This document shows, one piece after another, positions 1-64,000 of a stretch of 64,000 nt of DNA. The stretch spans positions 16,058,001-16,122,000 of the forward strand of contig OZ249436.1 in the NCBI GenBank assembly GCA_965235115.1, in the 5' to 3' direction. The first letter of the stretch is position 1. Each line of letters starts with the position of its first letter. The notes beneath the pieces are model-generated. The model worked only from the letters and a program-made list of their open reading frames with translations. It did not search any database and was not told where the DNA came from. Both the position numbers and the translations under genes were made by a program. The DNA is from Laetmonice hystrix. Lineage: Eukaryota.

Positions 1-2049
1 CGGATCTCTTGGACCCCCCCTCTACCCCCGCTTTTATAATCCGCCGACCTGTGCGCACCTGTGTGAGACAAACGCGGATACCGAGATGCCCGGATGCCTA
101 TTATCTGCAAGTCTTCTAGATTTTACTGCTGGTCAGTATCAGGAAAATCTGACTTTATGATAGTATAGCATTGCCTCGCCAACCATAGAAATTCAACGCT
201 CTGTTAAAATATAGAGCCAAATTAATTGTAGGTCTCCGCGTACACCCCGTCCACCCCCACCCCCAATAGACAGGGGCCATAGACAGGGGGTGACTAATTC
301 TTCATGCAGTATGCAGAAAACCTTTTTTTCTCGACCACTTCTATTGCATCATTTCGTCTTGGAAAAAAGTATGAAGAAAACCTTATTTCTCGCCATTTTC
401 TGTAAAATGCAAAACCTTCAATAGAAGCCTAGTAGTAAATGTACTTTCCTACAAAAACTTTACTTTTTCTATAAAAGAAAATAGTCCTCCTCTTCAGAAA
501 GGACCACTCCCCCCCCCCCCCAAAAAAAAAAAATGCCCGCTGGCGAAATCCTGGCTATACGGGCCTGTAAATATATGCTCAGGCACTTTTCATTTGGTTT
601 TACGACTTGGGGAAATAATTCGGCAACATTTATCTCATGCAGAGCAACAAAGACGAGCCGGTTGCACGTGGAGAATAATTGTAAAGTGTTTGTCTGTGAT
701 CGTGGTGTGAATGTGGCTGACGTCAATAGTGGACACGACGGGGTCGGGGCACGGACGAGCGGACGCCGCACCACGACCGGTTTCCGGTGTGGGACCACCG
801 TCATCTTATACTCCAACCAGTGAAAAATAGGTTTATGTAACAACAATAGGCAATTTGTGTTTATTTGATTGACATAGTGTGACTGTCATTAAAATTGGTG
901 TAACAAAATGGCCCAACCCTTACTAACTATAGGCCTACTTAACCTGTGAAGGCTCTCTGGCCACCAAGCTGTGTAGGCCTACATGCATATTATATGCCCA
1001 TAGAACTCAACTCACCAGTCTATATATAATTCTATGATATGACACAGTGAAGTGTATGCAGGCCTACATGAAGTAATTTTGGAAGTTATTCTATTTTTAA
1101 AAGGTATTGCAATATATACAAGACCATTGTATCACCAGAGTAGACTCTACAATTAATTAACCCTTTAGGATAGTTATGGCTATTTTACAACGGTGCAGAA
1201 TTAATTTACGTCTTAATAACTTTTGTGACGTGTTTTTTTTTGGAGTTTGGAGATGGAGCGTGTTAAGGATAAGACAGGCTATAAGACCGATGATTGTCCA
1301 TCTCTTAACCTGGATTGAAGATGTGGGTCCAGTCTTTTCCAAGTTGGCCAGCCTCGCACAACTCCCAATAGAAAACAAATCTTATTAAATTATATCTCAA
1401 CAGCCTCGTCACATTGATCACATAAGAAAACACCCCCCCCCCCTCAGTTTTTAAGCGCCCCCCGAAAGTTTTGACTTGACACATGAAATCATCCCGAAAG
1501 CGGAACAATGTGTACAGGTGCTGCCATCTGGTTGACTTCTCGGAATCCTCTCAGTACTGAAGCCGAGGCCGAGGCCGAGATACAAAGTGAGCAGTTTTTC
1601 ACCACGTACAGGTGACAACTTCCCCATACAACATGTTTGAATTGAAAGTATAACCCAGGGCCGTATCACAGACACCCTGTAACCCCCTTGAGTCCAGCCT
1701 TAAAAATAAATTAGAGACTTTTTAAAAAATATCTAACCTTTATTGGAGCCACACAAAGAGTGTTGATGCGGTCGCCTTTGAAGCCCCCCCCCCCCCCCCC
1801 CCAGGCCACTTGGCAGGATACGGCCCTGACCCTAGAATATACATGTATATCCGATATATTTAATAGAGTTCCATTTCTAGTGCTAAAAGATGCAGATCAT
1901 CGTCAAAACGTCAAAAGATTCTTTTTAAATTTAAATTTGGCGGCAGCGCCTAAACATTCCCCACTTTGTGTGAGCCTTTCATTGTAACACTTCCTATACA
2001 GCAGGCAATATCTGTTATTATTTTATGGCTGCCGCACTTTCCCTGTCCT

Positions 2050-2640
2050 GATTGGTCAGTTCCCTGTCACGTGATCACAAATAAAAACTATTGGCTGCTC
2101 CCAGCGTGTGTTATAGGCCCAAAACCGTGAAATTATTAGAGCCATAATTCACGGGTATGACGCGTCATGAATTGACCAATCGGAGAGGGTGCTCATTCGA
2201 ATTCATTGTGTTTGCCTGTCCTCGCTTCAAGGTTGTCAATAGGTAGAACTAGCAACTAATGGAGTGTTAATGGCTGAGACTTCGCAGTTGTTATAGAATT
2301 ACGAGAAGAAACCCGTCTGTATAGTTCAGTTGGGTCGTTTCGATTCGATATGCCCACAGCGAACTCTGTTTACATCGTTTAAATGACGCGCCGAGTCCAT
2401 TTGCCTAGTAGAGGGGATGGCGCTATTGCTGAATGCATGGCCTTAATGTTCCGTCCAATCAGAAAGCTCCTTTTATAGGCTCGCTAAGTCAATGAAAGTC
2501 ACGTGATAACGATCGACCAATAGTGAAGCGTGGTACAAATCGGCCGGTTCAAAGGTCATTGTGGGAGGCCCCCGACCTCAGAATGTAAACAAGATGTGGT
2601 GGCCACAGTTGCTGAATGAAATCGCCGGTAAAAGCTCAAC
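2050..2640. promoter_or_regulatory. Promoter-like CpG-rich island with CCAAT and GTCACGTGAT boxes
   Basis: ATTGG at 2051 and 2090; CCAAT at 2176, 2455 and 2517; GTCACGTGAT at 2066 and 2498. Confidence 0.55.
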
Positions 2641-2699
2641 TGGGTGTAGTTTTGGCACTGTTTGAATTGTTTATAGTTATAGGTTGTGTGCTAAAGTAA

Positions 2700-2814
2700 A
2701 TAAAGCACTGCCAGAGCCAGTCTCGACGTTGTTCTGGCGATATAATGCACTCGCCTTCGGCTCGTGCATTATTTCGCCATAACAACGTCTCGACTGGCTC
2801 TGACAGTGCTTTAT
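2700..2814. repeat. Palindromic (fold-back) MITE-like hairpin
   Basis: Arms of about 51 bp (ATAAAGCACTG...TAATGCAC and its complement) around the loop TCGCCTTCGGCTC; a second 30-bp palindrome at about 2835-2864. Confidence 0.75.
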
Positions 2815-3214
2815 CCACTAAATATTGCACGGAAAAAGTAATATTGACCAGTCAATATTACTTTTGCATTGCCGTCAAGTGTTTTCACCCCTCGTGCAAA
2901 TAGGCTCCTATAGGCATTCTTAACGTAAGTTTAATAGAACAGCCTGGGGGTGACAGCGTATGATAGCAAAGCGGAAACTACGCGAGGCTGAGTTCAGAAT
3001 CTTGTATAGCCTCTAGTCTAGGCTAGCTCTAGGCCTAGCTAGATAAAGCAGTCGTGAACACGATGGATCCCTGTAGCCTATCTAATTTCCCGACATGAGA
3101 AGTTTATGTGGTGACTGATTGTTAACATTGGTCATGGTTTTGATCATGGTTTACTGGTAGAATTGTGAGTACTGACGCACTGAGGCTCAGCATACCGGTA
3201 GGCCTAGGTCTAGA

Positions 3215-4035
3215 TGTAACGTCCCTGGCCTCGTTGCCAGGTTAGCTACTGGGCTCCCAAGTCCCTTAACATGTGACACTGGATGAAAAGAACACAAACA
3301 CGCATATTTGGTAGGAAAATAACTGGTTTTATTCAAATACGGGTAGTGATAAACCTATCCTGCCTCTGATCTGAAATAGGGTTAGTACTTCTCGTTGTAT
3401 TCCTGTCGTAAAAATGAATATAATGAATATACAAGACTCAAGTCTTGTCTGAGATCCGAATATTCCATATTCGGCAGAGAACTAACCTAAAAGATCTAAC
3501 ATCTTGTTTATAATGAATTGGATCTGAATGTTCACATTCAGCTTTTTGGCCTAAATAATCAGAAAAACCCTTACTCTGGCCTTAGGCTTATGGCCATATC
3601 TGACGAGCAGACCTTACACGTATTTCCTATACGTTTCAAGCTCTGACGACAGCTTGGCATAAATTGCTGGTACAAGCATTCTTATACATGCCTATTGGCA
3701 CGTCTACCGTACATACCTGGACTTAGAGGTAGCCATTTCAGTGGTTTCGGCTTGTAAGTTACTCAGGGCAGTATTTCGTCCCTTCTTAGCTGGAGGTTTA
3801 ACGACACTCCCAGACTTATTGCAGAGACCGGGCTTTTATATCAGAGGGATATGCATATGCATGCCAGGGGAGCCAATGAGAATACGCTGGCTGACGGCGC
3901 CACTGGGCCCTGGTCAGCTGGGGGTGGGATACTTAGTCATGGGTGGCTGCACACACAGGCGATGTGTGGCCGGGGTAGCGACGTGCTTAGTGCACATGCA
4001 CTTGACACAGACGTTGGGCCAGCCCAATCGTCACA
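3215..4035 (-). repeat. 3' LTR (821 bp)
   Basis: Direct repeat of 10971-11791; minus-strand TATAAAAG at 3833-3840 and AATAAA at 3328-3333. Confidence 0.97.
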
Positions 4036-4048
4036 CACCTCCCTTTCC
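4036..4048 (-). other. Polypurine tract
   Basis: Minus strand GGAAAGGGAGGTG immediately precedes the 3' LTR. Confidence 0.9.
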
Positions 4049-4331
4049 AAAAAAGACATATGTTACACATATAACAATAGTTACTATCCTACACTAAGTT
4101 CTAGACCTACGGGTACAATAAAAGGAGCAGCATGGGTTAGGGACGACCCACTGTCCTCGACGATAATCTGAAATCAAGACAAGAGTCAACAATACAAGTC
4201 AAACAAAATGATCCAGGTTCAAATTTTAATAGGCAATATGCACAGGGTGCTCCAGACAACTCTAATTAGTCCTTTAAATGTCCCGATAAATGTTCCTGTT
4301 TGGTTGAGACACAGACAGTTAAGCCTACAAG

Positions 4332-5438
4332 TTACAACATCTCGGATGCCTGTGCCTGGCTGCGACCCTGCAGGGAGAGGGACCGGACGTCGGACGTCGT
4401 AAGTGGAAACACTTGTGTTTGTGTCAGATGGGGGTACAGCACATATCCCCTGCTAATCCTGACGTTCCTGAGGTCGGCAACTATGGATGGTCGACCCGCC
4501 CTGGACTGCTCTAGTTCGTTGTTCCTTTCTTGTAGCTCCCGGTTTTTCTGTTCCAGGCGTGTTATCTTCTCCTGGAGCTCTTGGACTTCCAAAGTCTTTA
4601 GCTTTCTCTTAAGATCGTCCCTCATCGTCCTCATCTCATGTTCCTTCCTCTCCAGGCCCCGTATGACGGTGGTGAGGACCCGTTGATCCTGGGTGTCAGG
4701 TTGATGTCCCTGGATGGCCTCCTCCAACTCCCTCTCTCCGGGTCTGGTTGAAGGGACAAGGGGTCCGCCTTTCCACACGGTCGATCTTTGTTCCGGGGGC
4801 AGTGCTCCTCCTGGCAGCTTTGTCGGAAACTGGCACGTGGTGTGTCCGGAAAAGGGGTCACAATGTGGGGTGACCGAGCCTGGTGCCTGGTACCTCACGT
4901 TTTCCCTCAAAGAACAAAACCAAACCTTGTCCTTCAGTTCCAGGGCCTTCTTGGCTTGTGCTTCATGGGCCGTGGTGATGTGCCGTTTCAAGGAACCTCG
5001 TTCTGGTGACAGGAAGCCACAGTCCGGCACTGGACACCAGTGAAGGATTATCTCTGGTTGGTGAAGATTACGCCAATGCTTGGCGAAGGCCGCATACTGC
5101 CGACTGTCTTGGCAGAGGTTCATCTGCCGGCATACTTCCACTGGACAAGGGAAGATAACTGGCTTCCCTGTCACGGTGCTCGAAATTCGTTGACACTTTT
5201 GAGCAGTGCCTTTCGGGTTGGGAATGGGTACGGTAGCCTGGCACACTTTAGCAGTGCCTTCAGCTTTAGGAGGGGTGGCCTGACACGTTAAATTCGTGCC
5301 TTTATTGCCAGGGGAATGTGGTAGGGGACTCAAGGGTGGAAAAAGGGCGCCATCATCTTCATTTAACTCATCATAATCTAATTCGACCTCCAGGGCGTCC
5401 AGTTCGGTCAGATCATGGCTAAAAAGGGAAGAGGACAT
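4332..5438 (-). CDS. Retrotransposon ORF3 of unknown function: acidic N-terminus, two C2H2-type zinc fingers, coiled coil (368 aa)
   Basis: ATG in A-rich context (ACAAAGATG) 16 nt after the pol stop; Cx4C-x17-Hx4H (aa 98-126) and Cx4C-x12-Hx4H (aa 135-158); heptad-rich helix at about aa 255-313; lies inside the LTRs. Confidence 0.8.
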   Translation of the reverse strand: MSSSLFSHDLTELDALEVELDYDELNEDDGALFPPLSPLPHSPGNKGTNLTCQATPPKAEGTAKVCQATVPIPNPKGTAQKCQRISSTVTGKPVIFPCPVEVCRQMNLCQDSRQYAAFAKHWRNLHQPEIILHWCPVPDCGFLSPERGSLKRHITTAHEAQAKKALELKDKVWFCSLRENVRYQAPGSVTPHCDPFSGHTTCQFPTKLPGGALPPEQRSTVWKGGPLVPSTRPGERELEEAIQGHQPDTQDQRVLTTVIRGLERKEHEMRTMRDDLKRKLKTLEVQELQEKITRLEQKNRELQERNNELEQSRAGRPSIVADLRNVRISRGYVLYPHLTQTQVFPLTTSDVRSLSLQGRSQAQASEML

Positions 5439-5454
5439 CTTTGTTTTATTTCAG

Positions 5455-8400
5455 TTAAAGGTCCATCCGAACTGGTGGTTTCCTTACCCTGGTGCCTCGT
5501 CTTAACGTGGTGCTGTCTGCAGTGACAGTTTTTGGGTCAGAAGGAGAGGTTTCATTCCTGTTTGGGTCAGGATTTAGACTCTCCTCTGACTCACTGTCAT
5601 CGGTTATTAGGAATGATGCATCATGCCTGTCAGGTGCTGACTCATTAACAGTCTCCTTAACTACTAACCAACTTTGTGGTGCATTGATGCCTTGGTATGG
5701 TTTCAAGGCATCCACATGTACAGTGATTACTTTACTGTGCTCTGCTTGTTGGATTTGGTAGGTGACATTAGTTAATTTCTTAACAACTAGGAATGGTCCA
5801 CGCCAGCCCTTTCCCAACTTTTCCTTCGCTTGAGGGGGGTAGTAGTGCCATACCCAGTCACCTTCTTTGAATGTACCCAAACCCGAGTCTCTATCATACA
5901 GACGTTTCTGCCTTACAGCACTTTTCTGTAGAAAAATGCGTACATATGTGAACGCTTCTTCTGTGGCCCGTCGGACCCACTGTACATACTCGATAGGGCA
6001 CCTAGCCTGATGGCTATTAGGAGGCTGCCCTACCATGACATCTAATGGTACGTTAGTCTCCCTACCCAACATAAGAAGGTTTGGAGTGCAGTTTGTGCTC
6101 TCGTGTACAGAGGCTCGGTATGCCATCATGACATACATAAGATGATCGTCCCAATCATCCCGGTTCTCATTCACATACATGGCAAGCATCTGTTGGAGGG
6201 TTCTATTAAATCGTTCTACAAGGCCATCGGACTGGGGTCTGTATGAAGTCGTTCGAGTTTTGTGCACTTGCATGAGGTCACAGATCTGTTTGAATAGATC
6301 AGATTCAAAATTTCTACCCTGATCTGAATGTAATTGTCGGGGACATCCTAAACGACTTATAAATTCCATTATACAATCAGCTACTCGCTGAGCAGTCTGA
6401 TCAGGTAATGCCCACGCTTCTGTCCACTTTGTGTAATAGTCACCTAAAACTAGGATATACTGATTGCCATTCTCTGTAATTGGTAAAGGCCCTAGAATGT
6501 CAATAGCCACTTTTTCTAATGGACTGCCAACTGCTTCTTGAGTGAGTTTAGCACGCCACCTTTTTGGACCAGGTTTTCTACGGGCACAGATGTCACATTT
6601 CTGACACCAACTGATGATGTCTCTCTTGTAACTTGGCCAATAAAACCTTTGCCTAATGTTCTTAGTCAAGCGTGTGACCCCTAAGTGACCTGCAGTACGG
6701 CTAGAGTGGAGGGAATGCAGAACCTTCTCTCGTAGTTCTGTAGGAGCTACCAGCTGCATCACTGGAATGCTACTCCCACCGGGATACCATTCTCTGTATA
6801 ACAGTCCATCCCGTACATGGAGTACCTTCCATTGTGCCCAATAAGATTTAGTAACTGCATCATATGGGGCAACCTCAGACCATCTTGGCTTTTCGTGAGA
6901 TTGCTCCTTCCACTTTAGTACCACCTGAATACAAGGATCGGCCTGTTGCCATTGTTTCAGCTGCGCCTGATCATACTGCAACAACCATTGGCCTTCACCA
7001 TTCTTTGCATCAGATTGACCAGCCTTACTGGGTACCTGCAAGTTCTGTTTTCTAGATGAATCTTTAGTTCGTCTGCCGGCCTGAACAACGTTCATCTTGT
7101 GTACAAAACAATCTGGACAGTCAACACGTCTACAACTGCGAGTTGTAGGCAACCGTGAAAGGGCATCAGCATTGGCATGTTTGGAGCCTTTACGGTGAGT
7201 AATTTGGTAATCATATGTCTCAAGTATGGTTAACCATCTAGATGTTACCTCATCATGATTAGTAAAGTTCTTTAGCCAAACCAGAGAGGCACGGTCAGTT
7301 CGGATCAGAAACTTCTGACCATATAAGTAATGCCTAAAATGCTTTACAAACTCAACTACAGCATATAGTTCTTTCTTTGTAGTGCAATAGTTCCTGCGTG
7401 ACTTATCAAGGGATTTGCTGGCATATGCAATTACACGTTCAGTACCATCTTGTACCTGATGTAACACGGCGCCGATGCCATCATTGCTGGCGTCTGTATC
7501 TAAAATAAACGTGCCCTCTTGAGTTGGATAGGCTAACACCTCAGCTGAGATTAGGCTCTGTTTTAATTTATCAAATGCTCCTTCACATTCCTCTGTCCAT
7601 TCAAATTTTACCCCTTTTCTCATCAGGTTACGAAGAGGAGCAGAAATGGTGGAAAAGTTATCTATGAACTGTCTATAATAGGAGGCGAAACCATGGAAAC
7701 TACGGACTTCTCGAGCATTACAAGGTCGAGGCCAAGTGGAGACAGCTTTGATCTTCTCAGGATCACAACTTACACCTTCTGCAGAAACGACATGACCCAG
7801 AAATTGCAACTGTCGTTTGAACAATTTGCATTTCTTGGCCTTAAGCTTAAGACCAGCATCTCTAAACCTATCAAATACCAAAGAAAGGTTAGCTAGGGTA
7901 TCTTCAAATGTCTTTCCAAAACAGATTACGTCGTCCAAATATACTAGGCATAATTGCCATTGCAAGCCACGTAGTACAAGTTCTATTAGACGCTCAAATG
8001 TAGCAGGTGCGTTTGTTAAACCGAAGGGCATGACATTAAATTGAAATAAACCCTTTCTAGTCGCAAAGGCAGTTTTTTCTTTATCCGCCTTATCCATAGG
8101 AACCTGCCAATATCCACTGGCACAATCGATTGTACAAAACCACTCAGCACCTGCTAGTGTATCTATGGTTTCGTCGATGCGTGGTAGTGGATAAGCATCC
8201 TTTTGAGTAACCTGGTTAAGTTTCCTATAGTCGACACAAAACCTAATTGTCCCGTCCTTCTTGGTTACTAAGACGATGGGTGATGCCCAGGGACTAGTGC
8301 TAGGTTCGATAACTCCCTGCTTCAGCATCTTATCAACTTCCTCATCAGCAACACTACGGCGTTGAATCGGCAAACGCCGAACTGGTTGCTTGATAGGCCT

Positions 8401-8790
8401 GCTATCTCCTGTATTGATTTTATGAGTAACTAGATTAGTACCTCCTAGTTCACCACCTGGTTCAGCAAAGATGTCTGAATAAGACAAAACCAACTTATGT
8501 ACAAGTGCAGTCTGAGCTGCAGTCAAATCCTGACTACTGTCATCTACTAATGCCTGCAGATGCTCAGGTAATACTCTACCACTGACATCTGTAGCCAAAT
8601 GTTCCTTATCTGGAGTGTACTCCAATTCTGTGAAATGTGATATGGGTTGTAGTAATGCCACAGCTACACCTTTCTTAAGGGTTACTGGTTCATTTCGGAG
8701 ATTGATAACGGTTAAAGGTACGGTTTTATTGGCTGCATTCACTAAAGCCTTACCAAAGATCACGCCTGACCTATGAGTTATGGATGCCAA
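5455..8790 (-). CDS. pol: Pol: reverse transcriptase, RNase H, integrase (1111 aa as called)
   Basis: RT YLDD and PFGL motifs; RNase H FILDTDAS; integrase H-H-C-C, DILGP, SDQGRNF, GLVER (DDE) and GPF module; no chromodomain seen. Confidence 0.97.
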   Translation of the reverse strand: MASITHRSGVIFGKALVNAANKTVPLTVINLRNEPVTLKKGVAVALLQPISHFTELEYTPDKEHLATDVSGRVLPEHLQALVDDSSQDLTAAQTALVHKLVLSYSDIFAEPGGELGGTNLVTHKINTGDSRPIKQPVRRLPIQRRSVADEEVDKMLKQGVIEPSTSPWASPIVLVTKKDGTIRFCVDYRKLNQVTQKDAYPLPRIDETIDTLAGAEWFCTIDCASGYWQVPMDKADKEKTAFATRKGLFQFNVMPFGLTNAPATFERLIELVLRGLQWQLCLVYLDDVICFGKTFEDTLANLSLVFDRFRDAGLKLKAKKCKLFKRQLQFLGHVVSAEGVSCDPEKIKAVSTWPRPCNAREVRSFHGFASYYRQFIDNFSTISAPLRNLMRKGVKFEWTEECEGAFDKLKQSLISAEVLAYPTQEGTFILDTDASNDGIGAVLHQVQDGTERVIAYASKSLDKSRRNYCTTKKELYAVVEFVKHFRHYLYGQKFLIRTDRASLVWLKNFTNHDEVTSRWLTILETYDYQITHRKGSKHANADALSRLPTTRSCRRVDCPDCFVHKMNVVQAGRRTKDSSRKQNLQVPSKAGQSDAKNGEGQWLLQYDQAQLKQWQQADPCIQVVLKWKEQSHEKPRWSEVAPYDAVTKSYWAQWKVLHVRDGLLYREWYPGGSSIPVMQLVAPTELREKVLHSLHSSRTAGHLGVTRLTKNIRQRFYWPSYKRDIISWCQKCDICARRKPGPKRWRAKLTQEAVGSPLEKVAIDILGPLPITENGNQYILVLGDYYTKWTEAWALPDQTAQRVADCIMEFISRLGCPRQLHSDQGRNFESDLFKQICDLMQVHKTRTTSYRPQSDGLVERFNRTLQQMLAMYVNENRDDWDDHLMYVMMAYRASVHESTNCTPNLLMLGRETNVPLDVMVGQPPNSHQARCPIEYVQWVRRATEEAFTYVRIFLQKSAVRQKRLYDRDSGLGTFKEGDWVWHYYPPQAKEKLGKGWRGPFLVVKKLTNVTYQIQQAEHSKVITVHVDALKPYQGINAPQSWLVVKETVNESAPDRHDASFLITDDSESEESLNPDPNRNETSPSDPKTVTADSTTLRRGTRVRKPPVRMDL

Positions 8791-9374
8791 TCTACAGCTC
8801 CTAACCCTCGAGGTATTGGCTTCCTAGAATGTTTAGCCTGAGCAATGCCTTCTACCATCATCTGACTGTCAGCTGGTATATGTATGGTGTTAGCTAAATG
8901 TACCCTGCAACAACCTTCATTGTCCTCCCTTTGCAATTGAATCTTTTGAGATCCTATCTCTAAGATACCTTTAGAGAAATCAAGTTTTGGTTGAAGCATG
9001 TCAATGAAATCTAATCCAAGCAAACCTTCCAAACTTCCTAGGTTTGAAACTAATACAGGATGTTTATATGACACATTGCCAAGTCGGATTATAGCCATGA
9101 ATTCACCTGACACATCCATTGAACTTCCATCAGCTAAGGTAAAGTTCATATTACATGGATGTAGCTGTACATCAGTCCTTTTGATTTTCTTGTAAATCGA
9201 CTGGTTAATTATCGTGCAAGACGCGCCAGTATCAACAAGAAATTTAACTTTGTGCCCGTTCACTGGAACACTCATATACCATCCATTTTGACTGTGTATC
9301 TGAAGCATTTGTTTTTGAATATTTGGCCCTTTAATCTGTCGACTGGCTGAGCTGACGGCCTCCAGGTCAGCCAA
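8778..9374 (-). CDS. pro: Aspartic protease region of pol, in the -1 frame relative to gag
   Basis: VKFLVDTGAS active-site motif and GLLGLDF flap-distal motif; no true ATG; reachable by a -1 shift at GGAAAAC at the end of gag. Confidence 0.9.
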   Translation of the reverse strand: MADLEAVSSASRQIKGPNIQKQMLQIHSQNGWYMSVPVNGHKVKFLVDTGASCTIINQSIYKKIKRTDVQLHPCNMNFTLADGSSMDVSGEFMAIIRLGNVSYKHPVLVSNLGSLEGLLGLDFIDMLQPKLDFSKGILEIGSQKIQLQREDNEGCCRVHLANTIHIPADSQMMVEGIAQAKHSRKPIPRGLGAVDWHP

Positions 9375-9376
9375 TT

Positions 9377-10654
9377 TTAGTTTTCCGAATTAGAGGCTTC
9401 AGCCTGCTCCTTATACTTTGTACAGTTTCTTTGAACATGACCTAGTTCCTTACAGTACCAGCATCTAAGGTTGCGATGCCTATTGCCTAAATCAGACCTC
9501 TGCTGTTGACTCACTGCCAGCACTGGAGGTTTCTTAGCATATGTGCTACATTCATTGAACACTTCAAAATCTACTGCGAGAGTGATGGCATCATTCATTG
9601 TCTTTGGATGGTGGAAATGTACATGTTGCCTCATTGAGTGACTCAACCCAGTTTTAAATTGATCGAGCAACCACTCTTCTTGTGCCTCTGTGCTCTGATT
9701 TGGAAATGCCCTTTTAACCAATCTTCTCAATTCATAACCATAGTCAATTAGTTTCTCATTTGGTTTTCTGAACCGTTTTCTGAATTCGGATTTATACACA
9801 TCTTCCCTGCCAGATGGGTTAAACCTGTGTGTTAGTGCTTCCACCATAGCAGCGTAACTTAACTGTAGTTCTCTGGGCAAGTTGGTTATAGTACTTCTAG
9901 CTTCTTTTGTCATGCTCATACCCAGTTGAATACCCTTTTCACTTTCAGACCACTCGTTCCATTGGCTTACTTTCTCAAAATAGTCTAAGTATTCCTGCAA
10001 ATCACTTTCACCAGTATACATCTCAGGGTCTTTCTGACGCCTCTTGATGTGTTGCTGAGATTGTGATTGCACAGGAAAATAAGACTCAGTCCTTTGTGGT
10101 TGATTCTGAATAGGTAGTGAATACGCCATTGGACTTGTGGGTTGAGTGTGGATGGGTGTTGAATACACCATTGGACCTGCTGATTGGGTGTGGATGGGTG
10201 TTGAATACACCCTTTGGCCTGTTGGTGTTTGCACACTTGTAGGATGTGCACTGTACCATCCGGCAATGGGAGGTGGTGGAGTGATCCAGGGACTGGTGTA
10301 ATTAGTGGCTTGACCTGTATTAGGCATTTGACTGGGAGTTCCAGTACTACACACTGGACCTTTGTTACTGTATGTGGGCGTGGTTACTGTGTAAGTCTCA
10401 TGAAGAGTGCCAGCTGAGTAACTGTACGCAGGTATGTGATTCTCGTGAATTGATTGGTAAGTGGGTACGGGTGCACTTGTTATTGGTAAAACTGTTTGTG
10501 CTCTCAACAGTGTTGAGTCTTCTAGGTCAGATTTTCTAACCACCCGTTCTTCCTTGTGCACAGTTAAAGGATCCCTGAGTGTATCGCTGTCAGTACTGTT
10601 TGATACGTGAAACCATTGTGAAACCGTTTCGTGTAATGATCTCCACCAAGACAT
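9377..10654 (-). CDS. gag: Gag (capsid plus CCHC nucleocapsid), 425 aa
   Basis: Capsid-like YTGESDLQEYLDYFEKVSQWNEW segment; zinc knuckle CWYCKELGHVQRNC; ends TCG GAA AAC TAA. Confidence 0.93.
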   Translation of the reverse strand: MSWWRSLHETVSQWFHVSNSTDSDTLRDPLTVHKEERVVRKSDLEDSTLLRAQTVLPITSAPVPTYQSIHENHIPAYSYSAGTLHETYTVTTPTYSNKGPVCSTGTPSQMPNTGQATNYTSPWITPPPPIAGWYSAHPTSVQTPTGQRVYSTPIHTQSAGPMVYSTPIHTQPTSPMAYSLPIQNQPQRTESYFPVQSQSQQHIKRRQKDPEMYTGESDLQEYLDYFEKVSQWNEWSESEKGIQLGMSMTKEARSTITNLPRELQLSYAAMVEALTHRFNPSGREDVYKSEFRKRFRKPNEKLIDYGYELRRLVKRAFPNQSTEAQEEWLLDQFKTGLSHSMRQHVHFHHPKTMNDAITLAVDFEVFNECSTYAKKPPVLAVSQQQRSDLGNRHRNLRCWYCKELGHVQRNCTKYKEQAEASNSEN

Positions 10655-10951
10655 CTTGACAGTATTTTCAATTATTAAATACAGTAAATATCAATTTAAT
10701 TCAAACTGATTACTCAGCTAAATATATGAACTCAGTTAAATGCAGGATAATAACAAAATAGCCTGTAAACCAATTATTGATCACAGTACCAATTTGTGTA
10801 ATTCTCCACATTTGGGCATAGTACTAAATTGTGTTTCAGTTGTGTCTCTCCATCCAGAATTAGTCACGGTACCAAACTGTGTAATTCTTCGGAATTACTT
10901 CAAAATTGGTCGCGGCACCAAATTGTGTAATTCTTCAGAATTACTTTAAAA

Positions 10952-10965
10952 TGGTCACGGCACCA
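10952..10965 (-). other. Primer-binding site complementary to the tRNA-His 3' end
   Basis: Minus strand TGGTGCCGTGACCA, 5 nt inside the 5' LTR; complementary to the ...UGGUCACGGCACCA end of metazoan tRNA-His(GUG), recalled from memory. Confidence 0.85.
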
Positions 10966-10970
10966 AATTG

Positions 10971-11791
10971 TGTAACGTCCCTGGCCTCGTTGCCAGGTTA
11001 GCTACTGGGCTCCCAAGTCCCTTAACATGTGACACTGGATGAAAAGAACACAAACACGCATATTTGGTAGGAAAATAACTGGTTTTATTCAAATACGGGT
11101 AGTGATAAACCTATCCTGCCTCTGATCTGAAATAGGGTTAGTACTTCTCGTTGTATTCCTGTCGTAAAAATGAATATAATGAATATACAAGACTCAAGTC
11201 TTGTCTGAGATCCGAATATTCCATATTCGGCAGAGAACTAACCTAAAAGATCTAACATCTTGTTTATAATGAATTGGATCTGAATGTTCACATTCAGCTT
11301 TTTGGCCTAAATAATCAGAAAAACCCTTACTCTGGCCTTAGGCTTATGGCCATATCTGACGAGCAGACCTTACACGTATTTCCTATACGTTTCAAGCTCT
11401 GACGACAGCTTGGCATAAATTGCTGGTACAAGCATTCTTATACATGCCTATTGGCACGTCTACCGTACATACCTGGACTTAGAGGTAGCCATTTCAGTGG
11501 TTTCGGCTTGTAAGTTACTCAGGGCAGTATTTCGTCCCTTCTTAGCTGGAGGTTTAACGACACTCCCAGACTTATTGCAGAGACCGGGCTTTTATATCAG
11601 AGGGATATGCATATGCATGCCAGGGGAGCCAATGAGAATACGCTGGCTGACGGCGCCACTGGGCCCTGGTCAGCTGGGGGTGGGATACTTAGTCATGGGT
11701 GGCTGCACACACAGGCGATGTGTGGCCGGGGTAGCGACGTGCTTAGTGCACATGCACTTGACACAGACGTTGGGCCAGCCCAATCGTCACA
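10971..11791 (-). repeat. 5' LTR (821 bp)
   Basis: TGTAACGTCC...TCGTCACA on +; no mismatch found by eye against 3215-4035; TATAAAAG on the minus strand at 11589-11596. Confidence 0.97.
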
Positions 11792-11870
11792 TGGAATAAA
11801 GTTAAACTGACTGTGCAGTCGTCGATGGGTCCTGGCATAGACAGGAAAAGTGCGGCAGTCATAAAATAAA

Positions 11871-12013
11871 ACAAATATGGCACTTGGTATCGTGCAATAT
11901 GAAAATTTATGGCACTCTGGAAACTGATATTGCACTCCGCTTCGCGTCGTGCAATATCAGTTGCCATCGTGCCATAAATTTTCATATTGCACTCAACCAA
12001 GTGCCATATTTGT
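11871..12013. repeat. Palindromic (fold-back) MITE-like hairpin
   Basis: ACAAATATGGCACTTGG... / ...CCAAGTGCCATATTTGT; arms of about 65 bp around the loop TCCGCTTCGCGTC. Confidence 0.8.
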
Positions 12014-13205
12014 ATATTATAGCTCAGCATCGTGATGTACTTGGCACGAGGCTAGCCGCCTATACACAGTGGTGAAGTATTGGAGTAGAGCCCAAAACGG
12101 TCACCGCTGGCAGCGCTCCAGCGTCGTCTGCTACCATATTTTACTTTTATAATATATGTATATAATAAAAATAAAAAACAAAACGAGTAAATTTGTTCTC
12201 TTTTTATTTTGTTTTTGCTGGTACCATACAAGAATGCACTTGCTGGAGTATACAGCTACAGAAACAGTCGGCCAATTAAAAAAGGGACCCATTTTTCATC
12301 GCACTGATCTCCCTCGTGACACACCCAGAGAATGAGCTGTGAATGGGACCGATGTTTTCTAAAGGTGACAGTGTTTCTCATCGATGTTAGCATTAACTCC
12401 ACAACACTACACTAAAGTGTCGGATGAGAAACACGACATTGTCGGGCACCCAGTTTGGCGACTGTATAGGACTACATGCATGGCACATCGGCAGTCCACA
12501 AGTGGCTACGATCTAGCGTTGAGGCGGCCTTAGACATGTCCAAAACTCTTCTTTTTTCATAATTACAGTACTATAATACATACACCCTGATATCAGAATC
12601 AGGTGTCAAGAAACCATCAAATACAATTCGCCCCCTGTGCTTAAATAGACCTCTGTTAGTACTTAATGTACATTCAATTGAATTCAGTCAACTGTCAGGG
12701 GGAGACTCTGAGAGCCTATCTCGTAATGAAGCTTTACAAATACATCATACCTCTGACCAGATTAAGCACACTTTACTTAATCCTACCGACTAAAGGCTTC
12801 ATTGGAGTCAGTAGGGGACGCAAAGACCTACAATTTAAGATAAGGGCAGCTGATTTGCATGAAGGGTCATCAATAAATATACAGAATGTTTCATTCCTCT
12901 TTAAATATAGGCCAGTTGAAAGCCTGTCTGAGAGCACTGGAGTGGTGTCTTGATGTTAACTCCACTGATTTCTCAGTCCAGACATCTGTCCCTGTGTGGA
13001 TGGTGCCCGTCCTTCGTGCCTTTTATTAATGGATTCCACACCGGTCAGCTGTGGCGAGGGCAGAACACGCGTACAATGAAACGTACTAGCTGACAATGAC
13101 AGTGATTACCAAACGCAATGAAGATATCGTTGATATATACATGTCCATTATAGAGCCACTCTCAAGAGATACTGGCAGATGAAGCTTCCTCGGTGGATCG
13201 GTCGC

Positions 13206-13730
13206 CTGGTATTATCGTCTGATCAGGAGCGGCTTCTCTTGATACACAACTGGAGCCTGGTATGATCAGGACGGGCTTCCCTTGATACACAACTGGAGCC
13301 TGGTATGATCAGGACGGGCTTCCCTTGATACACAACTGGAGCCTGGTATGATCAGGACGGGCTTCCCTTGATACACAACTGGAGCCTGGTATGATCAGGA
13401 CGGGCTTCCCTTGATACACAACTGGAGCCTGGTATGATCAGGACGGGCTTCCCTTGATACACAACTGGAGCCTGGTATGATCAGGACGGGCTTCCCTTGA
13501 TACACAACTGGAGCCTGGTATGATCAGGATGGGCTTCCCTTGATACACAACTGGAGCCTGGTATGATCAGGACGGGCTTCCCTTGATACACAACTGGAGC
13601 CTGGTATGATCAGGACGGGCTTCCCTTGATACACAACTGGAGCCTGGTATGATCAGGACGGGCTTCCCTTGATACACAACTGGAGCCTGGTTTGATCAGG
13701 ATCCGATGGGCTTCATTCGATACACAACTC
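13206..13730. repeat. 43-bp minisatellite, about 12 copies
   Basis: Unit GATACACAACTGGAGCCTGGTATGATCAGGACGGGCTTCCCTT; period 43 from 13241 to 13671, with degenerate flanking copies. Confidence 0.95.
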
Positions 13731-16700
13731 GATAAACTTGCAAAAACAGCCTCATACAATAGAGGATAAAATCTTCTGATGTGGTTGTGGGATGGGCTTG
13801 CAGACTATTAATATGGTGCTTATACATTGATTGGGTGGACAAACATCTATTTACAATCACATCTTGAAAATTCCTGCACAGGACAAACTGTACCTGTGCA
13901 GATGTAAAGGGAACCAACTCGGCTTAATGTTCTCTCGCTGGAGTTCAACATTAACTACTGATGAGAGCAATCAGTACCAGAACAACTCTCCCTTAACACA
14001 GGTACCAGGAATTTCAGCTGCAACGCTACAGCAAAACCTTATGAACTATGTACGCATACATACATGAGCACTGGGACCCTCGGCTTTCTTTGTAACATAC
14101 CTGGGGTAGGTACGTTTGGCTTTTGGCAGAGTGTGTCTGGACAGGTAAACTACCGTTAAGATGTTGGTTGGCGTGTACCTTGGCAAGGGCACGCACCTTT
14201 AGCTATGTCTACAGAGGAACGTCTAACCTTTTGTTGGGCAGTGTACACGGACTGCAACAACGCTACCCACTGCACACACTGCGAACATTCAGTGTCTCAG
14301 AACCCAGATAAATACCCTTTCAAAGTTTCCTTTTCTCATGGCTGTTTTCCAATTTCACTATGGTGCCAAAAGCACCATTCAGGACTACTCCCCGGTCCTG
14401 GTGCCTTGTATTTATCGACCACAGACTATGAAATCACGTGCTAAATTACGTGTTACTTTATTGGGTAGCAAGAACATGCAGAGATCTGGTACAAGCAAAA
14501 CCAGTCGGTGTAAAATGCTCCTGTTACACAAGACAAAAATTAAGAGATGATGGTGCATCTATTCCCAAAATACCCACTGCTGAGGGTCTGACGTTGTCAA
14601 GGTCAGCAAAGCATCTAATTAGGTAATTCAAAATTCATTAAAAATGACGCCAGTATGCTGGGACTGTCCACGAGAGTCAGAAACTAGTTCTCACTGATCT
14701 ACAACACACACTGAGTGGATGATGCTGAAGGCGCTACACATCCTGGACGAGTGTTTGCAGTGTGCAAGTACCAGTCGACATAAAGACCACAGGTATGGAA
14801 ATATTTCATTCACGTGAACAAAGAGGTCAGGAAATATCCTTTCTGACTGATGCTGCTAGACAACTAACGACAAGAGCACATTCTTGTATTCCTACAAGGT
14901 GTCTTATCATGCCTGCACTTCTAATACTGTTTCATTGCGTACTTCTTTTTACGGCAGCAAGTGATAAAATTCGCATGCAGTTCACCCATCTGGTCCATTG
15001 TTATACATTGTACATTATGTACTTGGGGGTTTTTCCCCCTGTTTTTTAGGGGGGAGGGTGAAGAATTCCCTTTGGGGATGGGAAGTAAGCCATTCATTAA
15101 CAGTCTCTTATTACTCTACTAGATATACCATCTAGGTCAATGCTTTCCAATCTGAAATCTTAACTTTCAATATTCTAGTTTTTAGATTACAAAAATTCCA
15201 AAGAAAATAATCCTCTAGAATTCTTGGTTTCAGTTGGAACGCAATGTGAGACGCTAACCCGTTGCCAAGATGCCGGTGTGGCAGCTTGTCCTTGATGAGA
15301 CAACAGTTCAAGCCCCACAGTGGTTTTTGAATCAATGGTTGACAGCGGCACAATGAGGAAGGCACGTCTCTGTCCATACACTCGACAAACAGCTCTGCAA
15401 CAACTCTGATCAGTCATTGTCGGTTCTCAGATTGTCTCCTCCCACTATCCATAAAGCATGTGGAGACCACGATTCCAAAGAGATTTGAGAAAAAAAGGAA
15501 CATACGGTAAAGGGCTATACTTGTTTTATAGTTTGGTTCAGTAGCATTTTGGGCAGAGGTCAAGTTTGGTGGCAGAAAAAAAAGAAAAATATTTTAAAAA
15601 CCAAATTCTGTTCTGAATGTTTTTTTTGTTTTGTTTTTTTTGTTTGTTTTCTTTGCGGTTTTTTTTTTTCACTGGGGAGGTGTTAAGTACAAATTGGTGT
15701 TAAAGTTCACTTCCAGTATGGTAGAATGAAGGTGCTGGTTGTGACGTCAAAGTACTCGGTCAGACATCAACTAGCCATAAAATCTGTATTTTCCTTCAGT
15801 TATCAGGGTGGGGTTAGCAATGTCCCTGTTGTCTCTGGTCCATCAAAGTCCGCTACCTGACCACCAAGAATACTCGACACTACTTCAGAAAATATAAAAA
15901 CAATATCTAGAAGCATTTTTGAACGACTTAAAAAGAACTTAACATTACACAATATGGTTTAGGCGGCAAACACATGAATGCCTGAATGACCATTTCTTTG
16001 ATCATTTTGACCACAAGTGCAACGGACCACCAATATTCATTGGATATTATTACTGGTACTTTAAGCCCTAGCTATAAAATTGACCAGTACGCTACCCATG
16101 TAGATCTACTTCCCAAATATACTCCTGAGAAACCAATCCTGGCTTTCAATTGCACATCATGCCATGAATCCTAGAAGTCGCCCTCACTGACACAAGTCCA
16201 TATCCAACTCAGTGACCCTCAAGGGTTCCTCACAGACACTACACTGGATGCTCACGTGTACTTCATAAGCATCAGACTTGTAATGTGGATGACATTTGCA
16301 CAACTTGCCAGTGGGATCTGACACGGGATACACGCGGATATTTAGTAGAAGGCATGGCAGCTTGGAGAGTGAGCACTGCACCCAAAACGTCCCGCAGCCA
16401 AACAGCTCTTCTGTCTTTCCAAGCCTCGTGTCTTATAACGTAAATACACGCAACAACATACATACTTACATACACTTACATTACATGCTGGCTCAAGTTC
16501 ACATATTACACTGTACATTATTAACTGGGGTTATATCCACCTCCTGAGCTTACAACAGTTATTCTATAGAAGACTACTGAGAGGGTTCCACTCAGTGGGG
16601 AACTGCCGACCAGAGCCCACTGGGTGGGACCGTCCTTGGAGACACCGGTCTCCGTAGCCATAGCTGGGCAAGTGCAATGTACAACCAACAAGGCTTCACC

Positions 16701-18098
16701 CTGCTGTATACCCCGATCACAGCATTTAAATGCAAGTTTATCCAAAAGGCAGCTTGCAGAATTATATGGGTATTAATCTGGCCAATATGCAACCTGTCTG
16801 CATTACCTTTGCAATCATTTTAATTTTTCTGGTAAGAAAATCTCGAACTCTTCAATAATAATGCACAACACCAAGTCTTCATCTTCGACCAAAATATGAG
16901 ATTCAATAGTAAGTGGCATCAATCTTCAGTCCAAGTAGGGCCACATTAATGTAAAACTCTCCATCAGCATTTGGCGCTGAATACCATTCTGACTGAAACC
17001 AAAATAAAATAAAATGACAAGAATTGTGATCAACATGAGCAGAAAATTGAGAGGCATTTTTACTCTTCAAACGGCCTGCACATTACTGACGAGGTTTACC
17101 GCTATCATTTCTATTACCTGGGTGCAGAAACTAGATCTCTTGTAAAACTTCCGTGAAGTCTGAACGTAACTATTGATAACTGCCACCCTCTGAACCAGTG
17201 ACCATGAATTCCCTGCCATCATAGTAAATTACTTTCTTTACTTCTTACTCTCAGCCACTTTCTTTCTCAACCTCTCCACCGATAAAGTGAGTGAGCTTGG
17301 ACTAAAGGCCTGCACTGACAGGGCTCCATGAACATGAATCTAAAACCTGAAAACCTCAAAGTAAACATGCAACCAAAAGATATACTTAAGCATGCCCATT
17401 TACCTTCCGTATGTGAGGAATGTCAACAACAGTTACAAAAATGTGCTTGAGATAACAGTTTTTGAAAGTAAACATGGAATGGAAGATGTCAACCTAAGAC
17501 CGGTAGACAAAGAGCCAGGGGAAGTGCACTGAGAAGTGTTTAGCTGAACAGCAGCAATGAAGCTCCACTGTGGACAACGCATGTATTGCAGCCATGTAAT
17601 ATGCCTTGAAAATAATAACGAGCACTGCCTACAACGGTCTGTTTCTCCTGAACGTAGTGAGACAGATGACTTCCTTGCCGATCTCAGTCAGGAGGCAAAG
17701 AACCCATGGACAATCAATAAGTATGAGTCGGAGTGTTTTCACTCAGCGTACCAGCAAGAAGTGAGGTTTGCGCTGAGCTTTCGACCTTCTGTATATGCTT
17801 CGTCACTGTACATTGATGCTGGCCATCACAGCTATACAGAATCAATATCTTTTGTACTGGTGCCATTAACATGTCGAATATATATATATTATATATATTT
17901 ATGTGTGGAAACAGGATGAAGCAGCTGGACCCAGCGTGCAGTCTCTGGGCTATGCCAGCAGGCTCTGTATGACCCAAGCTCTCAAGTACAGCTTGCCATC
18001 TCATGACAGCTTTCTGCTGGCTCCTCTCGATGGCTGTGGCAGGTGTCCCCTCTGGTCACCAGAGAGAAATCGGGAGCGGTTGGAAGCAGAGATGTGGC

Positions 18099-37167
<19,069 letters not shown>

Positions 37168-39265
37168 GTTGCCTTTGATCCCAGCATGCATCTCTCCGAC
37201 GCACTCTCCTACGCAGAGACTCGCTTACTACTGTGTGAAGCGAAAGCGAAGCGGAAGTAGCTCTGCGTTGGAGGGTGTCTCCGACGGTAATGGCGGCACT
37301 CAACGAGCATTGAAATTTCTCGGTTCGAGAGATGTGACTGTCTTTATTTTGTCGCATCGTGCTTTTCCAGCTTGCAGATATGAGAGATAAGTTATTTTGA
37401 GTTTATTTATCACTATTTCATCAACATATAGAGACAAGGGAGGGCTTTTCATGGCAGACAGAAGATTTGTCCGGGTACGCTCGGAAATTCTAAACAGCGA
37501 CCTTCGGCTCTGTACAGAGCACAGAGCCGAATTCTTTGGCTACGTCGAACCTAGCTAGGGGCCGAATCTCTAATCATGATAATGCTCATTTTAGTCATTA
37601 AATTATGCCTCACTTAGGTTGAAGAGAAACCGTTGAAGATTGGCTTAATGCCTTGAGCTTATATAAAGTAGGCACTAGGGTTAGTGCCAAACAATAAGAT
37701 AACCCCATAGGAAGCATTCGACAGCATGGGATTGCTGAGGCTCTGTCTGACTCTGACAGTGTCACTCACTCTGTGTCAGTGTGTCACACTCACTGACTCA
37801 GTCACACACAGTCTCAGCGATTTCACGGCATCGGCCATCGCCATCAAAACATCGGCAGAAAGGCAGCGCATCAGTTGTGACAACAAACATGAAGCGTCAA
37901 GCTTTTATTATTATTTGAGATCAATTAGCACCTACCCTCTCTGGTATCCATTTCCTCAACGTCTCTCTGCTGAGGATCTTTATCATTGACATGATTCTGC
38001 ATCATGGTGTTCACAGAAGTTTTGTGTGGAGATCTCGCAGGGACCGGTCGCTCTCGAATGAGGGTGGACGAGTTTTTGTGAGACACGGTCACCTTAACGT
38101 GCTTGCTCGCAATGCGCCCAATGTCTGCGAACTTTGCCCCTGGTGACAGGGGTTCCAACCACACATAAAATGTTGTAAGATATTATGAAATTTGATTGAA
38201 ATTTCGCATGCGACTGTCTCTGACTTTCAATGAAAATAAACAAGATGGCGGTCCATTGCGAAGCAGGCCACGGGAAATCCCGCAGTGTACCATCTAAGAT
38301 ATTAATTTTCCTATATGCAATATTATTATTGAAATTATACACAAACAGTCAAAATCGCTTTTTGATATGGTTTTCTAGTCGTTATTCTAAAGATATCGGC
38401 AGAATTTAAGCAAAATCTGTTAGACACGGTTATTCAGGAAACGGAACTGGAGCATAGCCACCATACGCGGGGAGGGGTCATTACAGGAAGTATATAATTA
38501 TGACAGGTGAATCGGCCTGGTAAATCACGTTTACATTTTGATTTCCTGATAGGGATGACAGGCAAGCGTACGTTGCCCCCAACGTTGCCCCCCAGACCGT
38601 AGAAATCCTAAATACTTTGGAAGTTCTTTTGAGGGTTATGCTTTTCAGCTTCTCTACTTAGGCGGCGGGCATCATGCGCTGACAGCTACGGCATTTTGTT
38701 TACTTTACTTTACAACATTTTTCTTTACACACAATATATAAATAAAGTCTTAGCTACGCCCAGTTTGTTATGAAGCTATTTTGGCAGGTTGATTTTGAAA
38801 ATCTGCTTCTGCCGTTCAACTCTTCCATCTGCGTGAAATGCTTGCATCGCTCAAACGATAGTTATGGTACCTCCCCTACAGGCTACAGCTGTACAGTCCA
38901 CACCCGATCGACACATAGCTTGAACGGACCTTTTTGAACGGTGGCATTATGCTTAGATCATTATAAATAACCTCATCGACGCAGCCAAACACTGCCTACA
39001 GTAATCATATCTAAATCATAAATATGATGCAATTTTGCGACCTGCTTCCTTTTATTTGCTGTAATCTTTTCCGTTCCGTTTCAATGAGTGTCAATTTCTA
39101 TTTTCAGCAGAGGCCGATGTCAACATATGCGCGTGCGTCAGCACTCCCATTATCAGTCAATAAACGAAGGAGCAGCTCGTTGCGGAACTCGTGGAATACA
39201 AGAATTTACGGCGGGTTTTCAGGTCCCCACAGAACCCTTTGTAACAAAAAGGGGAGCAAGCCAGG
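37168..39265. promoter_or_regulatory. Divergent USP7/HAPSTR1 promoter region
   Basis: CpG-rich ends; GCGGAAGT (ETS-type) at about 37250; AATGGCGGC at about 37288 and AAGATGGCGG at about 38242 (YY1-type); TGCGCGTGCG (NRF1-like) at about 39128. TSSs are not determined. Confidence 0.6.
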
Positions 39266-39461
39266 ATGGACGAAAATTTAGACAAAGATCAAGACAGAAT
39301 TGATGCAAATTGGCTTACGAATTGGGAAGATCAATGTATTCAGGACTGGGAAAATGAGACCAATATGGACGATAAGATTCAAAACGAGAGCGAACGGTCT
39401 GCCCAAAAACTCTGGTTATCCTTTCAGAATTCGGCCACGGCCATAGCCCAGTTGTATCGGG
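39266..39461 (+). CDS. HAPSTR1: HAPSTR1 exon 1
   Basis: MDENLDK...NWEDQC...QKLWLSFQNSATAIAQLYR; G|GTAAG donor. Confidence 0.95.
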
Positions 39462-42400
39462 GTAAGTATGCTTGGGCTTAATGGGAAATACTTCAAATAA
39501 AATGCCTTCTGGAAAACCCCCAGGCTTGATAAAATAAACAGTGCTTGCTGGAGTAGCGGCCCAAGCCCAACCAAGGCAAGGGCAAGGCCAAGTAAATCGA
39601 GACTCTCCGTCGGTATGGAGGCGGACTCGGACCCGTCACTGTCAGTGTTGGGAGGCATGCGGTGTCAACTTCACTCCAAAAGTCCAAGCCTAGGGCCACC
39701 GGTATCCAAAACTTCGGTTGGCCAGTTCGTTTTCTAAATGGTCTGCCCTCTATTTTGATACAGATGAATGGTTTGGTATCATTACTAATAATACTATCAA
39801 ATTAACAATGGTCTTACCAGGCCCAGGGCACCCGTCCAGGATTTTTTTAAAGGGGGATTGCAGTCGTCTAGTCAGAAATGATTATTTTATGAAATCCCAT
39901 ATAACGTTAGGCTACTTATCGCTTTAGATTCTAGATTCACACTTTGGTTCCTGGGCTGGATGACGAACATTTGACACCTTTGTTAAAATTCTTTTCTTTC
40001 TTTTTTTTGGGCGATTTTTAAGGGGGGGGGGGGTGCTACACCCCCCCTGGATCCGGCCCCGCTTAATACTGCTATGACTAGACTACCGGTACTCTTTAGT
40101 TTAGTGCCAATATTCAATAATTTTGTTCAGGGCAGTGTATATTTAGCTGGCAGTGGCTTCTCCCGTGTTTTATGCTATTTAACGAATTATGGTCGGAGTG
40201 TACTACTGTCAAAATGTACTAGTTGGAATGAGCCAACTGGGCTTCCAGAATTTTAAATCTGGGAGGCCAGAATCTTACAATTTGCAGGCCTGTGATTATT
40301 CCGGGGTTTTTTTTCCAGATTTCCGGCTTTTTTGTAAAACCTCCAAAATGTAACAGATTGCACCATTTTAAACAAGAAAATGTCGCATTTTTCGCTGAGA
40401 GAGGGGACACCCCTCCTGCACCCGCCCCCCAGTTGCACCACAAAAGTTCAGGCTTTTTTTTCCTTCACCTGATCACACCCCTGAATTAGTGTAGCAACGC
40501 CAGCAAAGTAGCAATGCCAACACGTTTAAATTGTCACATTTTATAGGACTTACATTTATTCTCTAAATTTGCCACACCTGGTACTGACTAGCTGTCAACC
40601 TATCTGATGACTAGATTATTTAAACAGGCATGAAAATGGGGAATTTGGGAAAAGTATGGAAACCCGCACTGGCATCAACAGACACACCCCTCCCCAATAT
40701 ACTGACTTAGCTATTCTCACAGAATTGGCATCAATCTAAAGAATGACCAAAATACAGGGTGTGTATAAATGTCAGAGAGTCCCCATTTGGTGGAAGATTC
40801 TCATGTTTGAGATGTGTTTTAAAATGATTCTAGTTATCAGTGAGACTGTCACTTTCAGAGCTACATCTGGGGTTTCTTTAAAAACCCAGGGGCCCACCGG
40901 GCTCCTGCGTGGGAGAGTTTTAGGAGCCTGGCAACAAATCGGCAGCCTTGGGCTCCCGATAATTTCGATGCCTGGAGAGCAAAATTGCAAATCACTGGTC
41001 ACAGACGGGTCTGTGAAAGGTCCTGCCATTAGGCTGTATTCCTGTGCAGGCCTGATATTAAGGGAAATTTGCGTAACCCATTTTTCGTTCGCCTGTTTTT
41101 TATTTTAGGTAACCAACAGGCGAACGAAACGACCGTTTGCCTGTGTTAATCTCAGGCTTGCAAAATTTGCAGGTGAACGGTTTTTCGTTCTTGGCCTTTC
41201 AATTTTATGTGAACGGCACGCGAACGAAATGATCGTTCGCATCTTAAAATCAGGCCTGTTGTGTGGTCGGGTGGTAATGGTTGCATGCAACCTTTCTTAT
41301 GAGGTATTAAATGGTTCTTAACAGGGTTTCCTGCAGGCCCAAAAAAAGGGGGAAATATTTTGCATTACTCTCTCTCCCCCCCCCCAAAAACACATTCCCC
41401 CTCCCCCCCCAAAAAAGTCGAAAATCTCCAGGAAACCCTGCTTAACATAGTCATTGGACAACTACGATGCACCTAAATCATAATGGACCCATAGTTCTGT
41501 CTACATCCTAGCTGTATCAAAAGGAGTTGATCAAAGTGAACCAATGGTCAAGCTAAAAGCGTTCTGGTCAATGTGTCCTCCAGACAAGCCAATGCATCCA
41601 CCGCACAAGTCAATGTGTCCACCATGGAAGTCCAACTGTCCGTCCGGAAGTCAATGAGGCTTCCCCAGTCCTCCACCCAGCCAACTGACTGAGCGAGTTC
41701 TGACCTGACAAAGTGATAGCTTTAACATAATCAAGACAGCCCCCCCCTCTCCGCCCACATTCAGCATTAATTTTCCTTATCTATTCACAGAGCTTTTACC
41801 ATTATGAACACCACTTATTCCCTATTTCTGCTTTGGACACTCCCCCCCCCCCCCCCCCCCCCCCCCCCCACACACACACAACTTCCATATTGCTGGATCC
41901 ACCCCTGTTTGTGTATCAGTGATGTGCTTTGATACTCCGGGATGTACCCATGCCGGGCGGACCCGCCTGGCACTGATTTTAGCTACCCAGTATAAAACTA
42001 AAAAGGTTCAAGTGGCGCCCGGCAGGAATTTTTATTAGACCTATCATGTGATAAAATAATAACTTCTCATACCGTCTCTTGTTCATTCATACCAAGGTGT
42101 TCACCAAACGGCCCCCACCCACACCCCTTGCTAACTGAAGATCTTGCGCCTTTGGTGCTCACGCAAAACTACCGCCCGGCACTCAATTTTTTTCATAATA
42201 TTATTCGTTATATTCATCCAAAATTGACTGAAGGTCAAGATTGCATTTTCGGAAGATTGTGAAAAAGGCACATAGTTTTGATGTCATGATATGGTGGACT
42301 GGGTGAAGGAGACTTCAAATTTTGATCACTTTTTGCTTGACTTCAGGGTGAACTGAAGCCAGGTAAACATCTGTGGTAGCAATGGTGTGTCCATAGCTAA

Positions 42401-45007
42401 AGATATCTGGTTGATCTATCCCCTTGATATCCACCTAAAGTTATATAAATGGTATCAGTATCACAAACCATATCACACAATGAACATAGTGAAATAAACG
42501 ACTAATGATTGTTATTTTATGGCTAATGAAAATAAAATGAATGTGGCTGATCAATACTGTGTTCAGTTAGCCACACTGGCTAATGATTTTGAAATCCTAG
42601 CGAGATCCCTGCATACATATTTTCAATGGCCTGCATCTCCAAAACAATTTAAGATAATATTGCATGAAATATTTTAATCCGGGACGGTCTTAGAATGATA
42701 CAGGCCAAACATATTTTTAATATAATTAAAAATGGTGGCTTGGTGACCATCTGGATTTCTTTCACTTCAGACTTGGTAACAATACATATTAGAGGCAAGG
42801 ATAATAACATAGGATAGAACTTGGTAAAACTATGAACATGGTTTTAATATAACTCATGAGGTTGAAAGTGTGCAAAACTGGTCCAGCATAAGTAGGTCAG
42901 CAGGCCCCTAACTAGCCCATGATCCTTGAAGTGAAAGTATGGCGAGGGGTAAAAGAAATATTACCAATAACCCATTTTTTCTCTAGAAATAGATTGACTC
43001 AGGGGAATAGAGTTTGTTTCATTATGATCAACCTTTGTACAGTTTAAAGGAGTTTATAAAATCAGCAGTTTCCATTATGGTGTGGTGTATATTGCACCAA
43101 CATAACAATATTCTATGCCCTAAGATCAGACAGCCTTATTACGGTGTAAAGTGACGTGTGCCAATATTGAGGATGATACAATATAGAAAAAAATAACAAT
43201 ACGGATGCATCCATTTATTATTGCTAATAGATGTATAGAGAATGATAACAAGTTGACAGGTTCTGTTGGACAGAGTCAGTTCTGGAGTGGTTAAATAAAA
43301 CCAAATCATTGCGTGACTCTGAACTCCTTCCTCTTGTACAGTCCCCCATATTACATGGTTGTAGTGATAGGCTGATAGCACAGGATAGGTAGCCACAGCT
43401 GGGATGTCACAGCCCAGAGTAGGGGACATTATTATATACCTGTACCAGTAAATGTGGTGTACTGTCAATGTTTTGATAGAGGCAACAGTACTGTGTATAG
43501 AGCAGTGACTACAACAGCGTGCAGCATGTACTCCAACAGTCAACTCTTATGTTCAGTTCAGTCTGATGCAATTATTATTAAGCATGGGTTCAAGCGGTCA
43601 AGCCACTTGCTCTTCATTCGACTATTACCGGTACTTGGGGGATATTAGCCAGGACAGTTTTGACCACCTGACCCCATTTCCAACCCCTGCCAGTCCTTTG
43701 TACAATTTGTACCATATCCATTCTCAGCTATCAATTTGACCTAATTGTTGCATGTGACTAATAAGTACCGTTGTAGTTCAAATTCTTTTATCTTTTCAGA
43801 TCGTTGTAATGATGGCACATCAATGTGGGTGCCCTTTCAAAACTCAGCTAGTGGTGTAACAATAATGTATAAGGGTAAGTATTTGGAGAGAGCAAGGGTA
43901 ATCTTTTCATTTAAAATATTAAGAGTGACATTTGGTAATTTAAACAGGCTAAAAGATGTTGTCAGTATAAATATTACAGACATGCAAAATAGTATAAGCC
44001 CCAATCAGGAGGTAATGGGATTTTGTACATTGACTTGCATTCCAGTACATTGCAATATTTTGTATGCTGTTTTACTTAAAAATGACATTTTTATCACTTC
44101 ACTTGAAAATATGATTAAAATATTATAATTAGTAAATAATGAATTATGATAATGTGTGTCACCAACTTTGATACAAAGAAAATGTTTTATTCTATGTTAC
44201 AGATAGCTTGGATGTAATGAAGAAGAGCTTTGAATTGGGAATAGCATGTGGCCATCATAGACGTAATCGTGATATGTTGAATTGGGTCAAGAAACGCAGA
44301 CGCCATATTCGTAGAGAAGACCTGATAGCTTATTTGTGTGGAAAGAACGCGCCTGTACGTGCAAGACCACCGTCAACGCTTGGTTGGGCAGGTGCACGAG
44401 TAGTGGATAGAGCAACTCCAAGACTTCCAAGTGTGGTGGAGGCAAGAGAGGAAAACGATGGCATGACGGATCTACAACCCTTTAGAGATGCTTTGGCATT
44501 GCAAAGTATGACAAATATTCCTAGACCATCATATTAGATCATTAAAAGAGAAAGTTAAGAGTTATTTGTTAGTTCATATTGGTAGAAATTGCATCCAAAA
44601 TTTGATACATTATCAAGACATGCTAGAATAACATGTTTGGTGTTCAGTGAATACATAAGCGATTAAAACGGATTGTTTGAGTCAAAACAACTATGTTGTA
44701 GCTTGGTATTATTATATTCAATATCAGACAATATATCCAGAGTTTGAAAAAGTGACAAGTAACATCCTCTTCTATTTCAGGGCTGAATGGTGCTATGTCC
44801 AATATAAGTATGGGATTTCAGTCATGCAGTCCAGCTGCTGCCTCGACAGAAAATATTGAAGCCAATCAGCGTGCTGAGCCTGAAGATGACTTCCATTGTT
44901 TTATACTTGATGAGATGTCACGGAGATGTGACAACAGTCGAAAAAGAACCCCTAGTTCAGATGTGCGTATGGATTCACCAACGCGCAAGAGGAGTCGTCT
45001 ACTATGA
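39266..45007 (+). CDS. HAPSTR1: HAPSTR1 / C16orf72 / TAPR1 orthologue, 4 exons, 266 aa
   Basis: Exons 39266-39461, 43800-43874, 44203-44505 and 44781-45007 sum to 801 nt in phase. QKLWLSFQNSATAIAQLY, WVPFQNSA, WVKKRRRHIRREDLIAYLCGK, DLQPFRDALAL and the C-terminal SPTRKRSRLL match the recalled human protein. Confidence 0.95.
41047..41258. mobile_element. CAGG-ended MITE
   Basis: TIR CAGGCCTGAT(A/T)TTAAG; flanks CTGTG/TTGTG (5 bp, 4/5); internal CGAACG repeats. Confidence 0.68.
41322..41440. mobile_element. Small CAGGG-ended MITE
   Basis: TIR CAGGGTTTCCTG; perfect 5-bp flanking duplication CTTAA. Confidence 0.7.
43800..43874 (+). CDS. HAPSTR1: HAPSTR1 exon 2
   Basis: DRCNDGTSMWVPFQNSASGVTIMYK; TTTTCAG acceptor and GTAAG donor. 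Confidence 0.93.
44203..44505 (+). CDS. HAPSTR1: HAPSTR1 exon 3
   Basis: DSLDVMKKSFELGIACGHHRRNRDMLNWVKKRRR...DLQPFRDALALQ; GTATGA donor. Confidence 0.93.
44781..45007 (+). CDS. HAPSTR1: HAPSTR1 exon 4
   Basis: LNGAMSNISMG...FILDEM...RKRT...DSPTRKRSRLL*. Confidence 0.93.
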
Positions 45008-48000
45008 TGAGTGTAAACAGCTGGATGATAGTCTGATATATTGTGTAACTTTCATCTTCTTACATGTGCACCTATTGTACAGAAGCTGTTCAAACAACCA
45101 GCTATTGCTTATAATACAACATTGCTGCTTGCTGTCTGGTCCAGATGGATATTTGTTCTATTGAAAAATACATTTCTTGTATGATTCACAATGAAATGGA
45201 GATCTGCAGCTGACCCAAACCATGTTTGAATTTTACATTGAGACATACAAAATGATATACACATGTAGTGGAGATCTTCCAGCACAAGTGATTAGTTGAA
45301 TTTCACTTACAGAAAGGAGTTCTAAGGAACATACTTCTTGAAAGACGACCGCTGTTGCATATGGTTGAATAATCCTGAGAAATACAACTTGAGCTTTTGA
45401 GTTTCATTATCTAAACCCTCAAAGCTGAACACTACCCAGGCATTAATCTACCATCTTCCTCCAACATTATCTCAGTAGTATAAAGCGGATGATTCATCAT
45501 GGTGACAAAACATTCTCTGGCTTACTTTAGTTAAAATAATAATCTTAGTAGTATAAATTAATATTGAAATTAGCTTTATGTATTGTTAAAAGATATTTAT
45601 TGTAAGGATTATTTAGATAAAAGGAAACCAAATTTTTAGGAATACTGTATTTCTGTTGGTACAATCAGAGACCAGGGCCAGTCGAGTTATTTAATGGGAG
45701 TATATTACACTCCCCAACACTGTTTAACTCTGTACAGCTAGTTAAGCCTAAGTGATGGTGCTTTTTCCAGTTAGTCATACTTGCCCATTCTTCAGCAATT
45801 GCTTTTAGTTTGAAAACAAGTATTTTTTTATGAAGTAAAACAGATAGAGCTGTGTTGATTTCCTAAGTGGCACTATTAACATTCATGTTTTTGGATTCTC
45901 TTAAATCTATGCAGGTGCCCTGGCCATTCTTTATCCAGATGCTGATTGGGTTATATGGAGGAAGATAACCACCCCAATAGTTCCTAACAGCAGTATTTTT
46001 CCTCACATTTTTGTGTCTTGCGGAGATTTTTTCAAAATGTTCAACCTGCAAGAAATTTAACTTGACTATGTTAGCGCATTAATGGGGGAAGACTGGACAT
46101 AGGCCTGGATTGTATTACGTTAAATTTGGGGAAGTTGTCAGCGGGAATTCAGTTGGAAATTATGGCAAGCCAGACTGACCAAGATCAGTCATGATTTCTG
46201 GTTGGGACTCTCCTGATCTTTTGGGTACGCAAAGTCCTGCACTGTACCTCCAATGCAGTCTAAATTTTGATAGGTAGCGGTACCTGTCATTTTAAAGAGC
46301 TATTTAGGGTTGGCCATAGAAATGTACCCGGTACTGATTGATCATAATACGTTAAGATTGTAATATATACCGGTAATGTAATTATATTCCGAGATATACT
46401 GTCCCCAAAGGACATTCTGTTCAGTTTTAACCTTGAGAAGGTAAACAAAAGTTTTCACAGGTCCTTTTTATCTGGAAAAACTAAATATGAAATAAAGTTT
46501 GCAAAAATTTCCAATCCAGTGAAAATGGTGCCCTCATATATGCACATTCTGATTCTTGTTAATGGTTGTAAATCATGAAAATCTGCGTATACATTGCAAA
46601 CATTTGTTCCGGCCTATATTATTTAGGCCTAGTTGGATTTATAGTAGGGTGTCTAGGGGGAAAAAGAAGAAAGAAACGCCTTCCATTAAATCAAAGTTGG
46701 ATTGATGTATTATATACAAAGACTGGTAGCCTCCTAAGTTTTACTTAGAACATGGGCCTATGAGGAGTTCCAGTAAAATGAATTATAAGATTGAATCTCA
46801 AAGTATTAGATTATTGCTGCTTTTGTGTGTAATTGCAAATAGGTTGAACTTCTTCTTTATATATGTAGTGGTCTGTGTCGTCCGTCCCATGAACCCTGCA
46901 TCATTAGACGACAGGGCCATTGTGAAGTGATGCATCCTTTAAGAAAATGTAGACGTGCGTTTAAACATTTAGTGACATACCGTGATCATTTATTTGGAAC
47001 CAGACATCAAGCAGCGTTGAGGGTTGTATAATATTTTTTAGGATTGCATCAATCCCGATATTTCAGTCGATGTAGGTGCAGATACATTTGCATGAAATGA
47101 CATTCTATGATTTTTAATAGTATTATATCTAGTAAGTGGAGATCAGGAAATGTTGCCAGTATACATCAAACACATGATTAAGCATGTGATGTCTTTCATA
47201 GTGCTGATGATTTTCTGTCTTAAAAATTGCCACCTCCAACGATAGAAAGACAGCCTGACAACAGTTATTTCCAACATAAAAGCATTGCTCCAGAATGAAA
47301 AAACAATTTTAAATTTTTGCAAGTGCAACGGATATCAAAAAAGATCGTGGACTAAATGTAACTTAAATTTTGTTACGGCATTGCCATAATAGCTTGAACA
47401 ATTCAGTGAATTCACAGAAAACCATCAGCTCTACTTGTTTTAAGAACCAGTGTGATCGCTGACAGGGTGGGAAAAGTCGCCGTTTATGCAAGTTGGATGA
47501 AAGCTAGGTAGGGGCTATAAGTTTATACCGAAGAACATGGCTTTATTACAGAGAAGACATTAGATGGTGATATAACTTGCAATTATCTGAATATTTAGTT
47601 TGAACTGAATAGGTTGTACAAATGTAGGGAAAATGTTTCCCCCTTGATAATAGGAAATTGAATATGCTAACTTATGAATATGATTAAATTTGCGGCACTG
47701 CAGTATTATTAAGCTTGAGAACAAGAAGATGTTTATCAAGAGAAACAAATTAATAGACATGTGGAACGCCATATATAACGGCCAGTAGCTCCTATCTTGA
47801 AACCCATTGGCATATCGATGCGTTTGACACAGGTTTAATCAATTCTTATTTCTTTTCTTTTTGAGGAATAACTTCTTTCAGTCGTAATATTCTTTTTTTG
47901 TATAAGATCAGGCCTGGACCCCCCGGATTACGTCTTTAGTTCCGAATAGATGCTGCCCATTAGGCATATGTAGAAAATATGATTTCAAAATGTGCTCCCC

Positions 48001-49596
48001 TCGCACACACGAAAAACGCGCATATCGGCATTATTTGCAACATCAAAACTAAGCGGTAGTCATGAAATATTTAGGCCCATATCCTACATTAGTAGCTTTA
48101 TGGAAAACTGAAGATATTGATGTAAATTAATTGCTTTTGATTCGGACACTCGTGCTTTGAATATTATTGAGGCTGCACCCAGGTTTTATGACATTAAATT
48201 GAAGTAAAAGAAGCACACTATCATGGCGTAGACAAACTAAAGGAAATACATACTGATTTGAACTTTCTGCTTGAAAGCCCCCCCCCCCTCCCACCTGGAT
48301 CCGCCCCTGGAACAATACCAGTATTTGTGAAAGACCGTGTAATTTTGATCGGAGGGAGCATCAGCTCGTCGTTGGCGATAATTCCTTGGCAACTCCTTGA
48401 TTTCCGACTTGGTATTCTGTTTGGCAAGAAGTACTGAGTGCACTGAAGTGCTGATGATAGTTCTCTCCTTCCACCTATTCTGTAGTATACTGTCCTAAAT
48501 TATTCAAGGGTGTCTCTTCCTCTTAGCAGCCTCACCTACCCATTTATGCTGTCCGTTATTTCAGTCGGCCATTGGCGTCCTTTTCGTTGGGACATGAACG
48601 TGTTCCAAAGGGGTTTCATTTGTCTTTTGAGGCGTTCTTTTGAAGATATAATTTAAAAATCGAGTTAATATAATGTATGACCGAAATAAAAAAAAATGAA
48701 ATGCAGTCGAAATATGTTTGTATGTATCCAATTTATTTGATAAAATAAAAAATTGAATAATGATTGTGATCTGCAATTTGTAAGGCTATTCAAGGTTCAA
48801 GAGGTTCAAGATCGTGATATTGTTCAAATGTACGGTCGAAATCCTACGGGATTAGTGGCTTACCGCATTAGTGCATTCAGATTGGCATAAAGATTTTGCT
48901 AAATAGAAGGAAGGAAGCCCCCCCCCCCAACCCGTCAAGTGCTGCGGTGTAGGCCACGATAACCATTTACATGTATTTATGTCCAGTAGGTGGCAGCAGC
49001 CATCAGATAGATAACGCGCGCAGGTCGTATTCCTGCGTCAAGTTGTCTGAAGCTCGGTCAGTCCGAGATGATCGTTTTCATAATAACTCGCTAGGTGGCC
49101 CTTATTACCTGATGTCGATTGAGGTCGCATCGGGCACTTGAGGCGACATCCATGATTTGACATACATGTACTACAAGGATGATAGGCCTACTACAGGGAT
49201 ATTGCTTGTAGGATCCCGGAAAATGGGTCTTTCCGAAAGACAGACTATAATATAACCAAGTAAATTTTGATGGAAAAAATATTCATAAGGAAGTTCTGTT
49301 ACAGACTGTGATGGTCTAGACCCTATAGACCAAATAGTACACTATAGACTTGAGCGGTTTGATGCACACTTCACAATCCGAAATGGAAATATCTTTTTTT
49401 CATTTATTAATTTTTAACCGCCAGGTTTGTTTTATAATACAATGTACACTTTTTTTTATTGTGATGGGTTACAGTTTTCTAGCCTGAACTTTATTCCCTC
49501 TTGGACCACCGGCTAAGTATTTAGAGTCGAAGCCCCTGCTTGATTTTCTAACGCGTCCGCGGTAGGCTGAGGGGTTTCTTTTCGGCGACAGGCTAG

Positions 49597-50424
49597 GGCT
49601 GTGTTCACACTAGGGAAATCTGCCGGCAAATACCCGCTATAGCGGGAGCGCGCCATGTGTGAACGCGCGTACCCGAGGTAAATTACCCGCGGTAAGCTGC
49701 CGAGATATCTCGGGTGGAGGAGGGAAGGAATAGCTCTGCCGGCAGAAATCTTACCTCGGGTAGTTGTAATGTGAACACGGGATTTGCCGAGAACAGACAC
49801 CAGAGGGCATTACGAGCGTATGCTTATCGCTGAAATTCTGGCGCAAGGCGTATTAATGAATACACATGTATTTGATCAAATTCTTGCACCTATACACCTT
49901 CACCGAAGAACTCATTTTTATTTATATTGCATTTCTCTAAAAGTAGAGCCCCCCCCCCCCAACCAACCAACCAACCAACCATGCAACCTCACACTCCCCT
50001 CTGCATGGATTATAGGCCTAGTCTGTTTTCATATGACGTATTTAAGTACATCCCCCATGCATGGTAACTTAACCCCACGAAATTTGGTCGAAAGTAAAGA
50101 TCCATAGTCCCGACTTTATCCCTAACCCCTAACCCCAGTCCCTACATCTCCTAAAACATATCCCTATCCCTATCCCTGACCTTAATCCGAATCCCTACCT
50201 AAAATGTCTGGAAGTTATAGGGGAATAACCCGTATAGTTCTAATGCATTTTATGGAATTCCACTTTTTTCCAAAACATGTGTACATCCTCGGGAGCTCAC
50301 TACCGCGATAGCGGCAAGGAAGTTCCTGCGGCAAAGCGTGGGTAGTCTGAACGCTGATCTTTGTCAGACCTTTTATCATTTCTGCCGGCAGAAGCTCTCC
50401 CGGCAACTAGGTGTGAAGACGGCC
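49597..50424. mobile_element. PIF/Harbinger-like non-autonomous element
   Basis: Termini GGCTGTGTTCACAC / GGCCGTCTTCACAC (inverted); TAG/TAA flanks; CTGCCGGCAG subterminal palindromes; internal CCCTAA-like repeats. Confidence 0.65.
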
Positions 50425-50996
50425 TAAGAGTTCCGCCTCTTTGCACTGTATAGGATCATTTAGAAGGGCACCTGCTTATCAATTTTAACGGAATTCTTTT
50501 CAAGGATTAATTAGATCTAGGCTCTACTGCATGAATCCATGGGGTGATATGGACAATAGGGATATGCCTCAAGTGGCCTATACAACCCGGTGATTCCTGT
50601 TATAGAACTCGAATATATAGGCGCCCCTATGCGTTTCCCAACATCTGCAGAAGCGGAAACAGACTTATAAACAGTTTTGTCCAAGCTGACTGCTGGGAAG
50701 TCCAGTCTGACACAATCGCTCAGGCTCTGCCGGCCCGCAGTTTACCGTATAGTCTCAACAGTTTACAACAACGCACCTGCCACTTCAGAGGCCACGTGCG
50801 TTTTGTTGGCTCAGTGCAGCCAAGTGATTTGATTGGCCGGGGGCTTGGGTGGACTGCGTGACGTCGATCGGTGCAGCGCTCTGGTTGCTGCAGACAGAGA
50901 GCCCGCTCAGAATCCCAGAGAGGGAGATAGTCGGAGGTGTCACACCCCAAACTGCACGTCTGATTTGTGGATTATTATGCTACTTTGACAGCCAAC

Positions 50997-51050
50997 ATGA
51001 CCATGACGGAGAGCGAAAAGGTGCATTTCCTCACCGAGGGAATATATAGG
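50997..51050 (+). CDS. BAIAP2: BAIAP2-like exon 1 (54 nt)
   Basis: CCAACATG start; AGG|GTGAGT donor; 18 codons. Confidence 0.85.
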
Positions 51051-54000
51051 GTGAGTTCATGGAGTTAATATTTTTACTTTATATTCCTATGTGATTGTTT
51101 AAATGATTTGAATTTTGATAAAGGTGTCGACGATGATACTGCTTTATATGCCTTGTGGACGACAGTACATGCGGCATCCCTTTCTTTATTGCCTGCCCAA
51201 TCACGGATTGCACTAGGCGTAATTGTAATAGGCCTAAGTTTAAAAGACATTCCCATGCAAAAAAATACACTTTTATCTAAATTCCCGCCCGCCAGCTGAC
51301 GGGATTTGGCCAATGTGTGCCGCCATGCAGCCTCAGCAATGTTGGCTGTGGGCAGGGCGCGGCCCGCGTGTTACCTGTTCGGTGATGATGACACAGGTAT
51401 AGATCGAGGCCCTAAGTGCGGGAAGAGGGCGTGGGTGAGTCACTACTCATTAATTTGATTGAGAATCACAACGTGCTTCCGAAGAATTCGATTTTCCGAT
51501 TACTGCCCCCTTTAAGACCTTTCCCACAAGGTTTTGGCAGTTAAGCCATTCTTGCCTTGTATACATGCGTCCGTCGGCTACCATGCATATTAATTATTCG
51601 TCATCATTAGGCGCTAATGGGGAATTTTAGCAAAAGCTGCTAACGGCGTCGCGGGAATAAATAGAGATTGCGCAACGTCGACTGCCCAGTATAAGTCAAT
51701 CCTATATGTATAGGCTAGGTTTTTAAAACGCTGGATAATTATATAGCTCGCAGCCATGATTCAAACACAGTCAGATGAAAATAATAAAGGCTTTACCATA
51801 GACGGTTAAAATTAACTTTGGGCAATAGGCCAACAAAACCTACTTTTATGGGGGGGGGGGGGTTAAATGGTGAAATACCGTAGTTAGACATGGAATTTTA
51901 ATAGCTGAATCAATAATTTGCATTACCCCTTTCATATATCTGTCTCGCGGTGTGGTTCTATATATGGGGTGGGTTGGAGCATTATAGCAGTGCGCTATCG
52001 ACATCACAATATATACTGTATGATGGAGTGCATGGCGCGATGTCTCCCACCCCAAGTGGGTTGGAGTTGAGGTCAGGGCCTCTGTACCAAGCCCTGTTCA
52101 TCGGGCCTGGGGCACTAGCTTCCCGTCGGCCACCCCCAGGTCTGCACCGCAAACGTTGGCCACGTATGAGAGAGGTCAATGGGTGGCAGTGCCCCGAGAA
52201 CATTAATATCTGTGGCGGATAATGTCATGGATACTTGGTCTCTTCAATAGTAGATGTGTCACTGGTAATTTGCCTGTACATAAATGAATCACGTTAGATT
52301 TATTTCATGACACATGCATGTATAGGTGCTGGTCTGCATAACAGGAATTTGAAAAAAGGCAACCTTGGCATATTATGACTTTGAACAAATCCATATGGCA
52401 ATACTATAAATGTTTATTCTATTGGAAACTTTAATTTGAGATTTCCTTGTGTAATTGGTAGAACAATATCGCGTTGTCAAACCAGCTGGTCCAGTGATGA
52501 GCAATAAAAAAACCTATACTGATAGGCCTATATTTTACTTATTAACTGCCATGCATAATTGTTTGTATAATGGAATGCGGTCTTGTCATGTACACGTAGT
52601 CATAAAGTAAATAAATTGACAGAGCATTTCAATCAATCAGCACCCCGCCCCTTTAAATGATTCGCCCCCTCCTCAGAAAAAAATACCCTCAAAAGTTTCT
52701 GGGCCTCTCTCTCTGTCTCTCTCTCTCTGTCTGCTTCTCTGTCTATCTGTCTGTCTGTCTCTCTGTCTCTCTCAAAATCCTACCCACCCCCCCACCCCCT
52801 TTGCTCCACCTCCAGGTGAAATCCTGCAGGAACCCTGCATGATAGAACAATATCGCAGGTTGCAGCCTGTTTCATACAATAATTTTTCTTGTTACAGAAT
52901 CTTATGGATAACTTTAACCCGGGTATTCGACAATTGATCAGCACAGGACGTGCTTTTCAAAAGGCTCTCCACCGTAAGTAATTCCTCATCAAAGTTTAAT
53001 AAGACAGCTGCTAATCACGCTCTACCTAGAGGGAACATGACACGAGACCAAGTAAAAGAGTCGAATGTACATGCAGGGCCTTGGCCAGCAGCTGCTGGGT
53101 TCTACTGTAGTGCATGGAGAATTTCATGGTAGCCCAATCAGTGTTTCAGTCACCCTTGTTCAGCGCACGTTGTAGCAGAAAATGTTGTGACGGCCTGGCA
53201 ATCAACCATCTCCGCATCAGTGAATGAGTCATGACACGCGGTGTGGTTCCAGATGCAGCACTTAGTGAACTCTTCATCAGGCTACATCTTTGCGTATTTA
53301 TATGATATATGATACTTTTTTTTTTATACTTTTATACTTTCGGCTGCGCCTAAGTTATAACGGCCCGAAAGGGGGGGGGGGTTGTTTTACATTAAGTATA
53401 ACGTGAGTAAAGCAGCACGAGTACAGGATGCATATTCCCAGTCCTGGCGAGTGACCGAGTACCTGATGTGGGCCCACAGTTTCTGAGCCAGTTTTATTGG
53501 TAAATCATTGCGTCAAGTTGACAAAGTACCTGCCCCAGATGTTTGTGGCACGGTGCATGTCGTCGGATGTGCATGGTAAATCATGTCACAGGATGCTGTG
53601 AATGACCGCTGTGGCCGTCATTACTATAGCAAGAGGTGTGGTAAGAAGTGGTTCGGCACACTCATGAATTTATCTGTAATTAAAATAATTTCATAGAAGT
53701 TATGTATCTTAGTCATCTCAATAACTTGGAAGAAATATATGGATTAAGCAGGCATGGTACACGGTACCAAAGGGCAGTGTGCTTGTCGTATTCATATAAT
53801 GGAACTACACATGTCTTTGTATTAATTATCAATTCTAATAAAAGTGAAAAGAATTTACCCTTAAAGAAAAGAGTGTGAACAACCGAATATTGTTTTAATA
53901 GTCGCGCTGATAAATCCCGGTTCAAACAATAATATTGTGAATATAGCCGATTTAATAATTTGTTTATAAAGATCTCGCTGAAATATCACTAACAGTTTTA

Positions 54001-57000
54001 TTTCCAGTGGATACACTAGGAATGATAACACAGTTTGTGTCATCAGGTGATAGTAAATTCGGTACAGGTGACAGGTCCGGGATAATGTCTGCATCCTGAT
54101 GGGACGGTAGTACTCTACCTGTCCAACCCTTTATGTCGTCTGTCAGTCATTGTAAAGGTTGAGTGCAGCTGATTCACACTTGATGCCTCCGACCACATTT
54201 CAAACATCAATGATGTAAGCTTGAGTTGATCCGCTGTTATTAAAGCCTTGTACCTGTGGCCAACACATTTCAATGTCGGAGTTGTTGGCCTATATTGATT
54301 TAGTGAGCATGTCCATACATATTTGATGATCTTCATACGGTTTACCCAGTCTTCAGTGGAAGACTTTATTTATAAATGATGATATGAAAAGGAAAGTTTA
54401 AATTGGGTCAGTCATTAGCAGCAGTGAAGGTCCTTTGTGTTGTGTGTGCCTTTTATTACAGATTTTGAAAACTTGAGTGAGGGGAAGTTTTTTTCAAGTT
54501 GATTTGCATAGAGACAGTTTTAAAAAATAGCGTCCTAATCTATCTAAGTTTAGCGCATAAATGCATTCATTTGATCGTATTTGGCATCAAGCACTTACAG
54601 CATATCGATATATCACTCTAAAAACAAATTGGTTAATCGAACCAAAATATTGGTTAAATTTAAAGGTAATATGTCACGAATTTCAAATAATACGTCGTGT
54701 TTCAGCAAAAATATGTCTGCATTGCGGTTCTCCAATATGCCCCAAAGGTCCCCTATACCTGTTTATGTAGCTTTGGCCGGTATTTTGTAAAAAAAATCGC
54801 CAATTTTTAATACGGTCACTGAAAATGACACACTTAGATTTTAGTGTTTACAACTCGAGCAATCCGTGCTATCGTGTCTACGAGTAATCACAGCGAGAGT
54901 CACGTGATCATGGGACCCGTTTAAACGATTCGCGGCAGCCAAAGGGGGCCAAAATGGCGGATTCATCACACTTTGTGGACACTGCAGCTAGTTTTATTCA
55001 TTTTTTACATTATGGAGATTTTCACAGCTGTCTACTCGTAGTATGTGTCAACAGAATCAATATGAAAAACAATCAGTGCCATAAAGTACGTCAGTGGTGA
55101 GCAGGTAAGCAGAAAACTGAAGATTTCGGTCTATACCCCCTGTGACATATTTCCTTTAACTAATTTTGTTGGTTGGAATGATTCCCACCAATACTTTGGT
55201 TGAAACAACCAACCCTGAATGGTTGAATTAATAACCAATTAGAGTTGGTAGATTTAACCAATTAACCAGGAAAATTAATTGTACACTGCACTAATGAAAT
55301 TATGATAACCGAGAAACGCACATCTGGCTTTTTTAGTTTTCGCATGGTCTGATGATTTCAGACAGGTCCATTCGAGGAAAATACAAACGTTTGCAACCTA
55401 AGAGGCTACTTCGTATGATAATGCAGACTGCTTTAACAAAGGAGTTAATAATTATGTTCTCTATAGCGTCCAAAGATGGTGTTTCCATGAGCAATGTTAA
55501 CAACCCCCACTTAATTAGGTCCCCGTTTGACATAACACTCTACTCACCATCACAAAGACTGCATTCATATTATTGTGAATTTATGTAAGGCTCAACCAAT
55601 GAGATTGGTAGTTTTTTCAACCAATCTGTTTTTAGATTACTATAGGGTGCAGAAATTCTCATGAATGTACTCCTGGCCCGATGTAAGATGTAATTTGAAG
55701 CCTATATGCATGTGTTGGAATATGTTGCGTCAGTCAACAAGATAAACTATGGTTATGTAAAGTTATTTATCCATAGACCTATATGTAGGCTACATAAGAC
55801 AAACGCGGCCGCTCAAGGCATTGGCCTCAGTTCGCCTTCAACGACATTGGCCGGTTGCCCCATATTGGCCCGTCTACCAATGTTATATTTTGTTACATAG
55901 AATTTCAAGTATGCCTATACATGAAGTGGCAATTAAGAGAATCCCGACCCTAAAACACACTATCGTTCAGATTTTCGTAATTTCATTTCATCTTATGAGA
56001 AAAAGTTTCCATGACTTCATGAGAGGATATGAGGCCGGGAATGCTTCTGTCACATCATTAACTTATAGCATGGCAATTACTGCGACATCCCAGCATTTGC
56101 TGAATATTACCATTTCTATATGCACCGCTGGCTACCTTTATCATAAAACGTGTAGACATATACATCCAGGACATTCAGGATGTTCAAACATTGATTGACG
56201 ATGATAGTCTGTGTCACCTCAACAGACCAACATGTTAATAGTTAGGTTTCGCTCTCACACAACTCAAGTGCCAAGCTGCACCATGCATCATTGGATGGAA
56301 AGGAGAAGTGCAGTATGTTTTTAAGGTGCGACTATTATAGATCATGCGTCTTTTTTCACTCCCTGTCACCAGTGACAGTCAGACCTTATTGCATGGGACC
56401 ATTTACGTTACTCATGAGGGAAATCTGTTTCACGAACGACACTGGGTAACATTCTGTTGCACTTCTCTGCACAGTAAGTGTTCTGAGAGCAACTGTTAAA
56501 AAAAATGTTCACAATCAGGTAAAAGGCTTTTTGTTCAGTTCATTTTTTATATTAGTAAAGGGCGGGCTATACGCGAGGCGAACTGCCCCAGCATTACAAT
56601 GTTCTCAGGGACTGACTGACTGGTTGATTAATTGATTGATTGAATCAATGGGTGAGTGATTGATTGAATCAATGGGTGAGTGAGTGATTGAATCAATGGG
56701 TGAGTGATTGATTGAATCAATGGGTGAGTGATTGATTGAATCAATGAGTGAGTGATTGATTGAATCAATGGGTGAGTGATTGATTGAATCAATGGGTGAG
56801 TGATTGATTGAATCAATGGGTGAGTGAGTGATTGAATTAATGGGTGAGTGATTGATTGAATTAATGGGTGAGTGATTGCAATGGGTGAGTGATTGATTGA
56901 ATCAATGGGTGAGTGATTGTAGGTGATGATGCGGCGATCATGTTGATTTATGATATACCTGCGGGTCGACAAGCCGAAACATTTGATCTAATATTCTCTC

Positions 57001-57203
57001 CACCACGCCAACCCGTAATGGTCTACCAACCATGTGTAAAGACTTAAACTGTTGAATTAGTCCGGCTGAGCGCCTAACAGATTCCATCTATGTAAAGTGT
57101 CTCTGTTTTTCAGATGTGGCGACAGCTGCCAAGGTGTACATAGACTGTATCTATGCCCTGTCACAGACGGCCCAGGTGTGTAAAGGGGCAACCAGTGAAA
57201 TAG
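50997..57203 (+). CDS. BAIAP2: I-BAR/IMD-domain gene, IRSp53/BAIAP2 family, coding exons 1-3 (5' partial model; continues beyond the window)
   Basis: MTMTESEKVHFLTEGIYR | NLMDNFNPGIRQLISTGRAFQKALH | HVATAAKVYIDCIYALSQTAQVCKGATSEIG parallels human MSLSRSEEMHRLTENVYK | TIMEQFNPSLRNFIAMGKNYEKALA | GVTYAAKGYFDAL...SKELG. The symbol is family-level only. Confidence 0.85.
52710..52775. repeat. (CT)n/(CTGT)n microsatellite
   Basis: Direct reading; a similar tract lies at 60303-60383. Confidence 0.85.
52898..52973 (+). CDS. BAIAP2: BAIAP2-like exon 2 (76 nt)
   Basis: TTGTTACAG acceptor; FNP motif; C|GTAAGT donor. Confidence 0.88.
54664..55155. mobile_element. Kolobok-like MITE (TTAA TSD)
   Basis: TTAA|AGGTAATATGTCAC ... 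GTGACATATTTCCT|TTAA; purine-purine termini, unlike the CCC ends of piggyBac. Confidence 0.75.
56620..56920. repeat. 24-bp minisatellite, about 12 copies
   Basis: Unit GAGTGATTGATTGAATCAATGGGT; accounts for the repetitive ORF 56628-56972. Confidence 0.93.
57114..57203 (+). CDS. BAIAP2: BAIAP2-like exon 3 (90 nt)
   Basis: TTTTTCAG acceptor; GATSEIG; G|GTAAGT donor. Confidence 0.85.
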
Positions 57204-57224
57204 GTAAGTTTATACTGAGCCTTA

Positions 57225-57469
57225 AGGCCTGTACCCACTAGCGCGTTTTACCGCTGCGGTCCACGCTGAGCGACAAAACGCGCTCGTGGGTTCAGACCTT
57301 CGGCAAGCACCACCGCCTTCAGGAGATATGTGGACATTTCCGAATTACGTGGGAGTCCGAATTTTATCACGATGAATACAACAATTACAGCTAAAGGCCT
57401 GAACCCACTAGCGCGTTTTGTCGCTCAGCGTGGCCCGCAGCGGTATAACGCGCTAGTGGGTACAGGCCT
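57225..57469. mobile_element. PIF/Harbinger MITE
   Basis: TIR AGGCCTGTACCCACTAGCGCG; perfect TTA TSD; each end is itself a hairpin. Confidence 0.85.
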
Positions 57470-57658
57470 TTATACATATCCAAAAACCGACGCGCCTGGC
57501 CAAATTTGCACACCGCAGCTTTTTGTCGAAGTAGAGCTGTGGAATGACACGTATAGCGGAAACCGTCTTTGACTCTCCGGTCTCAGAAGATTGGTCCCTT
57601 AAAAGGACATAGTGTGCTTTCACACAAATCGCGATAATTAATCCCTGACCGCACATCA

Positions 57659-58467
57659 AGGTCTGGGCACACATGGACGTCGAGCGTCGAGCGTCAGGCG
57701 TCCTGACACGCGTCAAAACCTCTGTGGTCGGGCACACATCCGCGCAGGTCTGGCGTCAACATTTGTCGCGCTCCGTCCTGCCATCAGATCGTTGAACGAC
57801 GCACGAGTGACATACGACTAACACACGAGTACAGACGAGTACATACGACTAACACATGAGTACAGACGAGTGACATACGAGTACATACGAGTGACATACG
57901 AGTAACATACGAGTAACATGAATACATACGAGTATATACGAGTACCAGACGAGTGATTACGAGTAGGCCATACGGTATACCCAACCCCCGATTTTTCGAA
58001 AATATTGAAGTCTGAGTCTCGCGCAATTTCACTCAACTTCAATCAACTGTGAAAAGTGGAGTGAAGTTAAAAAGAGTTGAGTGAAGTGGAGTGAACCCCA
58101 GACTGAAGTATTTTGGAGAAACCGGGGGTTTTATCATAGATGATCGGGAGTTTCTCCACTTCAACGATGAAGTTTTCGGTGACACTCGCCATTGTCATGT
58201 GTTTTGATGGTTGGGAATCTACTAGACTGTGTATCATGTTCCTTTCCGGGAGAATTTTCAGGGCATTACCCTCTGATTGGCTCGTCGGGGTTTTTGACGC
58301 GCGACAGAGCGTCAAAAATGCTCCCAGAGCCAATCTCAGTTTTGACGTGCGTCACCGCGCCGCCCATATGTGAACGGTGTAATGGAAAACCATACTGAGC
58401 ATTCAGAGCGTCATTTTCAGACAGACGCTTGCCGCTCGACGCTTGACGCCCATGTGTGTCCAGGCCT
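57659..58467 (-). mobile_element. Harbinger deletion derivative with a MADF-domain remnant
   Basis: About 45-bp TIRs AGG(T/C)CTGG(G/A)CACACATGG...; TCA/TTA flanks; minus-strand MASVTENFIVEVEKLPIIYDK at 58192-58123; ACGAGTGACAT repeats at about 57800-57965. Confidence 0.75.
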
Positions 58468-58496
58468 TTACGCCGCCTCATCTTTACAGCACGTAA

Positions 58497-59098
58497 AGGC
58501 CTCCACACACTTGGGCAGTTCACGCCGCGATTTGACGTCGCGTGAAACGCCCGGCGTAACCACTGGGCGTTTCGCCGTGCGATACATGGTTCCCACTTGC
58601 GCGGAAAACGCACGCGGTCATCGCTGGCTGTTTGTAAAAGGGCAAAATGCAAATTGCAATATGTCATACTGTTTCTGTGCATATTTATAGGAGGGACATT
58701 GTTTGCCGTATAGGCAGGGATTCTTCTCGGTTTCCACTATCAACTGTTCGGTTTTCTGGTCCTCTTCCTTCCGCCCCACCCTGCTGGCTGCTAGATGGTA
58801 AAATGGAATACAGATCACCCAGGGATCATCAGGTGCAAGGTGGTCTGACCACAGATACTGGATGCCTATTGGCTGAATGGATGATCGGTCGAGGCAACAC
58901 GCCGCGTGATACGCACAGAAACCTATTCTGAGGTTTCGGTCATTTCACGCTGCGGTCGCAATGCGTGTTTTTTTTACGCCAAGCCGAAGTGTGTGGTTTC
59001 CCATTGTAATTCTATTATGGGTTATAACGCGTTTTCGCGACGCGTTTCACGCGACGTCAAATCGCGGCGTGAACTGCCCAAGTGTGTGCTGGAGGCCT
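58497..59098 (-). mobile_element. Second Harbinger deletion derivative with a MADF-domain remnant
   Basis: About 55-bp TIRs AGGCCTCCA...GTCGCGTGAAACGC; TAA/TTA flanks; minus-strand TEQLIVETEKNPCLYGKQCPSYKYAQK at about 58770-58660. Confidence 0.78.
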
Positions 59099-60309
59099 TT
59101 ACTCTTTCAATCTGTACATTATGAGGTTTACATGATTACAACTAATAAGTAAGAAATCCAGGAACCAGGTTTGTCCCACAATGATGAAATAAATCTGGTC
59201 TCTTCTAAAGGAAGCGAACTTTTGCCCGGGGGAGTCGCTCCCACTGCCCCCCCCCCCCGGTCGCGATGTTTTCTTTCCCAAACAGGTTTGCCATTTCGTT
59301 CAATCCAATGCCGAGTAGGACGCACGTGACAGTTAGCCTAGCTGCTCTCAACTGTGTTGGAATATCACTATCCTTACCGTAAATCCATAAGAGTTAATAA
59401 CCAATGCTATCCCTAACTCTAACCCTAACTCTAACCCTTTTGGAACAATTTGACTCCAAGCGTCATGGCAAACCTGTTTGGGAAAAAAATGTCGCCCCCG
59501 GTCGTGATCACGGACCTGGGAAATATTTTGGTACACACTTTGAAGTTGAGCGAATCGTGTACTAAAAAGGGCGCAGGGGCCTGTAAGGACTTTTTCAACT
59601 ATGCCTCGCCCAGGGAATATATAAAGTAACATTTTTAAAAATTGATTGAAGTGTTTGAAGAAATGGAATACCAAGAGCAGATTATAAAGTAGACCTTTTT
59701 AGTTATAAAAATCTGGGTCACTGCTGGGTGAACCTGACGGAAGGACTTGATATAGGGTGACCAGATGTTGCATAATGTTTAATTTTTGGCCAGGTGTGTT
59801 TGAAAGGAATTCTGTCCAGAGGTTAGACGTCAGAGCCAGATGGGTGAACACAGTATACAGATCAGCTTCTCCTGTCACATATATTATGGTGGTAACACGG
59901 AGTTGTCTGACACACTACTTGTATAACGGTCCTGGCCAATCGGATTAGGTACAAACACGGGAAACTGTTGGTCGTTCTGGCACAGCTGTGAATGTGAGGG
60001 GTCACATCAGGAGTCGCTGTGGAAACAAAACAAAAATAAAACAGTATGTTGTTGTCGTAGATCTTTCAGAATCAGAAGTGCATGACAAGGAATCTAGCGG
60101 CTAAACCTTCTCTAAGAATTATTATAATAGGCCTAGGACTATTTCGCTTGCCTAATATAGGTTGCAGGGATGGCGGAACTAAAGAAAACAAAACCCCCCA
60201 TCAACAATCCCTTTTCTACTCTCTCTAAGTTTGGCCACCAAGATAAGGCAGTGTAATCGTTCCTAGCCCCCTCTTGACAAAATCGGTGGATGCATCCAAC
60301 ATCTCTGTC

Positions 60310-60354
<45 letters not shown>

Positions 60355-61027
60355 GTCTCTCTCTCTCGCTCTCTCGCTCTCTCAATTTTATTATACGTTT
60401 ATCAAGCCGGTGTCCATACGATCTGTATCGTGTTCAAATGACCACTTTACTGTATGGTAATTGTCCAACTGACGGGAGATATGGCCAATCTGTTGTGTGG
60501 CTGTAGAGCTCATTAGCTAGCCCCTTTCCTGCGGACATTATGGCAGGGTAGTGAGGAGAATATGGAAAGGAAGTATCATTGTTGTAAACACTTTTCCAGA
60601 GATTCTGATAGTAGTTAATCCACAATAATCAAGCCTCGCTATAAATGTATTTGTCATAATCGCTTCTATAAAGGATTGCCCAATAATGAATCACACAGAA
60701 GAAATATGATCCACATCAAAGAAAGTGTTAGTATTTATACTAGTATCGCGTTTTGATGACTTTAATATATGTTGAGACGGCGGCGGGGGCCTTGCCTGAC
60801 CACAGCCTAACCCAATTTAATCAATAATCCGGTTTAGATTTTTGGGAAGTGGATTTACATCTTTTTTTGGTTCTTGTTGGCATTGACCGTAGTAAAGAAA
60901 TAAAAAAAAGCGGGGGGGGGGGGGTTCTCGATAACATCAGTGGCTAAATCCTCCGTGTTCGTAACCTGAATTGTCAAAAGGGCGTTGCCTCTTTACCCTT
61001 TGACAAACATGGAATGTTGTGGTGAAA

Positions 61028-61592
61028 GTAGTTACACACATCTTAGTTAGGTAATGTTGAGATTAATAACGCGGTTCAAGCTCCAGCCAAGTAGTTACAC
61101 ACAGCTTAGTTAGGTAATGTCGAGATTAATAACGCGGTTCAAGCTCCAGCCAAGTAGTTACACACATCTTAGTCAGGTAATATCGAGATTAATAACGCGG
61201 TTCAAGCTCCAGCCAAGTAGTTACACACAGCTTAGTTAGGTAATATTAAGATTAGTAACGCGGTTCAAGCTCCAGCCAAGTAGTTACACACAGCTTAGTT
61301 AGGTAATATCGAGATTAATAACGCGGTTTAAGCTCCAGCCAAGTAGTTACACACATCTTAGTTAGGTAATGTTGAGATTAATAACGCGGTTCAAGCTCCA
61401 GCCAAGTAGTTACACACATCTTAGTTAGGTAATATCGAGATTAATAACGCGGTTTAAGCTCCAGCCAAGTAGTTACACACATCTTAGTTAGGTAATGTTG
61501 AGATTAATAACGCGGTTTAAGCTCCAGCCAAGTAGTTACACACATCTTAGTTAGGTAATATCGAGATTAATAACGTGGTTCAAGCTCCAGCC
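61028..61592. repeat. 63-bp minisatellite, about 9 copies
   Basis: Unit GTAGTTACACACATCTTAGTTAGGTAATGTTGAGATTAATAACGCGGTTCAAGCTCCAGCCAA; stops in all six frames. Confidence 0.96.
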
Positions 61593-62640
61593 TAGTTCAC
61601 CCAAGGTTCATATTATCGTTGTCAGAGTACATTATTTATAAGGTTGTATGGGTGCAATGTGTGCACAAACCCCTTTGGTGTATGTGCAGAAGCCTGGGAG
61701 TGGCCCACACCCGGGCCCCACTTTGTGTATACTACTAACTGTGTGTCCGCGACAACATCGCTTCGCGGTGTACAATACACTCTGTCATGATCCATACAAT
61801 CAGGCACACCCGTTTTCACTGCAAATGGGTTTCCTAGGTGCAATGTGTACTAAGGTATAACTACGCCGTCATTTGTTTGATGAATAACCCTGAAACCCAA
61901 TGCGAAACCTTTAAAACCTTCACTGTATTTTTTTTAATGGAGAACATATTGCTTGTAGAAGAGGGGAAGTGGTGACTGGAATTTCTAGACGTATCCGCGG
62001 GTTTTAAGTGTTTGAGTGGTTCTGCTGTAGCGGCCACACCCAGCAGTGTTCAGGTGACGGCGTGATGGCTTTACCCGGCCCGTCTCGCCCAGGTGTGGCT
62101 GCCTGGTGGTTCTATACAGGTGTGATTTGATCAGATGCACCATCAATGTCATGTTCAGTGTCGCGGTTATAGTTGACGATGTCTCCCTCGCACGTTACCC
62201 TTCACCGCTATAGCTTACCTGAGAATTTCTTTGAGGACAAGGGGGATGTCATCTTGATTCTTAGCCCGGTACTCGACCTGTAAGTGTAATGAGGACAGCA
62301 CCAGCGGCCACAGCCAGATAAGACAATGGGCGTAAGATGAGTTGAGAAGAAAGGGTTGAAAAATCCCGACAATCTACCTGTTATCTTCTTGTTGCTATAG
62401 TTTCTGCTCCTATGGCAGTGACATAGACTATATACTGAAAAGAACAAGGGGGGAAACAATTAACAACAGAAGATGCATGCTCTATGTCAAAAAAGGAAAT
62501 ATCACTCTGTTCATATTTTTTTATTTCGTTTTCGGTTGATCGAGGATTTTGAGGGTGGTTGAAGAATCATTTACAGAGCACTCGACACCTGAAATCCCGT
62601 GCCGGTTCTGTCATTATCACTTTTATGCAATGACAAACTG

Positions 62641-62978
62641 CACTGGGGGATCCAGGGGGGCCCAAGGGGCCCGGGCCCCCCTTAAATTTTCCTTTTCCCC
62701 GCTTTTTTGTAAGAAGATGCATTATTCGGACCCTGAAACCAGTATTCCAACAAAATTCTGTAAAAAAAAGCCTCCTATATTGTATGTGATAGTAACATCG
62801 GGCCCAATATGGCCTCCTCAGTCATCCAGGAGCAACATAACTCTGGGCCATGCAGCATTGAAATAGACCAAAAGGGGCCCAAAATGGACATAATTACAAT
62901 AAAATTATGCAGAGCGTAGCGAGGCTAAAATTTTTTTTAGGTGGGCCCCCCCTTATCAAAATCCTGGATCCCCCACTG
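62641..62978. mobile_element. MITE with 6-bp TSD (hAT6-like)
   Basis: TIR CA(C/G)TGGGGGATCCAGG; AAACTG duplicated on both sides. Confidence 0.78.
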
Positions 62979-64000
62979 AAACTGTGATTGGTCGAGAAGC
63001 TGTAACTGGTGGTCACGGAGAGCTGCTGTAAGGGGATGTAGGCCTACATTTATAGCCAGGATTAATGTGTGTGAATCCCAAGCATAACACCTTGAGGAAC
63101 TGGCTGCTGACATCTTTCTGACAGTCTCCGCGAAGACGTAGTCAGGTATTGATAGAGGACTGACAGAAACGTCGAATCGATAGTGTGCGTACTGACCTGG
63201 TCACGAGGACTGATGGTGGTGTCAATATTGGCCCTAACTTCGCTTTCAACACACAGGGCCTATAGCTGAGCCAGTGTTCAAATTGGTGTGTATCCGAATC
63301 AAAATTGTTGATGAATGTTGCTTGCAAGTATTATGTCATACAATGTGAGCCACTAATCTAGTAACTATAGCTGTAGTAACTATAACAGATGTACTTCAAC
63401 AAGAACATTCTGTGCGGGTACGTTTTTTGTTGACCATAGTCCTATACGCTATAATAACGTAAAGTGAGATGAGAATCAAAATTAATCGCCCTGGTGCAAC
63501 ACAATGCGAGATTAGGTGGGGGTTCTCTCCTGCCGTGAGAAGACAATCAATACATGCATGTCACAGCTGATATCCCTAATTACGAATTCCAATCAGACCC
63601 TGCAGCCATTTATATTGCTGGGTCAGTACGTGTGCTCAGAGCTGAGAGACATTGGTCATTATTATGTTCATGCTGGACTGGTATTGGTTTTAGGTAGAAA
63701 CTAGTTTCTTTGTAAAGGCAGGGGCGGATTAAGGATTTGCACGCAAGACAACGCAGCTAAAAACGCAGACTTGATTTTCGCTTAGCTTCGTTTTTACTGC
63801 GCACTGGTGCACGATGATGCCCCAACGCATGAAAATTGCACGCTAGATCTGCGTTTACTTAGGGGTTACCCGCGTTTAGTTGGGTTTACCTGCATAGAAA
63901 CGCAGGTAAACCCAATGTCTGCGTATTTAAAAAAACGCAGACGAATTTTAAACAAGTTTAAAAACTGCGTAATTTCTTCTGCTCTCTCTATGCTCTCTGC

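Follow-up and report, generated by a model that had tools for sequence, protein, structure and literature searches.

A conserved non-envelope gene behind pol, predicted to encode two C2H2 fingers and a leucine zipper, in a clade of Ty3/Gypsy retrotransposons

Results

A young Ty3/Gypsy element with a third gene

The window (the whole 64-kb stretch of DNA analysed here) contains a complete LTR retrotransposon, present as a single copy and oriented on the minus strand (Table 1). Two TG...CA LTRs, a PBS, a PPT and the Pfam domain order gag, PR, RT, RNase H, IN identify it as a member of Ty3/Gypsy (Metaviridae). The two LTRs, which a first-pass annotation of this DNA had read as identical, indeed show 0 differences over 821 bp; the element is a young Ty3/Gypsy retrotransposon. 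The 5′ LTR carries a TATA-like box at LTR position 196 and an AATAAA signal at position 703. No target-site duplication of 4-6 bp is visible, the flanks reading TTCCA and TCTAG; this hints that copies have recombined or that the assembly was joined here, and leaves the classification unaffected. Troyka elements (PMC12440569) were considered as a home for the element and ruled out, as their termini are CG...CG and their duplications 3 bp long.

The pol domains score well above the Pfam cut-offs. In gag, the CCHC knuckle just passes (21.5 vs 20.8 bits) and the capsid-type matches fall below the cut-off. The stretch that the first-pass annotation called pol uses more than one frame. A scan for programmed frameshifting found no canonical slippery heptamer in either frame overlap. 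The pol product is about 50% identical to Gypsy pol proteins annotated as bivalve, and 49-54% identical to the pol of relatives L001, L004, L005 and L007. The 46-nt leader repeat is private to the window element, no leader tandem repeats being found in L001, L005 or L007. The window yielded no tRNA genes with which to compare the PBS-like motif and no Rfam matches, nor were Pfam matches of ten flanking ORFs informative.

Table 1. Features of the retrotransposon and of its third gene, in window coordinates.
Feature	Position	Strand	Remarks
Complete Ty3/Gypsy LTR retrotransposon	3215..11791	-	8577 bp; direct repeats at 7756-nt offset
5′ LTR	10971..11791	-	821 bp, TG...CA; 100% identical to 3′ LTR
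Leader tandem repeat	10858..10975	-	46 nt x 2.6 copies; reiterates PBS-like motif
PBS-like 13-mer	10953..10965	-	Starts TGG; 5 nt past 5′ LTR
gag	9377..10654	-	425 aa; Ty3-type capsid and one CCHC knuckle (Pfam)
pro-pol, two frames	5455..9374	-	Aspartic protease, RT, RNase H, integrase (H2C2, core, p58-C/SH3)
RT-RNase H-integrase ORF	5455..8790	-	
Candidate 3′ splice-site region for ORF3 mRNA	5439..5540	-	AG directly before ATG; pyrimidine-tract CAG at about 5517
ORF3	4332..5438 (stop codon included)	-	368-aa accessory protein; ATG start, no internal stop
ORF3 acidic N-terminal stretch	5349..5411	-	aa 10-30; predicted disordered
ORF3 compact zinc-finger-containing domain	4734..5171	-	aa 90-235; domain model pLDDT 88.3, pTM 0.77
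ORF3 zinc fingers 1 and 2	4965..5147	-	
ORF3 coiled coil	4506..4694	-	aa 249-311; single predicted helix; profile matches GCN4 and other coiled coils
ORF3 C-terminal domain	4335..4487	-	aa 318-368; small beta-hairpin and helix
Polypurine tract	4036..4048	-	Directly abuts 3′ LTR
3′ LTR	3215..4035	-	821 bp; direct-repeat match, TG...CA ends

Parts of the ORF3 protein

Between pol and the PPT, on the same strand, lies an intact frame, ORF3, which starts 16 nt past the stop of the RT-RNase H-integrase ORF and ends 296 nt before the 3′ LTR. The first-pass annotation had assigned to it 368 codons, an acidic stretch, three KGT..CQ repeats, two zinc fingers and a long coiled coil, and had seen no signal peptide, furin site or transmembrane helix; all of these readings were reproduced. 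The acidic stretch has 10 D/E per 20 residues; its acidic-aromatic D-Y-D-E motif is found again in many of the relatives. The three KGT..CQ repeats (aa 46-83), also predicted to be disordered, are confined to the closest subfamily. The predicted zinc ligands are C98/C103/H121/H126 in finger 1 and C135/C140/H153/H158 in finger 2. Finger 2 has the classical C-x4-C-x12-H-x4-H spacing; in finger 1 the C-to-H spacer measures 17 residues, against about 11-13 in most relatives in the alignment. A basic cluster that precedes finger 1 in most relatives is absent from the window protein.

In the coiled coil, hydrophobic residues occupy heptad positions a and d at aa 285-309, forming a predicted four-leucine zipper (L288, L295, L302, L309) in which Asn takes two of the a positions; a short KRK cluster precedes it. 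Matches to this region are of the generic coiled-coil kind, and among the Pfam results listed at E<=1, which cover all those of the window protein and the 25 families shared most widely, there is no bZIP model. The C-terminal leucines were considered as a nuclear-export signal, a reading rejected for their non-canonical spacing and for the structure predicted in that segment.

ORF3 belongs to an unnamed family set behind pol

ORF3 is a real gene of the element, conserved and not an env. A search with the ORF3 profile gave 58 matches among 1.84 billion representatives; with the family alignment as query, a word-indexed search found 2 proteins only. No Pfam family reaches threshold for ORF3, no named homologue was found, and none of the family members looked up has an NCBI or UniRef entry. 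The family into which ORF3 falls is unnamed, and its genes follow pol throughout a clade of related elements. The element families that bear it come from marine assemblies and metagenomes, including Tara Oceans contigs; two metagenome-contig scans and one viral-contig scan yielded no further DNA copies.

Identity among ORF3 homologues is as low as 23% and at most 57% (53% for the closest relative, P0001), and because length, zinc ligands and architecture are kept at this distance, the gene stands far beyond chance. Seven ORF3s are available with their DNA; these contain no stops over 328-399 codons despite 23-36% identity. Pairs with DNA share <=36% protein identity and their synonymous sites are saturated, while pairs within 90% clusters differ by 1-3 residues. 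The first-pass annotation had asked whether homologues would sit between pol and the 3′ LTR: in 6/7 contexts examined, with one exception, ORF3 is the next gene on the 3′ side of pol and has the same orientation. All three closest pol relatives examined carry a third ORF, and the two with DNA have the same finger module (hhalign probability 98% and 97%). The closest pol relatives L005 and L007 keep the fingers and the coiled coil and lack the C-terminal domain. This pattern indicates that the clade-wide core is the finger module rather than the C-terminal domain.

The window protein displays the full set of family features, namely an acidic N-terminus, a two-finger domain with its Trp, a coiled coil, a C-terminal domain and a post-pol position. 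As far as sequence can tell, the combination of acidic N-terminus, two C2H2 fingers and coiled coil is a real layout, conserved across the clade. Outside the zinc ligands, the C-terminal domain provides the family's longest strongly conserved run (16 columns with one residue at >=75%), and the C-terminal Leu is conserved at 87%.

Expression of ORF3

Two routes to ORF3 translation had been put forward in the first-pass annotation, reinitiation after the pol stop and splicing to an acceptor at about 5517. The pol-to-ORF3 gap differs widely between relatives (16-566 nt), which argues against obligatory termination-reinitiation. An AG is found 0-6 nt upstream of the candidate start ATG in 5/5 core-family loci, a count that for L001 and L003 uses an ATG upstream of the called start (in L001 one that is out of frame with it). 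The adjacency of AG and candidate ATG mildly favours a spliced subgenomic ORF3 mRNA. The acceptors of the window itself are weak, as none within 130 nt of the ORF3 ATG, the site at about 5517 included, has >=13/20 pyrimidines; T-rich YAG sites occur 0-28 nt before the ATG in relatives L001, L003 and L004. A 5′ splice donor in the LTR (a good match, situated past the TATA-like box and after a short ATG-led frame) was also considered. Joined by eye to either candidate acceptor, it produced no in-frame run into ORF3; no relative supports it, and it was dropped.

Relationship of the finger module to known zinc fingers

Comparison of the ORF3 family profile with the PDB identified the fingers of TFIIIA (E=3.6e-5 and 1.7e-4), and the profile also matches those of YY1, GLI, CTCF and Tramtrack. 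With both ORF3 models, Foldseek ranks tandem C2H2 fingers that bind DNA highest (Tramtrack, for instance, with rmsd 1.8 Å over 51 columns), but at E values of 0.6-1, which are not significant. None of the Pfam zf-C2H2-type models reaches its gathering score for ORF3. Finger-type matches to Sina/Siah and Di19 were obtained for several family members, all weak and below threshold.

With the classical C2H2 domains of TFIIIA, Tramtrack, YY1 and CTCF, ORF3 has in common the ligand spacing of finger 2 and the modelled beta-beta-alpha fold. It differs from them in having two fingers only, no TGEKP-type linker, a long finger 1 spacer and an invariant Trp past the first His (a feature of the fingers throughout the ORF3 family), and in that the finger pair is packed into a larger domain. 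Conservation of the eight zinc-ligand columns across the family is 96-100%. In both fingers, helix positions -1, 2, 3 and 6 are instead hypervariable, with 8-14 residue types each.

Discussion

A candidate self-encoded regulator

Our best explanation, offered tentatively and at somewhat short of even confidence, is that ORF3 is a lineage-specific accessory gene of a metazoan Ty3/Gypsy clade and serves as a self-encoded regulator acting through nucleic-acid recognition. In such a scheme, ORF3 would probably have a subgenomic mRNA to itself, most likely produced by splicing. The protein would be soluble and probably nuclear, and is predicted to pair through its leucine zipper so as to present two C2H2 fingers per subunit. 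These fingers may recognise nucleic acid of their own element, in the preferred version by sequence-specific binding to its LTR or leader DNA. The acidic N-terminus could recruit host transcription machinery, with activation of the LTR as a speculative target function. The protein is laid out much like a transcription factor, with its acidic N-terminus, the basic clusters that most relatives have ahead of finger 1 and the heptads with Asn at two a positions of the window protein's zipper. Separate expression agrees with the variable gap behind pol, with the AG beside a candidate ATG and with the GC3 of ORF3, which exceeds that of gag/pol in 5/5 elements.

The hypervariability of the finger helices is what would be expected if each subfamily read its own target sequence, but it could also be a simple lack of constraint. 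No candidate binding site common to the elements, whether repeated or palindromic, was found. Further points speak against a regulator of this kind: the Foldseek E values are not significant and Pfam finger models stay below threshold; the fingers are embedded in what is modelled as a larger compact domain of unassigned fold, and are perhaps not free to wrap DNA; fingers of the TFIIIA type bind RNA too, and the weak Sina and Di19 matches point to protein-binding fingers; and the window protein has no basic cluster ahead of finger 1. The most specific form of the proposal, namely that a marine-animal Ty3/Gypsy clade encodes a sequence-specific dimeric zinc-finger transcription factor whose fingers are tuned per subfamily to its own LTR, is for now doubtful. 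If it were true, "complex" Metaviridae with a Tas/Tax-like transactivator would be seen here for the first time, and the elements would offer a natural pool of co-evolving pairs of finger and target. The first-pass annotation had proposed a transcription activator, nucleic-acid chaperone or anti-silencing factor; judged on sequence features, which do not distinguish binding of DNA from that of RNA or protein, a regulatory role for ORF3 is plausible, with an RNA role of the Rev or CERV type as a serious rival.

Other readings of ORF3

The RNA role just mentioned, which we consider rather unlikely while giving it more weight than any other alternative, would make ORF3 a factor like Rev, Rex or CERV of Cer1: a multimeric nuclear finger protein acting on the unspliced, A/T-rich gag-pol RNA and aiding export, stability or packaging of genomic RNA. 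TFIIIA-type fingers bind RNA as well as DNA, and TFIIIA, a binder of DNA and 5S RNA, is the best sequence match of the finger profile. In 5/5 elements with DNA, moreover, GC3 of ORF3 exceeds that of gag/pol by 9-20 points, an excess that would fit a regulator mRNA needing no aid as opposed to an A/T-rich genomic RNA in need of help. CERV, too, is encoded by its element without being an env, and has a leucine-zipper coiled coil, a putative Cys-rich finger and a predicted ability to multimerise (PMC10309623). Against these points, ORF3 contains no arginine-rich motif, RRM, KH or CCHC module and no clear nuclear-export signal, an export factor would be unnecessary if the genomic RNA is intronless, and no CERV-like homology is detectable. 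CERV was compared by description; neither ORF3 model has a G-domain-like fold or a GTPase match in Foldseek.

It is unlikely, though still worth weighing, that ORF3 is a protein-protein adaptor, whose fingers and C-terminal domain would bind host or element proteins (integrase, capsid, chromatin or silencing factors) and thereby steer integration-site choice, capsid trafficking or escape from silencing. The conserved run and the terminal Leu of the C-terminal domain suggest a fixed protein partner more than a variable nucleic-acid target, and both the Sina/Siah and Di19 matches and the inclusion of the finger pair in a larger compact domain would agree with such a function. The same matches, however, are all below threshold, L005 and L007 dispense with the C-terminal domain while keeping fingers and coiled coil, and no partner can be named.

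The GC3 offset, together with the lack of a Pfam family or named homologue, could also be taken as the mark of a chance ORF or of a recently captured host gene fragment without a role in the element. This is very improbable. The offset recurs in all five elements and is hence no sign of recent capture, and same-position homologues accompany pol sequences diverged to about 50%. Between the window element and L001, identity amounts to 25% for ORF3, 29% for gag and 54% for pol; since ORF3 diverges at about the rate of gag and sits behind pol in 6/7 relatives examined, recent capture of a host gene, an outcome that the first-pass annotation had named as fatal to its proposal, is not what is observed. 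Least credible of all is the reading usually given to a Gypsy third ORF, a protein of the envelope or otherwise of membrane fusion, for which nothing speaks except the position between pol and the 3′ LTR: an errantivirus-type env is ruled out by the lack of a signal peptide, TM anchor, furin site (no R-x-K/R-R in the window protein) and class I/III fusogen fold, hydrophobic segments are absent (Kyte-Doolittle means over 19 residues peak at 0.95 in the window protein and stay <1.6 in 25/26 family members), the confidently modelled parts are zinc fingers and coiled coil, and the PDB and viral-structure searches returned no fusogen, a fold whose discovery would have counted against the first-pass proposal as well.

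Significance

The usual annotation of an LTR retrotransposon lists gag-pol and, in some cases, env; in the present clade a non-env third gene has been kept behind pol, and its retention spans a divergence as deep as that of gag, across many element families. Non-env accessory ORFs are already known in LTR retrotransposons; what is new is a family of proteins with two C2H2 fingers and a leucine zipper encoded behind pol. For annotators, the finger module provides a clade marker, and the family a caution that not every post-pol ORF is "env-like". Should ORF3 control how its own element is transcribed or what becomes of its RNA, complex retroviruses and Cer1 would not be alone in encoding their own regulation, and a regulator of this sort would bear on the origin of retroviral accessory genes.

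Comparison with known systems

Tas/Bel1 of spumaviruses and Tax of deltaretroviruses are encoded by extra genes 3′ of pol or env and expressed from subgenomic RNA. By functional analogy, ORF3 may be likened to them in combining an acidic region, a nucleic-acid- or factor-binding region and an oligomerisation region. PDB and viral-structure searches revealed no similarity in sequence or fold to Tax, Tas or any other named regulator, and the window element, as opposed to the carriers of Tas and Tax, has no env.

The first-pass annotation had taken it as known that third ORFs of Ty3/Gypsy errantiviruses encode membrane env proteins and that simple Gypsy elements encode gag and pol only. This was too narrow (PMC5408684, PMC10309623, PMC7264820, PMC11952523), and its picture of a unique "complex" retrotransposon was overstated in view of the precedents set by CERV, the bdelloid ORF3s, the additional ORFs of plants and sORF2 of Drosophila. 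Plant LTR retrotransposons carry additional ORFs (reviewed in PMC7264820; Retand, PMC11963269); the Drosophila MDG1 group has sORF2, whose product is short, transmembrane and fusogen-like (PMC11952523). Like ORF3, these are lineage-conserved accessory ORFs beside gag-pol, some of them nuclear and with their own transcripts; their host kingdoms or clades differ from those of ORF3, and a literature search found no report of tandem C2H2 fingers with a leucine zipper for either group. In bdelloid rotifers, the ORF3s of LTR retrotransposons are non-env genes for a GDSL esterase and a DEDDy exonuclease (PMC5408684). They occupy the same position as the window ORF3 and illustrate that LTR elements acquire and keep non-env third ORFs. 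The bdelloid proteins, however, are enzymes with recognisable homologues, common to other retroelement classes, whereas the window ORF3 is non-enzymatic and falls in no recognised family.

A close parallel in protein make-up comes from CERV of the C. elegans element Cer1. CERV is a nuclear protein that combines an M ring domain, a GTPase-like G domain and a finger of the C4 type, and is reported to be required for export of genomic RNA; its spliced mRNA has five exons, the N-terminal ones common with gag, and overlaps gag-pol (PMC10309623). ORF3, by contrast, is a stand-alone ORF past pol; it lacks a G domain and has a pair of C2H2 fingers. Beyond the zipper, finger and predicted multimerisation noted above, the two have in common that they are non-env accessory proteins of Gypsy-type elements, each confined to its own lineage and without homologues outside it.

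A Ty3/Gypsy element with an additional ORF

The element, 8577 bp long and the sole copy within the window, is bounded by LTRs that form a direct repeat at a 7756-nt offset and show no differences. On the minus strand, both start with TG and finish with CA. The PBS position, 5 nt past the 5′ LTR, is occupied by a 13-nt motif with TGG first, and a purine run adjoins the 3′ LTR. Four long minus-strand ORFs were listed in the inter-LTR interval. Pfam identified a Ty3-type capsid and one CCHC knuckle in the gag ORF, an aspartic protease in the second ORF and RT, RNase H and integrase in the third (the pol-region ORF, with scores far above cut-offs), and assigned no family to the fourth (ORF3, 368 codons). 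ORF3 starts 16 nt past the pol stop, and 296 nt separate its end from the 3′ LTR. The first-pass annotation had described it as an env-position ORF within identical LTRs. The acidic stretch, three short repeats, two fingers and coiled coil that it had placed along the protein are all present where it put them.

Features in and around the element
Feature	Position	Strand	Description
3′ LTR	3215-4035	-	direct repeat; 821 bp
ORF3	4332-5438	-	368 codons
gag / protease / RT-RNaseH-integrase	5455-10654	-	three frames
gag interior repeat	10118-10211		42-nt unit, 2.2 copies
leader repeat	10858-10975		46-nt tandem repeat, 2.6 copies; repeats the PBS-like motif
5′ LTR	10971-11791	-	direct repeat; 821 bp
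ATG-led frame in 5′ LTR (same in 3′ LTR)	11467-11492		six codons, leading into a good 5′ splice-site match
tandem array	13131-13787		43-nt unit, ~15 copies (central copies 97-100% alike); 1.3 kb off the element
TAPR1-like ORF	43745-44125	+	127 aa; weak Pfam match (E=4.4e-5), below cut-off

Some peculiarities of this copy deserve mention. The gag-pol region contains two frame changes, each -1 relative to the preceding ORF, and a canonical slippery heptamer is absent from both overlaps. Protease and RT share a single ORF in the relatives with an intact pro-pol (four of the six examined), with gag joined too in two. The arrangement in the window may be a programmed one, the result of mutation or an error of assembly. 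The tandem repeat of the leader, which creates three to four TGG-led PBS-like sequences, is absent from three related loci (L001, L005 and L007). No target-site duplication was seen at the element flanks (3195-3214 and 11792-11811, TTCCA/TCTAG), despite the identical LTRs; inter-copy recombination, deletion on insertion or an assembly join could account for this. Among ten flanking ORFs, the TAPR1-like frame provides the only Pfam hint of a host gene.

ORF3 is not an envelope gene

The claim in the first-pass annotation that ORF3 is not env was borne out by hydropathy, a furin-site search and structure prediction. Kyte-Doolittle hydropathy peaks at a 19-residue mean of 0.95, well below the 1.6 customary for a membrane helix, and the protein contains no R-x-K/R-R site. 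AlphaFold2, supplied with 26 family sequences, produced a model (mean pLDDT 75.6) with a disordered segment (residues 1-87), confident regions at 90-190 and 210-230, one long helix (249-311) and, at 330-353, a small beta-hairpin followed by a helix. No fusion protein was matched when this model was compared by Foldseek to the PDB and to predicted viral structures; a viral fusogen fold was the outcome that would have spoken against the original proposal. The top local matches were tandem C2H2 fingers. An env reading was thus rejected for want of a membrane helix, a furin-like site or a fusion-protein match.

A conserved ORF3 family in a clade of elements

A word-indexed search of 5.8 billion proteins returned one relative of ORF3 (P0001, 53% identity). 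A profile search reading all 1.84 billion representatives identified 58 family proteins at E≤0.001, many of them 320-345 aa long and matching end to end. The sequences originate from ENA assemblies with megabase contigs, JGI metagenomes and Logan assemblies, the sampling reflecting the contents of protein collections only. None of the members is named, and the 11 clusters checked lack both NCBI and UniRef accessions. The 26 aligned sequences, 19-57% identical to the window protein, have a common architecture. In six of seven members, the ORF lies directly 3′ of a pol/integrase ORF on the same strand (gaps of 174, 59, 26, 56, 79 and 51 nt), the placement that the first-pass annotation had proposed to look for; one of the loci, L001, is a 7.8-kb contig whose gag, pol and ORF3 make up an almost complete element. 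The remaining member, P0126, is a decaying copy, as its region is rearranged, the upstream pol ORF is absent and part of the coiled coil is lost. A chance ORF is rejected by the conserved family and syntenic placement.

Relatives of the window pol include bivalve-named sequences and marine metagenome contigs, which suggests a marine invertebrate as host. Three of the closest, chosen without regard to ORF3 and including one from a Tara Oceans marine metagenome, all carry a third ORF downstream of pol, 378-449 aa in length. In the two with DNA, L005 and L007, this ORF contains a finger module matching the family profile (hhalign 98%, E=5e-14, and 97%, E=6.5e-11), then a coiled coil, without the C-terminal domain; the L005 protein has an acidic, D-Y-containing N-terminus. 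Therefore, the finger-bearing ORF3 characterizes the clade as a whole and is not peculiar to this copy.

Identity between the window element and L001 is 54% in pol, 29% in gag and 25% in ORF3; the rate of ORF3 evolution is thus close to that of gag, and this within the element lineage. All seven ORF3s with DNA are open (328-399 codons), the pairs being too diverged or nearly identical for formal dN/dS. In the 26-sequence alignment, each of the eight zinc ligands is kept in 96-100% of sequences and the Trp after the first His in 100%; helix positions -1, 2, 3 and 6 of each finger show 8-14 residue types each. In classical fingers these positions contact bases. The a/d heptad positions in 285-309 are hydrophobic, and 16 columns of the C-terminal 50 residues have one residue at a share of at least 75%. 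The N-termini in the alignment are unreliable because, for some relatives, the gene caller behind the public collections chose starts that are not ATG or lie too far downstream: in locus L003 (374-388) the called start is preceded, 15 nt upstream, by an in-frame ATG directly after a T-rich TAG, and the other locus of this kind is L001 (5850-5877).

Searching all PDB sequences with the family profile matched the finger region to TFIIIA (E=3.6e-5 and 1.7e-4), as well as to YY1, GLI, CTCF, Tramtrack and KLF4, and the helix to GCN4 and other coiled coils. Modeled alone, residues 88-235 (pLDDT 88.3, pTM 0.77) form one compact domain in which an extra helix and strand pack with the two fingers. Its top Foldseek matches were Tramtrack (rmsd 1.8 Å over 51 columns) and CTCF. 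Neither E-value was significant, which we ascribe to the small size of finger domains. Pfam finger models scored below threshold (weak zf-Di19 in six members, Sina_ZnF in three). These comparisons identify the predicted fingers, with high confidence, as C2H2-type. Searches against PDB and Pfam revealed no known counterpart for the remainder of the finger domain or the C-terminal domain.

Expression of ORF3

Reinitiation after the pol stop, one of two routes suggested initially, fares poorly: the spacing between pol and ORF3 is anywhere between 16 and 566 nt among members of the clade, which misfits an obligatory stop-start mechanism. Each of the five core-family loci has an AG 0-6 nt upstream of a candidate start ATG; in L001, L003 and L004 this AG follows a T-rich tract, resembling a 3′ splice site. 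The candidate ATG is upstream of the called start in L003 (in frame) and L001 (out of frame). The window has two weak acceptor candidates, an AG immediately adjoining the ATG on its 5′ side and a CAG at ~5517. The latter, suggested in the first-pass annotation, does exist; both lack a tract with 13 or more pyrimidines in 20. No 5′ splice donor was backed by any tool or relative. Judging from these sequence features, a spliced subgenomic mRNA would be the likeliest expression route. The splice-site match in the LTR is ~90-100 nt downstream of a TATA-like box, and its short frame is out of frame with ORF3 at either candidate acceptor.

ORF3 GC3 exceeds that of gag/pol by 9-20 points in all five elements with DNA. 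As these elements are so diverged, recent capture does not account for the offset. A lasting difference in expression or selection between the two parts of the element is indicated, perhaps because ORF3 has an expression regime of its own; the offset would suit an early product made separately, and is no proof of function.

GC3 of ORF3 and gag/pol (window: 4335-5438 versus 5458-10654)
Element	ORF3	gag/pol
window	0.58	0.38
L001	0.44	0.35
L004	0.57	0.48
L005	0.63	0.50
L007	0.65	0.47

Possible roles of ORF3

The layout of ORF3 is that of a dimeric transcription factor: an acidic, aromatic-containing N-terminus, a basic cluster ahead of the fingers in most relatives, two predicted C2H2 fingers whose recognition positions vary, and a predicted leucine zipper in which Asn occupies a positions. 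We tentatively propose that ORF3 may be a self-encoded regulator binding the element's own DNA. The same components would also suit an RNA factor resembling Rev or CERV, the accessory protein of Cer1; this reading, favored by the TFIIIA likeness of the fingers and the GC3 contrast with gag/pol, we consider a less likely but serious rival. A role as protein adaptor, suggested by the strongly conserved C-terminal domain, appears somewhat less likely still, the closest pol relatives doing without that domain.

Comparison with known elements

Full-text literature searches brought up no C2H2 plus leucine-zipper ORF3, prior annotation in Repbase or Dfam being possible, and a keyword search of a survey of env-bearing metazoan Gypsy elements (PMC13524379) gave no mention of a finger ORF3. 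Third ORFs other than env are already well documented: those of bdelloid elements encode GDSL and DEDDy enzymes (PMC5408684), Cer1 carries the non-env accessory gene CERV (PMC10309623), plant elements have additional ORFs (PMC7264820, PMC11963269) and the Drosophila MDG1 group has sORF2 (PMC11952523). The finger/zipper ORF3 is a further form of such genes.

Follow-up and report, generated by a model that had tools for sequence, protein, structure and literature searches.

The window, 64,000 nucleotides of a contig of Laetmonice hystrix (OZ249436.1), carries on its minus strand, at 3215-11791, a young Ty3/gypsy LTR retrotransposon primed by tRNA-His (Table 1). Protease, reverse transcriptase (RT), RNase H and integrase follow gag in the order typical of gypsy elements, and both a primer-binding site (PBS) complementary to a host tRNA and a polypurine tract are present. 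The flanking target site duplication (TSD; 3211-3214 and 11792-11795) matches at three of four bases, while sibling copies have exact 4-bp TSDs; the insertion point is a very high-copy repeat (contig depth of about 50,000), and the target may have lost bases. Relatives of the element have 60-69% identity, with a few bivalve proteins among them. A TATA-like box at 11596 and an AATAAA signal at 11089 (both minus strand) enclose a second tRNA-complementary sequence, hereafter site B. A splice-donor-like site lies at 11472 (minus strand), some 120 nt past the TATA-like box, and appears similar by eye in L066, L070 and L075. By eye, the additional frame downstream of pol has Cys/His clusters and ends in what resembles a coiled coil. 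Unrelated minisatellites with periods of 43, 46 and 63 occur elsewhere in the window (13220-13701, 18422-19759 and 61026-61596). The family (LTRs of L001-L030) has the U5 end and gag in common, yet comprises three to four subtypes with non-alignable upstream LTR sequence, which suggests LTR swapping.

Table 1. Features of the retrotransposon, in window coordinates
Feature	Position	Strand	Remarks
5' LTR	10971..11791	-	821 bp; TG...CA ends; 821/821 bases identical with 3' LTR
3' LTR	3215..4035	-	stops at first junction without array unit; second copy of site B at 3380-3398
gag	9377..10654	-	Ty3 capsid-like (weak); CCHC knuckle; begins at first ATG
Aspartyl protease frame	8778..9389	-	
pol	5455..8823	-	RT, RNase H, integrase; gypsy order
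Additional frame, 372 aa	4332..5450	-	downstream of pol; no Pfam family
Polypurine tract	4036..4048	-	read from sequence
Site B	11136..11154	-	19-nt exact complement of host tRNA-His 17-35; predicted in R
5-nt spacer, LTR end to PBS	10966..10970	-	invariant in 11/11 leaders
PBS1, working primer site	10952..10965	-	14 nt complementary to tRNA-His 62-75; 0/14 columns variable in 11 copies
PBS-like copy 2	10907..10920	-	13/14; unit in 5/11 copies
PBS-like copy 3	10861..10874	-	12/14
PBS-like copy 4	10813..10826	-	9/14; predicted tRNA duplex only -5.9 kcal/mol
PBS-like copy 5	10778..10791	-	11/14
Unit 1 inverted repeat	10927..10944	-	7 bp, 4-nt loop; stem invariant, loop variable
Unit 2 inverted repeat	10881..10898	-	7 bp, 4-nt loop

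The junction array in the leader

Between the 5' LTR and gag, the first-pass annotation had described five tandem copies of the junction that joins the LTR terminus, a short spacer and a tRNA-His PBS. All five were confirmed at their positions, spaced by 45, 46, 48 and 35 bp, and the assignment of the PBS holds against the tRNA-His(GTG) genes of the same genome, which served as the reference tRNA. The decay away from the LTR that it had proposed is not monotonic, the fourth copy (9/14) being followed by a better fifth one (11/14). Likewise, the TTACA-CAATT junction recurs along the array, but unit 4 has GAAACA, units 3 and 5 deviate in the 5-nt spacer, and only 5 nt make up the "LTR end" common to the units. 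On both strands of the window, ten sites combine at least 9/14 PBS identity with ACA at the same upstream offset, and five of these ten lie within the 190-bp array. The array was found again at ten other LTR-linked loci and is spanned by DNA contigs of one sample; this recurrence, together with the read-derived contig coverage, excludes an assembly artefact. Past the PBS, the sequence looks like the junction copied in inverted orientation, which may be why the PBS ends at 14 nt. A possible old PBS inside the family's own U5 (11/18 by eye) was too weak to be retained.

For the family, 30 of 44 genome matches were fetched, of which 11 are LTR-linked leaders. Five units are present in 5/11 leaders and four, the minimum, in 6/11, the difference being one 46-bp unit adjoining the LTR; an LTR-less fragment (L014) contains six units in scrambled order. 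In the leader alignment, the tRNA-complementary bases of units 2-5 showed no preferential conservation, with 14/56 variable columns versus 13/74 at other array positions (p=0.38) and 29/115 in the downstream leader (p=1.0), counts that treat related copies as independent events. The contrast in variability between PBS1 and the extra sites reached only p=0.057. Gag was not used as background, since gaps had been ignored in counting it and its variability is raised by indels.

Under the standard replication scheme, priming from a downstream site would lengthen new LTRs by at least one unit. Of 15 ends of 3' or solo LTRs in the family, none extends past the first junction (two inverted ends in L022 were left out). 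The hairpin pattern of the unit gave 19/19 matches at the 12 leader loci and no control match, and footprints of tRNA copying follow the first junction in L007, L013, L020 and L023. The LTR end and spacer are followed in L023 (1622-1710) by a 72-nt antisense copy of mature tRNA-His, including the complement of CCA, its only mismatch being the D-loop U at tRNA position 19, and in L013 by a 59-nt copy that likewise includes the CCA complement; both then fold back into inverted LTR sequence. These copies point to priming by tRNA-His with read-through past position 58. In L020 and L141, one 4-bp TSD encloses the LTR, an 18-nt PBS, roughly 100 bases of unrelated sequence and a second, short LTR end. 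The PBS is rarely overwritten from the tRNA (1/11 copies in each of two families), and the exact slip step is uncertain for this reason.

Duplication and absorption of junctions in sister families

A survey of the genome for His-type PBSs gave 109 exact matches, of which 100 were listed and 79 loci fetched, nearly all of them outside the family. Junction duplications were detected in 3/45 own-genome clusters (with L136 dropped) and in 3/82 metagenome clusters (L193 being marginal) by a scan that misses decayed units. L136 was rejected as a junction duplication and is really a 30-bp minisatellite, with at least 13 units from the PBS-like match onward, each containing a 16-nt His-PBS-like stretch, and no evident LTR. 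A further duplication, in L107, was recognized by eye outside the PBS filter of the scan, and a metagenome contig (L224) contains an exact three-unit junction array. In many sister families (L272-L281, L291, L293, L304, L317, L333), the His PBS is bulged or has mismatches, and a copy that fits the tRNA perfectly is rare.

In some sister families, the duplicated junction lies inside the LTR. The L125 family, for which 20 of 41 matches were fetched, has a decayed upstream junction within the LTR in 11/11 5' junctions and in 9/9 3' or solo ends. In the L333 family, short LTR ends that stop at the first junction (L299, L306, L332) coexist with long ends that have two PBS-bearing units (L309, L335, L337, L341), and matching 4-bp TSDs flank the long solo LTRs L347 and L348 as well as the short solo LTR L350. 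L351 of the same family is long at both ends and has a third PBS after its 5' LTR. One or two such absorbed units were also noticed by eye in several further subfamilies. Absorbed junctions in both LTRs and TSD-flanked solo LTRs imply, under the standard scheme, priming from the downstream site, so in sister families a downstream PBS can apparently become the working primer site while the upstream unit is turned into U5. Junction duplication is, as far as these sequences tell, recurrent in this group, and the family in the window is in the unabsorbed state.

This comparison and the variation among leaders bear on what the extra copies are. Unit numbers of four or five, drifting extra sites and LTR ends that stop at the first junction support one of the earlier suggestions, namely scars of template switching. 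Two others, spare priming sites and decoys for tRNA fragments or PBS-binding repressors, were rejected in view of the drift of the extra sites, which vary like the neighbouring leader, and of the recurrent junction duplications in sister families, both of which the first-pass annotation had named as grounds for refutation. The absence of downstream priming at all 15 LTR ends likewise speaks against them, and we consider them very improbable. Their appeal lies in predicted pairing with the tRNA end (-28.8, -25.1, -20.0, -5.9 and -17.5 kcal/mol for units 1-5), which units 2, 3 and 5 could still achieve while unit 4 has almost lost it, in a unit 2 that is a perfect PBS in L003, and in the downstream priming of sister families. 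Targeting by 3' tRNA fragments, which has been studied in mouse, tolerates some mismatches there (PMC12853362), but extra targets on one RNA would more plausibly raise repression than relieve it.

Alternatively, the array might be kept as structural RNA, its stacked hairpins acting in packaging, dimerisation or the gating of access to the PBS, with an incidental match to the tRNA. The young units each form a predicted hairpin whose loop holds the PBS core, and the 7-bp stems of units 1 and 2 are invariant (0/28 variable positions versus 11/43 elsewhere, p=0.0025) where the loops vary. At least four units are kept in 11/11 leaders, and short palindromes are seen in units 3-5. However, both stems belong to the youngest units and units 3-5 are without one, the better folding of the array region (z=-3.1) was measured against shuffles, which take no account of a self-complementary unit being repeated in tandem, and in L066, the nearest sister element (70% identical in gag), a single PBS stands without any array. 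Structural maintenance seems unlikely, if clearly less so than a decoy function, although the array may be under some constraint, as the stems and the folding suggest. Its best reading is that of a scar of replication, and such scars are common in this group.

Site B, a second tRNA-complementary site in the LTR

The first-pass annotation omitted site B, which covers the 3' side of the D arm, the anticodon stem's 5' strand and the anticodon loop of tRNA-His. It emerged when the entire element was compared with the tRNA; no match to any of 300 shuffled tRNAs exceeded 11 nt, versus the 19 nt observed. In 29/32 LTR ends of the family, a core of 10 nt or more lies 172-186 nt before the end, the three exceptions being rearranged ends, and it is kept across the three to four LTR subtypes. 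A YGATCR motif upstream of site B occurred in only 6/30 rows. At the sequence level, the tRNA that matches the PBS thus has a further complementary site in the element, as in extended primer systems.

Beyond the family, the site B pattern had 244 matches in the genome versus 7 for the control, about 44 of the 244 being tRNA-like loci. An exact match was found in 11/45 own-genome His-PBS clusters versus none in three times as much control sequence. In the reverse test, with 55 of the first 100 listed site B matches, every downstream PBS that was found is His-type; a His PBS was found directly in 5/12 clusters, two more belong to known His-primed families, and the rest are solo, truncated or chance matches. 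Site B was absent by exact match from 34/45 own-genome and 60/78 metagenome clusters, many of them not verified LTR elements, and it is also lacking by exact match in cluster 1, a five-copy, RT-bearing family. It stands about 30 to 300 nt from the PBS, depending on the family, and in some of them it lies, by eye, downstream of an ATTAAA signal; poly(A) and TATA positions were computed for 6/12 families. An eight-copy solo-LTR-like family (L302, L311, L319, L328, L330, L334, L343, L344) has site B and a TTATA end, with no PBS seen.

The metagenome set comprised 106 junctions in 82 clusters, 78 of which have enough upstream DNA. For 18 of these 78, a 7-nt site B anchor occurs in the upstream DNA, on the sense strand, versus 2, 4 and 2 in three controls. 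Eukaryotic tRNA-His carries m1G37, and in 17/18 clusters an A stands opposite position 37, the match stopping at position 36. The base next to the anchor changes with the PBS type without exception (13/0/0/5 clusters, p=1.2e-4, the clusters being phylogenetically non-independent), and this covariation may amount to one invertebrate-versus-fish contrast. The site B variant matches positions 24-36 of human tRNA-His (PMC12217144). Because human tRNA-His deviates from the corresponding PBS type in the T stem, the fish tRNA is one that we only infer. One carrier of the variant (L237) is 65% identical to a fish Gypsy polyprotein, and protein comparison gave no named relative for L188. A Pfam gag family was recognized in only 1/11 metagenome frames tested, and a scan of viral contigs found nothing. 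On one metagenome contig, a deoxynucleoside kinase frame (L196:1975-2475) lies downstream of a His-PBS junction with site B.

Site B might serve something other than priming, either as a target of the tRNA-His 5' half, as a site for a second tRNA in regulation, packaging or strand transfer via the 3' copy of R, or as a repeatedly captured piece of reverse-transcribed tRNA. The family's RT is able to extend its tRNA copy well beyond position 58 (59 nt in L013 and 72 nt in L023), site B is predicted in R and hence at both RNA ends, and its distance from the PBS is loose. We nevertheless regard these possibilities, taken together, as rather improbable, somewhat more so than structural maintenance of the array, given the single orientation and single register ending at position 36, the exclusively His-type PBS partners, the survival of the site amid non-alignable upstream flanks, and the location downstream of ATTAAA in some families, which would place it at the 5' RNA end only. 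A role in priming is what we infer for site B from its sequence.

Proposed primer capture and comparison with known systems

Taken together, the five units are probably copies of the LTR-end/primer-site junction that likely arose by slips of reverse transcription; the family probably primes from the first of them, with site B likely helping to capture the primer. Plus-strand strong-stop DNA, which ends in the PBS, could anneal out of register and in this way both make and remove units, and the self-complementary ends of the His PBS would help such annealing. Junction duplication followed by a shift in priming would offer a route for the growth of U5. Site B might nucleate on the anticodon loop and open the anticodon and D stems, its pairing halting at position 36 where m1G37 cannot pair, and it could compensate for the short PBS here and for the bulged PBS of many sister families. 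In a pseudoknot-free co-fold, the tRNA paired with site B alone and not with both sites; the two-site geometry is a crossing one. A broader reading, which we put forward tentatively and consider possible rather than probable, is that a His-primed gypsy group ranging from marine invertebrates to fish captures its primer by two long helices, one with the tRNA 3' end and one with the anticodon arm up to m1G37, the second site following the host tRNA. The PBS would thereby be free to be short, bulged or duplicated, duplication and priming shifts would build U5 from dead junctions, and the window would show a stage before absorption.

More than one PBS per leader is reportedly known from a variant of HIV-1 whose dual PBS was stable (Li et al. 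1997). That was a laboratory variant using two different tRNAs, whereas the tandem junctions here are natural, match the same tRNA and are absorbed into U5 in sister families. A Repbase-based paper is also reported to have described a tRNA-related signature in Gypsy LTRs, and we have discounted the novelty of our findings accordingly. The bipartite 5'-3' PBS of Ty3 and the multipartite PBS of Ty1 resemble the present case in their extended primer contacts, with extra complementarity to the primer tRNA, a supplemented short PBS and a PBS that is rarely overwritten and mostly not inherited from the tRNA (PMC5371799, PMC1635307). However, the primer of Ty1 and Ty3 is tRNA-iMet, contacted at the T and D arms from U3, whereas here a second site of 10-19 nt, which lies upstream of the PBS in predicted R or U5, matches the anticodon arm (22-36) of tRNA-His. 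Drosophila Gypsy, also a Ty3/gypsy element, has a second site that is complementary to an inner stretch of its primer tRNA and was dispensable for cDNA synthesis (PMC1635307). That tRNA-Lys site comprises 11 nt near the 3' end and matches the anticodon and T stems (PMC1635307), whereas site B lies in the LTR upstream of the PBS and in many families and hosts.

An upstream site that pairs with the primer anticodon loop, as site B is predicted to do, is described for HIV-1 in its A-rich loop and PAS, where stable use of tRNA-His is described only with both the PBS and the A-loop changed (PMC3185550). The HIV-1 contacts span 4-8 nt and are debated (PMC3185550), whereas site B is a long perfect complement in natural retrotransposons. 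Helenus TRIMs of animals likewise have tRNA-related sequence in their LTRs and His-primed Gypsy partners with 4-bp TSDs; theirs is a sense, tRNA-like Pol III promoter for which no complementarity role is reported (PMC10886601), whereas site B is antisense and short and belongs to autonomous elements. A literature search, with most subscription papers outside its reach, returned no description of such an array, of its absorption into U5 or of site B. Junctions absorbed into U5, combined with an anticodon-arm site that may follow the host tRNA, would be a new variation on the primer-binding systems known so far.

By itself, the array is of modest interest. Comparison across families, on the other hand, provides evidence from genomes that duplicated primer junctions can serve to rebuild LTR ends, and it bears on the evolution of U5, of the integrase attachment site and of primer choice. 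Site B marks His-primed LTRs, solo LTRs included, and would be a form of the anticodon contact debated in HIV-1 that is natural, long and widespread.
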